From: Desulfosudaceae bacterium
GTDB lineage: Bacteria; Desulfobacterota; Desulfobacteria; Desulfobacterales; Desulfosudaceae
Assembly: GCA_963674745.2 (NCBI GenBank)
Contig: CAXXDV010000001.1
Span: 32,001 to 96,000, forward strand
DNA: 64,000 nt
Reading direction: 5' to 3'
The translations under genes were made by a program, and so were the position numbers. The notes beneath the pieces were generated by a model. It made no database searches. It was not told where the DNA came from and saw only the letters and a program-made list of their open reading frames with translations. Below are positions 1 to 64,000 of the stretch, in pieces. Position 1 is the first letter of the stretch. The number at the start of each line of letters is the position of its first letter.

Positions 1-2
1 AC

Positions 3-521
3 CTGTGGAAAAAAATGACCAGCGGCATTCCCGCGCCGGTCAAAGACGCGGACCTGGGCAAATTCTTTATCCCCACCTTCATGGCCATTGCCATGGCCAA
101 GGTGTCCATGTCGGCCGCCGAAGCCCGGGCCAACGGCTTTCTGGGCCCCAAAGACCGCATTGTGTTCAACCGTGACAACCTCATCGGCGAAGCCAAAAAA
201 GAGGTCCTGCGCATGGTTGACGACGGCTATGCCCCGCCGCCGAAAAAACCGCTCAAAGTACTGGGCGAGGCTGCCTGGGGCATGGTCAATGCTGAAATAT
301 TCAACATGCACAACGGCGGATATGTCAGCGAATATGACGCCTACCTGGCCAAAAACATCGCTTATGTCATTGCCGGCGGCGACGCCCGGACCAACAGTGC
401 CTTAGATGAACAGGCCATCCTGAACCTGGAACGGAAGATGTTCATCGAGTTTTTGAAACAGGAAAAAACCATGGCCAGAATCGAGCACATGCTGAAAACC
501 GGCAAACCGCTTCGCAACTAA
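3..521 (+). CDS. C-terminal part of 3-hydroxyacyl-CoA dehydrogenase/enoyl-CoA hydratase fusion (FadN-like), 5' truncated by the window
   Basis: Frame is open to the window edge. Motifs AKVSMSAAEA and RIEHMLKTGKPLRN match the FadN C-terminus. Directly upstream of a thiolase. Confidence 0.85.
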   Translation: MWKKMTSGIPAPVKDADLGKFFIPTFMAIAMAKVSMSAAEARANGFLGPKDRIVFNRDNLIGEAKKEVLRMVDDGYAPPPKKPLKVLGEAAWGMVNAEIFNMHNGGYVSEYDAYLAKNIAYVIAGGDARTNSALDEQAILNLERKMFIEFLKQEKTMARIEHMLKTGKPLRN

Positions 522-534
522 GGAGGACAAACTC

Positions 535-1719
535 ATGAGAGACGCATATATCGTAACATCGGTCAGAACCCCGGGTTGTAAAAACCGGCGGGGCGCATTA
601 AAAGACACCCGTCCCGAAGACCTGATTTCATTTATTTTGAACGCCGCCATGGAAAGAACGCCCGGCCTGGAGAAAAAGGACGTGGACGACATGATGCTGG
701 GCTGTTCTTTTCCCGAAGCGGAACAGGGCCTGAACATCGGCCGTATCGCCGTGCAGATGGCCGGGTTTCCGGACGAGGTGTCCGGCGCCACGGTCAACCG
801 TTTCTGTTCTTCCGGCCTGGAAGCCATCGCCCTGGCCTCTTTGCGGGTCATGTCCGGCTGGTCGGATGTCACCATCGGCGGCGGCGTTGAATCCATGACC
901 TACGTGCCCATGGGCGGCAACCTGCCGCGCCCTCACCCGGACTGGTCCAAAGAACGGGCCGACTATTACGTATCCATGGGCATCACCGCGGAAAACGTGG
1001 CCAACCGCTACGGTATCTCCCGGGAAATGCAGGATGAATTCGCCTACAACTCCCAGATGAAGGCCTCAAAAGCCAAAGCCGAAAAACTGTACACGGAAAT
1101 CGTGCCGACCCCGGCCACCAAGTTCGTGACGCAGGCCGACGGCACGGTCACCAAAGAGACCTTTCTGCAGGATTTTGATGACGGTATCCGGGAGTCCACC
1201 ACCGTTGAAGGGCTGGCCAAACTGCGGCCGGTATTTGCCGCCGGCGGTTCCGTGACCGCCGGTAACTCTTCCCAGACCACGGACGGCGCAGCCACCGCCA
1301 TTATCATGAGCGAGAATAAAGTCAAGGAACTGGGCCTCAAACCCATCGCCAAGCTCAAGCTGTACACCACGGTTGGCTGCCGGTCCGACGAAATGGGCGT
1401 GGGCCCGCGTTATGCCATTCCCAAGCTGCTGGACAAGGCCGGCCTGACCGTTGACGATATCGGCCTGTGGGAAATCAACGAGGCCTTTGCCTCCCAGGCG
1501 ATTTATTCTATCCGGGAAGTCGGTCTGGAAAAATACATGGACCGCATCAATATCCACGGCGGCGCCATTGCCCTGGGCCACCCCCTGGGCTGCACCGGCG
1601 CCAAGCTCTGCGCCACCCTGCTGGCCAACATGCAGGCCAAGGGCGTCAAATACGGCGTGGAATCCATGTGCATCGGCGGTGGTATGGGCGCGGCCGGACT
1701 GTTCGAGCTGTGTGACTAA
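535..1719 (+). CDS. Acetyl-CoA C-acyltransferase (thiolase, FadA-like)
   Basis: NRFCSSGL catalytic Cys, NEAFA, GHPLG and CIGGGMG motifs. GGAGG RBS. Confidence 0.95.
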   Translation: MRDAYIVTSVRTPGCKNRRGALKDTRPEDLISFILNAAMERTPGLEKKDVDDMMLGCSFPEAEQGLNIGRIAVQMAGFPDEVSGATVNRFCSSGLEAIALASLRVMSGWSDVTIGGGVESMTYVPMGGNLPRPHPDWSKERADYYVSMGITAENVANRYGISREMQDEFAYNSQMKASKAKAEKLYTEIVPTPATKFVTQADGTVTKETFLQDFDDGIRESTTVEGLAKLRPVFAAGGSVTAGNSSQTTDGAATAIIMSENKVKELGLKPIAKLKLYTTVGCRSDEMGVGPRYAIPKLLDKAGLTVDDIGLWEINEAFASQAIYSIREVGLEKYMDRINIHGGAIALGHPLGCTGAKLCATLLANMQAKGVKYGVESMCIGGGMGAAGLFELCD

Positions 1720-1750
1720 CCATTAACCGTTGATCAGCAACACAACGTAT

Positions 1751-1794
1751 AAATGCCGGATCAGTCCTTAAAACCGGAACTGGTCCGGCATTTT
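1751..1794 (+). terminator. Rho-independent terminator after the thiolase
   Basis: AAATGCCGGATCAGT / ACTGGTCCGGCATTT inverted repeat ending in a T run. Confidence 0.7.
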
Positions 1795-1822
1795 AATTAT
1801 TACCGTCATATTTTCAGACAAT

Positions 1823-2431
1823 ATGAACGAATACCAGACAGAACAAAATCAAGCACTGACCATGATCCGCCGTCATCTTGAGGCTATGGATAAGGTCCGT
1901 ATCAAGGCACTTAAAGATGAGATTGCGGCATACGTGGTTTTCCGGGAGCAGGTGGCTGAATTTCTCAATCAGCATTTTGCCGCCGTATGCACCGAAAAAT
2001 GCTACCAGAGCCGACTCTCGGCGTGTTGTTCCAGGGACGGCATCATCACTTTTTTTGCCGACATGGTGATCAACGCGCTTAACAGTACCCGGGACGATCT
2101 GGACCGCCTGGAGCAGGCCATTAAAAATCCGGCCGACCCAGCCAAATGCATCTACCTTTCTCAAAACGGATGTGCATGGAACATCAAACCCGCTGTGTGT
2201 GAATTTTTCCTCTGCGACGAGGCGGAACAAAAAGCCTTTGGCCATAATGCCGGGGCCCGGCACCAATGGGATGCATTCAAGGACCGCAAAAAGACCTTCA
2301 CCTGGCCGGATCAACCGGTCATCTTTGAAACCCTGGAACGACACTTCATCGACCTGGGTTGTGACTCACCGTTGATGTACATGCATAAAAGTCCGGGGCT
2401 GGTCAGGATCAGGCATCAGCGGGACAAATGA
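1823..2431 (+). CDS. Cys-rich hypothetical protein (YkgJ/CxxCxxCC-like metal-binding)
   Basis: 202 aa. Cys clusters CTEKC..SACC and CIYL..GC..KPAVC..FLC. Confidence 0.7.
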   Translation: MNEYQTEQNQALTMIRRHLEAMDKVRIKALKDEIAAYVVFREQVAEFLNQHFAAVCTEKCYQSRLSACCSRDGIITFFADMVINALNSTRDDLDRLEQAIKNPADPAKCIYLSQNGCAWNIKPAVCEFFLCDEAEQKAFGHNAGARHQWDAFKDRKKTFTWPDQPVIFETLERHFIDLGCDSPLMYMHKSPGLVRIRHQRDK

Positions 2432-2441
2432 CTTTATACCA

Positions 2442-2469
2442 TTGACATACGAGACCGGTTTGTTATAAT
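2442..2469 (+). promoter_or_regulatory. Consensus sigma70 promoter (TTGACA-16-TATAAT with extended -10 TG)
   Basis: TTGACA at 2442-2447. TGTTATAAT ends at 2469. Confidence 0.75.
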
Positions 2470-2573
2470 TTTAATAATAAAACCGAATTCTTACCCTTAT
2501 CCTGGCGCTCAAGAAAACAACAAGGGCCATAAACCAACAATTTATGATCATTACTCAATTATAAGCAGAAAAT

Positions 2574-2777
2574 ATGAAGCTGGATAAGACAAAAGCAGGT
2601 TTTAAGAAAATGAGCGCTATCGAAAACGATGATTTTGTTCCCGGCTCCATGAAGGAACGGATTGATATGGTGTGGGATATAACGGTAGCCCTGTGGTCTT
2701 TAAGCTCCAAAGGGAAAATTCATGCTCAATCAAGACTACAAAGAGATGTTACAGTGCTTACTCGAGGAACAGGCTGA
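2574..2777 (+). CDS. Small hypothetical protein overlapping the nucleotidyltransferase gene
   Basis: 67 aa, ERIDMVWDIT...SRLQRDV pattern. Follows a strong promoter. Confidence 0.6.
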   Translation: MKLDKTKAGFKKMSAIENDDFVPGSMKERIDMVWDITVALWSLSSKGKIHAQSRLQRDVTVLTRGTG

Positions 2778-3177
2778 GTTTCTCGTGGTTGGCGCTTACG
2801 CTCTTGCGGCGCACGGGTTTCCCAGAAGCACGGCGGATTTTGATATATGGGTAAACCCTTCCGGCGAAAATGCAGAAAAAGTGTTTCGGGCGTTGTCCAG
2901 ATTCGGTGCGCCCCTTGCTGGTGTATCTCCAGCTGACTTTACTCAAAAAGGGACCGTTTTTCAAATCGGCGTGGCACCATGCCGGATTGATATTCTTACA
3001 TTGATTACCGGCAATTTTGATTTCCCGGGCGCAAGAGCAAAGGCCGTGGAGATTGAGTTGGGCGGCGTGAGCATGCCGGTCCTCAGCATTGATGATCTTA
3101 TCGAGAACAAGCTGGCCGCAGGCAGGCCAAAAGACATTGAAGACGCGGAAAAACTGAAAAAAAACCGGCCCAGCTAG
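2722..3177 (+). CDS. Minimal nucleotidyltransferase (DUF6036-like)
   Basis: VGAYALAAHGFPRSTADFDIWV and NKLAAGRPKDIED motifs. Confidence 0.85.
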   Translation: MLNQDYKEMLQCLLEEQAEFLVVGAYALAAHGFPRSTADFDIWVNPSGENAEKVFRALSRFGAPLAGVSPADFTQKGTVFQIGVAPCRIDILTLITGNFDFPGARAKAVEIELGGVSMPVLSIDDLIENKLAAGRPKDIEDAEKLKKNRPS

Positions 3178-3202
3178 CAAGACCAGACCTTCACAAGGGA
3201 TA

Positions 3203-3920
3203 TCATTCCTTTTCCTTTATCTCCTGCTCCCGCTGCTTGTGCAGCGGGTTGGCGCAATCGACGGTATCCGGATCCACCAGCCAGCGGAACTCGCCCCGGT
3301 CCCGGGCCGCATCCAGGGCCTTGCGGTAACGGGCGTAATTGGCCGGCGCCATGTTGACCAGCGGCGTCCAGTCGGCCTCGATGGCACATGCGGGGCAGAT
3401 AGAGGCGCAGTGAAAACAGAATATGCAGGGATCCTGTATCCGGGGCGGATTTACTTCAATATCAATACCGTCCACCGGGCAGGCATCCCGGCATTCCCCG
3501 CACTGAACGCAGGTATCCATGTTGATGGACAGTTTTGGCATCACTTTAGACAAGAGTTCGAAGCTCAACTTTTCGGCTTCTTCCCGGGCCCAGTCCTCGG
3601 GCGCTGGTTCCGGCTGATTGATGCATTGTCTGTCGCCGATTGACGCTTTTTTACTGCACCGGCTGACAATCCGGCCGAAATCCCGGGCTTCGCTGAGGTC
3701 GCGGTCGTCCGGATGGCCCGACGTCAGGGTATGCTTGGGATAAAAGGGAACGGTGATATCGGCGTAAGTGTGATGCGATCCAATCACCAGCGCCCCTTTC
3801 TTTTCAAGCCGTTCGGCCATGGAAAACAGGGGCAGCCGTTTCCAGAACCCCCTCACGGATTTTTTCCGCCACCTTTAGGGTGTTGCCGGTCTGTGAAAAA
3901 CAAATGATAACCGCTTTCAT
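3203..3920 (-). pseudogene. EFR1-like flavodoxin-ferredoxin fusion, frameshifted and internally deleted
   Basis: ATG at 3920 reads MKAVIICFSQTGNTLKVAEKIREG (flavodoxin P-loop) but stops after 38 codons. The GHPD motif and 2[4Fe-4S] domain are in another frame. The span is 718 nt, not a multiple of 3. Confidence 0.75.
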
Positions 3921-3983
3921 GACACCCCCCTTTTCATCATTCCCCCCCTGTCTTTGATCAGATATGAACAACTACTGTATTTA

Positions 3984-4652
3984 TCATTTATTTAAAGCGT
4001 TTTCCAGGACCGGAAGGAAGATGAAAAGCAGCGTCTCTCTGACCCATTGCAGGTAAGCCTCATTTCGTTCGGGGAAACCCATGATGGCCGCCTCAATGGA
4101 GCCTGCCCCTAAAAAGTTAATGGTAAGCGCATTCAGACAGGTCAGAAAGCGGCCGGCATCACCAATTGCGAACAGTTTTGGAAAGGTATTTTCAAAATCC
4201 TGCTGGGTGTCGGTCAGGAGTCTGACCAGATGCTGGTATCCCGGCAACGTGGTGGGATCATCATGGGACATGTTGTTGACGATAATGCGGAAGACCTCAT
4301 GATGTTTTTGAGAAAACTCGATAAACCGGTCCAGGTAGGTTGACAGGGCTTTATCCGGGGAATAGTTTGATATTTCCCGTAACCATTCTTTATTGTCGTT
4401 GTAAAGCGTACGGCAGGCGTCTTCCATCACGGCTTCAAATATCCTTGCCTTGTTGGGAAAATGATACCGGATAAGCCCGTGGTAAAACTCACCCTTGTTG
4501 GCGATCATACGGATACTGGCGGCATTGTATGGATGAGCGGCAAAAACCTGCCTGGCGGCCGCCAGAATCATCTGCCGGGTGTCATCTCCTCTTTTCCCGG
4601 GCAGGCCGTTCCCGGCCTTTGTTTTACGATTGGTTTTCTCTTCTTTTTTCAT
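3984..4652 (-). CDS. TetR/AcrR family transcriptional regulator
   Basis: N-terminal HTH ILAAARQVFA..SIRMIA..LIRYHFPNK. Confidence 0.92.
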   Translation of the reverse strand: MKKEEKTNRKTKAGNGLPGKRGDDTRQMILAAARQVFAAHPYNAASIRMIANKGEFYHGLIRYHFPNKARIFEAVMEDACRTLYNDNKEWLREISNYSPDKALSTYLDRFIEFSQKHHEVFRIIVNNMSHDDPTTLPGYQHLVRLLTDTQQDFENTFPKLFAIGDAGRFLTCLNALTINFLGAGSIEAAIMGFPERNEAYLQWVRETLLFIFLPVLENALNK

Positions 4653-4690
4653 TTTATAACAAATACTTGACTAAGTCATAGCTCAGCCAC

Positions 4691-4766
4691 TTAGACGACC
4701 GTGTAATTTTTCCTTGACTTTACCGGCTGATTATCTCATTCTATTTACACGATCGTGTAATGTCAA
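4691..4766. promoter_or_regulatory. Divergent promoters with two TetR-type operators
   Basis: Perfect palindrome TTACACGATCGTGTAA at 4745-4760 sits inside a minus-strand TTGACA-17-TAGAAT promoter. A variant TTAGACGACCGTGTAA lies at 4691-4706. Plus-strand TTGACT-17-CATTCT at 4714-4742. Confidence 0.8.
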
Positions 4767-4791
4767 CCCCTATTATTTGAAGGAGAGCACC

Positions 4792-5625
4792 ATGAATCTG
4801 ACCAATTATCAAAAACTGGGACAGGAATTATACGACAAACTTCACCTGCCGACGTATCCGGTAGCCATTACCTATATTAAAAGCGAGGATGAAATTCCGA
4901 CCGAAGCCATGCGGCCGTCGGCCATGGGCCAGAAAATGTGTATCTGCCAGACCTTCACCTATGCCCGCTCCTGGGGCGCTCATGTGGCCATAACGGCCGA
5001 GGACAATTTTTGCGTACCCGGATCGGCCGGGCATAAATGGGTGGATGTCACGGACGAGGAGTTTGTTGAAAGCCAGGTCACCCAGGGCTGGCACAAGAAC
5101 CGGGAGGCGGAGACCAACCGCATCAACGGCTATAACCTGATTTTCAGCGGTTCTGACGGCGAGGCCAGACTGGCCAAAGCCAGAGAGCGGATCGGCCTGG
5201 TCGCCTCACCCCTGCACCAGGCCCTGCTGGAACCGGACACCGTCCTGGTGTTCGGCAACGGGGTTCATATCACCCATATCATTCAGGCCCTCTGTTATGA
5301 TTACCAGGCGCCGATCATGTCCGTTTTTGAAGGGTTCGGCGAATCCTGCATAATGGGCGGCATGCTGCCGTTTCTGACCGGCCAGCCCCAGATCGTCATC
5401 CCCGGCATGGGTGACCGGGCCTTTGCCGGCATTGCCGCGGATGAAATCGGCATCGGCATACCCGCGGCGAAGTTCCCAACGGTTTTAGAAGACCTGTTCA
5501 AAACCGGCGGGCCCATGAACATGGGCATGCCGTTTAAAACCATGATGCCGACCAACCTGACCGAAAACATCACACCCGGTTTTGCTTACCTGCAAAAAAT
5601 TGTTGATGAGAAAAAAAAGAAATAA
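4792..5625 (+). CDS. DUF169 family protein
   Basis: AGGAG RBS then ATG at 4792. Motifs LPTYPVAI, CICQ..AR, ESC and PGMGDRAF. Confidence 0.85.
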   Translation: MNLTNYQKLGQELYDKLHLPTYPVAITYIKSEDEIPTEAMRPSAMGQKMCICQTFTYARSWGAHVAITAEDNFCVPGSAGHKWVDVTDEEFVESQVTQGWHKNREAETNRINGYNLIFSGSDGEARLAKARERIGLVASPLHQALLEPDTVLVFGNGVHITHIIQALCYDYQAPIMSVFEGFGESCIMGGMLPFLTGQPQIVIPGMGDRAFAGIAADEIGIGIPAAKFPTVLEDLFKTGGPMNMGMPFKTMMPTNLTENITPGFAYLQKIVDEKKKK

Positions 5626-5631
5626 ATAGAA

Positions 5632-5657
5632 GGGCTCCCACAGGGGGGTGCCCCTAC
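5632..5657 (-). repeat. GTAG-type REP element (single)
   Basis: Reverse complement GTAGGGGCACCCCCCTGTGGGAGCCC is near-identical to the unit at 8237-8262. Confidence 0.75.
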
Positions 5658-5729
5658 GTGAATCCACGACGCGCATGATATTTTTTTTGCGACAGGAAAT
5701 AAATCACTAAATAAAATATGAGGTGAAAA

Positions 5730-6776
5730 ATGGAAAATTTTGCCCAATTTGCCATAGACAACCTGAAATTTTTTGGCGCATCCGAAGTGGGTGTTGTCAC
5801 CACCGAAACCATGGCCGGCGGACCACCTTCAGCCGACCTGACCTATCTCTGGCCCGACGCCAAATCAGCAATCGTTTTTACCGTACCGCTCAATCAGGAC
5901 CTGATCCCCGGTTTTTTAAAAAAAGAAGACCAGATCTCCCATGAGAAAGACAGTTTTCAAACCAACGTGATCGCGGGCGGCCTTTCCCTGTGGGCGGCCA
6001 ACTGGGCCAGGCAGCGGGGCTTTGAGGCCATGCCCTATGTACCCAACGACAGCTACCGGGCAGACACGCCCATGGGCGTACTGGACATGCAGCCGGAGAT
6101 TTCTTTGCGTTACCTGGCGGTGCGCGCGGGACTGGGCTGGTTCGGTTTTTCCGGCAACCTGATCACGCCCGATCATGGCGCGGCCGTAATCATCGGCTGC
6201 GTCCTGACCAGCGCGGAACTGGAGCCCACCGACCCGCTGCCGCCTGAAGACAATTATTGCGACAACTGCAAGCTCTGCATGGCCGCCTGCTCCTCGGGCC
6301 TGATGGATCCCGAGGAAAAGACAACCATTACCCTTGGCGGGGTTACCTTCGAGTATCCCAAACGGCGTTCCTATATGCGGTGCAATTACGTGTGCGGCGG
6401 TGTTTCCGGCCTGCATCCCTCAGGCAAATGGTCCACCTGGTCGCCCGGCCGGTTCCCGCTGCCGGAAGATGATCAGGGCTTTGCCGACGCCATGGTAAAA
6501 AATATCGGCGCCATGATCAACCGTCCGGATTCAGGCGGCGGATACGCCCACAGCCTGATCCCGGGTGGAAAAATACACCAGACCTGCGGTAATTGTCAGA
6601 TCATCTGCCACCCGGATAAAAACGTCCGCAAAGAACGGTTTGAAATGTTAAAAGCGGGTGGTGTGGTCGTGCAGCATGAGGACGGCCGCCTGGAAGCCAT
6701 GTCTCCGGAAGCGGCTGAAAAATTTACCGCTGATATGCCGGCAGACAGGAAAAAACTGTATTGCGAGGTTGTTTAA
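5730..6776 (+). CDS. QueG/reductive dehalogenase-like cobamide Fe-S protein (paralogue 1)
   Basis: SLRYLAVRAGLGWFGFSGN, CDNCKLCMAAC, CNYVC and CGNCQIIC motifs. Confidence 0.85.
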   Translation: MENFAQFAIDNLKFFGASEVGVVTTETMAGGPPSADLTYLWPDAKSAIVFTVPLNQDLIPGFLKKEDQISHEKDSFQTNVIAGGLSLWAANWARQRGFEAMPYVPNDSYRADTPMGVLDMQPEISLRYLAVRAGLGWFGFSGNLITPDHGAAVIIGCVLTSAELEPTDPLPPEDNYCDNCKLCMAACSSGLMDPEEKTTITLGGVTFEYPKRRSYMRCNYVCGGVSGLHPSGKWSTWSPGRFPLPEDDQGFADAMVKNIGAMINRPDSGGGYAHSLIPGGKIHQTCGNCQIICHPDKNVRKERFEMLKAGGVVVQHEDGRLEAMSPEAAEKFTADMPADRKKLYCEVV

Positions 6777-6813
6777 CAGAAAACATTGCGTCCTGAACAC
6801 AGGAGAAAACAAC

Positions 6814-8193
6814 ATGGGTGCTTTAGAACAGAAAATTAAGGCCTTTGCCAAAAAACAGGGGGTGGCCATTGTCGGCATTGCCGGTCCGGACAGGCTTGAC
6901 GGGCCGCCGTCCCTTGACCCCACCTATACCATGAAAGGTGCCAGATCCATCGTATCGCTGGCGATTCCCATGGACACGGACGCGATCTACCAGTTTCTCG
7001 GCAAAAAATCCTACCAGCCGCACCTGACAGACCAGACCAGGCAAAACGCCCGGCTATACCGAATTGCCGCCTATATTGCCGGATACATTCAGTCGCTTGG
7101 GTACCGCGCCAGGGAAGTGCCTTCCAACAACTCATACCGGCGATCGCCTGACACTTTCGCGACCCACCCGAGTTTTTCCCACCGGTTCGGGGCCATTGCT
7201 TCCGGTATTGCCGCCCAGGGCTGGTCCGGCAATGTCATGACCGAAGAGTTCGGCGCGGCCATGTACCTGGGCACGGTCGTCACCGAGGCGGTCCTTGAAA
7301 GCGACAAGTCAAGATACGCGCCCCGCCACTTTATCGATGAATACTGCATCAAATGCCGAATGTGCGAAAAAACCTGCGTGGCCGGTATGTTTGAACCAAA
7401 AAACGAAGAGTATGTCCTTTTAAACGGCGAACTTCATCCGCGTGGCAAAAGGCGGAACATCGACCTGTGTAATGCCTCCTGTTTTGGTCTTCATTCCCTT
7501 TCCCGGGACAAAAAATGGACCACCTGGGGGACCCGGTGGATTGATGAATGGACAGAAAAAGAAGTCGACCCGGACCAAAAATTAAAATTGCGTTATACAT
7601 TGATGAAAGAAGGCGTTCTTTCCGGCGACTCCACCCCGAGGTACTCTTTGATCAGGCAGACCGCGGCGCTCCTGCAACCGGAAGAACTGATAGAAAGCCA
7701 TCTTGAAAGCGTCGCCCATGCTGGAAACGAAACCGAACGGTTCAAACGCCTGGGGCCGTTTATGGACAGATTGAATGTGGTCGGCAGAAAACTGCTCAAA
7801 AACGAGCGTATCCTGACCTGTGGCCAGTGCGCGCTGGTGTGCGGCCCGTCCATCGATGAATGCAGAAACCGGTATAACGCGCTTATGGAAGGGGGTTTTG
7901 TGGTTGATGGCCCCGATAATGAAGTAACAGTGGTCAAGACATATGAGGAAGCCTTAAAAATGCGGGCCCGTAATTCACCAAAAATCCCTTTAAAAGACCG
8001 GGTTAAAGATTTTATACTGTCCGGGGCCATGTGGCACGCCTACTACGGCGGTGTGGAGCCGAAATCCATGATCAGCGGTTTCGTTTATGACCGCAAGCTG
8101 AAAAAAGCCGTGACCGACCGCATAACCGGCCACTTTGATACATCGAAAAAGCGGCATGAAACAGCATCAGCGCTGGAGGACCTTGCCAATTAA
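6814..8193 (+). CDS. QueG/reductive dehalogenase-like cobamide Fe-S protein (paralogue 2)
   Basis: AGGAG RBS, ATG at 6814. SHRFGAIASG, CIKCRMCEKTC, CNASC and CGQCALVC motifs. Collinear with paralogue 1. Confidence 0.85.
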   Translation: MGALEQKIKAFAKKQGVAIVGIAGPDRLDGPPSLDPTYTMKGARSIVSLAIPMDTDAIYQFLGKKSYQPHLTDQTRQNARLYRIAAYIAGYIQSLGYRAREVPSNNSYRRSPDTFATHPSFSHRFGAIASGIAAQGWSGNVMTEEFGAAMYLGTVVTEAVLESDKSRYAPRHFIDEYCIKCRMCEKTCVAGMFEPKNEEYVLLNGELHPRGKRRNIDLCNASCFGLHSLSRDKKWTTWGTRWIDEWTEKEVDPDQKLKLRYTLMKEGVLSGDSTPRYSLIRQTAALLQPEELIESHLESVAHAGNETERFKRLGPFMDRLNVVGRKLLKNERILTCGQCALVCGPSIDECRNRYNALMEGGFVVDGPDNEVTVVKTYEEALKMRARNSPKIPLKDRVKDFILSGAMWHAYYGGVEPKSMISGFVYDRKLKKAVTDRITGHFDTSKKRHETASALEDLAN

Positions 8194-8203
8194 AAAAAAT
8201 ATT

Positions 8204-8262
8204 GTAGGGGCGGCCACCCGTGGCCGCCCGATAGATGGGCCCCCACAGGGGGGTGCCCCTAC
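8204..8262. repeat. REPIN-like doublet of inverted GTAG REP units
   Basis: GTAGGGGCGGCCACCCGTGGCCGCCC ... GGGCCCCCACAGGGGGGTGCCCCTAC. Confidence 0.8.
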
Positions 8263-8313
8263 GTTAACACATGACCTGTGCCTGACCGGTATAGCCAAAC
8301 AAACGGAGCGTGT

Positions 8314-8832
8314 ATGAAAAAATCGAAAGATGAAATCCTGGATACGGCATTCAGTGCGGCCAAACAATACGAGATGAAAAGCGGTGGCTGCCCCCAGTGC
8401 ACGTTGGCGGGCATTTTCGATGCCCTGGAAATTGACAATGATGATATTTTCAAAGCCGCCACCGGTCTTGCCGATGGAATCGGCCTGTCCGGCAATGGTC
8501 ATTGCGGAGCGCTTTCCGGCGGCGTACTGGCCATCAGCTATCTTTTTGGAAGAGACAAAAAAGACTTTGGCGACATCATGAAACTGGTGGAAGCAAACCT
8601 TCTGGCCAAAAAACTGGTTGAGCGGTTTATGGAAAAATACGGGACCTGCCGGTGCGCCGACCTGCAGACCTCGTTTTTCGGTCGGTTTTTCAATCTGCTT
8701 GATCCGAATGATTTGCAGGCCGCCCTGGAAGCGGGCATGCTGGAAAGGTGCTCCTCACTGGTCGGGGAAGTCGCCCGGATGACCACCGAGATCATTCTTG
8801 AGGCACAGGAAAAAAAAGGAGTCCTCTCATGA
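8314..8832 (+). CDS. C-GCAxxG-C-C family redox protein
   Basis: GCPQC, GHCGALSGG, TCRCADL and ERCS motifs. GGAG RBS before ATG at 8314. Confidence 0.9.
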   Translation: MKKSKDEILDTAFSAAKQYEMKSGGCPQCTLAGIFDALEIDNDDIFKAATGLADGIGLSGNGHCGALSGGVLAISYLFGRDKKDFGDIMKLVEANLLAKKLVERFMEKYGTCRCADLQTSFFGRFFNLLDPNDLQAALEAGMLERCSSLVGEVARMTTEIILEAQEKKGVLS

Positions 8833-9929
8833 CAGAATCCGTTTATGTCAATCTCTGGAAAAAATTAAATGACGGCCCCCAGACCGCCCCGACGGATGCC
8901 AAAGGGAATCCCCAGCCTTCTTTTATAAAGCACCTTGAACTGTGCTACAGCCCGGAAGAGGCTGAACTGATTCAGCACATGGAACGCCCCGGGCGCTTTT
9001 TGTCGACTCAGGAGGTGGCTGATCGGGCCGGCAAAAAGCCTGAAGAGGTGGAAGCCATTTTGAGCGGCATTAATAAGAAAAACGGGCTTCTCGGGATGCC
9101 CGGTTTTTATTCACTTCCGCCCATGCCGATCATTTTTAATATCCACCAGTTCTATCCCGAAATAAAACCTGACGACCTTAAAGCCGCTGAACTTTATCAG
9201 GATTATTTCATCAAAGACAAATTTTACCGGTATTATGAAGGCTCTATGAAGGGGACACCGGTCTTTAGAACCATTCCTGTAGAAATGTCCATTGAGGCGG
9301 AACAGCGGGTATTGCCGGCCGAAGAAGCCCATGATTTTATCCTGAATCATGCGCCTGAAGAACTGGCGCTGGTTCCCTGCCCCTGCCGCACCCGCACGGA
9401 AAAAATGGGCATCCGTGAATGCAAAGACAAAAACCCGGTTGCCTCGTGTATCATGATGGGACCGGTAGCCCTTCATTTTGAAATGCTTGGCCTGGGCAAA
9501 CGGGTCACCCGCCGGGAAGCGGTCGCGTACTTTGATGAAATGCAGGAACTGGGTCTGGTGGGCCAGACAGACAATGCCTTGGCAGGTAACGCGATTATCT
9601 GCCTGTGCTGCGGCTGCTGTTGTTCCCAGTTGCGCGGCCGGACAAGATGGGGTAACATGTCTGCCATACTGCCGTCAAATTTTATTCCCGTGGCCGGGGA
9701 TGACTGTATACAATGCGGACTCTGTATGGAACGCTGCCCGTTCGGGGCCCTGGCCATGGATGAAGAGACCGAGCGCCCGGTTGTTTCGCCGGATAAATGC
9801 ATTGGCTGCGGCGTATGCACATTAACCTGTCCCCAGGAAACATTAAAATTGACCCGGCTTGAACGCTCCACACCTTTTAATACAGGAAAGGAAATGATTA
9901 AAACCATCGCCCTGGAAAACAGGGCATGA
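8829..9929 (+). CDS. 4Fe-4S binding protein (N-terminal HTH-like, Cys-cluster and 2[4Fe-4S] domains)
   Basis: CPCR..C..C, CLCCGCCC, CIQCGLCMERCP and CIGCGVCTLTCP motifs. Confidence 0.88.
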   Translation: MTESVYVNLWKKLNDGPQTAPTDAKGNPQPSFIKHLELCYSPEEAELIQHMERPGRFLSTQEVADRAGKKPEEVEAILSGINKKNGLLGMPGFYSLPPMPIIFNIHQFYPEIKPDDLKAAELYQDYFIKDKFYRYYEGSMKGTPVFRTIPVEMSIEAEQRVLPAEEAHDFILNHAPEELALVPCPCRTRTEKMGIRECKDKNPVASCIMMGPVALHFEMLGLGKRVTRREAVAYFDEMQELGLVGQTDNALAGNAIICLCCGCCCSQLRGRTRWGNMSAILPSNFIPVAGDDCIQCGLCMERCPFGALAMDEETERPVVSPDKCIGCGVCTLTCPQETLKLTRLERSTPFNTGKEMIKTIALENRA

Positions 9930-9951
9930 TACCCCTTAAAAGGAGAATAAA

Positions 9952-11019
9952 ATGGCAAGAGATATCTACAGAGAACTTCAGGAAAGGCTGGACCTTTTTT
10001 CCATTGGTTTTCCACCCGCGCCTTCCGGCGTGGAGATCACGATTTTAAAGCGACTGTTTTCAGAAGAAGACGCCGATCTCTTCCTTAAATTAACGCCCCT
10101 CCTGGAACCGGCTGAAAAGATAGCCGAGAATCTGGGATTGCCGGCAGAGGAGACCAAATCCAGGCTGGCGGACATGGCCGGCCGGGGCCTGCTGTTTTCC
10201 AAAACCAAGGGGGAGACAACGCTTTACGGGGCCACGCCATTTGTCCATGGGATCTTTGAATACCAGGTAAACCGGCTGGACAAGGAGCTGGCGGAATTAA
10301 TGAATCAATACGGCATGGAAGCTTTGGGCATTAACATGTTGCAGCACGGGGGCTCTTTTTTGCGGACCATTCCGGTAAATCAGGCCCTGGCCCCGGAAAA
10401 TCAGGTGGCCTCCTATGATGACGCCCGGGAAATTTTAAAAAGCAAACGCACTGTTGTGGTAACGGATTGTATCTGCCGTAAAAAACAGAACACGCTTGAC
10501 AAGGGCTGCGGCAAAGTCGTCGAGGCCTGCTTCATGTTTGATACCATGGCGGAATACTACCTGGCGCACGACCTGGGTCGCCAGGTCACCGTTGATGAGG
10601 CCATCAAAATCCTGGAAAAAGCCCGGGAACAGGGACTGGTTACCCAGCCGGCCACGGCCCAGAACCCTGACGGCATGTGCAATTGCTGCGGAGACTGTTG
10701 CGGCGTCCTTCAAGCCATTAATTTTCATCCCAAACCGTCAGAAATTGTCAGTTCCAATCATTATGCCGTTCTGGACCGTGATGCCTGCACCGGGTGCGAA
10801 ACCTGTATCGACCGGTGCCAGACCAACGCCCTGTCAATGGGTGAAGATGATCTGGCCGTCCTGAACCCGGACCGGTGCATCGGCTGCGGTCTGTGCGTTG
10901 TTACCTGCCCGTCTGAAGCCCTTACCCTTCAGACGAAATCAGCAGAAGACCAGTATCAGCTTCCCAAGGACGGCATGGAGCAGATGGTGGCATTGGCCCA
11001 GAAGCGGGGTGTTCTCTAA
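9952..11019 (+). CDS. 4Fe-4S binding protein, paralogue of the upstream gene
   Basis: CICR..C..C, CNCCGDCC, CTGCETCIDRC and CIGCGLCVVTCP motifs. Confidence 0.88.
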   Translation: MARDIYRELQERLDLFSIGFPPAPSGVEITILKRLFSEEDADLFLKLTPLLEPAEKIAENLGLPAEETKSRLADMAGRGLLFSKTKGETTLYGATPFVHGIFEYQVNRLDKELAELMNQYGMEALGINMLQHGGSFLRTIPVNQALAPENQVASYDDAREILKSKRTVVVTDCICRKKQNTLDKGCGKVVEACFMFDTMAEYYLAHDLGRQVTVDEAIKILEKAREQGLVTQPATAQNPDGMCNCCGDCCGVLQAINFHPKPSEIVSSNHYAVLDRDACTGCETCIDRCQTNALSMGEDDLAVLNPDRCIGCGLCVVTCPSEALTLQTKSAEDQYQLPKDGMEQMVALAQKRGVL

Positions 11020-11059
11020 CCGGCAAGGCCCAACAGCTCCCTGCGGAGACAGATGAACA

Positions 11060-12739
11060 ATGACGGTAAAAAACACAGACGTTCTGGTAATCGGTGCCGG
11101 TGGCGCCGGCATTTTTGCCGCTGTTAACGCATCCAAATCCGGGGCCGATGTTATCATTGTTTCCAAGGGACCGTCCGGTTACGGCGACACCCGCATATCG
11201 CTCGGCGCCATGTGCAAATCTCCTGATGGGTTACTTGATTCAAACAAAAAATTTGCCGGGGACATGATGGCCGGCGGCGGCTTCCTGAACAACGCCAGGC
11301 TCGTCAACATCCTCGTGGACGAAGCGACCGCTGCGGCCATTTCGCTGGAAAATTGCGGGCATATTTTTAAACGAAACCCTTCGGGAAAACTTGAAAACCC
11401 TTTCGGTAAATTCGGCGGTCACCGGTATAACCGTACGATCATAAGCCCGGCCTTTGGCGTTTCCATGGGCCAGGCAATGCGTTCAGGGCTGGCCAGATCA
11501 GGCGTTTCAGTACTTGAAGAAACGATATGCGCCGAGCTGATAGTCGCAGAAGGCGGCGTGGCCGGTGCTGTGGTTCTATGCATGAAGACCGGCGAAGTGG
11601 CGGCCATACTGGCAAAATCGGTCATTATGGCATCGGGCGGCGCCGGTGCCTTGTATTACCCCCATTCCGATTGCATGCCCTGCGTCACCGGCGACAGCTA
11701 CAGCCTTTCTCTGGGTGCCGGGGCCGAACTTGTCGATATGGAGCAGGTCCAGTTCCTTCCCTTTTCAATTACACATCCCAAATCCATGGAAGGGGTTATA
11801 TGCGGCGAGCATGCCATGGCAAGGCCTTTTGGCAAGCTTATTAACAACAAGGGAAAAGTTGTCCTGAAAAACTTTCATAATATGACCCGGGCGGAAGTTT
11901 CCAAAATAATGATCGAAGAAATCAAAAACGGCGGTGCTACCGAGCATGGCGGCCTTTTGTTTGACGTCAGCACAAATATGAAAATACCGGTATTGCGAAC
12001 CATATACAGAAATAAAATGAATGAAGCGGCCGCCCATTTTCTGGAAAACATTCGCAAAGCCTATGGCAAAGATGCCGCGGAATTCCGGGAGCCCTGGGAT
12101 GTCCTGCCCACGGCACACTACTTCATGGGCGGGATAATTACCGATGAATGCTGCCGGAGCCGTGTAGCAGGCCTGTATGCCTGCGGACAGGCCCAGGGCG
12201 GGGTAATGGGAGGGAACAGGCTGGGATCGACCTCTCTTACGGAGATTTTTGTTTTCGGCAAACGGGCGGGGATGACTGCCGCGAAAGAAGCGAACAGTCG
12301 CGGCCTCTGCAGCAAAGAGGCGGCGGCGGTTGCCGTGGAAAGGCTGAACAATCTTTTTGGCCGCAAAGGGAAAATCCCACCCATAAAATTAAAAAAACGA
12401 ATCCAGAAACTGATGTGGGCACATGCCGGTCCGCTGCGTGATGAGCAGGGACTCACTGCGGCTTACGATCTGCTGGCCGAAATCAAAAAGGACGCGGTGG
12501 ATCTGGGAACCGCTTCATTCAGGCGCTACAATACCCAGGTTGTTGATGCGATTGAGCTGTCGCACATGATCCCGGCGGCCGAGGCCATCATCATATCCGC
12601 GCTCGGGCGGAAAGAATCCCGGGGGGCCCATGTGCGGTCTGATTTCCCCGACACAAAAAAGACAATCACGCCCGGAAATGTTGTGGTGAGAAATATGGGC
12701 GGCAAACTTACGGCTGTTTTAAAAGAATCAACGTCATGA
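11060..12739 (+). CDS. SdhA/FrdA/NadB-family FAD flavoprotein
   Basis: GAGGAG Rossmann motif, HYFMGG, GGNRLG and RKESRGAHVRSDFP. Confidence 0.92.
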   Translation: MTVKNTDVLVIGAGGAGIFAAVNASKSGADVIIVSKGPSGYGDTRISLGAMCKSPDGLLDSNKKFAGDMMAGGGFLNNARLVNILVDEATAAAISLENCGHIFKRNPSGKLENPFGKFGGHRYNRTIISPAFGVSMGQAMRSGLARSGVSVLEETICAELIVAEGGVAGAVVLCMKTGEVAAILAKSVIMASGGAGALYYPHSDCMPCVTGDSYSLSLGAGAELVDMEQVQFLPFSITHPKSMEGVICGEHAMARPFGKLINNKGKVVLKNFHNMTRAEVSKIMIEEIKNGGATEHGGLLFDVSTNMKIPVLRTIYRNKMNEAAAHFLENIRKAYGKDAAEFREPWDVLPTAHYFMGGIITDECCRSRVAGLYACGQAQGGVMGGNRLGSTSLTEIFVFGKRAGMTAAKEANSRGLCSKEAAAVAVERLNNLFGRKGKIPPIKLKKRIQKLMWAHAGPLRDEQGLTAAYDLLAEIKKDAVDLGTASFRRYNTQVVDAIELSHMIPAAEAIIISALGRKESRGAHVRSDFPDTKKTITPGNVVVRNMGGKLTAVLKESTS

Positions 12740-13383
12740 ACATTACCATATCCATTCAGCGCTATAACCCGGAAACCGACGCCGGCCCAAAATGGGTCGA
12801 ATATTCCGTTCCCGCAGAAGAGGGGGCGACGGTGATGTCATGCCTCCAGCATATTTATGAAAATGACGATTCGACCCTGGCCTTCCGCCAGGGATGCCGG
12901 TTCCATTCCTGCGGGTTGTGCGCCCTGATGGTAAACGGAAAGCCGAAAATGGCCTGCGCCGCAAAAGCCAAAGATCAAATGAAAGTCGCCCCGCTTAAGG
13001 GGATGACCGTCGTTCGCGATCTGGTTACAGACAGAAGCGTTTTTTTCGAAAAGCTCCGCGAACTTGACATATTCATCCCCGAGCAGAAAGCGGCATCAAC
13101 TCCCGTAAAAATTTTTGAGCCAAAAGATCATGTGGATTTGTTAAAATGTCTGGAATGCCTGGCATGCAATGCCACTTGCCCCGAATTTGTCAGTAACAGC
13201 GATTCGTTTCCGGGGCCCTATATATTTGTCAAGCTGGCGCAACTGCATTTTGATCCGCGGGACGAAATCAACCGGAAACAACAGGCCGCCGAACTCGGTA
13301 TTCAAAAATGTGCTGATTGCAGTAAATGCACCTGCATAAACGGAATAGGAATTTACAAACAAGCGATTGATATACTGAAATGA
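12736..13383 (+). CDS. SdhB/FrdB-like iron-sulfur subunit
   Basis: [2Fe-2S] motif CRFHSCGLC..C, plus CLECLACNATCP and CADCSKCTC. ATGA overlap with the flavoprotein gene. Confidence 0.9.
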   Translation: MNITISIQRYNPETDAGPKWVEYSVPAEEGATVMSCLQHIYENDDSTLAFRQGCRFHSCGLCALMVNGKPKMACAAKAKDQMKVAPLKGMTVVRDLVTDRSVFFEKLRELDIFIPEQKAASTPVKIFEPKDHVDLLKCLECLACNATCPEFVSNSDSFPGPYIFVKLAQLHFDPRDEINRKQQAAELGIQKCADCSKCTCINGIGIYKQAIDILK

Positions 13384-13415
13384 TTATTGTTCAACTTTCA
13401 TCATAAGGAGAACAC

Positions 13416-14444
13416 ATGGCCATTCGTCGTAAAATAAAAGACAGATACCGCCGGTTTCCTTATCTTTCAGATTTCGCGGGTATGAAAAGCGCCATCGGTG
13501 AAATGCGCGGGCTCGGCTTTCCCAAACAGCCGCCGCTGAATACGGCCTTATCGCCGCAGGACGACGTGCCGGTGCTTGACGAGCAATGGTTCATCGATGA
13601 AATAAAGCATAAAATCGCCACGCATCCTGAAAACTGCCTGGAGTTTCCCTATGCCACAGAACCCATATTCGATGAACCGCTGGTGGGGTTTGTCAGGGGC
13701 GATGATCCGATTTTTCAAAAGTTTAAATCCATCATCGGCCCTCACCATTATACACCCCAGGAAATCATGGCCTGGCAGGCGGAAAAAAACAATGTGCCCC
13801 CCCCGCCGGCCGAAGAGCTCTCGGTGGTCTCTTATGTCATGCCGATTACCCGGGCGACCAAACAGCAGAACGCCGAATGTACCGAATGGCCGGCAGAACG
13901 CTGGGCCCAGACCCGGTTGTCCGGCGAAATTTTCAGCCAGGAATTTACCCGGGAAATCGTTACCTTTCTGATGAACAAAGGGGTGCTGGCAATCGCACCT
14001 GATGTGACACCGTTGTTTAACAAAAAGCGCTACCCGGAGGTGGGCTGGGCCTCACCCTGGTCGCACCGGCACATTGCCTATGCCGCCGGCCTGGGCACCT
14101 TCGGCATGCACGATTTTCTGATTACGGAAAAAGGCTGCGCCCACCGGCTGGGCAGTTTCGTGGTCCACAAACCGCTTCAACCCAACCGGCAGCGACCTGA
14201 CGACATCCATGCCTATTGCCTTCAATACCAGGGAAAGCAGTGCCTCAAATGCGCCAGACGTTGTCCGGTCGGCGCCATCAGCAAAGAAAACGCCCATGAC
14301 AAGGAAAAATGCTATAAACATGTGGCCAGTTCGCTGAAGTACTGCCTGAAAAACTATCATATTTTCATTTACGGCTGCGGCATCTGCGCCACCAATGTCC
14401 CCTGTGAATCCGGGATTCCGGTTAAGAGGGAGACCGCAGGTTAA
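13416..14444 (+). CDS. QueG/reductive dehalogenase-like cobamide Fe-S protein (paralogue 3)
   Basis: WSHRHIAYAAGLGTFG, CLKCARRCP and GCGICATNVPC motifs. Confidence 0.88.
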   Translation: MAIRRKIKDRYRRFPYLSDFAGMKSAIGEMRGLGFPKQPPLNTALSPQDDVPVLDEQWFIDEIKHKIATHPENCLEFPYATEPIFDEPLVGFVRGDDPIFQKFKSIIGPHHYTPQEIMAWQAEKNNVPPPPAEELSVVSYVMPITRATKQQNAECTEWPAERWAQTRLSGEIFSQEFTREIVTFLMNKGVLAIAPDVTPLFNKKRYPEVGWASPWSHRHIAYAAGLGTFGMHDFLITEKGCAHRLGSFVVHKPLQPNRQRPDDIHAYCLQYQGKQCLKCARRCPVGAISKENAHDKEKCYKHVASSLKYCLKNYHIFIYGCGICATNVPCESGIPVKRETAG

Positions 14445-14490
14445 AAAAAACACCATTGCGCAACCAGCCTGTTATCAGGGTGACTACAAC

Positions 14491-15792
14491 ATGAACAGTA
14501 ACAGTGTGATCCCCGAACGTTTCCCCTCGGTGCTGATAGACCGGTTTGCCTGCGTCATGGAGCGCCATCTCGCTGACATGAAAATTCAGATGGAGATGGT
14601 ATTTGATCACAGGCTCGATCTGGACCGGCTGCAGCGGGCGTTTCGGCTTGCGCTGGATGCGGAACCTGTCCTCGGATGCCGTTTCGTGGACCGCCTACCA
14701 GAGTTGCACTGGCAAAGGCTGCCGCACATTGATCACGAACTCCTGGAACTGACAGATGACCTGGAGCGGTTCTCCGCCTTCCGTACACGTAAGATCAACC
14801 CGTTCGAAGGGCTACAGATTGAGGCGGCCGTTCTGCGTGAGGGAGAAGGTGACAGGCTTTTGATCAAATTAAGTCATCTGGTCGGAGATGCGGGCGGGAT
14901 TAAAGAAACTGTCGAATTGATTGCCGATATCTACAAAAGGCTGGAATACGATCCGGGTTATGTGCCCCGCTCAAACTGTTCAGGCAGCCGCTGTATGAGA
15001 CAGGTGGTCAAAAAGGTTCCCTGGCACGCTTACCCGCGAATACTCCGGAATGCCATGCAGGAATTGATATCCAACGGCCTGCCATCGACTACATTTGCCC
15101 TGCCGTCGCCAAATGGCCCTCGGGAAGGGCTTGATTACATTACAGTTGATTTACCAGATGAAAGGGTGGCCCGTATTGCTGCGTACAGCAGATCTTTCGG
15201 GGCCACTCTTAACGATATCCTCATAGCCGCGTTTTACAGGGCGGGAGTGGACACCGGGGAATGGGACGGCAGGAAGAAACTGAGGCTGATGACCACTGTC
15301 GATTTGAGACGCTGGTACATACCCGAGGGGCGGGGTGAGTCGATTGCCAACCTGAGCACGTTCGAGTTCGTAAATCTTGGACGGGATCTGGGGACCGATT
15401 TTGATGATACGCTGAAAAGAATTTCCCGTTTAACCGGCCGGAGGAAAAACAGCTGGATCGGTCTTAACATGAGTATTGTTCTCCCGGCACTTCTGGCATT
15501 ACCGCATGGCTGGCTCATGAAGGCACTTGAGAAAGTCGCTTCGGCGTTTATTATGAACGGAAAATTCATGCCGGCATTAACCAACATGGGGCCGATAGAA
15601 CCAGACCGGATACGTTTCGGGAAACCACCGCGACGGGCTTGGCTGCTGGCGCCGGCCCCTTATCCGCCAAATTTCGTTGCCGGAGTCACGGGCTATCGGG
15701 GGAGCCTGACACTCTCGGCCGGCGTCTACCCGGCAACAAGGAAAACGGCGGAAAAAATGTTCAAACGGATCCTTGACGAATTGCCGGAATAG
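14491..15792 (+). CDS. Stand-alone condensation-domain / CoA-dependent acyltransferase
   Basis: HLVGDAGG (HxxxD), ATLND, VDLRR and LTNMG motifs. Start placed at ATG 14491. Confidence 0.82.
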   Translation: MNSNSVIPERFPSVLIDRFACVMERHLADMKIQMEMVFDHRLDLDRLQRAFRLALDAEPVLGCRFVDRLPELHWQRLPHIDHELLELTDDLERFSAFRTRKINPFEGLQIEAAVLREGEGDRLLIKLSHLVGDAGGIKETVELIADIYKRLEYDPGYVPRSNCSGSRCMRQVVKKVPWHAYPRILRNAMQELISNGLPSTTFALPSPNGPREGLDYITVDLPDERVARIAAYSRSFGATLNDILIAAFYRAGVDTGEWDGRKKLRLMTTVDLRRWYIPEGRGESIANLSTFEFVNLGRDLGTDFDDTLKRISRLTGRRKNSWIGLNMSIVLPALLALPHGWLMKALEKVASAFIMNGKFMPALTNMGPIEPDRIRFGKPPRRAWLLAPAPYPPNFVAGVTGYRGSLTLSAGVYPATRKTAEKMFKRILDELPE

Positions 15793-15932
15793 ATCTTTTA
15801 ATAGTATATCATCCCGGTTACATCGAACGGGGCCGACTGCTTACTACCGCCTTTATAAGACTGTTCTAAAAAAAATAGCCCTGTTCAAAAGCAGATACAG
15901 CGGATATGTAACATATTGTTTATGGAAGGAAT

Positions 15933-16730
15933 ATGACAGCCATGATGCCGGTATTATTCATTTCTCACGGGCCGCCGACAATTTTACTGATGGACACGCC
16001 TGTCGTGGATTTTTTAAAGCGCCTTGGTGAGCAAACGCCGTCTCCAAGCGCAATCATTTGCATATCCGCCCATTGGGAAGCGGTTAAGCCCACTTTCAGT
16101 TCCGGTGCCCGAAACGGGATCATTCATGATTTCGGTGGGCCACCTCAATTGTTTGATCAAACATATTCAGCCCTGGGATCGCCTGAACTGGCGCATGAGG
16201 CGATTGACCTGCTGACTGCCGCCGGCATCAATGCAGAAGAAAATCCGAAAAGAGATCTGGATCACGGGGCCTGGGTGCCCCTCAAACTGATGTTCCCAAA
16301 GGCCGACATTCCTATTGTGCAGCTTTCTATTCAGACGGATAAGGATACATCCCACCATTTTGAACTCGGCAAAGCACTCCGGCCATTGCGTCAAAAAGGC
16401 GTACTTATTATCGGCAGCGGCGGGGCGGTGCATAATCTTTATGACATCCATGGGCATAAAATCGATGACGCCCCGGTCGCTTACGCGGCCGCATTTGACC
16501 GATGGCTTCGGGAAAAGTTGATCTTTGGACAGGTTGATGAATTGATCGATTATCAAAAATGTGGGCCTGAACCCGAACAGAGTCACCCGTTTCCCGCCGA
16601 ACACTTTCTGCCTCTGTTTGTCAGCCTGGGGGCCAGCCTGCCGGAAGAAAAAGCCACTTTGATTCATCAGGGATTCATGTATGGAACCCTTTCCATGGCA
16701 GCCTATCGGTGGTCGAACAAGGAGGCATAG
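15933..16730 (+). CDS. Class III extradiol dioxygenase (DODA/YgiD-like)
   Basis: SHGPP, SAHWE, LDHGAWVPL, GSGGAVHNL and EHFLPL motifs. Confidence 0.92.
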   Translation: MTAMMPVLFISHGPPTILLMDTPVVDFLKRLGEQTPSPSAIICISAHWEAVKPTFSSGARNGIIHDFGGPPQLFDQTYSALGSPELAHEAIDLLTAAGINAEENPKRDLDHGAWVPLKLMFPKADIPIVQLSIQTDKDTSHHFELGKALRPLRQKGVLIIGSGGAVHNLYDIHGHKIDDAPVAYAAAFDRWLREKLIFGQVDELIDYQKCGPEPEQSHPFPAEHFLPLFVSLGASLPEEKATLIHQGFMYGTLSMAAYRWSNKEA

Positions 16731-16808
16731 GCACTGACTTGATAACACATTGGCGATACCATATGGTTTCAGGGAAAGAACATAACGGTACAAAAGGAGG
16801 AAACAGCC

Positions 16809-17489
16809 ATGCCTTGCGCAAGTTGCCAAACGCAAACCTGCTTCACCGGGTCGGGTGAAATGCCGGCCGAATGCCCGGAGAGATATCGGGAAGAAAACAG
16901 ACGGCAGGAACCGGAAAACCGGTTTATCGAATACGCGAAACAAATACGCGACAAAAATGCCGACCGCCTTGATGAATTCATCGAATATGCCCGTTTCATG
17001 GCTTACAAAAGAATCGGGCTGGCGGGTTGTATCGGTCTTCACGACGAGTTGAGGGTCATCAGCGGCCTGTTGCAAAAGGCCGGATTTACGGTGGCATCCG
17101 TGATGTGCAAGACCGGAAGCCTGAAGAAAAAATTTGTCGGGGTGCCGGCCAAAAATCGTATGACAACCCAAACGGGCTACAACATTGGGGTGATTGCCTG
17201 CAACCCCGTGGCCCAGGCGCTTATACTGAACAAGGAGAAAACCGAACTGAACGGCATCATCGGGTTGTGCGCGGGACACGATTCCGTATTCATGAAGCAT
17301 TCCACGGCACCGGTAATCACCCTTATCGCCAAAGACCGTTCAAACGGGCACAACCCGGCCTCCATCCTGTACAATTTCTACGGCGACAATTTTTTCGCAA
17401 GAAGGCCGAACCCGAAAGGCGCCTTCAAATTCAATGCCAGGCATATCCGGCCGATTGATATTGCAAGAATGATCAAAAGAAAAATATAA
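16809..17489 (+). CDS. DUF1847 family metal-binding protein
   Basis: IGLAGCIGL, CNPVAQA, GLCAGHDSVF and KDR..GHNP motifs. Confidence 0.88.
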   Translation: MPCASCQTQTCFTGSGEMPAECPERYREENRRQEPENRFIEYAKQIRDKNADRLDEFIEYARFMAYKRIGLAGCIGLHDELRVISGLLQKAGFTVASVMCKTGSLKKKFVGVPAKNRMTTQTGYNIGVIACNPVAQALILNKEKTELNGIIGLCAGHDSVFMKHSTAPVITLIAKDRSNGHNPASILYNFYGDNFFARRPNPKGAFKFNARHIRPIDIARMIKRKI

Positions 17490-17499
17490 GGAACCGACA

Positions 17500-18099
17500 A
17501 TGAAAATGGCTCAATGCGCGTCCTGCTTCGAACAATTGTGTGTCGGCGGGACAAAACAAACAAAAGATTACTGCCCTGCTCACCTTTATCCGGAGATATA
17601 TAAAGACGCCGAAAAAATCTATCAGGAGGATAAGGAAACACGGTTAATGGCCAGAAATGCCGCTGTAATGGAATCCCGGGGGTATATCCTCTGGCCCCGG
17701 CTCAAGGATATCATCGAGTTCTCCAGAGCCATGAACCACCAAAAGATAGTGGTTCTTTTCTGCCCGGACGTATGGAGAGAAGCAAAAAAGACCGGCCGGA
17801 TACTTTCGGAAAACGGTTTTATCGTCGCTTCGAGAGTATGCGGAATCGGCAAATCAAGCCCTCAGGCACCGGATGAATACGCAGCCGAGATCAACGCCTT
17901 ATCCTTCGACATTGCCGTCAATGCCGGGCTTTGCGGCCCTTTTGAAGCCCGGGTCGTAAACTTGTTGAAATTCCCTGTGTCGACGTTTATTGCCAGGGAT
18001 AAAAAATTGAACAACCATCCGGCTTCGGCGGTTTATTTCTCCGATAAATGGCGGGACTGGGCCAAAGAGGTCTACCGCGATAAACTGGGACTGAAATAA
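17500..18099 (+). CDS. Divergent DUF1847-like paralogue
   Basis: CASC..C..CP, WPRL..IIEF, GLC and RDK..NHP motifs. Confidence 0.75.
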   Translation: MKMAQCASCFEQLCVGGTKQTKDYCPAHLYPEIYKDAEKIYQEDKETRLMARNAAVMESRGYILWPRLKDIIEFSRAMNHQKIVVLFCPDVWREAKKTGRILSENGFIVASRVCGIGKSSPQAPDEYAAEINALSFDIAVNAGLCGPFEARVVNLLKFPVSTFIARDKKLNNHPASAVYFSDKWRDWAKEVYRDKLGLK

Positions 18100-18180
18100 A
18101 CTGCCCTTGTTTTTTAATCAAAGGCCGCGTTGAACAATATGAACACGCATACGGATTTCAGCATATGGTTTTAAAAAAAT

Positions 18181-18214
18181 AAAAAAGGCCCCGCCATTGA
18201 GCACGGGGCCTTTT
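18181..18214. terminator. Bidirectional rho-independent terminator
   Basis: AAAAGGCCCCG / CGGGGCCTTTT hairpin between convergent genes. Confidence 0.85.
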
Positions 18215-18248
18215 AAATCCATATCACAACCTACAGCTTCTCTTCCGG

Positions 18249-19226
18249 TTATCCCTGCGCGTTTTTCTCCAGTTCATCCAGCTTTTCCGGCTCCGAAACC
18301 GTAATATCCACCAGCGCCTTGGGAATCGAGCTCTGCTCACACATCACCCGGATCTCCTTTTCCTGGTCGCTGAATTCCAGGATTTCACGTATGGACTCGA
18401 TGTACTCGAGCATCTTGTCTCCGGGGATATCTTCCAGCGCCGGCCCCTCTGCCTCGGCCTTCTTCCGCGCGGCTTCTTCTTCGGCCAGTCGCTGCTTTTC
18501 TTTGAGCTCCTCTTCCATGGCTTTTTGGGCGGCATCAATGGCATCCTGGCCTACCTGGGCCATATCGAAAATCAATTCTTGCGAAACGTTATTCTCGATA
18601 AGAAACTTGACCTTCTCCTCGTCGGATTTATCGGCTACCTTTTCAAGGAGATTTTGGACTCTCTTACGTTCGGCAAGCTCCTGCTTGATCATTTCTTTTA
18701 CCTGGGCCAGTTTCTCTTCAGTAATTTCCAGGGCACTGATGATATTTTTTTCTTTCACTTTTTCCGCAATAAGGTAACGAATACCCTCATCTCCGGACAT
18801 GGTTTTGGCTTTGGCAACCATCAGATCAAGCCGGGCCTTTTCCACCATTTTGATCACATCCGGCCGGCGGTGGGAACGCTTGATCTTCGGCCAGGTTGCG
18901 ACAAGGTCATCAAGAAGTTTTGTGGTCGCCGTGTAGGCAGCGGTCATATCCTCGAGCGTCAATGCCCCCAAAGCTTCGTTCAAATCTTTCAGCAGGGGCC
19001 GGCCGACGCTACGCATGTCACTGACAGCCCACCGCAATTCAAGCAGATTGCCTCCCAGGCGCGAAACATTGTAACCCGTCCCGTCAAGGTCAGCGGCCAT
19101 TCGCTGGATTGTTGCTTCCAGGTTTTCGGCTTCAACATCCTGAGCGTCAAGCTCAAGGATTTTTTCCTCAATCAACAGCCAGAGCGGTTTTTGCTCCATG
19201 GTTTCACTTGTCGTCATTGTTTCCAT
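18249..19226 (-). CDS. Hypothetical charged helical protein
   Basis: 325 aa, AGGAG RBS, E/K-rich, with its own terminator. Confidence 0.8.
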   Translation of the reverse strand: METMTTSETMEQKPLWLLIEEKILELDAQDVEAENLEATIQRMAADLDGTGYNVSRLGGNLLELRWAVSDMRSVGRPLLKDLNEALGALTLEDMTAAYTATTKLLDDLVATWPKIKRSHRRPDVIKMVEKARLDLMVAKAKTMSGDEGIRYLIAEKVKEKNIISALEITEEKLAQVKEMIKQELAERKRVQNLLEKVADKSDEEKVKFLIENNVSQELIFDMAQVGQDAIDAAQKAMEEELKEKQRLAEEEAARKKAEAEGPALEDIPGDKMLEYIESIREILEFSDQEKEIRVMCEQSSIPKALVDITVSEPEKLDELEKNAQG

Positions 19227-19483
19227 CTCCTTTTTGATAATTTAAATCAATACCCCATACGCTCGATGGCTTTTTTATAACCATGTTTTTAAATCCACGC
19301 GGGGATAAAAAAATCAACCTCTTTTTTTACAAAGACTATAAAGAAGGGCTTCTGCGAGTCAATAAAAAAGCTCACGATCCGACCAATCCGAACCGGATAT
19401 TTCATGAATCGATCCTGGTGTTTGTGCCTGTAAAAATATCGTATCCAGGTAAAATCCGTTTTTGTGAAGAAGAATACGTGGTC

Positions 19484-19813
19484 TTATTTTTTAATCAGAG
19501 GCATTTTTAAGGTAATATGTGTCTCGTTTTGCCACGGCCACAGCATGGCAAGAACGATGTATTCGCCGAAATCTTTTAGATATAAGGCCTGGCCCTTTCT
19601 GACGCCGCCAAAGGCCTTTGATATTTCCAGGTGGTCTTCGGACGGGTCCGCATCAAAAGGGTTTACCACCGGGCCCAGAAACTCCGTAAGCAGGTTATCC
19701 CATTTTTCAAAATGGTTTTTAAAGAAAACAAGCTCCAGATAGTCCTCCATCAGATAACGTCTGTCAAAGACCTCGAGAGAATCGAATTGCACATATATGT
19801 CAGATAATTTCAT
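19484..19813 (-). CDS. Hypothetical protein
   Basis: 109 aa, GG(V)RKGQ.LY and AMLWPWQ..HITLK pattern. Confidence 0.7.
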   Translation of the reverse strand: MKLSDIYVQFDSLEVFDRRYLMEDYLELVFFKNHFEKWDNLLTEFLGPVVNPFDADPSEDHLEISKAFGGVRKGQALYLKDFGEYIVLAMLWPWQNETHITLKMPLIKK

Positions 19814-20058
19814 AAAGGATATCCCGAATTACAGTTCTCAGTTCAATAAGTAGACTATAGCAGAATAACACTCAGGCTGATAAAAATCAATTTGGAATCG
19901 ACAGGGTGTGTTATCAAAGGCACGGATAAAACCAGGAATAACCGCCGGAGTAACATCCCGGTAAAGGTGATGGTTTGTGTTTTGACAAAATGGCTTAAGT
20001 ACAATAAAACATTCTTAAACATCATTATAATAAGCCGAATTAAAAGAACCGAAATAAC

Positions 20059-20217
20059 ATGGCACACAACACGATTAAATCGAGTTATTCAAAATTGGTG
20101 GCCAGGCTGAACCGGTTTCCCCAGGGCGCACCACCATCAGATTTGTTGTACACAATATTAAAAATGAAAGGGTTGCGGACCAGCCGGCATTGCGGCAAAA
20201 AAAAGGAAAAAGTATGA
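20059..20217 (+). pseudogene. Truncated N-terminus of a 4Fe-4S binding protein (52 codons)
   Basis: MAHNTIKSSYSKLVARLNRFPQGAPPSDLLYTILKM resembles the N-terminus of the 9952 protein (YRELQERLDLFSIGFPPAPSGVEITILKRL). Its stop overlaps ATG 20214. Confidence 0.65.
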
Positions 20218-21062
20218 TAAATGCCCAAGCAGTAAAAGAAATGATTAAAGGTGAAGGTATTGACCTGGTGGGTATCGCGAATGCCGGGACCCTGATCCTG
20301 GCCTATCCGCCCCGGCCGGCCACAGGGCTGATGCCGACCGCCAAAAGCGTGATTGTCATGGCCGTAGCCCACAGCCTGGGCGCTGTGTATTCCCCGGACA
20401 TCATGCTCTGGACCCGCAGCAAAATGCAGACCTCGCGGATACTTGATCAGACGGCTGAAAAAGTCGGCCGATGGTTCGAGACAGAAGGATTTCTGACCCT
20501 GCCGGTTTCATCCGACAAGCCGGTTGAAATTCACAAAAGAGATCCGAGGACCGGAAAAAAATTTCCCCAGACAAAAGTGGTGGGCCATCTTTCCCACAAA
20601 CACGCGGCCGTCAGCTGCGGGATGGGGGAAATCGGGGCCAACAACCTCCTGCTGACGCCCGAGTTCGGCCCGCATCAGCGGCTGTGCGCCATTATCACCG
20701 AAGCCCCCCTGGATGCCGATCCGCCGCGGGAGTTGAATTTGTGCAAAAAATGCGGCAAGTGCGCCAAAGCCTGCCCGTCCGGCGCCTTAAAAGACGGTAA
20801 ATATGATGTCGACCCCTGCTTCAACTACTGGACCTATGGTTTCAAACGTCCCCTGCCCAGAAAACTGGGAGACATCCCGGGATTTTTAAAAATGCTGGCC
20901 AGCCACAACAAACACCGGGACATCCTGATTGAATCCGGCCAGTCCTATATTACGGATGTGGACAACTGCATCGAATGCATGCGGGCCTGCCCGGTGGGCA
21001 GTCACTGGAAAACCATCCGGCCGAAGCAGATGGCCCCCCAGAAATCCGGCGGAACAGACTGA
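20214..21062 (+). CDS. QueG/reductive dehalogenase-like cobamide Fe-S protein (paralogue 4)
   Basis: SHKHAAVSCGMGEIG..LLTPEFGP, CKKCGKCAKACP and CIECMRACP motifs. Confidence 0.88.
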   Translation: MINAQAVKEMIKGEGIDLVGIANAGTLILAYPPRPATGLMPTAKSVIVMAVAHSLGAVYSPDIMLWTRSKMQTSRILDQTAEKVGRWFETEGFLTLPVSSDKPVEIHKRDPRTGKKFPQTKVVGHLSHKHAAVSCGMGEIGANNLLLTPEFGPHQRLCAIITEAPLDADPPRELNLCKKCGKCAKACPSGALKDGKYDVDPCFNYWTYGFKRPLPRKLGDIPGFLKMLASHNKHRDILIESGQSYITDVDNCIECMRACPVGSHWKTIRPKQMAPQKSGGTD

Positions 21063-21101
21063 TGCAGATGCCTTTTGAGGGTAAAACGATATTTCAAGGC
21101 G

Positions 21102-22079
21102 TCAGTTATTCAACGAGAAAATCTCAAATGCTTTTTTTTCATACCAGCATGAAAAAGGAACGCTGTTAATAAAACCGTTGTGGCCGCCGTACTTATGAAT
21201 GATAAGGTCGGTAATCTCATTTAACGTCAACCGGTGAAAATCGTCAATGGGTATGATGGGGTCATCCTCGGAAACGATCAGGGTAGTGGGAACCGGAATA
21301 TCCATTAAATAATCCCCGGTAACCCGGTAGCCATTAAGATATTCAAGGGTATCGCCATAATTGCTGTACCTTTCAAGCAGCAGATCCGTCAGTATTCTGA
21401 CTGACGGGGCTTTCAGCAAATCGTCAAAATGGTATAGATCCGGAAACAATTTTTCTTTTATCGCCAGGGAGCGCTTCCACTTTTTTAAAAAATACCCTCT
21501 TATCAGTTTATTGTTATCAATGACCGCTGTTGACGCGGCCGGATTGAGCCCGGGGCTGACGGCAATGATATGCTTTAAATTATCAATTTTCTCCGAGGCG
21601 CATCTTCTGGCGATACGGAGCGCGAAATTGCCGCCCAGAGAAAACCCGACAATAAAAGCCGGTTTGTTGTTTTCCATGGCCGCGGCCTGCTTGACCGAGT
21701 TGAAAACTTCATCAAGAATGATGGCAAAAAAGACACCCTCATTGAGATGGTGGCTTTCCCCATGGTCACGATAGTGAAGCCTGAAGATGGAGTAGCCCTT
21801 GCGGTACAAATATTTCCCGGTGCTTAAAATATAGGCTGAACGGGCGCTTCCTTCCCAGCCGTGAAGCAGGACAACAATTCCCAGGCATGGTTTTTCTGTC
21901 TGGCGCGACAAAAAGCCCTGCAGCCTTATGCCATTACCGGCCTCAAGGATGACCTCCTTTTCCGCTTTTACCATGGGGTTTTTGCCGAGGGTCCTGATCT
22001 TATTACTGGCCAGAACTGTCTGCAGATATCTGTTTTTCAAATATCCGGGAGGATTGAAGGTATAACTGTCATTTTTCAT
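21102..22079 (-). CDS. Alpha/beta hydrolase (YheT-like esterase)
   Basis: HGWEGS, GFSLGG, DDPII and GGHNGF catalytic triad motifs. Confidence 0.9.
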   Translation of the reverse strand: MKNDSYTFNPPGYLKNRYLQTVLASNKIRTLGKNPMVKAEKEVILEAGNGIRLQGFLSRQTEKPCLGIVVLLHGWEGSARSAYILSTGKYLYRKGYSIFRLHYRDHGESHHLNEGVFFAIILDEVFNSVKQAAAMENNKPAFIVGFSLGGNFALRIARRCASEKIDNLKHIIAVSPGLNPAASTAVIDNNKLIRGYFLKKWKRSLAIKEKLFPDLYHFDDLLKAPSVRILTDLLLERYSNYGDTLEYLNGYRVTGDYLMDIPVPTTLIVSEDDPIIPIDDFHRLTLNEITDLIIHKYGGHNGFINSVPFSCWYEKKAFEIFSLNN

Positions 22080-22543
22080 GATTGTGTAAAAAACATGCTC
22101 AGCACTTCAGCGACACAGGCCGGTTTTTCTTCTCCCTCAATCTCTACCGTGTGTCTGGTTTTAACCAGAATTCTGCCTCCGGCTTTTTCCACTACATCCG
22201 CCAGTTCGATGCGGTCTCTGATTTTCGCATCCGATTTAACCGGATTGATGAGCCTTAATTTATCCATCCCGTAATTAACCGCCATTATCACGCCCTCCGG
22301 GATAACGGTATATTGCGCCGCGAAATAGGACAAAAGAGAGACGGTCAGATAACCGTGGGCAATGGTCTGTCCGAAAGGGCCGTTTTTTGCCGCCTCTTTA
22401 TCCACGTGTATCCACTGATGATCCAAGGTACAGTCGGCAAAAGTGTCTATGCGCTCCTGGTCCATCTGGAACCAGTCGGTTACGCCAAGCTCGCTTCCAA
22501 TCTGTTCTTTCATCTTTTCTAATGATAAAACCTGAACGGCCAT
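22076..22543 (-). CDS. MaoC family dehydratase
   Basis: FADCTLDHQWIHVD, PFGQTIAHG and NYG motifs. Confidence 0.93.
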   Translation of the reverse strand: MAVQVLSLEKMKEQIGSELGVTDWFQMDQERIDTFADCTLDHQWIHVDKEAAKNGPFGQTIAHGYLTVSLLSYFAAQYTVIPEGVIMAVNYGMDKLRLINPVKSDAKIRDRIELADVVEKAGGRILVKTRHTVEIEGEEKPACVAEVLSMFFTQS

Positions 22544-22631
22544 TATTCGCCTCCTGGTAACATGGTTTATGGTTTATTTTTTCATTGCATCATAGCTGTC
22601 CGGTGTCACGATTTCCTCTTCCCGATTTATT

Positions 22632-23183
22632 TCACTTTAACCTCTTATGGACTTTATCTGTAGAGACAAACTGGTCAGCCGGGCCGGACAATGTAAACGG
22701 CAACGGTTTCATCCGTTCCTTTTTCGTAAAGCCCCATGTACCGACGCCAAGATAAAGGTTGTCGTTGATCTTCCGGATTTCGTCCACCATGTTAATAAAA
22801 CCCAGCAATGATTTATAGGCCGTATAATCCAACTGAAAAACGGGCTTGCCATCAAAACGCGAACTAACAATAGCTGTTTTCATGGGGTATTTCCGGACGA
22901 TTCTGCCGGATTTCCTGAACGAGTTGTACCCGTGCCCTTCGGTTTCAGACAGAGGTTCAAAGCTTTTGCATAACCAGACGCCATCAAAAAATGACGTTTG
23001 CATGACAAATTGTGCCTGAAGGTTTTTTAACAGGCTGCCGTGGTCAGTTAAATTCGCCCGGTATTCTCCATGCATTTCTGTAAAGGCCGGTGCGGGCAGT
23101 GCTTTAAAGAGTTCCATCACCCGAACAAGTTTTAAACCCAGTATCTTCTGCACGGTCCATTCGGTCATGTTCCGCTCCTTCAT
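22632..23183 (-). CDS. Hypothetical protein
   Basis: 183 aa within the operon. SRFDGKP..LDY and MVDEIRK..LYLG pattern. Start may be the second Met. Confidence 0.75.
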   Translation of the reverse strand: MKERNMTEWTVQKILGLKLVRVMELFKALPAPAFTEMHGEYRANLTDHGSLLKNLQAQFVMQTSFFDGVWLCKSFEPLSETEGHGYNSFRKSGRIVRKYPMKTAIVSSRFDGKPVFQLDYTAYKSLLGFINMVDEIRKINDNLYLGVGTWGFTKKERMKPLPFTLSGPADQFVSTDKVHKRLK

Positions 23184-23204
23184 ATAATAGATGAGACAAG
23201 CACT

Positions 23205-24044
23205 CTAATCTTTATTCCACATTATCTTAGGTTTATTTCGTAAGGGCATGCGATAATATTTTACATCGGGATAGCCGACCATAAGCGCGCCGTAGCACCT
23301 GTTTTTTTCCGGAATGCCCAGCGCTTCCCTTAATGGCTGCCACTTTATCGTTGATAAGATCATGCCATTCCAGCAGGACCCGATCCCCATGACCGGCGCG
23401 GCCAGCTCCACATAGGCCAGGGCGGTAGCGCAATCTGTCGGATACAGGGCCGAAAACGGGGAAGCCCCGTGTTCAACATGGGTGATGATCAGGTGGGGCG
23501 CGTTCCGTGTGATCACATCGATGCCCATGTCCCAGGCGCCCACAAACATACCCAGGGATTTGTTTGCGGGAGAATCCGGATTCTGCGCGATCGCCTCCCG
23601 CATGGAATCAATCGCCAGGCCGGCACATCTTTTGACGTTGTCGACACCGCTGACGACAAGCCACTGCACCTCCTGGCCATTATGCGCCGTGGGCGCGTAG
23701 TGAGCCAGTTCGATCAGTTTTTCAAGGTCCTGTTGAGGGATCACCTGATCTTTAAACTGGCGTACGGACCGCCTTGTCCTGAACAATTGCTCAACCTGAT
23801 CCACGCCCACCTTAAGTTCTTTTTTTATCGGGGGGCAGGCTTCCACCGGCATCTGCTCATGGGAAATAGCGCCATGGGGACAGACGGCCACACAGTGTCC
23901 GCAATGAATACATACTTTTTCAGCGCCGGGATTTACGGCCGGGACAGCGTCAGGGCCTGCCTGAAAAATCAGCATAAAAGGGCATTCCCGTACGCACAAT
24001 CCGTCGCGCGTGCATTTTTCTTCATTAAAGGTCAACAGGGCCAT
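23205..24044 (-). CDS. Nitroreductase family protein with N-terminal ferredoxin domain
   Basis: Start MALLTF at 24044. CTRDGLCVRECP, CIHCGHCVAVCP, RRSVRQF and APTAHN motifs. Confidence 0.9.
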   Translation of the reverse strand: MALLTFNEEKCTRDGLCVRECPFMLIFQAGPDAVPAVNPGAEKVCIHCGHCVAVCPHGAISHEQMPVEACPPIKKELKVGVDQVEQLFRTRRSVRQFKDQVIPQQDLEKLIELAHYAPTAHNGQEVQWLVVSGVDNVKRCAGLAIDSMREAIAQNPDSPANKSLGMFVGAWDMGIDVITRNAPHLIITHVEHGASPFSALYPTDCATALAYVELAAPVMGIGSCWNGMILSTIKWQPLREALGIPEKNRCYGALMVGYPDVKYYRMPLRNKPKIMWNKD

Positions 24045-24067
24045 TGGTTTTCCTTTCCCGTTATAGT

Positions 24068-25414
24068 TTACCCGTTTGAAGGGCCTTCCAGTATATTCAT
24101 GACAATGGCGGCTTCGCCGGTGCCGATCCAGCCCCCGCCGTTTTCGATCATGGCCAGCCGGGCGCCTTCCACCTGGCGTTTTCCGGCTTCGCCGGTCAGC
24201 TGGTAATAACATTCCGCCAGCATGGCCAGGCCGCTGGCGCCGATGGGATGGCCGCGGGACAAAAGACCGCCGCTGGTGTTAACCGGGGTTTTCCCGCCAA
24301 TTTTTGTGGCACCGGATGCCGCAAACGGACCGCCTTCTCCCCGGGGACAGAACCCGAGGTTTTCGGTCTGGACCAGCTCACCAAAAGAGGTGGCATCATG
24401 GACTTCAGCCAGATCGATGTCTTCCGGCCCCACCCCGGCCATGTCATAGGCCTGCCGGGCCAGTTCCGCCGCCCGCTCCTCACCGGGGCGGGTCATAGAA
24501 GCGGCCCCCAGCACGGTCGCCCGGATCTTCACCGGCCTGGCGCCGGTCAATTTTTTCAGATAATCCCCGGAAACGAGTATGGCCGCAGCGGCACCGTCGC
24601 CAATGGGAGCGCACATGGCCCGCGTCAGCGGATAAGAGACATCGTCATCATCCATTACCTGCTGCGGCGTCATTTCAAAACGGTACTGGGCCTTGGGATT
24701 CAGGGCGCCGTTATTATGGCTCTTGGCCGCGATAATGGCCAGGTGTTCCTGGGTGGTGCCGTATTTTTCCATATGCGCCCGGGTGGCAAGCGAGTAAAAG
24801 TCCATAAAGGCGCTGCGGTTTTCGCGTGTTTTTTTCTTTTGACCGGTCGTTTTTTCAATCTCCGCTCTCTTTTTCTCCGCCTGGGCTTTAATCGCGTCGA
24901 TCAACATTCTGGTGACCTCCACATCCGTTCCCGAGATAAATCCCGCCAGCGATTTTTTCTGAAGGAATTTGAGCATCTCTTCCTCGGATTTGCCCTGGGC
25001 TTTGGCCAGGTTGGCATACATCTCCGGCAATCCGTCTGAAGGCACGGCCTTGGGCACCGCCATCTTCTCTACACCGACGGCCAGGGCGATATCATACATG
25101 CCGGAAGCAATCCCTAAAAACGCGCCGTGGACGGCACATGAACCGGAAGCGCAGGCATTTTCCACATTCATAATGGGAATCTGCTCGATCCCGGAAGGTG
25201 CCAGGGCCACCTGTCCCCGGATACAGTGCTGGTCGTAGGGTGGGAAGCCCCACCCGGTATTTGAAAACCAGGCCGCCTGCAGTTCTTTTTTTTCAACAGG
25301 GCTGTTGTCAAAAAGATCCGCCAGAGCCCAGCCGGCCAATTGCTTCACCCCTTTATCAAAATGTTTGCCAAAGGGAATCATGCCAACCGATACGATATAT
25401 ACATCTCTCATCAC
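24068..25414 (-). CDS. SCP2-type thiolase family protein
   Basis: NVENACASGS, EVHDA, NTSGGLLSRGHPIGASG and ENGGG motifs. Confidence 0.93.
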   Translation of the reverse strand: MMRDVYIVSVGMIPFGKHFDKGVKQLAGWALADLFDNSPVEKKELQAAWFSNTGWGFPPYDQHCIRGQVALAPSGIEQIPIMNVENACASGSCAVHGAFLGIASGMYDIALAVGVEKMAVPKAVPSDGLPEMYANLAKAQGKSEEEMLKFLQKKSLAGFISGTDVEVTRMLIDAIKAQAEKKRAEIEKTTGQKKKTRENRSAFMDFYSLATRAHMEKYGTTQEHLAIIAAKSHNNGALNPKAQYRFEMTPQQVMDDDDVSYPLTRAMCAPIGDGAAAAILVSGDYLKKLTGARPVKIRATVLGAASMTRPGEERAAELARQAYDMAGVGPEDIDLAEVHDATSFGELVQTENLGFCPRGEGGPFAASGATKIGGKTPVNTSGGLLSRGHPIGASGLAMLAECYYQLTGEAGKRQVEGARLAMIENGGGWIGTGEAAIVMNILEGPSNG

Positions 25415-25483
25415 TTACTCCTTTTCGAATTCAACAGCCATGGCGTTACCGCCTATTGTTCAGGCCAATTATTCCGGATAACC

Positions 25484-25807
25484 CTAAAATGTTCTCGGCA
25501 TGGATGGCTTGCCCCGGTCCAGATACCGGAAGGCCTTTTTAAACTCCAGAAACTTTGTAATTTCGATTGCATCCTCCGGGCAGATGGCCACGCAGTCACC
25601 GCAGGCGATACAGGCCGCCATTCCTTCCACCATCCGTGATTTAGTATCAACCATCTCAAGGGCGGCGGCGGCACAGGCCGCGACGCACAATTTGCATCCC
25701 TTGCATTTTTCCGGATCGATCCTGACTTCACCCAGTAGTATATGGTCGCCGATTCTGTTATAACTCTCAATCGTTATTCTATCAGATAATTTCATAAACT
25801 CAGGCAT
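25484..25807 (-). CDS. 2[4Fe-4S] ferredoxin
   Basis: CKGCKLCVAAC and CIACGDCVAICP motifs. Confidence 0.88.
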   Translation of the reverse strand: MPEFMKLSDRITIESYNRIGDHILLGEVRIDPEKCKGCKLCVAACAAAALEMVDTKSRMVEGMAACIACGDCVAICPEDAIEITKFLEFKKAFRYLDRGKPSMPRTF

Positions 25808-25818
25808 ATTTGTCCCTC

Positions 25819-26565
25819 CTAATACTTAATAGAGAAAACCCCATTCTCGTCATACCAGTCAATGGCCTGGGTTTCCCGTTCCACATAACCGTCCGGCACG
25901 CCCAGGGGATAGCCGATGCCGATGGATTCGGCCAGCTTGTAAGGGTATCGGATACCCAGCCGTTTTTTCCATTTGGGCATCATGGCCAGAAACTCGACAA
26001 AACCCACCCAACAGGTCCCCAGACCGAAGCTGTGCGCCGCCAGCACCATGTTCTGGCCGGCAATGCCCACATCCACCAGGGGTTTTCCCGGGGACCGCCT
26101 GTCGTACAGGATGATGATAACCGTTGTGGCGCCATGCCACAGCCCCAGATCACCTTCGGCAATGGCTTTAACTGCCGCAAACGGAATGGGATGCAGGCTG
26201 TTGGGCATCATCCGCTGCCAGAACCGGGCCATCGGGCCCTTGATTTTTTTCCCGGGTTCCGTATAGTCAAGCATTTTAGTCGCCCGCTGACAGGACTTGA
26301 CCACGTCATCGGTCATCTCTTCAACCATCTTCGGATCCTGCACGACAATAAATTTCCAGGTCTGGGCATTGCCGGCCGAAGGCGCGTACCGGCCGGTCTC
26401 CAGAATCCGCCTGACAAGGTACTCGGGCACGGGCTTGTTTTTATAGGCCCGCACACTTCGCCGGCGGTAGATAACATCTTCCACAGCATTAAACGGCGCC
26501 CCGGACTCCGGCGGTGTGATTCGGCCTTTTTCTTCCGGCGCGTTTTCGTTTTCCTGCATCATCAT
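25819..26565 (-). CDS. Nitroreductase family protein
   Basis: RRRSVRAY, APSAGNAQ and GLGTCWVG motifs. GGGGG RBS before ATG at 26565. Confidence 0.9.
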   Translation of the reverse strand: MMMQENENAPEEKGRITPPESGAPFNAVEDVIYRRRSVRAYKNKPVPEYLVRRILETGRYAPSAGNAQTWKFIVVQDPKMVEEMTDDVVKSCQRATKMLDYTEPGKKIKGPMARFWQRMMPNSLHPIPFAAVKAIAEGDLGLWHGATTVIIILYDRRSPGKPLVDVGIAGQNMVLAAHSFGLGTCWVGFVEFLAMMPKWKKRLGIRYPYKLAESIGIGYPLGVPDGYVERETQAIDWYDENGVFSIKY

Positions 26566-26752
26566 CTTTCCCCCTTGTTTTTCATGACACTTACTGTCCC
26601 GGACAAACAGATACACAGATGATACCTGAAATATTCATAACCTGCCCTGCTTTTTTAATTTTGAACGCTTCTTACCATCCCGACAATTATCATCGTTAAT
26701 GGTTATAAAAGATACCGTAACCTTGATCGCTGAGGTTGCCTGACGAATATGT

Positions 26753-27070
26753 TTATTCTGCGCCGGCATATTGTACGCCGCATCCGTATCGCTCCTCATC
26801 CCCTGCCTCTAACCCCGTACACCACTTTACTTTCATCAGCCGCTGTTTCCAGGTGCCGGAGATTATCAGGTCAACAACCACCTTATCGTCTGTTCTGACC
26901 ACAATAAAATCGCCGGCCTCCAAAGGATCGGACAACTCAAAATACATGCCGCCCAGACTGAAATTACGCATCGAAGTATAAGAAAACTTCAGCGGCTTGC
27001 CGCCTAATACCAAAACAGGAACATCACATTGAAACCGGGGATACGCCCGCCGTGCTTCTTGTTTCTCCAT
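26753..27070 (-). CDS. PilZ domain protein
   Basis: RRAYPR (RxxxR) and NFSLGG (D/NxSxxG) c-di-GMP motifs. Confidence 0.85.
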   Translation of the reverse strand: MEKQEARRAYPRFQCDVPVLVLGGKPLKFSYTSMRNFSLGGMYFELSDPLEAGDFIVVRTDDKVVVDLIISGTWKQRLMKVKWCTGLEAGDEERYGCGVQYAGAE

Positions 27071-27200
27071 TCAAAAATCCCCTTTATTTTTTTTAAGACC
27101 GGTCCCTTGAATCCGATATTTTTCAAAGGTCCGGCCGCAATGGTTTAATCACACCCGATTTTCTGGAAATATTTATTTCCAAAAACTTTATCAAAAAAGA

Positions 27201-27229
27201 TTGACTTTGGCAAGAGTTTTTGCCAAATT
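27201..27229 (+). promoter_or_regulatory. Probable tetR promoter with overlapping inverted-repeat operator
   Basis: TTGACT at 27201-27206. TTTGGCAA-N6-TTGCCAAA at 27206-27227. Confidence 0.55.
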
Positions 27230-27234
27230 TTTTT

Positions 27235-27897
27235 ATGGTCAAAAAAAGGTATAAGCCCACAAGACAATACGCCGGCATCGATGCCGATCAACGACGTAAA
27301 GAACGACGGGAAAAGCTCGTTGACGCCGGTCTGGAAGCCTTCGGCACCATGGGATTCGGCCAGACAACCATTACCCAGATCTGCCGGCTGGCCAAATTAA
27401 ACGAGCGCTATTATTATGAATCGTTTAAAAAAAAGGATGACCTGCTGTGCGCGGTGTTCCGCCGCTTAATCAACGAATTGGAGTCGGAGGTTCAGGAAAT
27501 CATTAAAACACCCGGCATAACGCCTGAAAATGCCGTCTTTCAGTCCATAAAACATTTCTACCTTCGCTTTTTAAAAGATCCCCGCCGGGCCCGGGTTCAG
27601 CTGTTTGAGGTGCTTGGCGTCAGCCCGAAGGTAGACAAAGAATACCAGGGATCCATGCAGACCCTGGCCCACTGGGTTGAAGTCAGCTGCTGGGCGTTTT
27701 TCCCGGACATTGACCGTAAATGGCTGGCCAGATCGATTCTCCCCACCACCACGGCCGGCGGCATTGTCTGGGTTGCCCACAAGTGGGTCCTGGAAGGGTT
27801 TAAAACACCGGTAGATACGATTGTCGCCCAGGCAATGGACATGTTTATCGTCCTGGGCAACCATTATCAGGATGGAAAAAACAGGCTGCGAATATAG
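27235..27897 (+). CDS. TetR/AcrR family transcriptional regulator
   Basis: YAGIDADQRRKERREKLVDAGLEAFG...ERYYYESF HTH. Confidence 0.92.
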   Translation: MVKKRYKPTRQYAGIDADQRRKERREKLVDAGLEAFGTMGFGQTTITQICRLAKLNERYYYESFKKKDDLLCAVFRRLINELESEVQEIIKTPGITPENAVFQSIKHFYLRFLKDPRRARVQLFEVLGVSPKVDKEYQGSMQTLAHWVEVSCWAFFPDIDRKWLARSILPTTTAGGIVWVAHKWVLEGFKTPVDTIVAQAMDMFIVLGNHYQDGKNRLRI

Positions 27898-27914
27898 CGT
27901 GTAAAGAAGGTGTC

Positions 27915-29111
27915 ATGAAAATACTCTATTACGAATGTTTCTCCGGAATAAGCGGCGACATGAACCTTGGCGCCATGGTTGATCTTGGTGTTGATCAGAG
28001 ATATCTGGTTCAAGAATTAAACAAGCTCCAGCTGTCCGGATACAAGGTTGAATTTTCCCGGGAAAAGAAAAAAGGCATCGAGGGCACACGGGCTCATGTC
28101 ATTCTTGAGAACAAACACCGTCATGGACATAATGACGCGCATCGGAACCTTGAAAAAATCAATACCATTATTGAAACCTCAAATCTTTCTGATGCCGTTA
28201 AAGTACTCAGTAAAAAGATATTTCGCGCAGTGGCTGAGGCCGAAGCAAAAGTTCATGGAACGACCATCGACAAAGTCCATTTCCATGAGGTCGGCGCTGT
28301 TGACTCAATCGTCGATATTGTCGGCGCCGCCATATGTTTTGACAGGCTCAAGGTTGATAAGGTTGTATGCACACCCATAGAACTGGGTGGTGGTTTCGTT
28401 CAATGCCGGCACGGCACCTTTCCGGTACCCGCCCCGGCGACTGTTGAAATATTAAAAAACATACCGGTTAAAACCGGCGCGGTTCAATTTGAAACGACAA
28501 CGCCTACCGGAGCCGCCATACTGGCAACCCTTGTCGACGAATATCTTGCTCAGGGATCTTTTACTTTTGAAAAAACCGGTTATGGTGTTGGATACCATGA
28601 TCTTGACATTCCCAATGTCCTCCGGGTGAGCCTCTGTTCTGATGCCACTGCCCTGAAAGATCTGCAATCACGAAAAGCCCTTGTCATTGAATGCAATATA
28701 GACGACATGAATCCGGAACATTATGACTTTGTTTTGAAGCGGCTCTTTGATGTCGGCGCGGACGATGTCTTTCTTACCCAGACCCAGATGAAAAAATCCC
28801 GTCCCGGTGTGCTTGTTTCGGTCGTTTGCCCCCTGGAGATAGAAGAGAAAGTCATCGAAACCCTCCTGGTGGAAACGACAACCCTTGGTGTTCGAAAATA
28901 TACGGTGGACAAACTGGCCATTAAACGGAATTACACCAAAGTCTCCACGGAATTTGGCGACATTACGGTTAAAACCGGTCATCTTGGCGGCAGGTGCATT
29001 AAAGCCAAACCGGAATATGAGGAGTGTAAAAAATCCGCCTTGTTGCACCATGTGCCCATACAGAGAGTTGTCGAAGAAGTACTCCGGCAATTCAACCACC
29101 AACGTCAATAA
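27915..29111 (+). CDS. larC: Nickel-pincer cofactor Ni insertase LarC
   Basis: GISGDM, His-rich loop, VHFHEVGAVDS, CNIDD and KPEYE motifs. Confidence 0.95.
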   Translation: MKILYYECFSGISGDMNLGAMVDLGVDQRYLVQELNKLQLSGYKVEFSREKKKGIEGTRAHVILENKHRHGHNDAHRNLEKINTIIETSNLSDAVKVLSKKIFRAVAEAEAKVHGTTIDKVHFHEVGAVDSIVDIVGAAICFDRLKVDKVVCTPIELGGGFVQCRHGTFPVPAPATVEILKNIPVKTGAVQFETTTPTGAAILATLVDEYLAQGSFTFEKTGYGVGYHDLDIPNVLRVSLCSDATALKDLQSRKALVIECNIDDMNPEHYDFVLKRLFDVGADDVFLTQTQMKKSRPGVLVSVVCPLEIEEKVIETLLVETTTLGVRKYTVDKLAIKRNYTKVSTEFGDITVKTGHLGGRCIKAKPEYEECKKSALLHHVPIQRVVEEVLRQFNHQRQ

Positions 29112-29124
29112 TTCAGGAGAAACG

Positions 29125-29871
29125 ATGAATGCCGAGCAGATAAAAGCCCTTCTGGAACAGGTCAAATCCGGTAAAACAGCAGTAGATGCCGCTTTTGAAC
29201 GATTAAAAACCCTTCCCTATGAAGATCTCGGGCATTCAAAAATCGATCATCATCGCCAGGTGAGGTCCGGATATCCGGAGGTTATTTATTGCCAGGGGAA
29301 AACAAAAGACCAAATTGCCGATATCGTAAAGTGCATGCTTGACCGGGGAAGCAATATTCTGGCGACCAGGGCCTGTGAAAAAATGTATAACAAGGTGAAG
29401 GAATTAACGGATAAAGCGGTCTATCATCGTGTGGCCAGGATTATTGAGATCAAGCAGCAGGAAACGACCATTCCACAAACAACCATTGCTGTTGTTTCGG
29501 CAGGAACGTCTGACATTCCTGTTGCGGAAGAGGCCGCCGTTACCGCAGAAGCATTGGGCAACAAGGTTGACCGGACCTATGATGTCGGTGTGGCAGGGAT
29601 TCATCGCCTTATGGGTCATATCGGTTTGATCCGAAAAGCACGGGTCATTGTTGTTTGTGCCGGCATGGAGGGCGCTCTGGCCAGTGTTGTCGGCGGGCTT
29701 GTAGACAAACCGATCATTGCGGTTCCCACCAGCATTGGATACGGCGCGAACTTTGGCGGCATTTCCGCCTTACTGGGCATGCTTACCAGTTGTGCCAATG
29801 GCATCAGCGTCGTCAATATCGACAATGGCTTCGGGGCCGGATATGTCGCCAGCATGATCAACAAGCTTTAA
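29125..29871 (+). CDS. larB: Nickel-pincer cofactor biosynthesis protein LarB
   Basis: AGGAG RBS, ATG at 29125. DHHR, AGTSDIPVAEEA, DVGVAG and VNIDNGFGA motifs. Confidence 0.95.
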   Translation: MNAEQIKALLEQVKSGKTAVDAAFERLKTLPYEDLGHSKIDHHRQVRSGYPEVIYCQGKTKDQIADIVKCMLDRGSNILATRACEKMYNKVKELTDKAVYHRVARIIEIKQQETTIPQTTIAVVSAGTSDIPVAEEAAVTAEALGNKVDRTYDVGVAGIHRLMGHIGLIRKARVIVVCAGMEGALASVVGGLVDKPIIAVPTSIGYGANFGGISALLGMLTSCANGISVVNIDNGFGAGYVASMINKL

Positions 29872-29876
29872 ACGCA

Positions 29877-31727
29877 TCAGGCGTGGGCCGCCAGCGGAGC
29901 GCCGGCACCCCGTCGATCATGCACCTTCCGCCCGTGGGCGGACAGAATGGTTTTTCTCAAACGAATGCTTTTCGGGGTCACCTCGATCATTTCATCGTCG
30001 CTGATGAAGCGAATGGCTTTTTCCAGGGTCATTGTCGGCACCGGGGTAAGGGTGACAGCCTCATCCTTGCCCGAAGCCCTCATGTTGGTCAGCTGCTTGG
30101 TTTTGCAGGGGTTGACGTTTAAATCCGTGTCCCGGTTGTATTCCCCGACAATCAGGCCTTCATATACAACATCCCCGGGGCGGACAAAAAGAATCCCCCG
30201 GGCTTCCAGGTTAAACAGGGCAAAGGCCACGGCTTTGCCTGAACGGTCTGAGACCAGGCTGCCGGTAAACCGGCCGGGAAAGTCTCCCCGATAGGGTTCA
30301 TAACCGGAAAAAGCGGTGTTAATGATACCGGTGCCTCGTGTATCGGTTAAGAACTCGTCCCGAAAGCCGATCAACGCCCGGGAGGGAACGGAAAACACCA
30401 GCCGGATGCGGTCATCGTCCTGCCGTTCCATACCGACCAGGCTGCCTTTTTTCTGAAGCAGTTTTTCAGTTACGATGCCGCTGTAAGCGGCCTCACAATC
30501 GATCAGCAGGTCTTCAACAGGCTCTAATCGACGACCATCCTGATATTTATAAATCACCTGGGGACGGCCCACGCAAAGTTCGAATCCTTCCCGGCGCATG
30601 GTTTCAATCAGGATGGCCATCTGGAATTCACCCCGCCCCTTGACGATAAAACTTTCCTTGTCTTCGGCGGCTTCCACCTGCATGGAGACGTTCATGAGGG
30701 TTTCCTTGACCAGACGGGCGTGAATCTTGCTGGACTGCACCAGTTTCCCCTCATGACCGGCCAACGGAGAGGTGTTGGCGGCAAACCGCATGAACACCGT
30801 GGGGTCATCTACCCGGATCCGGGGCAACGGATCGGGGCTTTCGTCGGTACAGATGGTATCACCGATATGCACGTCTTCTATGCCGGACATGACAATGATG
30901 TCACCGGCCCTGGCTTCCGAGGTGTTCTGCAGCCCCGGGCCATTGTATACCTGAAGCTGGGACACTTTTAACGGGATCTGGCCGCCGTCTTCATGAATGC
31001 AGACCAGGTTTTTTCTGGATGTCACCGAACCGTTGACCACCTTTCCAATGGCCAGGCGCCCCAGATAATCCGAGTAGCTCAGATCGGAGACCAGCATCTG
31101 GAACGGTGCTTCCGGATCAGCCGACGGCGCAGGGATCGCATCGATCATCATGTCCAGCAGCAGGTGAAGGTTTTCTCCATTGTCGGTCGGCGTTTTCATG
31201 GCAACCCCCTGCCGGCCGACGGCATACAGATAGGGGAACTCGATCTGCTCATCCGTCGCCCCGAGATCAATGAGCAGGCTGTAAATTTCTTCCAGGACTT
31301 CCGCGGGCCGGGCATCACCACGGTCGATCTTGTTAATGACCACAATAATTTTAAGATCGTTTTTCAATGCCTTGTCCAGCACAAACCGGGTCTGGGGCAA
31401 GGGGCCTTCGGAGGCATCGACCAGAAGAATAGCGCCGTCAGCCATGGAGAGCGCCCGTTCCACTTCTCCGCCGAAATCGGCATGTCCGGGCGTATCAATA
31501 ATATTAATTTTAGTGTCTTTCCAGTTGATGGCGCAGTTTTTGGCGGCAATGGTAATCCCCCGCTCCCGCTCCAGATCCATGTTGTCCATCAGTCGTTCGT
31601 CAACCGTCTGCCCGTCCCGGAACAAGCCGCTCTGTTTGAACATGGCATCCACCAGTGTGGTTTTACCATGGTCAACATGGGCGATAATGGCGATATTCCG
31701 TATCCCTTTGTTTTTCATCGTTTTCAT
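29877..31727 (-). CDS. typA: Translational GTPase TypA/BipA
   Basis: AHVDHGKTT, DTPGHADFGGEVER and GRGE motifs, with the TypA C-terminus. Confidence 0.97.
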   Translation of the reverse strand: MKTMKNKGIRNIAIIAHVDHGKTTLVDAMFKQSGLFRDGQTVDERLMDNMDLERERGITIAAKNCAINWKDTKINIIDTPGHADFGGEVERALSMADGAILLVDASEGPLPQTRFVLDKALKNDLKIIVVINKIDRGDARPAEVLEEIYSLLIDLGATDEQIEFPYLYAVGRQGVAMKTPTDNGENLHLLLDMMIDAIPAPSADPEAPFQMLVSDLSYSDYLGRLAIGKVVNGSVTSRKNLVCIHEDGGQIPLKVSQLQVYNGPGLQNTSEARAGDIIVMSGIEDVHIGDTICTDESPDPLPRIRVDDPTVFMRFAANTSPLAGHEGKLVQSSKIHARLVKETLMNVSMQVEAAEDKESFIVKGRGEFQMAILIETMRREGFELCVGRPQVIYKYQDGRRLEPVEDLLIDCEAAYSGIVTEKLLQKKGSLVGMERQDDDRIRLVFSVPSRALIGFRDEFLTDTRGTGIINTAFSGYEPYRGDFPGRFTGSLVSDRSGKAVAFALFNLEARGILFVRPGDVVYEGLIVGEYNRDTDLNVNPCKTKQLTNMRASGKDEAVTLTPVPTMTLEKAIRFISDDEMIEVTPKSIRLRKTILSAHGRKVHDRRGAGAPLAAHA

Positions 31728-31753
31728 TCACAAAACCATTTATGTCTATGAGG

Positions 31754-31790
31754 AAAAACACAAAACCCGTCATACCTGTTATGACGGGTT
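31754..31790 (-). terminator. Terminator-like hairpin just upstream of typA
   Basis: AACCCGTCATA-N5-TATGACGGGTT followed on the minus strand by TTGTGTTTTT. Confidence 0.5.
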
Positions 31791-32020
31791 GTATTTAACC
31801 CACACCTTTTCTCATGGAAAAGGTCAAATTTTACAAGTTTTTGAGCTTTACGCTATTTTACTGGAAAAAGAAACGTTTTTCTGATGGACGGGCAGATTAA
31901 AAAAATCCGCCTTAAACTTTTTGGCGCCCGGCAACCGCCACATCATCTTATCCATTGCGGAATCTGCAACAGACCGGCACCAAGGCACCGCCTCATTGCC
32001 CGAAAAAGCCTGAAAAAACA

Positions 32021-32049
32021 TTGACATATAAAATCGACTGTGTTATAAA
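32021..32049 (+). promoter_or_regulatory. sigma70 promoter for the amidase-mamK unit
   Basis: TTGACA-17-TATAAA with extended -10 TG. Confidence 0.7.
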
Positions 32050-32074
32050 ATTTATGTTAAACATAATTTAGACA

Positions 32075-32190
32075 ACCGGCAGAATGACTGCAGCTCCGCG
32101 ACCTGAACCTTGCAGGTGTGGCCAAACGGCCTTAATCCAGGACAACTCGTGACAGATCCGGGTAAACTTTTTATTTTATTCTTTAATCTT
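32075..32190 (+). other. Candidate structured RNA leader (unassigned)
   Basis: GC-rich island in an AT-rich intergenic region. ACCTG/CAGGT and GGCC/GGCC hairpins, flanking CCGG arms, then a T-rich tract. Confidence 0.4.
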
Positions 32191-32242
32191 TATTTAAAAA
32201 TATGAACTAATTAATGATGGTAATGCGTTAAGTGGTTTTAAG

Positions 32243-33313
32243 ATGTTTTTCAGGCGCCAGCAAAATGTAAATGAAAAAGCGGCTATTCTTCGGGAGATCT
32301 ATTACGATAACCTGAAAATGGCCGGTAAACCGATTGCGGATCCCGGCACGGCCTCGATGTGGCGGGCCTTTATAAAACCGCTTCAGACACTGGCGGTGAT
32401 GCTGGTGGTGGCTTTGTTTCCCTTCTCGGAGCTTGACCCGGCACTTCATGTCAAAGAAAAGCGTTCTTTGCCCGTATTGTCTTCGTCTGTCGAGGCGGCA
32501 TTTAACATAGCACAGCAAGCTGGTGCAATGCCTGCCTGGGGTTATGTGCCTCCCGACAATCCGGATTTGGCGGATTACAGTCGTTTGCTTTCGGGAAACG
32601 ATAAGGTACGGTTGTCATCTCTGTTCGGACTTGGTGTTAAAACAATCGTTATCGATCCCGGCCATGGCGGCAGGGACCCCGGTGCCATAGGCGCAAGGGG
32701 CACGATGGAAAAAGATATTACCCTTGATGTGGCGCTGAAACTCAAATCAAGACTGATCGGGCTGGGCCTTTACAATGTGCTGCTCACCCGTGAAAAAGAC
32801 CATACCCTTTCACTGGCTGACAGGGTCCAATTTGCAAAAGACAACAAAGCGGACCTGTTTATTTCCGTTCATGTGAATTCACTTCCCAATGAACGGTTGA
32901 ATATTATTGAGACTTACTATTTTGGCGCGCCGCTGAATTCGGAAACGATTCGTCTGGCAGAACAGGAAAACAAAGAATCTCATTTTTCAGTAGGAGAGCT
33001 TGACGCGATTATCCAGGATTTCGGTAACACGTTAAAGCGGCAGGAATCGGCGAAACTGGCGACCGCTATTCAGACCAGTCTCTTTAAAAATCTTAAATAC
33101 CAGGATGCCCAGGTCCTGGATTTTGGTATCAAGATGGCGCCGTTTGTCGTTTTGTCCCAGATAGAAGTACCGAGTGTTTTGGTCGAGATATCATGCATAA
33201 CAAAAGCCAGGGAGGAAAAGAAACTGGCCTCTTCCAAATACCGCTCAAAAGTGGCATCTTTTATTGAAGAAGGCATTGTCGTTTATTTGGAAACTCAGGA
33301 TTTCAAATTATAA
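32243..33313 (+). CDS. Membrane-anchored N-acetylmuramoyl-L-alanine amidase (Amidase_3)
   Basis: IDPGHGGRDPGA, EKDITL, SVHVN and LVEISC Zn/catalytic motifs. Hydrophobic segment near residues 45-62. Confidence 0.93.
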   Translation: MFFRRQQNVNEKAAILREIYYDNLKMAGKPIADPGTASMWRAFIKPLQTLAVMLVVALFPFSELDPALHVKEKRSLPVLSSSVEAAFNIAQQAGAMPAWGYVPPDNPDLADYSRLLSGNDKVRLSSLFGLGVKTIVIDPGHGGRDPGAIGARGTMEKDITLDVALKLKSRLIGLGLYNVLLTREKDHTLSLADRVQFAKDNKADLFISVHVNSLPNERLNIIETYYFGAPLNSETIRLAEQENKESHFSVGELDAIIQDFGNTLKRQESAKLATAIQTSLFKNLKYQDAQVLDFGIKMAPFVVLSQIEVPSVLVEISCITKAREEKKLASSKYRSKVASFIEEGIVVYLETQDFKL

Positions 33314-33326
33314 GAGGAGAAAACAC

Positions 33327-34391
33327 ATGAATGAAAACAATCAGGCCCCGGACACCGCTGAAGAGACAAACGACAAGACTGAAAACACTGAGGTCCTTAA
33401 TATCGGTATTGATTTAGGTACTTCCAGAAGTGCCATATCGGCCAGCAATGGCAGCAAAATCTGGATTGAAAGCTTCGTCGGCTGGCCCAAGGACTTTATC
33501 GCGCAAAAAGTTCTGGGCAAACAAACCCTGTTCGGTGCAGAAGCGCTGGAAAACAGATTGTCACTGAAGATTTCCCGCCCCCTGGAACGGGGTGTCATCA
33601 AAGACGGTTCCGAGCACAGCAAAACGGCCGTGAAAGAGCTGGTCGGTCATTTAATCAAAATGGCTAAAAAAAGCAACAACTACACAAAAACCCGCGCCAT
33701 CGTCGGGGTACCGCCCGAATCTTTCAAGGTCAATAAAATGGCCATCAGGCAGCTTGTGGCCGATTTTGCCGACGCCATCATGGTGGTCTCCGAACCTTTC
33801 TCCGTGGCTTACGGGCTCAACGCCTTGAACAACGCCATGGTCATCGATATCGGTGCGGGAACCATGGATTTCTGTATCATGCGCGGAACAATGCCCTCTG
33901 ATGAAGAGCAAAAAACAATTCTAAACGCCGGTGATTTTATTGATCAGCAGCTTAAAACCTATTTGAGCGAACGTTACCCGAAAGCTGATTTCACGGATCA
34001 TATGGTTCGCCGTTTCAAGGAAGAGCACAGCTTTGTGGGAGAACCGGAAAAGAAAGTGATGGTGGAGATCCCCGTCGAAGGGAAGCCCACCATGCACGAT
34101 ATTACAGCTGAAATGCGCCGTTCCTGCGAAAGCATTTTACCGGGGCTGGAAGAAACCATGCTGGAAATGATTGCCGGTTTTGATCCGGAATTTCAGAAAA
34201 AGGTCCGGAACAATGTAATCCTGGCCGGCGGCGGCAGTCAGATCAAAGGTCTTCGGGAACACATTGAGGGCGTTCTCAAAGAATACGGTCCGTGCAATGT
34301 GCAAGTCATTTCCGACCCGCTTTTCGGCGGTGCCGACGGCGCCCTTGAGCTGGCCAAGGAAATGCCGGATGAATACTGGGAAAACAGTTAA
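33327..34391 (+). CDS. MamK-family actin-like ATPase
   Basis: GAGGAG RBS, ATG at 33327. GIDLGTS, VGWPKD, VVSEPF.VAYGL, DIGAGT, AGGGSQI and LAKEMP..YW match the MamK rather than the MreB pattern. Confidence 0.9.
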   Translation: MNENNQAPDTAEETNDKTENTEVLNIGIDLGTSRSAISASNGSKIWIESFVGWPKDFIAQKVLGKQTLFGAEALENRLSLKISRPLERGVIKDGSEHSKTAVKELVGHLIKMAKKSNNYTKTRAIVGVPPESFKVNKMAIRQLVADFADAIMVVSEPFSVAYGLNALNNAMVIDIGAGTMDFCIMRGTMPSDEEQKTILNAGDFIDQQLKTYLSERYPKADFTDHMVRRFKEEHSFVGEPEKKVMVEIPVEGKPTMHDITAEMRRSCESILPGLEETMLEMIAGFDPEFQKKVRNNVILAGGGSQIKGLREHIEGVLKEYGPCNVQVISDPLFGGADGALELAKEMPDEYWENS

Positions 34392-34454
34392 AGCGCATCT
34401 GATTTTCGGTTCTTAAGGGGTATCTCTAAAAGTTAGATTTGAGGGCTCGCACAC

Positions 34455-34520
34455 AGGGTTCAAGGATTCAAGGGGTCGAGGGGTCAAGTGTTCGTTGCGG
34501 TTCTTGACCCCTTGGCTCCT
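34455..34520. repeat. 8-nt-periodic inverted repeat element, copy A (overlaps the tilS 3' end)
   Basis: GGTTCAAG-GATTCAAG-GGGTCGAG-GGGTCAAG ... CTTGACCCCTTGGCTCCT. Confidence 0.75.
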
Positions 34521-35958
34521 TCTTAAAAATCATCGCCTTCAGCACCCGGGTGGTGCCCGGCCTAACCTTGACCGGATCAGCCGTGCGGTAACCGGCCAGC
34601 CAGATGATCTGTCCCCCTGAAGCAACCACCGGGCAGGCCCGGCGTTGCTTTCGGGGGATCTTGTTATTAATAAAAAAATCTTTGACCTTCTGGTGTCCCT
34701 TCATGCCCAGAGGAACAAAGCGATCTCCGGGCTGAATGTTTCTCACTGTCAGGGGAAAAACGAGTTTTTCCAGATCGAAATAAGCGACATCCGCCCGGCT
34801 CTCTTTAACGTTTCCGACAGCTTCAGGCAAGACAACGGTAAAATCTATTCTGACGCCGATGTCCGGGATTATTAACGAATCGTTTCCTGCTCCCTGATCA
34901 AGCACGTTCCGGGAAAAAACAGGCCCGGTCCCGGTTATCCCTTCGGCCCGGTCCGAAGCCGGCCCGAAAGCCAACCGGTCTCCGTCTTTGTCCACCACAA
35001 CACCATCGGTCATCTGTATCGTAACGGATTGGTCTTTATCAAGGCACCCGACGACCGCCTCAACCCGCTCAAAGGTGATCTTTAGCAGATCGCCCTTTAA
35101 GCTCGCCAGCGCTTTTCTGATCAGCCGCCGTTGGACAGCCCGCGGCTGCGCCGTCATCAGGGGAACAGAAAGCGTCACGCGGTGGCCTTTGCCCTTCAGC
35201 AGCATCCCGGCAAAAGCATCATCAATTAATGCCTCAAGCCACTCATCTTCCGCCCGAAAAATTTCAGCCAGACGGTTCAAATTTCCGGTCAGATTCGCAT
35301 TGTAGCCCCGCTGCAAACAGGGAATAAGCTCATGACGGACACGATTCCTCAAAAAGCCCGTGTCGTCATTGGTTTCATCGACAACAAATTCCAGGCCGGC
35401 TTTTTCGACCGCTGTTTTAATCTCGGCCCGGGTCAGGTTGATCAGCGGGCGGATGATTTTGCCCTCCCGGACAGGCGGGATACCGGACAGCCCGGTCCGG
35501 CCGCTGCCGCGCAGTAACCCCATCAATACCTGCTCGGCATTGTCGTCCGCATGATGCCCGGTGGCAATCTTGTCATAGCCCTGTGCGGCAGCCGTTCTGT
35601 CAAAAAAATCATACCGCACCCGCCGGGCGGCATCTTCTATGGAAAGCCGGTGCTTTTCCGCAAAACCAGGGATGTCAACGAGTTCCGCGTGAAACGACAA
35701 CCCGTATTCACCGGCCAGTTGCCTGACAAAGGCCATGTCTCCGTCGGCAGCGCTCCCTCTTAGACCGTGATTGAGATGTGCCACGCCGAGACGGGAAAGG
35801 GATAACCGTTCGGCCAGCCGGACCAGGCACCACAGCAGGGAGACCGAATCAATCCCCCCTGAAACGGCCACCAGAACCGATTGGCCGGGAAGGATCATGT
35901 GATGATCGGCCATGGTCCGGGCGACTTTTTTCAACATATCCTGGTTAAAATCCTTCAA
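34468..35958 (-). CDS. tilS: tRNA(Ile)-lysidine synthetase
   Basis: AVSGGIDS PP-loop, HHADDNAE, IRPL and RNRVRH motifs, with the TilS_C domain. Confidence 0.96.
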   Translation of the reverse strand: MKDFNQDMLKKVARTMADHHMILPGQSVLVAVSGGIDSVSLLWCLVRLAERLSLSRLGVAHLNHGLRGSAADGDMAFVRQLAGEYGLSFHAELVDIPGFAEKHRLSIEDAARRVRYDFFDRTAAAQGYDKIATGHHADDNAEQVLMGLLRGSGRTGLSGIPPVREGKIIRPLINLTRAEIKTAVEKAGLEFVVDETNDDTGFLRNRVRHELIPCLQRGYNANLTGNLNRLAEIFRAEDEWLEALIDDAFAGMLLKGKGHRVTLSVPLMTAQPRAVQRRLIRKALASLKGDLLKITFERVEAVVGCLDKDQSVTIQMTDGVVVDKDGDRLAFGPASDRAEGITGTGPVFSRNVLDQGAGNDSLIIPDIGVRIDFTVVLPEAVGNVKESRADVAYFDLEKLVFPLTVRNIQPGDRFVPLGMKGHQKVKDFFINNKIPRKQRRACPVVASGGQIIWLAGYRTADPVKVRPGTTRVLKAMIFKKEPRGQEPQRTLDPSTP

Positions 35959-36232
35959 CCGACTGGTCCTTTTAAATTAATCCCCCCGATACTATTATTC
36001 ACATTAGCCGAAGAGATCCGAAACCATCCCTGATGTCGGTTAAAATACCACGAATATCCGGCGATATTCAAACATTCTTCGACATATATCCGGCTTCTCA
36101 CGCCACATTTGATTTTCCAGTCCCATCAGGATATAGCATTGAAAACGAACCGGCCCCTGGACTTTGGATACACGGATATGGCGAAACGTGGCCCGAAACC
36201 CGGCACTGACCTGAAACCTGACGGGAGGCACG

Positions 36233-37138
36233 ATGAAAGACAAACTCAAAGCAATGGTGATGGCCTCTTTTGCCGCTGATTCTCTGGCACTTGGGGTCCA
36301 CTGGATCTACGACCCGAGAAAAATCGTGTCGGATTTCGGCCGGGTTGAGGCCTTCCTGGCCCCGGATCCCCGGTCTTACCACAACACCAAAAGCAAGGGC
36401 GATTTTACCCATTACGGGGACCAGATGCTGGTCTTGCTGGCGTCACTGGCAGAAACCGGACGCTTTGATCTGGCCGATTTTTCACGGCGCTGGCGAAAAT
36501 TATTCGCCGGTTATAATGGATACATTGACAGTGCCACGCGCGTCACCCTGACCAACTATGAACGAGGCCGGTCACCGGAAGAAGCGGGGTCGGCCTCCGA
36601 CGACCTGGCCGGCGCCGCCCGGATCGCACCGCTGGTCTACCTTTTGAAAGATGATCCGGAAGCCCTTGCCCAAAGTGCTAAAGACCAGACACGCATGACC
36701 CACACCGACCCGGCGACGGTTGAAGCGGCTGAATATTTTGCCCTGGTCACACGGACCGTGGTCATGGGGACATCACCGGTTGACGCCATGAAGCAGGTGG
36801 CGGAAGACCGTTTTGACATCTCCCCGGTATCGGCCTGGCTGCAGAAAGGGCTGGCAACCCTGGAGCTGGACAGCGTTGACGTGGTCAACAATTTCGGCAG
36901 CAGTTGCCATACCGGCGAAATGTTTCCGGGCGTCATCCACCTGATTGCAAAACATGAAACCGATTTAAAAGAAGGCCTGGTACAATGCATGATGGCAGGC
37001 GGAGACAACGCGGCCCGGGGCGCCCTGGTCGGTATGGTGCTGGGTGCCCATCTGGGTCTGGAACACCTGCCCGGTGAGTGGCTCAATGAAATGACCGCCG
37101 GAGACAGAATAAAAGACCTGCTGAAAAAAATTTCCTGA
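36233..37138 (+). CDS. ADP-ribosylglycohydrolase family protein
   Basis: ADSLALGVHWIYD, THYGDQ, MTH and GGDNAARG motifs. Confidence 0.9.
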   Translation: MKDKLKAMVMASFAADSLALGVHWIYDPRKIVSDFGRVEAFLAPDPRSYHNTKSKGDFTHYGDQMLVLLASLAETGRFDLADFSRRWRKLFAGYNGYIDSATRVTLTNYERGRSPEEAGSASDDLAGAARIAPLVYLLKDDPEALAQSAKDQTRMTHTDPATVEAAEYFALVTRTVVMGTSPVDAMKQVAEDRFDISPVSAWLQKGLATLELDSVDVVNNFGSSCHTGEMFPGVIHLIAKHETDLKEGLVQCMMAGGDNAARGALVGMVLGAHLGLEHLPGEWLNEMTAGDRIKDLLKKIS

Positions 37139-37177
37139 CGATATATCGATTTTACACGAACCGGACAAATATTTCCC

Positions 37178-37205
37178 TTGAAACATATCAAACGGGTGTT
37201 ATAAT
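37178..37205 (+). promoter_or_regulatory. sigma70 promoter of the SRP RNA
   Basis: TTGAAA-16-TATAAT with extended -10, about 6 nt upstream of the RNA 5' stem. Confidence 0.75.
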
Positions 37206-37211
37206 CTGGCC

Positions 37212-37465
37212 ACCTGGTTGTACTAGGCGGGGAGATAGCGGTGCCCTTTACCTGAAATCCGCTTTATGCAGGGCTGAATCCCTTTGAAGGCTAACGTACC
37301 GAAATATCGTCTGTTCTGACCGGCCGCCGTGCAACTGACGGCCGGGAACCTCGTCAGGTCCGGAAGGAAGCAGCGATAACCGGAATGGTCAGTGTCATGG
37401 ATCGATCCCGGTCATGTTACGGGCTTTTGTTTCGGTGCATGTCGACAGAGGGTGTGCAACCAGGT
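37212..37465 (+). ncRNA. ffs: Signal recognition particle RNA, large (Alu-containing) type
   Basis: Helix 8 GTCAGGTCCGGAAGGAAGCAGC. Bacillus-scRNA-like Alu 5' domain GCGGGGAGATAGCGGTGCCCT..AATCCGC..GCAGGGC. Terminal stem ACCTGGTTGTAC/GTGCAACCAGGT. Confidence 0.95.
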
Positions 37466-37599
37466 TTTTCTTTCCTCCTTTCTTGACATTATCATATTTA
37501 ACCTTATTTTTCTGATAAACCAAACATAGTGAAACTGTTTGAAAAAATTCGTTTTGTGGCCTTAATACCAAAACAGAACAATTGGAAAAGTGATTACAG

Positions 37600-38274
37600 G
37601 TGGTTGATGTGGAGAAAGAAAAAGCCGGGTTAGACAATACAGACGAAAAAAATATGGATCAGGAAATGAGTTCCACGGGGCCGGTGGAAGGCCGAAAAGC
37701 GAACAAAAAAGACAATCGCATAAAAGTTAAAGTAAAAACCGACGGCCAGCCGGAAAAAGACGTGCCGGATGATGCTGAAACAATAGAACAATTAAAAGAA
37801 GACCTGGCAGCCGTGGAAAAGGAGAAAAATGAGGCCAACGACCGGCTTTTAAGGACGGCAGCTGAGTTTGATAACTATAAAAAACGACAGGATAAACAGT
37901 GGAGTGATTTTAAAAAATACGCCAATGAATCATTGGCCAAAGACCTGTTGACCGTAGTGGACAACCTGGAGCGGGCGATTACCGCTGCTCAGGAAACGGA
38001 TGAAAAAAACAACGGTCTGGTCGAAGGCGTAAAAATGACGTTGGACGAGATCCTGAAGATACTGCAACGATACAGTGTAACCCCGATAGAATCCATCGGG
38101 AAAAAATTTGACCCCAATTTTCATCAGGCGGTTTCCACTCAGCCGGTTGAAGACGCGGAAAGCAACATCGTTCTTGAAGCGTATCAGAAAGGTTACCTTA
38201 TTCATGACCGGCTGCTGAGGCCGGCCATGGTGGTTGTGTCTGCCGCTACCAAGTCGAACGAAGCGGCGGAATAA
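37600..38274 (+). CDS. grpE: Nucleotide exchange factor GrpE
   Basis: LRTAAEFDNYKKR, FDPNFHQAV and RLLRPAMVVV motifs. Start could be GTG at 37609. Confidence 0.96.
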   Translation: MVDVEKEKAGLDNTDEKNMDQEMSSTGPVEGRKANKKDNRIKVKVKTDGQPEKDVPDDAETIEQLKEDLAAVEKEKNEANDRLLRTAAEFDNYKKRQDKQWSDFKKYANESLAKDLLTVVDNLERAITAAQETDEKNNGLVEGVKMTLDEILKILQRYSVTPIESIGKKFDPNFHQAVSTQPVEDAESNIVLEAYQKGYLIHDRLLRPAMVVVSAATKSNEAAE

Positions 38275-38330
38275 ACATTTTAAGTAACTGCAATAAATAA
38301 AAAAATATACAGGCAGGGAAGGAGAGCACA

Positions 38331-40253
38331 ATGGCAAAAACAATCGGAATCGATCTTGGCACCACAAACTCATGCGTGGCGGTGATGGAAAGCGGGGACG
38401 CCAAGGTAATCACCAACCCCGAAGGCGGAAGAACGACACCCTCAATAGTCGCCATTAACGAAGACGGCGAACGGCTGGTCGGGCAGGTCGCAAAAAGACA
38501 GGCTATCACCAACCCGGAACATACTGTTTTTGCTGTCAAACGACTTATCGGACGCAAATATGATTCTCCCGAGGTGCTGTACGATGTCAAGATTCTGCCC
38601 TATAAAATAGAAAAAGCGGGCAACGGTGACGTGCGTATCAATATTCGCGATAAACAGCACAGTCCGGCCGAAATATCCTCTTTTATTCTGGCGGATATCA
38701 AGCATTCGGCTGAACAATATCTGGGCGAAACAGTGACCGATGCCGTTATCACCGTACCGGCTTATTTTAATGACAGCCAGCGACAGGCCACCAAGGACGC
38801 CGGCAAAATCGCCGGGCTCAATGTCCAGCGCATCATCAACGAACCCACGGCGGCAGCGCTGGCATATGGCCTGGACAAGAAAAAAGACGAAAAGATCGCT
38901 GTCTTTGACCTTGGCGGCGGTACCTTTGATATTTCGGTCCTCGAACTGGGTGACGGGGTTTTTGAAGTCAAGTCAACCAATGGAGACACCCATCTGGGTG
39001 GTGAAGACTTTGACCTGCGGGTGGTGGACTATCTGGCCGATGAATTCAAAAAAGACCAGGGCATTGATCTGCGCAATGACAAAATGGCACTGCAGCGGTT
39101 AAAGGAAGCCGCCGAAAAAGCCAAAATGGAATTGTCCACCGCGCACCAGACAGACATCAACCTGCCCTTTATCACGGCCGATTCCAGCGGGCCCAAACAT
39201 CTCAATATTAAACTGACCCGGGCCAAACTGGAAGAGCTGGTCGGTGCTCTGCTGGACAAAATAGACAAGCCCTGCCAGACCGCATTAAAAGATTCGGGGT
39301 TTTCGGCCGGACAGATTGACGAAATCATTCTGGTCGGCGGCATGTCCCGCATGCCCGCGGTCCAGGAACGGGTTAAAAAAATCTTCGGCAAAGAACCCAA
39401 CAAGAGCGTCAATCCGGACGAAGTGGTTGCCATGGGCGCGGCCATCCAGGCCGGTGTTCTCCAGGGAGACGTCAACGATGTCCTGCTGCTGGATGTCACG
39501 CCCCTTTCCCTGGGCATTGAGACCCTGGGTGGCGTGATGACCCGGTTGATTGACAAAAACACCACCATTCCCACGAAAAAAAGCCAGGTGTTTTCAACGG
39601 CTGCCGACAACCAGCCGGCGGTTTCCATCCATGTGCTTCAGGGCGAACGGGAAATGGCCGAAGGGAACAAAACCCTGGGACGATTTGAGCTGACCGATAT
39701 TCCGCCGGCCCCCAGAGGCGTGCCCCAGATTGAAGTGGCCTTTGACATTGACGCCAACGGAATCGTCAATGTGTCCGCTAAAGACCTGGGTACCGGCAAA
39801 GAACAATCAATCAGGATTACCGCTTCCAGCGGGCTGTCAAAAGAAGAAATTGACAAACTGGTTAAAGACGCCGAAGCGCATGCCGAGGACGATAAAAAGA
39901 AAAAAGAACTGGTGGAAGCCCAGAACAATGCCGATGCCATGGTCTATCAGACGGAAAAATCCTTGAAAGACCTGGGCCAGGATAAGCTTGACGCGGAAAC
40001 CAAAGCCAATATTGAAAGCAAAATCGAAGCGTTAAAGAAGATCAAGGATAGCAACGACCTGGAAGGGATCAAGCAGGCCACCGAAGAACTGGCCCAGGCG
40101 TCCCACAAGCTGGCCGAGGCCATGTACCAGCAGGCTTCTCAGGATGGGGCCCAGCAAGCGGCCGGTGATGCCGGCGGGGCTCAAGAGCAGGCCGGCGGGG
40201 CCAAAGATGACGATGACGTCATCGACGCGGATTACGAAGCAACCGACAAATAA
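38331..40253 (+). CDS. dnaK: Chaperone DnaK
   Basis: [17 protein letters not shown] and GVPQIEV motifs. Full length. Confidence 0.99.
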
Positions 40254-40270
40254 CCATAACCGTATAGTAT

Positions 40271-40311
40271 AAAAAGGCCGCCCGGGCGTTGTGCCCAGGC
40301 GGCCTTTTTTT
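40271..40311 (+). terminator. Rho-independent terminator after dnaK
   Basis: AAAAAGGCCGCC..GGCGGCCTTTTTTT. Confidence 0.9.
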
Positions 40312-40461
40312 ATCAATCATTAAGGACTTCAACCGGTTACGAACTGAGAGCAACAGCAGCGGTTCTGTTAATTTGACGGAAAATTGATTGACTTTGTCAG
40401 GCAAAAGTTAGAAAAATATAAATAAACACCGTTTACAAAGCGCAACTTCTGACCGGAGATA

Positions 40462-41001
40462 TTGTTTTTGGCTAATAAAATCAGAATATTGACCAATTTC
40501 CTAATCGCCGTCTTGCTGATCGGCAATACCCTCGCCTATGGTGAAGAAACAGCTCCGCCGGTTGATGTCGAAACCCCGCCCCGGGACGCCCTGAACACAG
40601 CTGCCCCGACCGCTCCTTCCGAAAAAATAAATGTCGTTTTCAGGGTTATGCCCAGACAGGAGCAACGTAAACTCTATTTTGATATCGAGACGAATCTGCC
40701 GGACGGCATGGTTTTCATGAGTGCCATCAGAGATGAAATGGGTATTGTCCACAAAATAAGCGGCACCATGGCACGGATCCAGACGGAAATAATCAACGGT
40801 CGGATTACACTGGGACCGTTCCCCCTGGTCGACAGGCCCTTCCCGCCCGGAGAATACAAACTGTATATCAACAGCTATCCCGACGAATACCAGCCCGAAA
40901 ACGTCATCAATATTATCGGGAAAAGGGGGGCGAATCTGACCGGTCCGCACGTCATCGGCGGCCTGATCCTGTTCGGAAAAACCTTCATGATTACCGGATA
41001 G
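40462..41001 (+). CDS. Hypothetical exported protein
   Basis: Signal-peptide-like N-terminus. ETNLPDG and IIGKRGANLTGP pattern. Confidence 0.7.
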   Translation: MFLANKIRILTNFLIAVLLIGNTLAYGEETAPPVDVETPPRDALNTAAPTAPSEKINVVFRVMPRQEQRKLYFDIETNLPDGMVFMSAIRDEMGIVHKISGTMARIQTEIINGRITLGPFPLVDRPFPPGEYKLYINSYPDEYQPENVINIIGKRGANLTGPHVIGGLILFGKTFMITG

Positions 41002-41013
41002 CAATAACCGGCC

Positions 41014-42597
41014 TTACACCTTGAAGCTTTCTTCAATTCCGGCATATTTTTTTCGCAGCTTAGGCTTTTCAATTTTCCCGGTGGGATTGCGCGGTATTTT
41101 ATCAAAAAAGAACTTGCGCGGCCGTTTGAAGCGCGGAAGCTGGGAACAGAATTCCACCAGCTCATCAACGGTGATTTCCTGTCCTTCTTTGGGTTGAATA
41201 ACAGCCGTGGCAATTTCTCCCAGTCTCAGGCTGGGGGTGCCGATAACGGCGGCATCATGAATCTTGGGGTGAGTAAACAGAAAACTCTCCACATCCACCG
41301 GATAAACATTTTCACCCCCGGTGATAATAACGTCTTTTTTCCGGTCCACCAGCCATATAAAGCCGTCTTCGTCTTCACGCGCCATATCTCCGGTCAGTAG
41401 CCAACCGTCTTTTAACACCTCATCGCTTGCAGCCGGGTTTTTGTAGTATTCTTTCATCACACCCGGCCCCCGCACCATAAGTTCACCGATTTCGCCCCTG
41501 GGGAGCGGCTTCAATGATTCATCAACAATGCAGGTTTCCCAGTCAAAACCCGGCTTTCCGATGGCACCGACCTTGTGCATATTCTCAATACCCAGGTGCA
41601 CGCAACCGGGGCCGGTGGTTTCCGTCAGCCCGTAATTGGTGTCGTAATCATGATGGGGGAATATTTTTTTCCACTCGCGGACGAGGCTGGCCGGTACCGG
41701 CTGGGCACCGATATGCATCAGCCGCCACTGATCGAGGTTGAACTTTTCAAGACGGATATCCTTGTTCTCAATGGCGAACAGGATGTCAAGGGCCCACGGC
41801 ACCAGCAGCCAGACCACGGTCACTTTTTCTTCTGAAATGGCTTCGATGATCCAGGCCGGTTCGATACCCTTCATAATAACGGCTTTTGCCCCGACAATAA
41901 AATTGCCGAACCAGTGCATCTTGGCCCCGGTATGATACAGGGGGGGAATGCAGAGAAAATTGTCCTCGTGGGTCTGTTTATGGTGATGATTCTCAACGTA
42001 ACAGGCGAATTCGAGGTTTTTATGGGTCAACAGCGTGGCTTTGGGGTCTCCGGTGGTTCCTGAAGTAAAATACAGCGCCGCATCTTCCTCGAGCGCCAGG
42101 TCAACGTTTGGCGCCAGGGGCTCAAATTCCGCCAGGATCTTTGAATAGGGCCGGCAATAGTCGGGCAACATGGCCTCATCGCCGGTGAAAATATAGGTTT
42201 TGACCGTCTTGTCCAGCCCCTCTTTGACCGTATTGACCCGCTCAACAAACTCTTCACCAAAAATCATGACACTGGCTTCAGCGGTCTTGACACATTTTAG
42301 AATTGTTTCAGCGGCAAACCGGAAATTAAGCGGCACGGCCATGGCGCCGGTGCGCAGAATACCGAAATAGATGGGCAGCCAGTCCAGACAATTGGTCATC
42401 AGCTGCACCACCCGGTCCCCCTTTTTGACGCCCGCGACGATCAGGGCCTGGGCGACCCGGTTGCTTTGTTCGTCAAACATTTCCCAGGTGATTTCGCTGC
42501 GCTTGTTTTCAGCAGGGCTGCGCTCAATAAGCGCCACCTCGGGCCCGTACATGCGGGCGTTCCTGGCCAGAATTTCCGTAATCAACATACCGTTCAC
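41014..42597 (-). CDS. Acyl-CoA synthetase (class I adenylate-forming enzyme)
   Basis: YFTSGTTGDPK, YGLTE, TGD and TGKIEK motifs. Confidence 0.95.
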   Translation of the reverse strand: MNGMLITEILARNARMYGPEVALIERSPAENKRSEITWEMFDEQSNRVAQALIVAGVKKGDRVVQLMTNCLDWLPIYFGILRTGAMAVPLNFRFAAETILKCVKTAEASVMIFGEEFVERVNTVKEGLDKTVKTYIFTGDEAMLPDYCRPYSKILAEFEPLAPNVDLALEEDAALYFTSGTTGDPKATLLTHKNLEFACYVENHHHKQTHEDNFLCIPPLYHTGAKMHWFGNFIVGAKAVIMKGIEPAWIIEAISEEKVTVVWLLVPWALDILFAIENKDIRLEKFNLDQWRLMHIGAQPVPASLVREWKKIFPHHDYDTNYGLTETTGPGCVHLGIENMHKVGAIGKPGFDWETCIVDESLKPLPRGEIGELMVRGPGVMKEYYKNPAASDEVLKDGWLLTGDMAREDEDGFIWLVDRKKDVIITGGENVYPVDVESFLFTHPKIHDAAVIGTPSLRLGEIATAVIQPKEGQEITVDELVEFCSQLPRFKRPRKFFFDKIPRNPTGKIEKPKLRKKYAGIEESFKV

Positions 42598-42676
42598 TCC
42601 CGTTCATTTAAAGAGCATATTCTTAATAATTCATAAAAACGATTTTCTCGTCCTGTTACCTTCCGTATGTTATGCC

Positions 42677-42844
42677 CGTATGTGGTTTATGAAGCAACAT
42701 TGATTGATTTCGGGGAAAAATTCAGCAAACGCCAAAGCGTTGAAACTTCAAACTGTTTGAGGCCGACAGGCCGAGTTTTTGAAGTTTCAGCGAAGGCTTT
42801 TGCTTAAATCCCGAAAGCAATCAGTTGCGAATAAACCGCATACG
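42677..42844. repeat. 168-bp foldback element (MITE-like or structured RNA)
   Basis: Nested inverted arms: CGTATGTGGTTTAT/ATAAACCGCATACG, TTTCGGG/CCCGAAA and CGTTGAAACTTCAAA/TTTGAAGTTTCAGCG. Confidence 0.7.
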
Positions 42845-42849
42845 AATGC

Positions 42850-43353
42850 TCATTCCTTCAGATGTTTGACCAGGTGTCCGGCTTCGGGAAAAATCAGGGA
42901 TCCGCAGATCAACTTACAGGCGTTTCGGCTACCGGGGATACAGAAGACGACACTTTTCCCGACAATACCCGCCGTGGCACGGGAGAGAATGGCGGCGGCA
43001 TCAATTTCTTCGAAACTGAGCTGGGCAACCACCGGACCGAAGGCGGTCAGTTCTTTTGCAAACAGGGGCCTTACCGCTTCAATGGTGACATCTTTTTCCG
43101 CCAGTCCGGTTCCACCCGTTAAAATGAGCAGTTGCGGCCGGTACATGTTAATCATCTCACACAGCGCACGCCGGATGGCACTGACATCATCAGTGACGAC
43201 CCGATGGGCCACAACCGTATGGCGCTCTTTTTCCGCCTGTTTTTTTATCCACTGACCGCTGGCGTCATTATCAATATTGCGCGTGGTTGAAACGGTCAGG
43301 ATACCGACCTTCAGCTGTGAAGGGGCCTGTTTTTTATGCTCTTTGCTGCTCAT
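42850..43353 (-). CDS. moaB: Molybdenum cofactor biosynthesis protein, MoaB/Mog family
   Basis: TVSTTR..DASG, TGGTG..DVTIEA, SRATAG and PGS motifs. Confidence 0.9.
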   Translation of the reverse strand: MSSKEHKKQAPSQLKVGILTVSTTRNIDNDASGQWIKKQAEKERHTVVAHRVVTDDVSAIRRALCEMINMYRPQLLILTGGTGLAEKDVTIEAVRPLFAKELTAFGPVVAQLSFEEIDAAAILSRATAGIVGKSVVFCIPGSRNACKLICGSLIFPEAGHLVKHLKE

Positions 43354-43365
43354 TGGCTTATATCA

Positions 43366-43908
43366 TCAACCCCGGAGGATGACCAGGTCCTGGTCATCGC
43401 ATTCACTCAGCATCACGTTAACTGTCTGGTCGCGGTTTGTCTCTACAATCTTGCCCACGTAATCGGAACTAATCGGCAACTCCCGCAGCCCCCGGTCAAC
43501 CAGCACCGCCAGTTCCACCCGGGACGGGCGTCCGAAATCCATCAAGGCATCCAGGGCCCCCCTGGTCGTTCGGCCGGTAAACAGCACGTCATCCACCAGG
43601 ACGACACGCCTGTCATCAACGGAAAAAGGGATATCCGTGGACTGTACCACGGGCTGATAACTGATCCGTGTCCAGTCATCCCGGTACAGGGTAATGTCTA
43701 TGGCGCCGGTCAACACCGGCATGCCGGCAATACCGGCAATCATGTCGGCCAGTCGCCTGGCCAGAAAAACACCACGGGTATGAATGCCGATCAGCGCCAG
43801 ATCTTTTATTGTGCCTGCGCCTCTTTCAACAATTTCCCCGGAGATCCGCTCCAGCTCGCGCCTGACTTCATCGGCATTTAATAAAACAGTTCCTTCATCT
43901 GATTGCAT
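43366..43908 (-). CDS. pyrR: Pyrimidine attenuation regulator / uracil PRTase PyrR
   Basis: DITLYRDD, VDDVLFTGRT and DRGLRELPI motifs. GGAGG RBS before ATG at 43908. Confidence 0.95.
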   Translation of the reverse strand: MQSDEGTVLLNADEVRRELERISGEIVERGAGTIKDLALIGIHTRGVFLARRLADMIAGIAGMPVLTGAIDITLYRDDWTRISYQPVVQSTDIPFSVDDRRVVLVDDVLFTGRTTRGALDALMDFGRPSRVELAVLVDRGLRELPISSDYVGKIVETNRDQTVNVMLSECDDQDLVILRG

Positions 43909-43921
43909 GGGTCGCCTCCAA

Positions 43922-45835
43922 TTACGCAAAAAAATCCAGATCCTGGCGTTTGTCACGAATATGTGCCAGGAGATTGTCCAGAAATGAATCCGTTGGAACT
44001 GCCTGATGGACTTTGCCTTCCAGCGTTCTCACAGACAGCGTACCGGCTTCCTTTTCCCTGTCACCCAGGGTAATAATCAGCGGGATCTTGTCCAACTGGG
44101 CTTCCCGCACCTTTTTATTCAAGCTTTCCGAACGACTGTCGACTTCCGTCCGGATGCCCGCCTTTTCAAACTGCTCCCGGACCTGATCGGCAAACGGAAC
44201 AAGCGTGTCATTAATCGGCAGCAGAATCGCCTGTACCGGCGCCAGCCATAATGGGAATTTGCCCGCGTAGTGTTCGACCAGAATACCGAAAAACCGCTCG
44301 ACGGATCCATACACAACCCGATGAATCATCACCGGTCGCTGTTTCTGATTTTTATGATCGATATAATTTAAATCAAAACGTTCGGGCAGCGACATATCCA
44401 GCTGAATGGTGCCGCACTGCCAGGTCCGTCCGATGGCGTCCTTGATATGCACATCAATTTTAGGCCCGTAAAAAGCGCCATCGCCTTCGTTAATCTGGTA
44501 GCCCTTGCCGTATTTTTCCAGCGCACCCTGTAACCCCTGTGTCGCTTTTTCCCATTGTTCATCCGTGCCGATGGATTTTTTGGGTCTGGTGGACAGCTCC
44601 AGATGGAAGCCCAGGCCGAAGGTGCTGTAAATCCGTTCAACCAGGTTAAGAACGCCCAGTATCTCCTGCTCGATCTGATCGGGCATCATGAAGATGTGGG
44701 CATCATCCTGGTGAAAGGCCCGGACCCGGAACAGTCCGGACAAAACACCACTCAACTCATGCCGGTGAACCAGCCCGATCTCAGCCACACGCATGGGAAG
44801 GTCACGGTAGGAATACGTTTTTTCATTGTACATCAGCATGCCGCCGGGACAGTTCATGGGCTTGATCGCATACTGATTATCGTCAATCTCTGAAATATAC
44901 ATATTCTCCCGGTAGTTCTCCCAGTGACCGCTCTTCTCCCATAACGCCCGGTCCAGCATGACGGGTGTTTTGATCTCCACATATCCGGCGGCCTTGTGCT
45001 CCACCCGCCAGTAATCAAGCAATGTGTTCCACATGGTCATGCCCCGGGGATGAAAAAAAGGCATGCCGGCCGCTTCCTGGTGAAAGCTGAAAAGGCCCAG
45101 CTGGGAACCGATTTTACGATGATCCCTTTTCTTTGCCTCCTCGATCAACTGCAGGTGGGCTTTGAGTTCTTTTTTTGAAAAAAAGGCGGTACCGTAAATT
45201 CGCTGCAACTGTTCCCGCTGTTGATCCGCCCGCCAGTAGGCACCGGAAACTTTCATCAGCTTGACGGCCCCGATAAGCCCGGTATGCGGCACATGGGGTC
45301 CCCGGCAGAGATCGGAAAAATCGCCGTTGGTGTATATGGAAATCGTCTCGCCCTCAAGGCCTTCGATAATTTCTGTTTTGTATTTCTGGCCGCTGTACAT
45401 GCGTAGTGCTTCTTCACGGCTGACCTCCCGGCGGACAAAAGGCAGTTTCTGCTTGATAATGGCCTTCATTTCCGCCTCGATTTTCGAAAATACCTCTTCG
45501 GACACCGGCTCCATATCAATGTCATAATAAAAACCGTCGGCCACCACCGGCCCGATGGTCAACTCCGCGTTTTCATAAAGATGCTGAACGGCCTCGGCCA
45601 TTACATGGGCCGCACTGTGACGCATTATTTCCAGGCCTTCCGCATCCCGGGTCGTGATTAACCTGACCGAGGCATCTGTTTTGACCTGGCTGTTCAAATC
45701 GCTAAGAACGCCGTCTACCTCCATGGCGACACTGTTTCGCAACAGTCCTTCGGAAATGGAGCGGGCAATATCCTCTCCGGTAACGGCCGCATCAAAATTC
45801 AAAACACGTTCATCCGGTAATTTAATGGTTATCAA
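43922..45835 (-). CDS. thrS: Threonine--tRNA ligase
   Basis: RHSAAH, DLCRGPH, KPMNCP and GAFYGPKID motifs. Confidence 0.98.
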   Translation of the reverse strand: MITIKLPDERVLNFDAAVTGEDIARSISEGLLRNSVAMEVDGVLSDLNSQVKTDASVRLITTRDAEGLEIMRHSAAHVMAEAVQHLYENAELTIGPVVADGFYYDIDMEPVSEEVFSKIEAEMKAIIKQKLPFVRREVSREEALRMYSGQKYKTEIIEGLEGETISIYTNGDFSDLCRGPHVPHTGLIGAVKLMKVSGAYWRADQQREQLQRIYGTAFFSKKELKAHLQLIEEAKKRDHRKIGSQLGLFSFHQEAAGMPFFHPRGMTMWNTLLDYWRVEHKAAGYVEIKTPVMLDRALWEKSGHWENYRENMYISEIDDNQYAIKPMNCPGGMLMYNEKTYSYRDLPMRVAEIGLVHRHELSGVLSGLFRVRAFHQDDAHIFMMPDQIEQEILGVLNLVERIYSTFGLGFHLELSTRPKKSIGTDEQWEKATQGLQGALEKYGKGYQINEGDGAFYGPKIDVHIKDAIGRTWQCGTIQLDMSLPERFDLNYIDHKNQKQRPVMIHRVVYGSVERFFGILVEHYAGKFPLWLAPVQAILLPINDTLVPFADQVREQFEKAGIRTEVDSRSESLNKKVREAQLDKIPLIITLGDREKEAGTLSVRTLEGKVHQAVPTDSFLDNLLAHIRDKRQDLDFFA

Positions 45836-46002
45836 CTGAATTTCTCCAGAAAAAAATTTGCAATTATTGAAATCATTGACATTTTATCGTGAAATGTATA
45901 ACATATTGAAAAGGTGATGATCCGGTCAAGAAAAAAATCATGGCTATTCTTTTTGCTGCAGCATACAGCCTTATATAATTAAGTGCCAGAGAAATTCAGG
46001 TT

Positions 46003-47424
46003 ATGGACAGCAAACGACTTGCATCTCTTGTTTCCCTGAGGGAAAAGGCGAAGGAAAAATTTTTCCGTTCGACCATCGCCACCAAAATGACCATCGCCTA
46101 TATCCCCCTGGCCACCATTATCATTTTGCTTTCCCTTTATACCCTGTCCAGCCTGAACGAACTGGGGGACCTGAGCAAGGATATTGTCAAAAAAAACATG
46201 GCCGCTATTGAAGCGGCTGACAGCCTGACCGATTGTCTTCTGGCCCAGGAATCTCACGGCCGCCGTTTTTTAATCATGAAAAGCACGGAGATGAAAGATT
46301 TTTTCTGGGAAAGAGACGCTGAACTCAAACGGGCCATGGACAAATTAAAAATGGTCTTCCCAGCTCAAGACACCTGGGCCATTGACCAACTGGCAGAATC
46401 TCACCAGCATTATGCCTCCGTTTACTCGGAAATTTTCGGCCTCAGCGATGAAAGCCTGAACCGGGCTGAGACACAAAGAGACGCTGAGATCAGACAATAT
46501 CTGGATGACCAGCTGGCCGGCATCAAACTGATCACCCACACCGCCAGAAAAAACCTGGCGACAAAAACCAGCATGGCCGGTACGTTCAGCGCCAAGGCCT
46601 TTCACATAACGGCCTTTCTCTCCGTTCTGGGCGTATGCATCGGTATCGGCGCAGCCTTGCTGATTACGCGCAGCGTATCCCGCTCCATCAATCAGCTTAA
46701 ACTGGCTACCGCCAAATTCTCCGAGCGGCAGTTTGACTTTGTGCCTGATGTACAGGAAAGGGATGAATTCGGCATGCTGGCCAGGTCATTTATCGCCATG
46801 GCCCAGAGACTGGCCAGGCTGGAAGTGATGGATCTGGATGCCAATCCATTGACGCGACTGCCCGGTGGAGCAGCCGTGGACAACATTCTCACCGAGCGGC
46901 TTTTAACAAAAAAACCGATCGCCTTCTGCCTTGTGGATCTTGACAACTTCAAAGCGTTCAATGATCGTTACGGATATGCCAGAGGGAACGACGTGATTCG
47001 AAAAACAGGTAAAATCATAGAAGGCGCTCTGGCAGAACACGGCACCGAAGAGTCTTTTCTGGGACATATTGGTGGCGACGACTTTGTTGTTATCCTGGCA
47101 CCGGACAGATATGTACCCGTCTGTGAAACCATTATCGAAGAATTTGACAGACAAGCCGGAGACTTTTATGATAAAGATGATCGTGAAAGAGGTTATATCA
47201 CCGCCAAAACCCGGCAGGGTGAAACCTGGGAATTTCCGATCATGACGGTATCAATTGCGGTTGTCACCAGCAATAACCGCCAGGATATCAGCAGCGTAAA
47301 AATCAGTGAATTGGCGGCTGAGATCAAGGAGCACGCCAAAACCATACCGGGCAGTCTCTACCTGGCTGACCGCAGAAGAGAGGACGACGGACAAGGGATG
47401 ATAATCAATGGCATTACCGCCTAA
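46003..47424 (+). CDS. Membrane sensor diguanylate cyclase (periplasmic helical domain, HAMP, GGDEF)
   Basis: Two TM segments and HAMP DEFG.LA..F. GGDEF domain with NPLTRLPG, DLDNFKAFNDRYG and HIGGDDF. Confidence 0.92.
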   Translation: MDSKRLASLVSLREKAKEKFFRSTIATKMTIAYIPLATIIILLSLYTLSSLNELGDLSKDIVKKNMAAIEAADSLTDCLLAQESHGRRFLIMKSTEMKDFFWERDAELKRAMDKLKMVFPAQDTWAIDQLAESHQHYASVYSEIFGLSDESLNRAETQRDAEIRQYLDDQLAGIKLITHTARKNLATKTSMAGTFSAKAFHITAFLSVLGVCIGIGAALLITRSVSRSINQLKLATAKFSERQFDFVPDVQERDEFGMLARSFIAMAQRLARLEVMDLDANPLTRLPGGAAVDNILTERLLTKKPIAFCLVDLDNFKAFNDRYGYARGNDVIRKTGKIIEGALAEHGTEESFLGHIGGDDFVVILAPDRYVPVCETIIEEFDRQAGDFYDKDDRERGYITAKTRQGETWEFPIMTVSIAVVTSNNRQDISSVKISELAAEIKEHAKTIPGSLYLADRRREDDGQGMIINGITA

Positions 47425-47989
47425 CCAGGGCAGAACGGGTATCATTGCAAGGGCAAGGCACCTGGCGTTCTTTGCGGTAACAGGTTCTCTCTTAAGCCTG
47501 ATTGTCTGTGTCCATATCCTTTCGGGTTGCGTCACACCAACGCCGAAACCGGCACCGGCACCGGCACCCTACCCGGAGAATATGCCGGCCGAGGTTATCG
47601 CCGATGAAATCGCCGGTACCGAAAAGGCCCTGTCAGAAATTACAGACGAACAACCCCCGGGTCAAAAGCCGGGCCTCTTTTTACGCCTGGCCATGCTGTA
47701 CGCTCATCCGGACAATCCGGACCGGAACTATTCCCGTGCCATTGATTATCTGGAACAATATATGAAGCTCGGAAAAACAGTGGATGCCGAATTCACCCTT
47801 TCACTGCTGACCCGCCTGTCAAAATGTCAGATCGTCAACAAAAAAGCCTGTGCCGAGCTGGCCGACCGCAATGAAGAAATCGAAAAAAACTTTCAGGCAC
47901 TGGCCCGGGAAAACCTTCAACTGAAACAGATGATTGAAAAGCTCAAACACCTGGACATTCAACTCGAGAAGAAAAGAAAAGCCTTTTGA
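47408..47989 (+). CDS. Lipoprotein with TPR-like helices and coiled coil (QseG/YfhG-like)
   Basis: LSGC lipobox, Pro-rich linker and C-terminal IEKLKHLDIQLEKKRK. Confidence 0.7.
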   Translation: MALPPNQGRTGIIARARHLAFFAVTGSLLSLIVCVHILSGCVTPTPKPAPAPAPYPENMPAEVIADEIAGTEKALSEITDEQPPGQKPGLFLRLAMLYAHPDNPDRNYSRAIDYLEQYMKLGKTVDAEFTLSLLTRLSKCQIVNKKACAELADRNEEIEKNFQALARENLQLKQMIEKLKHLDIQLEKKRKAF

Positions 47990-49140
47990 CTGACCTCACT
48001 GACGCAGCCCCTTCATATCACCTGATCACCGACCGGAAATCCCTTGAAGCGATCATTCCCGAACTGATGCATGAAAATGTCGTGGCCATGGATATTGAAG
48101 CCGACTCCATGTACCATTTTGCCGAACAGGTCTGCCTGATTCAGATCGCTACCGCCAAGCGATGCCTGCTGATAGACCCCCTGGCGGTTAATGACGTTTC
48201 TTCACTCAGACCGTTGTTTCAGGAAGCGGGCATAACCAAAATTTTTCATGGCGCCAGCTACGATGTCCGCTGTCTGGCGTTGTGCTACAACATGCAAATC
48301 AACAATCTGTTCGACACTGAAATCGCCTGCCGATTTCTCGGGTTAAGCGAAACCGGGTTAAACGCGGTACTTCAACAGACGTTTGACGTGGCCCTTGATA
48401 AAAAATATCAAAAAAAAGACTGGTCCCGCAGGCCCCTTTCCGACGAGATGCTGACATACGCCGCCCGGGATGTGCTCTATCTGATTCCCCTGTGGCGTCT
48501 ATTGAAAAAACAGTTGAAAGAAAAACAGCGAATGGCCTGGGTTGAAGAAGAATTTCGTATTATAAGCACTTCGCGGCCGGCTGACGAAACAGGCCGGCCC
48601 CTGTTTTTAAAATTCAAGGGTGCCGGCCGGCTTGATCGACGAAGCCTGGCGGTACTGGAATACCTGCTGAAAAAACGCCAGGACATAGCAAGAAAAAAAG
48701 ATCTGCCCCTGTTCAAAATTTTCAATACCCAGGCAATGATCCGGTTGGCTGAAGAAAAACCAACCAGTCGAAAAGCGCTGATGAGATCGGGAATTCTTTC
48801 GGAAAAACAGATGGACATGTACGCCGAATCGATTTGTCAGGCCATACGTAAAGGCCTTGGTCTGGAAGAAAAAGACCTTCCGGTTTATCCCCGCGAAAAA
48901 AGAAAACCGTTATCCCTTAAAGCGTCTCTCCGAATTAACGCGTTGAAACAATGGCGTGAAACAGCGGCTGAAAAATTCGGCATGGACTCCGGGCTGTTAC
49001 TGTCCAATGCCGTGGCCATGAGTATCGCCCGGAAAAACCCGCAGACCATTAAACAGCTTGATGATGTTGAAGAGATAAAACAATGGCAGAAAAAAGCACT
49101 CGGGCGGGAAATTATTGAAGTCCTGAATGCTATCTCCTGA
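47986..49140 (+). CDS. rnd: Ribonuclease D-like 3'-5' exonuclease with HRDC domains
   Basis: DIEADS, KIFHGASYD, LFDTEIA, DWSRRPL and YAARD motifs. Confidence 0.88.
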   Translation: MTDLTDAAPSYHLITDRKSLEAIIPELMHENVVAMDIEADSMYHFAEQVCLIQIATAKRCLLIDPLAVNDVSSLRPLFQEAGITKIFHGASYDVRCLALCYNMQINNLFDTEIACRFLGLSETGLNAVLQQTFDVALDKKYQKKDWSRRPLSDEMLTYAARDVLYLIPLWRLLKKQLKEKQRMAWVEEEFRIISTSRPADETGRPLFLKFKGAGRLDRRSLAVLEYLLKKRQDIARKKDLPLFKIFNTQAMIRLAEEKPTSRKALMRSGILSEKQMDMYAESICQAIRKGLGLEEKDLPVYPREKRKPLSLKASLRINALKQWRETAAEKFGMDSGLLLSNAVAMSIARKNPQTIKQLDDVEEIKQWQKKALGREIIEVLNAIS

Positions 49141-49173
49141 TTGGTTTGCCGGCATCGGTTTTAAGCCGGATTG

Positions 49174-49360
49174 GTGTTTAAGTGGTTATGTGATTATGTG
49201 GTTAAGTTGTCGGGGTTCGAGAAAGGGGGCTGGCCCGCTCTGCGGGAGCAAGGTTCGGGGTTTGAGGGTGTAAGGTTTTAGGGTTTTAGGGTTTCAGGTG
49301 GTTAAGTGTTTAAGTGGTTATGTGATTATGTGGTTAAGTTGCCGGGGTTTGAGAGGGGGG
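49174..49360 (+). repeat. G/T-skewed 8-nt-periodic tract with a ~55-bp direct duplication
   Basis: GTGTTTAAGTGGTTATGTGATTATGTGGTTAAGTTG.CGGGGTT.GAGA at 49174 and 49306, with GGTTTTAG units between. Confidence 0.8.
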
Positions 49361-49406
49361 ACGGTTTTGTCGGTGAAAGCTGTTTCCCGGAAAAGGAGAC
49401 ATCGTA

Positions 49407-50012
49407 GTGGAAGAATCCGTAACCTTTGACTGCGACGGATTAACATTATCTGGTCTGCTGCACCGGGCAGACGGTGACCGGGCGGCCCTGGTCACTCACC
49501 CGCATCCCCTTTACGGGGGCAACATGTACAATTCCGTGGTGGAAACCGTCGTGCGTGCTTACCGGAAAAAAGGATACGCGACCCTGCGCTTTGATTTCCG
49601 GGGAGCCGGCAGGAGCCAGGGGAGTTACAGCGACGGCCAAAAAGAACCGGAGGATATTGCCGCGGCCATCACCTACCTGTCAAATACCGGCATCAGCCGC
49701 CTTGACCTGGCCGGCTATTCCTTCGGCGCCTGGATATGCGCACGGGGCTACGACCGGTACCCCGGCATCGAGCGGATGATCCTTGTTTCGCCACCGGTTG
49801 CGTTCATCGATTTTGACGGTATCGGTGCGCTTTCGGTCCTGGACACGGTCATCACCGGCAGCCATGACGAATTTGCCCCGCCTGAACTCATTGAAAAAAT
49901 GATGCCCGCCTGGAACCCCGGGGCACGTTTTCATGTGATCGACGGAGCGGACCATTTTTACTTCGGTTTTGACCGGGAGTTGGAGCAAACAATATCAGAA
50001 AGCATAAAATAA
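49407..50012 (+). CDS. Alpha/beta fold hydrolase
   Basis: HPHPLYGGNM, GYSFG and GADHF motifs. Confidence 0.92.
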   Translation: MEESVTFDCDGLTLSGLLHRADGDRAALVTHPHPLYGGNMYNSVVETVVRAYRKKGYATLRFDFRGAGRSQGSYSDGQKEPEDIAAAITYLSNTGISRLDLAGYSFGAWICARGYDRYPGIERMILVSPPVAFIDFDGIGALSVLDTVITGSHDEFAPPELIEKMMPAWNPGARFHVIDGADHFYFGFDRELEQTISESIK

Positions 50013-50056
50013 TCTTTCAATCTTTCCCAAACCGTCGTGGCGGTTATCGTTTTAGC

Positions 50057-50171
50057 AGGGTTCCAGGATTCAAGGGGTCGAGGGGAATTGATTGCGTTTT
50101 TTATAATAGAATATAAAAAATCGCCCTACAGCAACCCCTTGACCCCTCGAATCCTTGGCCCCTTGGACCCT
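50057..50171. repeat. 8-nt-periodic inverted repeat element, copy B
   Basis: AGGGTTCCAGGATTCAAGGGGTCGAGGGG ... CCCCTTGACCCCTCGAATCCTTGGCCCCTTGGACCCT. Confidence 0.8.
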
Positions 50172-50179
50172 ATAGAACC

Positions 50180-50749
50180 ATGCGCCAGAAAAAAATTTCC
50201 AATGTCGTCGGTTTTGACGATGCCCCGTTTGCGAGAGACTACCGTGGACCGGTAACCGTGGTCGGTGCTGTTTTCGCCGGCCTTCGTCTGGACGGTGTTT
50301 TGACCGGAACCGTGGAAAAAGACGGGGACGATGCCGCCCGTTCCCTGGCAACGCTTATTCTTGAATCAAAATTCGCAGGGCACATCCGCCTGATCATGCT
50401 CCAGGGCATCGCCCTGGGCGGATTCAACGTGGTGGATGTCCCTCAACTTCAGAAAACAACCGGCTTGCCGGTACTGGTGGTGTCCCGCGTCAGTCCGGAC
50501 ATGGCGTCAATCAAAAAAGCGTTGCTGGCCGGCATTCCTGCCGGCAATAACAAATGGTCGCTCATCGAAAACCTGGGAGACATGGAAGCGGTCAACGGCG
50601 TTTTTATCCAGCGGGCCGGTATCAGCCGGGAGGATGCCGCTTCGGTTATCGGTCGCTTCAGCATCAACAGCCGCATCCCTGAGCCCATTCGCGTCGCCCA
50701 CCTGATTGCCGGTGCCATTGCAACCGGTCAAAGCCGTGGCGCGCCGTGA
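50180..50749 (+). CDS. DUF99 family protein (endonuclease V-like)
   Basis: GFDDAPF, DGDDA, GIALGGFNVVD and IPEPIRVAHLIA motifs. Confidence 0.9.
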   Translation: MRQKKISNVVGFDDAPFARDYRGPVTVVGAVFAGLRLDGVLTGTVEKDGDDAARSLATLILESKFAGHIRLIMLQGIALGGFNVVDVPQLQKTTGLPVLVVSRVSPDMASIKKALLAGIPAGNNKWSLIENLGDMEAVNGVFIQRAGISREDAASVIGRFSINSRIPEPIRVAHLIAGAIATGQSRGAP

Positions 50750-50926
50750 GCCTGGCATCAGATCCCCTTTAGAAACCGAATAATTGCGCTCCGATACGTT
50801 TTCGTGTAATATCCGGATATAATATTCTATAGAATTGTAATCGGGATAAGGCCGTTTCCAGAAAACAAATTTACGGAGCGCAAACGGTTTTAGATTTATC
50901 ATTTATAATTAATTGGAGAAAGAGCC

Positions 50927-51727
50927 ATGTTTACCAGCGGCAAAGCGATACGGATGGAACGCATCATGAACAGAAACACCGGCAAAACGGTTATTGTTCC
51001 CATGGATCACGGTGTAACCGCCGGACCCATCGAAGGGCTGATTGATATGGGCCAGGCAGTTAATGCCGTGGCTGAAGGTGGCGCTGACGCGGTCATCGGT
51101 CACCTTGGTCTGCCCAAATTCGGACATCGAAGCTATGGCCGGGACGTGGGCCTGATTCTGCATCTTTCCGCGGCCAGCATGCTCTCCCCCCTGCCCAACA
51201 AGAAAGTACTCGTCAACACCGTGGAGAACGCTTTGCGCGTGGGGGCCGACGGGGTTTCCATCCACATCAATGTGGGCGATGAAAACGAAGCGGAAATGCT
51301 CAAAGATTTCGGTCGCGTCGTGGTCGACTGCATTCACTGGGGCATGCCCCTGATTGCCATGATGTATCCCCGGGGCCCTAAAATTGAAGACGAAAAAAAC
51401 GTCGAGCACGTCAAAATCGCCGCCCGCATCGGCGCGGAGATGGGCGCCGACTTTGTGAAAACCAATTATACCGGCGATCCAGAGTCCTTTGCCGAAGTGG
51501 TTGAAGGGTGCCCCGCGCCCGTTCTGATCGCCGGCGGCACCAAAGCCGGTGACCAGGAAATGTTCAACATCATTGAAGGTGCCATGAAAGCCGGTGCCAA
51601 GGGCCTGTCAATCGGCCGAAACGCTTTTCAGCATAAAAACCCGACCCTGTTTGTCAAAGCGGCCTGCGCTATTGTTCATGGCGGCAAGACCGCAGATGAA
51701 GCCATGGAAATACTTAAGAAGGGGTAA
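50927..51727 (+). CDS. DhnA-type class I aldolase (ADH synthase AroA'-like)
   Basis: [21 protein letters not shown] and GRNAFQH motifs. Confidence 0.9.
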
Positions 51728-51738
51728 AGGCGTGCTGT

Positions 51739-53583
51739 TCACTGTTCAAGTTCGGCAACCTGCCGGCCATATTCTTTTTCTTTGTCATCCAATTTCCGGG
51801 AACACGTATCCAGGTCTTCATACAACCGTTCGATTTCAGTCTGGACCTCACTGAATTCCCGGGACAAACGGGCGATGCGCTTGCCGTCTCCGGCTTCCGA
51901 GGCCTCAACCAGTTTCATGTTCAACTGACTGGATTGGGCTTCTCCGGCCGTGATCTTTTTTTCTATCTCCCCTATCTTTTTTTTAAGCGGCGTAATGTCC
52001 CGGGACTTTTGCGCCAGAATGTCGGCCCGGCGCTTGCGCATGTCCTTTTTATTGACCGTTTTTGTTTGGCCTGATTTAGACGGCTGGCTTTCACTTCCGT
52101 CGGTTTCGTCCTCCCAGCCGACGCGTTCCAGAAAATCCGTATAACCGCCTTCAAACAGACTGATGCCGTTGCTTTGGAATATCAGCAACCGGTTGGCCAG
52201 TGCGTGGAGAAACATTTCATTATGGGTAACGAGAATAACGGCGCCTTTGAAGCGTTGGATCGCATCCATAAACGCGTCACAAGAATCCATGTCAAGATGA
52301 TTGGTCGGCTCGTCCAGAAGCAGCAGATTGGCCGGGCTGGCCAGAATCTTTCCCAGAAGGACCCGGCTCTTTTCACCACCGGACAGGACACCGATCTTTT
52401 TTAAGGCATTGTCTTTTTCAAACATCATGGTGCCGCAAATATCCCTGGCCCGTTGCCGACCGCAGCCGGTACTCATCACTTCTTCCTCGATGGTCAGATT
52501 TTCGTTCAGGTGAATGGTATTGGTCTGAGCGTAATAGGCGATACGGGTATTGGAATGAAGCGACCTTTTCCCTTTATCCGGCTCAAGGTCACCGGCCAGA
52601 AGGCGCAACAGCGTGGTTTTGCCGCTGCCGTTCTTGCCAATGACACCAATGCGATCATGAGCGTTTACCGCCAGGCTCAAATCCTTGACGAGGGTCCGTT
52701 CCGGCTGATAACCGAAACAGATGCCTCCGGCCTGCAATGGATGTTTGGCTGAAAAAGGGGCATAAGAAAACGAAAAATCCAGGGATTTGGACGCCTCCAG
52801 CTGCTCGGCCTGGGCCTGCTTTTCCAGCGTCTTGATGCGGGACTGAACCATACCGGCCAGCCGGGCCTTGGCCCTGAAACGCTGAATAAAAATCTCGGTT
52901 TCCTTGCGTTTTTTTTCCTCGTTTAAACGGGTCTTCTCGTAAACCTCTTCTTCGGCCTGAATCTGGCTGTAATATTTTTGCGTGTTGCCGGCGATCTTAC
53001 GGGTCTTTTTTCGATGAATGCCAAGCGTATGGGTTATCACCTGATCCATGAACGAACGGTCATGGGTAATCAGAAGCAGTTCACCCGGCCACTGCCGCAA
53101 GTAAACCGATAACCAGCGAATGGAAACCACGTCCAGGTAGTTGGTCGGTTCGTCGAGAAGCAGCAGATTCGGTTCGGAAAGAATGGCTTTGGCCAGGTTC
53201 AGCCGGACCTGGTAGCCACCGGAGAATTCGGTCGGTGACCGGTCCATGTCACTTTTCGTAAACCCCAGCCCGGCCAGGACCTTTTCCACCAGCCAGGTAT
53301 CATGCCGGTGATATTCCACCAGACCGAGCGCCCCCTCATCAATCACCCGGTCACGGGTAAAGTTGAGGTGCTGGGTCACATAACCCACTCGATATCCCCG
53401 GGAGATGGATATCGTTCCCTGGTCATAAGCTTCTTCACCGGTAATCATGCGCAGCAGTGTGGTCTTGCCGTGACCGTTGCGGCCGACCAGCCCCACCCGC
53501 TCACCGGTATTTATATCAAAACTGATATCATCCAGCAGACAATCCGACCCGAAATATTTGGAGACATTTATCGCTTTTATCAT
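51739..53583 (-). CDS. ABC-F family ATPase
   Basis: Two Walker A/B sets with DEPTN, no TM segments, coiled-coil tail. Confidence 0.95.
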   Translation of the reverse strand: MIKAINVSKYFGSDCLLDDISFDINTGERVGLVGRNGHGKTTLLRMITGEEAYDQGTISISRGYRVGYVTQHLNFTRDRVIDEGALGLVEYHRHDTWLVEKVLAGLGFTKSDMDRSPTEFSGGYQVRLNLAKAILSEPNLLLLDEPTNYLDVVSIRWLSVYLRQWPGELLLITHDRSFMDQVITHTLGIHRKKTRKIAGNTQKYYSQIQAEEEVYEKTRLNEEKKRKETEIFIQRFRAKARLAGMVQSRIKTLEKQAQAEQLEASKSLDFSFSYAPFSAKHPLQAGGICFGYQPERTLVKDLSLAVNAHDRIGVIGKNGSGKTTLLRLLAGDLEPDKGKRSLHSNTRIAYYAQTNTIHLNENLTIEEEVMSTGCGRQRARDICGTMMFEKDNALKKIGVLSGGEKSRVLLGKILASPANLLLLDEPTNHLDMDSCDAFMDAIQRFKGAVILVTHNEMFLHALANRLLIFQSNGISLFEGGYTDFLERVGWEDETDGSESQPSKSGQTKTVNKKDMRKRRADILAQKSRDITPLKKKIGEIEKKITAGEAQSSQLNMKLVEASEAGDGKRIARLSREFSEVQTEIERLYEDLDTCSRKLDDKEKEYGRQVAELEQ

Positions 53584-53621
53584 GTATTCTAAATCAACCT
53601 TCTTATATCATTCGGTAATTG

Positions 53622-54548
53622 TCAGGTTGTGCCATTGTTGAACAGGCCCGTCTTAGCGGAGACGGAGGCTTTTGCCGAAATTCGAAAGGCGCTGCAGGCC
53701 GGCGATTCCGTCCGACCTTTTCGACCGATGAGATAGAACTGTCGCGTCAGACGAACGCCCTTTATGGCCACTGATTTGACCAGCCCGGCAGATTCGGCTT
53801 CCCTGACCGCCAGGCGGGAAACAATGGAAATACCAACCTGGTGCTTTACGCCCTGGATAACCGCCTGGGTGCTGCCCAGTTCCGCCACGATATTCATTCC
53901 CCGGCTGCTCAAACCGGCTTCGGACAGTTTTTCCTCGATGGCCATCAGGGTGCCGGAGCCACGTTCACGAATGATAAACGGCTCTTTGGCCAGATCCTGT
54001 AAATCAATTTGACGGCGGCCGGCCCATTGATGGCCGTTGGGCAGAATTACCCGCAACTCGTCGTTCATAAGTTTCGTCTGAACAAGCCGTTTATCCTTGT
54101 TTCTGGCACCGACAACACCCAGTTCCAAGTTGCCCGCCAGCACCTCTCCTGTGATCTGCTGGGTGTCACCGGCTTTAAGCGAAACATAAACATCCGGATA
54201 TTCCTTAATAAAATGTCCGATCACGGCCGGCAGCAGATACCCGGCCGGAATCGTGCTCCCGCCGATGACCAGTTTACCCCGGACAACACCCTGGGTGGCC
54301 GCCAGGGCCGCTTCTGTTTCCTCATATACCGCCAGCAATCGGCCGGCATACTGATAAAGCAGCTCGCCGGCCCGGGTGGGAACCACTTTTTTTTCAAACC
54401 GGTCCAGCAACTGACAGCCGTAATGCGCTTCCACGTCCTTGATATGGCTGCTAACGGTCGGCTGGGAAAGGTGAATCTGCCGGGCCGCCCTGGAAAAGCT
54501 GCCCTGCTCGACAACCGCCCGGAATACTTTTAATCGCCATAAATCCAT
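53622..54548 (-). CDS. LysR family regulator (CysL / selenium-metabolism-associated type)
   Basis: SFSRAA..LSQPTVSSHIK, GGSTIP and RERGSGT motifs. Confidence 0.92.
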   Translation of the reverse strand: MDLWRLKVFRAVVEQGSFSRAARQIHLSQPTVSSHIKDVEAHYGCQLLDRFEKKVVPTRAGELLYQYAGRLLAVYEETEAALAATQGVVRGKLVIGGSTIPAGYLLPAVIGHFIKEYPDVYVSLKAGDTQQITGEVLAGNLELGVVGARNKDKRLVQTKLMNDELRVILPNGHQWAGRRQIDLQDLAKEPFIIRERGSGTLMAIEEKLSEAGLSSRGMNIVAELGSTQAVIQGVKHQVGISIVSRLAVREAESAGLVKSVAIKGVRLTRQFYLIGRKGRTESPACSAFRISAKASVSAKTGLFNNGTT

Positions 54549-54626
54549 TATTCGTCTCTTTTCTTTTCACCTACGGCACCTGATATCTCCTTTTATTCCA
54601 TTATGATGGAAAAATAAAACAAAAAA

Positions 54627-54686
54627 AGGGTTCAAGGGGGTGTTGTCGTTCACTTGGCCCCTTGACTCCTCGAATCCTTGAACCCT
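54627..54686. repeat. 8-nt-periodic inverted repeat element, copy C
   Basis: AGGGTTCAAGGGG ... CACTTGGCCCCTTGACTCCTCGAATCCTTGAACCCT. Confidence 0.75.
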
Positions 54687-54761
54687 TTTAATGCCAATCG
54701 ATCGAAGGAAACACAATTCAATTCGTTTCTGCAACAAATTTGAGAACGGCCGAAAAAACAC

Positions 54762-54813
54762 TTGACACCGACTACTTTGTGATACATATTGTATACAAAT
54801 GTATCACAAAGTA
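54762..54813 (+). promoter_or_regulatory. Promoter with a 41-bp near-perfect palindromic operator
   Basis: TTGACA at 54762. TACTTTGTGATACAT-ATTGTATACAA-ATGTATCACAAAGTA at 54773-54813, abutting the AGGAGG RBS. Confidence 0.8.
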
Positions 54814-54824
54814 AGGAGGGCGTC

Positions 54825-55277
54825 ATGACCGAAGACAGAAAAAAAGAAAAGGTTCTTCACACCCGCATTACCCCTGATCTGGAAAAACAGATCAGGGAGG
54901 AAGCCAGCACACTGGGCATTTCAGTTTCCAACCTGGTGCGCAACATCCTCTCCAACACCTTTGACCTGGTCGAAAATATCGTTTCCGACAGCGCTGAGAT
55001 CACACGTTCCGCGCGCAAACGGTCGGCCCAGGCAAGCGCCGGAAAACAGTCCTATTCGACCGCTGAACCCGCGCCCGCATCCCAACAGCTGACAATTCTG
55101 GGATGGCAGGAAGCCATTTTAAATCTCAATGCGGTCTGCGATCAGTGCAACGAAATCCTGAAAAAGGGAGGCCGGGCGGCCATCGGAATAGTTGAAGGCA
55201 GCGGTCGACGCCCGACAATCTGCTTAACCTGTCTCAAGGAGATAACCCATGAAAACGAAATCACTGACAATGAATAA
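54825..55277 (+). CDS. Ribbon-helix-helix protein with C-terminal CxxC..CxxC zinc ribbon
   Basis: VLHTRITPDLEKQIREEA..GISVSNLVRNIL. CDQC and CLTC. Confidence 0.75.
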   Translation: MTEDRKKEKVLHTRITPDLEKQIREEASTLGISVSNLVRNILSNTFDLVENIVSDSAEITRSARKRSAQASAGKQSYSTAEPAPASQQLTILGWQEAILNLNAVCDQCNEILKKGGRAAIGIVEGSGRRPTICLTCLKEITHENEITDNE

Positions 55278-56826
55278 CCATTTTGAACGACCGTATGCTT
55301 TCTCATCTCCCGGGTGCGACATGTTCAACCAGACGGGACGAATGGCGGGCCGATCATTCTCCCTGGCGTTGAACATCCTGGGTAACACGGAAAAACTTGT
55401 CAGCGATATCGTCCGCGACTCTTTTGTCGTTGCCGACGAGGTTGAGGCCCTGATTACCAGCGCATGGGGCCGGGCGGCAACCCTCAACACAGCCATCCAT
55501 GCGACACCGCGCTTCACCCGCGTATTCAGCGAACTGATCCGGATCATTGCCAGCTATCGAATTCATGCGGTAAAAGCCCGCTTTTCCCCCCCGGCCCGGG
55601 CGGAACGTTCGCTTGAAAAGCTTCACCAGCGAAACGCGGCCAGAATTTACGACCTGTGCGTGGAGATGCGCGGCGGCCTGATCAAAATCGGCCAGTTTGC
55701 CTCCACCTACATGAACGTCCTGCCACCGGCTTACAGCCAATATCTGTCCCTGCTTCAGGACAGGGTGCCACCCGTTCCCTTCGAAGCCATTATCCATCGC
55801 ATCGAATCTGAATTTAATCGACCGGCAGACCAAGTCTTCGCATGGATCGATCCCGAGCCGGTCGCAGCGGCTTCCCTGGCTCAGGTCCACCGTGCCCAAT
55901 TGCCTGACGGCACAAACGTGGTCATAAAGGTCCAGATGCCGGCCATCGAGCACACGGCCGAAATCGATCTGGCGGCCTTTAAAACAGCTGCAGACATGAT
56001 GAACCATTTTTTTCCCGCCCTGGGGCTGCCTGAAATCAGCAGGGCACTGACCGACTCGGTACGAAAAGAGCTTAACTACCAGGAAGAGCTGGCCAATATC
56101 CACTATTTCAAAAGGCATATCAATTCTGACCCGCGCGTTGTCGTGCCGAAAGTCTATCCCGAAGCCTCTACCCCGCGTGTCCTGACCATGGAAAGACTGG
56201 AAGGCGAAAGGCTGAGCCCTTTTCTGGAAACCGCCTCACCAGAGCGCCGCAACCGCCTGCTGACAGTGCTTGCGGAAAGCTTCTGCAGCCAGATTGTCGG
56301 CCACGGTTTCTTCCACGCCGACCCTCATCCGGGGAATATTTTCGTGCTGTCAGACGATCGGCTGGGGCTGATCGATTTCGGCTGCGTTGAATGTTTTTCG
56401 CCTGAAATCCACGCCTTGTATACAGAAATGATAGCGGCCATTCTGACCGGCAACGCCGTTAAAACAGCACGGCTTTTCGCAGACATGGGGTTCACCGGCG
56501 AAGCCGATACCAACGACTCACTCCATGAAATGGCAACGGATTTTATTGAACTTTTGATGCTTCAACCCGGGCAAAGCCTGGCAGATGTTGACCAGGCGCA
56601 AAAACTTGCCACAGGGCTGGAACTGATCCAAAAGTACCCCTCCATCCGGGTGCCCCGGCATTTTGTCCTTCTGGGACGTGTCCTGCTCACCCTGGGGGGC
56701 ATTATGATGAGCTATAACCCGGACATCAACGTTTTCCTGCTGATGTTCAACCAGATGAGCCGAAACCGACACGAGAAGAAGGACGCCGTAATGCAGGGAC
56801 ACGGCGTGCCGTGCCCAATAGGGTGA
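55249..56826 (+). CDS. ABC1/AarF/UbiB family atypical kinase
   Basis: IKIGQ, AAASLAQVH, VIKVQ, FHADPHPGN and IDFG motifs. Exact start uncertain. Confidence 0.92.
   Translation: MKTKSLTMNNHFERPYAFSSPGCDMFNQTGRMAGRSFSLALNILGNTEKLVSDIVRDSFVVADEVEALITSAWGRAATLNTAIHATPRFTRVFSELIRIIASYRIHAVKARFSPPARAERSLEKLHQRNAARIYDLCVEMRGGLIKIGQFASTYMNVLPPAYSQYLSLLQDRVPPVPFEAIIHRIESEFNRPADQVFAWIDPEPVAAASLAQVHRAQLPDGTNVVIKVQMPAIEHTAEIDLAAFKTAADMMNHFFPALGLPEISRALTDSVRKELNYQEELANIHYFKRHINSDPRVVVPKVYPEASTPRVLTMERLEGERLSPFLETASPERRNRLLTVLAESFCSQIVGHGFFHADPHPGNIFVLSDDRLGLIDFGCVECFSPEIHALYTEMIAAILTGNAVKTARLFADMGFTGEADTNDSLHEMATDFIELLMLQPGQSLADVDQAQKLATGLELIQKYPSIRVPRHFVLLGRVLLTLGGIMMSYNPDINVFLLMFNQMSRNRHEKKDAVMQGHGVPCPIG
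56793..56816 (+). repeat. Degenerate REP-like palindrome in the kinase 3' end
   Basis: GCAGGGACACGGCGTGCCGTGCCC has the same architecture as the GTAG REPs. Confidence 0.45.
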
Positions 56827-56971
56827 GGCCGTCAGGCTTGAACATCGAACACTGAACATTTATTCTAAAAAAAGTTGGCGCTTTTTGGGGGTGGGCGTGG
56901 AGGGCGCAGCAAGCGGCCTGCGACACAACAGAAGCGTTCGAGAGGACTTGACCGAAGGGTGAGACCTCGGG

Positions 56972-57979
56972 CTATACGCACTGCCTGGCACAGATGATAC
57001 TATCCACGTCACCCATAACGACCAGCACCATTCCAGGCTGAATCATTTCTGTCGGTGAGGGATTAAATTCCAATTCGCCGGTTTTGTCCCGCAGCCCCAG
57101 TACCAGCAGGCCGTATTTGTCCTTTAAACCGGATTCCGCCAGCGTTCGGCCAATCATTTCGGAGTCTTCGGTAATCGGAAGTTCATGAATTCGAAGACAT
57201 CGCTCTTCAGACCGTAACATTTGGTCGAGAAAATCAACCGCCACCGGTCGGATCATAACCGAAGCCATTCTCAAGGCACCGATAAAATTGGGCGAAACAA
57301 CGCTGTCGGCACCGGCTTTTATCAATTTGGGCTCGAGCATGGGATTGGCAACCCGGCTGATAATACGAAGGCTCGGGTTCAACATTCTGGCGGACATGGT
57401 CACATAAAGGGCATCCTTGTCGGAAGGAAGCGTGATCAGCAGCCCACGGGCTTTTTCAATGCCGGCGGCAACCAGATTGTCATCGTCTGTGGCGTCCCCC
57501 TTGATATACAACAGGTTATTGATGCTCTTGCAGATTTCAATCTTATTTTCATCCAGCTCTACCAGCACCACGGTATCCCCGTTTTTAACCAGTTCCATCA
57601 ACAGCGGGAACCCGGTTTCTCCGCCGCCACAGACGATATAATGGTTTCTCAGCTTTTCGATCTTCTTTTTCATTTTTTCACCCCTCAACAATCCGGACAC
57701 TTCTCCCTCAATAAACAAGGCAGCCAGGGCGCTGATGCCATAAAGGATCACCCCCAGCCCCACGGTAATCAGCAGCATGGTAAATACCTGGGCCGAGATA
57801 TTGCCGTGGATGGGAATAATTTCACCATACCCTACACTGGTCAGGGAAATAATGGTCATGTACAGGCAATCGATGAATTTCTGACTACCACCGAAAAGGA
57901 GGTAATACCCGATGCTGCCAAGCAGCACGACCAGCACAATGGTAACTAACAGGGAGTAAAATCGCCGCTTTAAATCCAT
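56972..57979 (-). CDS. Potassium channel protein (2TM pore plus RCK/TrkA domains)
   Basis: TSVGYGE selectivity filter, HYIVCGGGETG and GDATDD motifs. Confidence 0.93.
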   Translation of the reverse strand: MDLKRRFYSLLVTIVLVVLLGSIGYYLLFGGSQKFIDCLYMTIISLTSVGYGEIIPIHGNISAQVFTMLLITVGLGVILYGISALAALFIEGEVSGLLRGEKMKKKIEKLRNHYIVCGGGETGFPLLMELVKNGDTVVLVELDENKIEICKSINNLLYIKGDATDDDNLVAAGIEKARGLLITLPSDKDALYVTMSARMLNPSLRIISRVANPMLEPKLIKAGADSVVSPNFIGALRMASVMIRPVAVDFLDQMLRSEERCLRIHELPITEDSEMIGRTLAESGLKDKYGLLVLGLRDKTGELEFNPSPTEMIQPGMVLVVMGDVDSIICARQCV

Positions 57980-58237
57980 AATCCGTTCGCCGTCAGGCTT
58001 TTAAAAAATAATCATCGTTGCTGCTGAATTATAATATTGTAGTATATCAAGCGGCTTACAGGTGTAAAGCGTTTTTATCATTACGACGATAAAAGGTGCC
58101 CCCCTCCTTTTTCTGCCCGGGTTAAATCAGTAAAAGCTTAATAGTGATAGCCATTACCACTTGACAGAATGCGTCCGAATCGTATATTTTTTATGTTTAA
58201 AAGACGTTATCTTAAACCCATCAATTTGGAGCCCCCA

Positions 58238-58816
58238 ATGAAATTATCATCTTTATTCTGTGTGAGCTTGACGGTAATTTTCCTTCTTGGAGTTCAGTGT
58301 TCTGTTTCAGCTGAAGTATACAAGTATACGGACGCCAATGGTGAAACCCATTATACCAATGACCCGGCAAGCGTTCCCCGACAATTCCGGGATGACACCG
58401 ATGTGGACGGAGAAATCGAAAGTTACTCATATTCGGATGAAAACTATAATTCGGATGTAGCCGATGATGAAGAAGCCGATTTAGAAGAATCCGGAGACGT
58501 GGAACAGCGCCAGAGAAACAGCGGCCAAACAGCTGACCTGCAGGCCCGGCAGGAGGCTTTCGACAAAGAGTTTAAAGCGCTTGAGGAGGAGAGGGCTTTA
58601 CTGGACAAGGCCATGCGTAATGCGGACGGCCGGGATGAACTCGAGGAAGTAAACGCCAAAACCCAGGAATTTAACAACCGATACAAGGACTTTCACATGA
58701 GACGCAAGGCGTTCAAGACGGAAGTCAAAGAACACAACGAGCAGGTCCGCCAGGACATGGAAAAAAGGCTGAAAGAATATAAGGACGGAGAAACATCACA
58801 GGACGACGAACAATAA
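58238..58816 (+). CDS. DUF4124 domain exported protein
   Basis: Signal peptide then AEVYKYTDANGETHYTNDP, followed by a coiled coil. Confidence 0.85.
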   Translation: MKLSSLFCVSLTVIFLLGVQCSVSAEVYKYTDANGETHYTNDPASVPRQFRDDTDVDGEIESYSYSDENYNSDVADDEEADLEESGDVEQRQRNSGQTADLQARQEAFDKEFKALEEERALLDKAMRNADGRDELEEVNAKTQEFNNRYKDFHMRRKAFKTEVKEHNEQVRQDMEKRLKEYKDGETSQDDEQ

Positions 58817-58855
58817 TCGATTAATCGTTAATCAACTTATTTCGGAGGTGCTGTC

Positions 58856-60145
58856 ATGCAGGACGATAAATATATTGAGGGTTTTACCAAAGCACTGGCC
58901 ATCGGCCGTCCGCCCAACATCCTTTCTCTGTTCCCCAATTCGAAAGCCCTGATCGTTAGCGGTAAGTTTGTCAATCGTGCCGTGGCCGCTAAACCCGGCG
59001 CCGTTACCATGGCCGCCAACGGGCGGAACTCCTTTATCATCAAAGGCGCCCTCCGCGCCGCCCAGAAAGCCAATGCCGCCATCATCATTGAAATTGCCAA
59101 GTCCGAAGGCGGCAAAAATGCTTACTGTGCGGTCAACTACTGGAATATCGCCCGACAGGTGGATGCCTTCTGCAACCAGTTACGAATCACGGTGCCGGTG
59201 GCCATCCATGCCGATCACTACGGCATAAAAAAAGCGGCAGATGTCGAAGAAGCCAAAATCGAAATCCCCACCCTGTTTGATGCCGGCATCACCTCCATTG
59301 CCGTTGACGCCTCTCACCTGCCGGATGATCAAAACCTACTGGCCAACATCGAATTAAATGACTATATCCCTGAATGGGCTGGTCTGGAAACGGAAGTGGG
59401 TGAAATCAAGGGTAAGGAAGGTATGTCAACGGCCGAAGAAGCCCTGTTCCAAATTCAGGGGCTGAACGCCCACGGCATTTTTCCCGACTGGATCGCCCTC
59501 AACAACGGCACCACCCACGGCATTGAAGCCAGTGACGCGGGCATCCAGGTTGAACTGACCAGCCGCATTCACAAAGCCATTGAACCTTACAACGTCAACG
59601 GCGCCCAGCACGGAACCTCGGGGAATAGCTCTGAAAGGCTCCGGCGTATCGCGGCGGAAACCAACACCACCAAGGCCAATGTCGCCACCGCCCTGCAGAT
59701 GATTTCCTGGGGATTGAAAGTCAATGATTACGGTAATGCCTTCCTGGATGATGACAAAAATTTTATCAAACAACCGGCCAAGGGCGTCACCGATGAAGTG
59801 TGGGCCCAAATGCGCGAGTACGCCCAGGGCAAGGGATTAAAAGCCGGCGACTACAAAAAGCTGAACCTGCCTTTTGACAATATTCTGCACGCGCAGCCGG
59901 CCGATATCCGGGAAAGAATGGTCAAAGACGTTGAAGATTTTATCTACAACATGCTGGCCGACGTGTTCAACGCCACCGACACGGCTCCCCTGACCATTGA
60001 CGCCATTCTGGCGGCCGGCTCTCATGATGCCGGCGCTAATGCTGAAAGGATCGAGAATCCCGACGACTGGACCCGGGAAAAAATCATCGAGCGCGCCGCC
60101 GGAATTCAGTCCGACAAAGGGCCGGAAGGCGATTTTGACGATTAA
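58856..60145 (+). CDS. Class II fructose-bisphosphate aldolase family protein
   Basis: HADHY, DASH, ETEVGEI, NGTTHG, HGTSG and KANVAT motifs. Confidence 0.92.
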   Translation: MQDDKYIEGFTKALAIGRPPNILSLFPNSKALIVSGKFVNRAVAAKPGAVTMAANGRNSFIIKGALRAAQKANAAIIIEIAKSEGGKNAYCAVNYWNIARQVDAFCNQLRITVPVAIHADHYGIKKAADVEEAKIEIPTLFDAGITSIAVDASHLPDDQNLLANIELNDYIPEWAGLETEVGEIKGKEGMSTAEEALFQIQGLNAHGIFPDWIALNNGTTHGIEASDAGIQVELTSRIHKAIEPYNVNGAQHGTSGNSSERLRRIAAETNTTKANVATALQMISWGLKVNDYGNAFLDDDKNFIKQPAKGVTDEVWAQMREYAQGKGLKAGDYKKLNLPFDNILHAQPADIRERMVKDVEDFIYNMLADVFNATDTAPLTIDAILAAGSHDAGANAERIENPDDWTREKIIERAAGIQSDKGPEGDFDD

Positions 60146-60680
60146 TCACCCGGAGCAGAAAAAACAATTCTGCCATGTCTGCGGCAACCCGCTGACAGAA
60201 AAATACTGGGAAGGCAAAGTCAGACCGTTCTGCCGGCAGTGCCAGCTGCCGGTTTATGAAAATCCGGTTCCGGCATCGGCTATTGTCGTCACGGATAAAG
60301 AAATCAACCTGCTGCTGGTTAAACGAAACGTCGATCCCAAAAAAGGTTACTGGTCGCTTCCCGGCGGATTCATGGAACTGTTTGAGACCCCGGAAGACTC
60401 CGCCCTTCGGGAATTAAAAGAAGAAACCGGCTTGACAGGAGCCATCAAATCGCTGCTGGGCGTAAAGGCCAACAACAGCGACCGATACGGCACCGTTCTG
60501 ATTGTGGGGTACCTGGTCACCGACTATTCCGGGCATCTCACTCCCGGTGATGATGCCGAAGAAGTCGCTTTTTTTCACCCTGACCGCCTTCCGGAGATTG
60601 CCTTTTCCAGCCACGACCATTTTATCCGGACCGCCCTGAGTCAACTTGGCGGAATGCCAAACATCATTCCGGCCGTTTAA
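60135..60680 (+). CDS. NUDIX hydrolase with N-terminal zinc ribbon
   Basis: FCHVCG..CRQC and Nudix box [23 protein letters not shown] start inferred. Confidence 0.88.
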
Positions 60681-62052
60681 TATCGTACTTCTTCATACGT
60701 TTCCAGATCGTTACCCGGCTGACCCCCAGTTCACGGGCGGCCTCGGACTGGTTCCAGGCACACCGGCGAAGCATCTGAAGCAGAGCCTCCCGTTCTTCAC
60801 CGCTGCTGATATTTCCTGACGCTTTGACCACCGGCCGGCTGTTTTTTTCCGACGAGAATTTCGCGGGCAGATGCTCCAGGTCGATACCACCACCCGGGCA
60901 CAGCACAAAGGCGTAATCAATGACATTACGAAGCTCCCGTACGTTTCCGGGCCAGTCATAAGCGGTCAGCGCGTCAAGGGCTTTAGGCGTTACACCGAAT
61001 ATTTTTTTACCGCTCTCCTGTGCGGTCTGACGGATAAAATGCTGAATAATGATGGGAATATCTTCCCGATGTTCCCGAAGAGCCGGGCAGTGAAGCGGAA
61101 ACACGTTTATCCTGAAGTAAAGGTCTTCGCGAAAGTCCTCTTTCGCAACGAGTGTCTCCAGGTTTTTATTGGTGGCCGTGATGATGCGCACATCAACCGA
61201 TATGGTTTTGTGTTCTCCCACCCGTTCGATCATTTTTTCTTCCAGAACCCGCAACAGTTTCACCTGGGTAGACAAGGGTATATCTCCGACTTCATCCAGA
61301 AAAATACTGCCTTCGTGGGCCGCTTCAAAACGGCCGGTGCGGTTCCGGTCGGCACCGGTAAAGGCGCCTTTCACATGGCCGAAAAGCTCGCTTTCAAGGA
61401 GGTTGTCATTTAAAGCCGCACAGTTGACCTTGACGAACGGTTTGTCCCTGCGGGGGCCTGCTTCATGAAGGGCCCTGGCGACCAGTTCTTTGCCTGTGCC
61501 GCTCTCTCCTGATATCATCACCGGCGCGTTGGTGTTTGAAACATTTTCGATCAACTCGAACAGATTCCGCATGACCGAAGATTTTCCCATGATACCGTGA
61601 TATCCGTCATCCAGATGATAGGTTTTGCGCAGATTCTCAATTTCCTGCTGCTGCCGGATAATCTGGGATATATCCGTCAGGGTCTCGACCACCCCGATAA
61701 TTTCATTATTTTCGTCTCTCAACACCGTGCCGCTTTTAAGCACATGCATCGTGCGCCGGTCTTTATGCATCATCAGGCACTTTTTATCCCGCACCTGCCC
61801 TTTTGTAAAAAGCTTGCACCATTTTTCGCCGGGTCCTTCAGCGTAAATTTTGCACCCCGTGCAATTCAAAATCCGGCAATCCTTATGCTTAAGCTCCGCT
61901 TCAGAATAACCCGTCAATTTCTCGGCAGCCGGATTGGCGGCCAGGATTCTTCCCATGGTATCAATAACGATCAGCCCGTCTTTTACCATATCCATAATCG
62001 GCTTCCAGTACTTGCTGATATCCAGTGCTTGATCCGACATAATATTCTCCAT
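60664..62052 (-). CDS. PAS-domain sigma54-dependent Fis-family activator
   Basis: [31 protein letters not shown] and a C-terminal HTH. Confidence 0.96.
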
Positions 62053-62074
62053 ATATCTGTTTAATCAGAGAAGC

Positions 62075-62109
62075 AACACATGTTAACAGGAGTTTAACAT
62101 GTGTTAACA
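62075..62109. promoter_or_regulatory. Candidate enhancer (UAS) for the sigma54 activator
   Basis: AACACATGTTAA-N7-TTAACATGTGTT. TGTTAACA occurs at 62081 and 62102. Confidence 0.65.
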
Positions 62110-62239
62110 TAAAAAGCCAATATTAACGATTACAAGCGCTTATCGCCATTGCCCGGGAAGGCCTGCAGCCACCCCGAAAAGAAGGCAACCATCCGGAATA
62201 AAAAACATATCAATAAAAATCCCTTTCCGTTTTGTTGTT

Positions 62240-62254
62240 TGGCACACTCATTGC
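62240..62254 (+). promoter_or_regulatory. sigma54 -24/-12 promoter
   Basis: TGGCAC-ACTCA-TTGC consensus. Confidence 0.9.
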
Positions 62255-62320
62255 GTAAGCCTGAGAAAAAAAGCGTTCACAAATCAAATTTTTGATTATT
62301 TTAAAAACAGGGAGGGAGAG

Positions 62321-64000
62321 ATGAAACTTAACCAATCATCACACCAATTATTCATTATTCTGGCAGGTATTTTATGTTTAATATCGGCCCCCGCCATGGC
62401 ACAAAACTGCGCCTCAAAAGATTCAAATAATGGTTGTGCCGTAAAAGAACTGAAGCAGGAAATTAAAACGCTTCAGAAAAAAATTGAAGCCCTGGAGAAA
62501 AAAAGCAACTGGGCCCTGGATGACATTGATGATCTGAGTGATCGTGTCGACAAAGCCGAGATGCACACGGCGACAGACAAGCTTTCGTTTTCCGTGGACT
62601 TCAGGACCCGGGCCGACAGCATTCATTATGATGATATGAGGGCAGCCCCGGCCAGTCTGGTGGGCAAATTTTTCAGCCCCGTCCCCAGTGATCCGAATTT
62701 TCCCACCACAATGGAGGGTTTCGGGCAGTTGATGATGATGCCGGTCGAACAGATCCGGGGCATGATGGGCCTGATGCAAATGGCCGGGATGGTTCCCTCT
62801 CCCGAAAAACGCGATGCGGACAATGACATCATCTATACCAACCGGCTGCGCCTGGATATGAAGTCCCGGTTTAACAACAATTTAAGTTTCCATGGCCGCC
62901 TGGCCGCCTACAAGGTGTTCGGCGACAGCACCGGCGTCAAATTCAACCAGGGCAGCCTCGGCGATGTGACCCTTGACGGGACCACCTCCAGCCTCCCCCA
63001 CGGGGATACCCTTCACATGGAAAGGGCCTATTTCGTATACAAAAACCAGGCCGGTAAAATCCCGCTCAATTTCTCTTTAGGCCGCCGCCCCTCGACTGAC
63101 GGTGCGCCGCTGGAATACGGAAACTACAGCCTGGTCGGCGGATCACCGGCCGCCACCATTATCAACTGGCAGTTTGACGGTGCTTCTCTGACCTTTGGCC
63201 TGGAAGAGGTCACCGGTATCCCCGGGGCTTCGTTCAAGCTCTGTTATGGCGTCGGCTTTGAATCCGACTGGGGGAACAGCGCCTCTTTGAACTACTCCCA
63301 ATCGGATATTGAAGATGTTCATATGTTCGGCTTTATTTCCGACCTTTATGATGACGGCAACACCAGCCTCATGTTTAATTACGCCCATGCCTGGGACATT
63401 ACCGACGGGTTTACCGGCATCGCCGTCATGCCCTTTATCATTGCCAGGCAGGACACCAACGCGGACGGTATGGCCGAATACTACTTCTCACAGAACAGCG
63501 GCGGATTCATCAGCCGTCTTGAGCCCATGACCAACCTGGGTGACTGGGACGCGGCCACGCTTGTCTTCAAGACCAACCTGGCCAAGACCGTGGCCGATAT
63601 CGATCTGTTCCTGGCCGGGTCATGGACCCATACCGATCCGGATGAAATTTCAAAAAACCCGTTCTATGAAATGATGGGTATGGGCCTGCTGAGCTCAAAC
63701 GGCGACCTGGAGAAAAGAGACGGTTACGGCATCTATGCCGGCGCGCTTTTCCCCATGCCTAAGGATGCCCGCCTGGGACTTGAATACAACCGGGGATCGA
63801 AATACTGGTTTAACTTTACCGGCGCCGAAGATTCTCTGATCGCAAGCAAGCTGGCGGTGCGCGGTAGCGTTTATGAGGCCTATTATATCCAGCCCATCTT
63901 CGCGAAGAACTTTTTCATCAAGCTCGGCGCCCAGCTGTATGATTACAAGTACACCGGCAGCGGCAATCCGCTCGGCGCGCCGGTCAAAATTTCCGGTGCC
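62321..64000 (+). CDS. DUF3373 family outer-membrane protein, 3' truncated by the window (absent from the ORF track)
   Basis: GGAGGGAG RBS. Signal peptide, coiled coil and DFRTRADSIHY. The same frame reads ..GNPLGAPVKISGA at the edge. Confidence 0.85.
   Translation, partial: MKLNQSSHQLFIILAGILCLISAPAMAQNCASKDSNNGCAVKELKQEIKTLQKKIEALEKKSNWALDDIDDLSDRVDKAEMHTATDKLSFSVDFRTRADSIHYDDMRAAPASLVGKFFSPVPSDPNFPTTMEGFGQLMMMPVEQIRGMMGLMQMAGMVPSPEKRDADNDIIYTNRLRLDMKSRFNNNLSFHGRLAAYKVFGDSTGVKFNQGSLGDVTLDGTTSSLPHGDTLHMERAYFVYKNQAGKIPLNFSLGRRPSTDGAPLEYGNYSLVGGSPAATIINWQFDGASLTFGLEEVTGIPGASFKLCYGVGFESDWGNSASLNYSQSDIEDVHMFGFISDLYDDGNTSLMFNYAHAWDITDGFTGIAVMPFIIARQDTNADGMAEYYFSQNSGGFISRLEPMTNLGDWDAATLVFKTNLAKTVADIDLFLAGSWTHTDPDEISKNPFYEMMGMGLLSSNGDLEKRDGYGIYAGALFPMPKDARLGLEYNRGSKYWFNFTGAEDSLIASKLAVRGSVYEAYYIQPIFAKNFFIKLGAQLYDYKYTGSGNPLGAPVKISGA

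Follow-up and report, generated by a model that had tools for sequence, protein, structure and literature searches.

What does a MamK-family actin do when the gene in front of it encodes a peptidoglycan amidase? The question is raised by a gene pair in the 64-kb stretch of DNA analysed here (the window). Only a few bacterial actins (MreB, FtsA, ParM-like proteins and MamK) have been assigned a role, and MamK is commonly taken as a marker of magnetotactic bacteria.

The amidase and actin genes form a two-gene unit

Both genes lie on the plus strand. The amidase ORF spans positions 32243-33313 (356 aa) and is followed by the actin ORF at 33327-34391 (354 aa). The intergenic gap between the amidase stop codon (TAA, 33311-33313) and the actin ATG at 33327 is 13 nt long and holds a GAGGAG ribosome-binding site on the same strand (33314-33319, read from the sequence), 7 nt ahead of the ATG. 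The pair is flanked by typA (29877-31727) and tilS (34468-35958), both of which are on the minus strand. These ORFs, the gap with its GAGGAG and the placement between typA and tilS agree with the initial annotation of this DNA. The annotation had also reported a lack of mreC, mreD, rodA and mam genes in the 64 kb, and we likewise found none of these families in a scan of 57 ORFs of the window (50 of them at E ≤1e-12, seven at E ≤1e-5 or looser).

The claim that the unit has its own promoter stood only in part. A sigma-70-like candidate on the plus strand (32021-32049), consisting of TTGACA (32021-32026), a spacer of 17 nt and TATAAA (32044-32049), is a consensus match read from the sequence, with roughly 195 nt between it and the start of the amidase gene further downstream. 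The candidate was absent from the output of our promoter scan, which demands a T at the last position, and promoter-like sites in the region occurred at chance level (5 versus 3.8 ± 1.7). The 195-nt leader had no Rfam match at E ≤1, and no terminator was listed by the scan downstream of 34391 on the plus strand. In two studies, RNA libraries yielded contigs that span the amidase-actin junction (33225-33439 and 33280-33549) with about 98% identity to the window. They come from small shares of three metatranscriptome runs, and since such contigs are no proof of a single transcript and such libraries may contain DNA, they lend weak support to joint transcription.

The actin belongs to a distinct clade of the MamK family

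Judged by its sequence, the actin is cytoplasmic, binds ATP and belongs to a separate clade within the MamK family; its N-terminal extension of 23 aa is acidic. It scored 415 bits against the NCBIfam MamK model NF040964 (cut-off 400; profile positions 1-329 of 335), which is borderline for a model where the MamK proteins of magnetosome-bearing genomes score 406-482. In contrast, its 78.6 bits against the MreB model PRK13927 fell below the cut-off of 293. Solved MamK (5jyg) was matched with 270 bits across residues 24-352, a stretch that takes in the C-terminal LAxEMPxxYW helix, and solved MreB (1jce) with 52 bits. The MamK-type identity assigned initially is therefore borne out. Nor did the actin group with canonical MreB in our tree, where the stem of the MreB outgroup measured 5 changes per column. 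The genome's MreB is encoded elsewhere (C1:1968962), and mreC, mreD and rodA are absent from the scanned neighbours of the window actin.

We checked the phosphate 1 (DxG), phosphate 2 (DxGxGT) and adenosine (GGG) motifs of the nucleotide-binding site, and residues D29, G31, T32, D174, G176, G178, T179, G301 and G302 were invariant in 74 sequences. The protein is probably filament-forming. It shares its actin subfamily and these motifs with MamK of Magnetospirillum magneticum AMB-1 (PDB 5jyg, 5ljv and 5ljw; NF040964) but differs in its separate clade, the absence of a magnetosome cluster and a partner that is a wall amidase rather than a set of magnetosome proteins.

All 86 amidase-linked actins formed one clade inside the MamK family (SH-aLRT 100, stem 0.6), to the exclusion of 19 further sequences from that family. 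Residues R84, G94, V102, A143 and F182 are specific to the clade, as is R141 at the interface modelled below. The clade is sister (support 84) to the MamK of two MamI-carrying genomes. Magnetosome MamK may have been recruited from this clade as a non-magnetic relative of ancestor-like type, or the reverse may hold.

The amidase is bitopic and AmiA-like

The amidase is a bitopic protein: a cytoplasmic N-terminal helix precedes a single membrane helix, which a disordered linker joins to an AmiA-like domain. An N-terminal tail ahead of a membrane helix had been described initially, and AlphaFold predicts helices at residues 2-26 and 34-58, in keeping with this. The tail helix carries a motif at residues 8-29, NVNEKAAILREIYYDNLKMAGK (32264-32329, plus strand), which is the predicted actin-binding element and holds the modelled interface residues. 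Our regular expression for the motif matched 75 of the 86 upstream amidase ORFs, the misses being mostly ORFs cut by contig ends or motif variants. The motif is kept across at least eight phyla and its Asn23 is invariant (74/74). The single transmembrane helix (approximately residues 43-61; 32369-32425, plus strand) coincides with the hydropathy maximum and is preceded by basic residues. It is followed by a periplasmic linker (approximately residues 62-133; 32426-32641, plus strand) that is predicted with low confidence (pLDDT below 50 for residues 63-123) and is poorly conserved, with no consensus in the homologue alignment.

The rest of the protein consists of the catalytic domain with its regulatory insert LAEQEN (32642-33307, plus strand). 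Pfam found Amidase_3 alone (PF01520; residues 135-345, 161 bits versus a gathering threshold of 27) and neither AMIN nor LysM, as had been noted from the sequence. The zinc and catalytic residues H141, E156, H210 and E315, which include the H, E, H, E ligands named at first reading, are invariant in 74 aligned homologues, and so are E242 and N243. In the alignment, E242 corresponds to AmiA chain position 134, that is Glu167, the auto-inhibiting latch glutamate of the blocking helix that ligates zinc according to PMC10268282. The best solved relatives, by sequence as well as by fold (TM-score 0.85 on the target), are Escherichia coli AmiA (8c2o) and Bartonella AmiB (3ne8).

The enzyme thus has the Amidase_3 fold (TM 0.85 to 8c2o), the zinc ligands and the regulatory insert with latch glutamate and subsequent hydrophobic helix in common with AmiA, AmiB and AmiC, which work with LytM activators. 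Those amidases, however, are exported and soluble, with an AMIN targeting domain in AmiB and AmiC, whereas the window amidase is anchored in the membrane, has a cytoplasmic tail and lacks AMIN. It also fails the NCBIfam cut-offs for AmiA (116 versus 400), AmiC (96 versus 700) and AmiB (95 versus 532), and has Asn212 at the site matching Asp135 of AmiA as given in PMC10268282. A separate AMIN-type amidase of 661 aa is also encoded in the genome.

The pair is conserved and moves as a unit

An amidase gene was found upstream on the same strand in 86 of 86 clade actin loci, six from samples of the window's own phylum and 80 from genome contigs across at least eight named phyla, and then in 25 of 25 further loci from Nitrospirota and Acidobacteriota samples; since the clade samples were picked by similarity to the query, constant linkage refers to the members examined. 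Among the 80 genome-contig loci, the amidase was directly adjacent in 78 and about 1.9 kb away in two. The lower-scoring MamK hits in the Nitrospirota and Acidobacteriota samples had no upstream amidase (0/5), and none of the MamK-family genes examined outside the clade had one. Amidase-mamK synteny was therefore conserved in every examined clade member, and the label 'orphan', given to the actin initially, is wrong for what is a widespread, horizontally mobile two-gene module.

Carriers of the module include Desulfobacterota, Nitrospirota, Acidobacteriota, Rhodothermota/Bacteroidota, Gammaproteobacteria and others. In a scan of a collection of 185,579 species genomes, at least 236 confirmed relatives were among the matches listed. 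Within the window's own phylum, only 3 of 401 sampled genomes carry the module, so it is dispensable for most relatives there. Pairwise identities of the amidases and the actins were strongly correlated (r = 0.91; the maximum of 1000 permutations was 0.12). A genome of the same genus possesses the Nitrospirota-type version of both genes, which indicates that the pair moves as a unit.

No third conserved gene family was found across the 59 analysable loci, where the next largest family comprised eight loci. In 22 of 81 loci, most of them of high GC content, the actin ORF was missed by our crude ORF caller, and the flanks of these were left out. A gene with receiver and SPOR domains follows the actin only in one Nitrospirota subclade (eight loci). 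Since tilS converges on the pair in the window, this locus has no counterpart of that gene.

A complex model places the tail helix on the actin

The complex model docked the amidase tail helix (residues 8-29) on the actin with an ipSAE of 0.78, as against 0.44 for the best of three controls; since this score is the model's own confidence and was run on our own alignments, its calibration is only rough, the mark being reached by 116 of 157 solved complexes versus 2 of 215 mismatched pairs. The runs had at least 87% of contacts in common, with a partner pLDDT of at least 64. One control at 0.44 shows that the groove draws helices generically, and solved peptide-in-groove complexes of other actins may have primed the model.

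Residue changes are consistent with the modelled interface. Tail position 20 is Y or F where actin positions 346 and 350 are M and Y, and V or I where these are A and D, and both 20-346 and 20-350 are predicted contacts. This paired change is restricted to one clade and thus represents one evolutionary event. On the actin side, R141 is R or K in 84 of 86 clade members and L, A or F in most other sequences. The motif kept across phyla, the complex model and the one lineage-level paired change all argue for the earlier idea that the tail is the link to the actin.

A proposed actin-guided amidase and its alternatives

We suggest, with a probability of roughly two in three, that the two genes encode one trans-membrane unit, an actin-guided amidase module. 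The amidase would be anchored in the inner membrane by its one helix, with the short N-terminal tail on the cytoplasmic side, and a flexible linker of about 70 residues would tether the auto-inhibited, AmiA-like catalytic domain in the periplasm. The tail helix (ILxxΦYxxN) would dock in the IA/IIA groove of the actin, beside the actin C-terminal helix, and the actin polymer would set the envelope sites where the amidase gathers, and thereby the sites where stem peptides are removed from glycan strands. Since the latch glutamate is kept, a periplasmic activator of the LytM type is probably still needed for catalysis. The likely purpose would be to split the wall locally, either to separate daughter cells or to control shape, beside the ordinary AMIN-type amidase. 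This supports the interpretation in the initial annotation, a non-magnetosome MamK filament that places a wall hydrolase through its tail, and none of the findings named there as speaking against it (an MreB-type actin, an unconserved pairing, proteins neither interacting nor co-transcribed, a complete magnetosome cluster elsewhere) was made.

The modelled site leaves room for variants of this reading. In ParM, a groove of the modelled type takes part in contacts along the filament, and the IA/IIA groove is where the adaptor ParR binds filament ends. The BeeR paper reports that IB and IIB contact IIA of the next subunit. Since the groove serves filament contacts in other actin-like polymers, the tail might bind only monomers or filament ends, which is easier to reconcile with capping or nucleation than with a track decorated along its length. 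Tentatively, the tail could bind the groove that is free at one filament end, so that a growing or treadmilling filament carries or pushes the amidase through the membrane, much as ParM pushes ParR-bound plasmids. If true, the filament would be the first of the cytomotive kind to drive a peptidoglycan hydrolase directly, and bacteria would have a motor-like means of drawing a line of wall cleavage.

It is unlikely that the tail is rather a membrane anchor, nucleator or cap for an actin whose filament has its task elsewhere, for example with other cargo, or that the actin is an ATP-driven switch on the amidase and not a track. Such roles would suit a site in the IA/IIA groove, which overlaps the along-strand contacts of related filaments, and we could see nothing in MamK-family actins themselves that would bind the membrane. 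Yet the 59 analysed loci contained no third conserved gene for a cargo or adaptor, and the amidase's catalytic and latch residues are invariant, so selection acts on wall cleavage jointly with the actin. Given that about 70 residues of linker are disordered, an allosteric signal is unlikely to pass through the membrane.

Mere co-expression, in which two functions are needed simultaneously and the proteins do not touch, is improbable. Operon partners frequently do not bind each other, and adjacency alone is weak ground, as 7 of 44 neighbours picked blindly passed the complex test. Against this, the tail is the sole part of the amidase in the compartment of the actin, its motif retains an invariant Asn in at least eight phyla, the complex model passes its controls, and the two genes are co-inherited and co-transferred.

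We consider it highly improbable that the pair is a mobile-element cassette in which, for example, the segregation actin of a plasmid or phage travels with a lysis amidase. The patchy distribution and clear horizontal transfer would suit such a cassette, as would the occurrence of Amidase_3 in endolysins, which appeared among the lower-ranked fold matches. The flanks, however, are housekeeping genes here (typA and tilS) and vary among loci with no recurring mobile genes, and an auto-inhibited amidase of the AmiA type with a membrane anchor does not have the layout of an endolysin.

The genome is 99.96% complete, and the whole of it contained no magnetosome cluster. Matches to Mam models were scattered and below cut-off (MamI 29.6 bits versus 80, MamQ 93.7 versus 250, MamB 194 versus 350 and MamA 90.9 versus 200), and a tblastn search with all ORFs of the magnetosome cluster of a same-order genome gave scattered generic matches only. 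These profile and tblastn searches led us to reject a magnetosome island elsewhere in the genome, and they contradict the displaced-gene reading weighed at the outset. The least probable explanation is a leftover mamK that has lost its cluster: the NCBIfam assignment and the sister position to the MamK of MamI-carrying genomes speak for it, but these searches and a separate, always amidase-linked clade (support 100) speak against it. A weak MamI-like ORF (29.6 bits) is located at C3:2191327.

Relation to known systems

The proposed actin-guided module resembles other pairings of a polymer with a partner protein. Short helices of partner proteins bind bacterial actins in both ParM-ParR and MreB-RodZ, and in ParM-ParR the helix sits in the IA/IIA groove, which is also the docking site in our model of the window actin. 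The window module differs from these in having an enzyme as the partner and neither a DNA-binding adaptor nor a centromere. The module would be analogous to bactofilin-LmdC, described for Hyphomonas neptunium and Rhodospirillum rubrum in PMC10945521, where BacA is paired with LmdC, a bitopic endopeptidase of the M23 family. As reported there, the two genes are adjacent and widely conserved, and in the actin-amidase pair, too, a polymer gene consistently neighbours a gene for a bitopic hydrolase with a conserved cytoplasmic tail. The bactofilin polymer is nucleotide-free and its hydrolase is of the M23 family, whereas the window encodes a predicted ATP-binding actin and an amidase (actin-family and Amidase_3 domains in Pfam). 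The tail element is a beta-hairpin in LmdC and a predicted helix in the window amidase.

Our literature search on MamK or bacterial actin combined with amidase found no account of such a pairing, and the actin-amidase pair, recurring in many phyla, suggests an internal scaffold, so far undescribed, for positioning an enzyme that cuts the wall. Should the binding prove real, this would be the second case, independent of bactofilin-LmdC, of a cytoplasmic polymer placing a wall hydrolase through the membrane, and the first to use an actin and an amidase. Surveys such as PMC7449369 have already come across numerous MamK homologues that lie outside magnetosome clusters, only to discard them; there, 227 of 2798 MamK-like sequences were kept after scaffolds were checked for other Mam proteins. 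A large share of the discarded homologues now gains a concrete, testable identity as a separate clade whose constant partner is a wall amidase of bitopic, auto-inhibited type, and mamK alone is an unsafe marker of magnetotaxis.

Conservation of the amidase-actin pair

The pair comprises an amidase ORF of 356 aa (32243-33313, + strand, with its TAA stop at 33311-33313) and an actin ORF of 354 aa that runs on the + strand from the ATG at 33327 to 34391. A GAGGAG motif (33314-33319, +) abuts the amidase stop, and the actin ATG follows seven bases on. The 13-nt gap and GAGGAG that the initial annotation read from the sequence were thus found, as was the placement of the pair between typA/bipA upstream (29877-31727, -) and the convergent tilS downstream (34468-35958, -). 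The other ORFs in the window are metabolic and housekeeping genes.

Across 41 related genomes and a sample of 401 from the phylum, MamK-family matches fell into two groups. All six actins that were at least 62% identical to that of the window had an amidase homologue directly upstream, while matches of at most 48% identity had no amidase within a 1.5-kb flank. A scan of species-representative genomes gave at least 80 loci with 49-76% identity; among the matches listed, these were labelled Desulfobulbaceae, Desulfobacteraceae, Syntrophobacteraceae, Gammaproteobacteria, Nitrospirota/Thermodesulfovibrionales, Acidobacteriota (Thermoanaerobaculia, Holophagales), Rhodothermales/Bacteroidota, Rokubacteria, Aminicenantes and Binatia. 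A same-strand upstream amidase was present in all 80 listed loci and adjacent in 78; in two Rhodothermales loci (L117 and L124) it lay about 1.9 kb upstream of the actin and was not adjacent. With a profile of the amidase-linked clade, high scores (at least 504 bits) were obtained in 10 of 201 Nitrospirota and 17 of 201 Acidobacteriota genomes, counts that include centre genomes already among the 80 loci. The newly fetched loci from these two phyla all had an adjacent amidase (25/25, with some genomes shared with the species-representative scan, so that the counts overlap), and none of five Nitrospirota matches near 400 bits did.

The actin had been described as an orphan. This description does not hold, as every examined clade member has an upstream amidase (86/86, then 25/25), where the members were gathered by similarity to the query and "always linked" refers to all those examined. 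The survey of amidase-mamK synteny shows that the pairing is conserved across phyla. The phylum of the window rarely has the module (3 of 401 sampled genomes); within the family, 4 of 13 genomes carry it. No third conserved gene was found in 59 loci analyzed with a crude ORF caller.

One Syntrophobacteraceae MAG locus (L099) has an in-frame stop within the actin match, which may reflect a pseudogene or an assembly error. In eight Nitrospirota-type loci (L067:7057-8208 and seven others), a gene encoding a receiver domain and a C-terminal SPOR domain lies just after the actin. Since SPOR domains bind amidase-processed glycan, this neighbor fits amidase activity. The protein is confined to one Nitrospirota subclade, is absent from the window and lies outside the core module.

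Phylogeny and joint inheritance

Pfam assigned the actin to MreB_Mbl/Actin-type families. It scored 415 bits against the NCBIfam MamK model (cut-off 400) and fell below the cut-offs for BeeR (201 versus 530) and MreB (78.6 versus 293). The nearest solved structure was Magnetospirillum MamK (5jyg, 270 bits, residues 24-352), followed by BeeR (8r2n, 138 bits) and MreB (52 bits). A tree of 113 sequences (LG+C20, quick search in IQ-TREE) grouped the 86 amidase-linked actins in a single clade with an SH-aLRT of 100 and a stem of 0.6. This clade is nested in the MamK family, and its sister (support 84) is the MamK of two MamI-carrying genomes, G048 and G089. MreB lay far outside, in agreement with the initial assignment of the actin as MamK-type.

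Pairwise identities of the amidase catalytic domain and the actin were correlated (r = 0.91; the maximum of 1000 label permutations was 0.12). In G002, a genome of the same genus with the pair at locus L004, the actin is 62% and the amidase 50% identical to those of the window, and the nearest relatives of both are Nitrospirota-type pairs. This indicates that the whole pair was replaced or independently acquired in G002. Amidase and actin are inherited jointly and transferred jointly, which alone is no evidence of contact between the proteins.

An unusual, membrane-anchored amidase

As the initial annotation stated, the amidase lacks an AMIN domain; Pfam identified Amidase_3 alone (residues 135-345). 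In an AlphaFold model built with 74 homologues (mean pLDDT 78.7), residues 2-26 form an N-terminal helix and residues 34-58 another, which spans the hydrophobic maximum around 43-61. Residues 63-123 were modelled with low confidence and the catalytic domain (134-355) confidently. Structurally, this domain most resembled Escherichia coli AmiA (8c2o; rmsd 2.6, TM 0.85 on the target), with AmiC and Bartonella AmiB next. The predicted Zn ligands are kept, with H141, E156, H210 and E315 invariant in the alignment of 74 homologues, as are E242 and N243 of the LAExEN motif. E242 aligns with AmiA Glu167, which, according to PMC10268282 (also the source of the numbering), is the blocking-helix "latch" that maintains auto-inhibition until a LytM activator binds. 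The stretch after LAExEN is hydrophobic, has low model confidence and aligns with the AmiA interaction helix. We conclude that the protein is probably an active but auto-inhibited division-type amidase. Its unusual features are the membrane anchor, the cytoplasmic tail and the lack of an AMIN domain.

Predicted contact between tail and actin

As the actin lacks an export signal, no part of the amidase other than the N-terminal tail shares its compartment. The tail carries a motif, KAAILREIYYDNLKMAGK in the window and, for example, RQEILKGIYEENLRIIGK, KREILKGIYQENLWVAGK, RASMLRRVYEENRRIKD and IKRQLLRDLVQQNVDLIEG in other genomes, which is kept from Desulfobacterota to Acidobacteria. A simple regular expression matched 75 of 86 upstream ORFs, and those missed were mostly motif variants or ORFs truncated at contig ends. 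Asn23 of the tail was invariant (74/74).

The tail had been suggested to bind the actin, and complex prediction with tail residues 1-45 and the actin (an alignment of 74 for each) gave an ipSAE of 0.78, compared with 0.44 for the best of three controls. Of the solved complexes, 116 of 157 reached the mark applied, as did 2 of 215 mismatched pairs; this calibration is approximate here, as alignments made for the present analysis were used. Runs had at least 87% of contacts in common, with a partner pLDDT of at least 64. In the model, tail residues 8-29 form the interface with actin residues 137-141, 151-154, 162-168, 187-189 and 342-354, that is, the IA/IIA subdomain groove and the C-terminal helix. 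The prediction supports binding of the tail helix in the actin groove.

Two sequence patterns fit this interface. Interface residue R141 is R or K in 84 of 86 clade members and L, A or F in most other MamK-family sequences. Tail position 20 is predicted to contact actin positions 346 and 350. M/Y at these actin positions goes with Y/F in the tail, and A/D goes with V/I; this paired switch is restricted to one clade and was counted as a single event.

Proposed mechanism

Our reading is that the pair is an actin-guided amidase module. The actin filament would gather the bitopic amidase via its tail, and the tethered catalytic domain would remove stem peptides locally, with catalysis still gated by the latch and probably also by a LytM activator. 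Since an AMIN-type amidase (661 aa) and a short amidase (238 aa) are also encoded in the genome, the module would be a specialized, accessory route, for instance in cell separation or shape. Among working systems, the nearest analogue pairs bactofilin BacA with LmdC, a bitopic M23 peptidase; according to PMC10945521, their genes adjoin in 226 species and the LmdC tail (residues 1-38) binds BacA (KD about 15 µM).

The main uncertainty is the geometry of tail binding relative to the filament. In ParM, the groove equivalent to the modelled site binds ParR at filament ends only. In related actin-like filaments, IB/IIB of one subunit contact IIA of the next, as described in the BeeR paper. Considering this precedent and the overlap of the groove with such filament contacts, the tail may bind filament ends or monomers. 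In that case the amidase would cap or nucleate filaments, or be an end-tracked cargo, instead of riding passively on a static track.

Absence of a magnetosome cluster

A magnetosome gene is rejected, because neither Mam models nor a search with the cluster of the same-order genome G355 revealed a magnetosome cluster in the 99.96% complete genome of the window (5.55 Mb, 3 contigs). This genome has one MamK-family gene and one MreB gene, 1.9 Mb apart. Matches to the MamI, MamQ, MamB and MamA models were all below cut-off and at scattered positions. The stricter test used all ORFs of the G355 cluster, which holds two MamK-family genes with MamA, MamI (78 bits), MamQ and MamB; besides the actin, only scattered generic matches (LemA-like, CDF, HtrA-like) were found. 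MamK homologues in non-magnetotactic genomes have been published (PMC7449369; 10.1101/682252, citing Lefevre 2013), and our literature search found no paper tying them to an amidase or to a function.

A weak MamI-like ORF of 81 aa is present in the window's genome (G000:C3:2191327-2191524; 29.6 bits, E 3e-6) and in 0 of 14 control genomes. Similar ORFs of about 100 aa (38-47 bits) occur outside magnetosome clusters in G355 (contig C49), G047, G025, G021 and G048 (contig C88), which suggests a family of MamI-like small membrane proteins unrelated to magnetosomes.

Several other MamK-family lineages (G257, G315/G366 and the genus of G059) have neither amidase nor MamI, so MamK-like actins outside magnetotaxis are diverse. 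These lineages are further actin systems. In G257, two tandem copies (L053 on contig C12, 492 bits) lie next to mla genes and a gene for a YgiQ radical-SAM protein, G315 (L035/L050) and G366 (L036/L049) have two copies each, and a 332-aa form occurs in seven of eight sampled genomes of family f54 (L038-L042, L044).

Expression and neighboring elements

Two studies of marine-sediment communities provided RNA libraries with contigs (about 98% identity to the window) that span parts of both genes; the junction is bridged by two of these contigs, at 33225-33439 and 33280-33549. This lends weak support to expression and co-transcription of the pair in close relatives, as such libraries can contain DNA and the contigs do not prove a single transcript. 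A promoter of its own had been assigned to the pair. TTGACA at 32021, the 17-nt spacer and TATAAA are present, but as a consensus match only; a promoter scan did not list this candidate and found promoter-like sites at chance level. The 195-nt leader had no Rfam family match.

Elsewhere in the window, at 16809-18096, two adjoining DUF1847 genes follow a LigB-family gene, and Pfam gave no match at E ≤ 1e-12 for several nearby ORFs (5730-8190, 8829-11016, 13416-15789). A 38-nt G-rich element (34455-34492) overlaps the 3' end of the tilS ORF. It has 36 genomic copies at up to five mismatches on both strands, also matches many unrelated metatranscriptome contigs, and looks like a small dispersed repeat.
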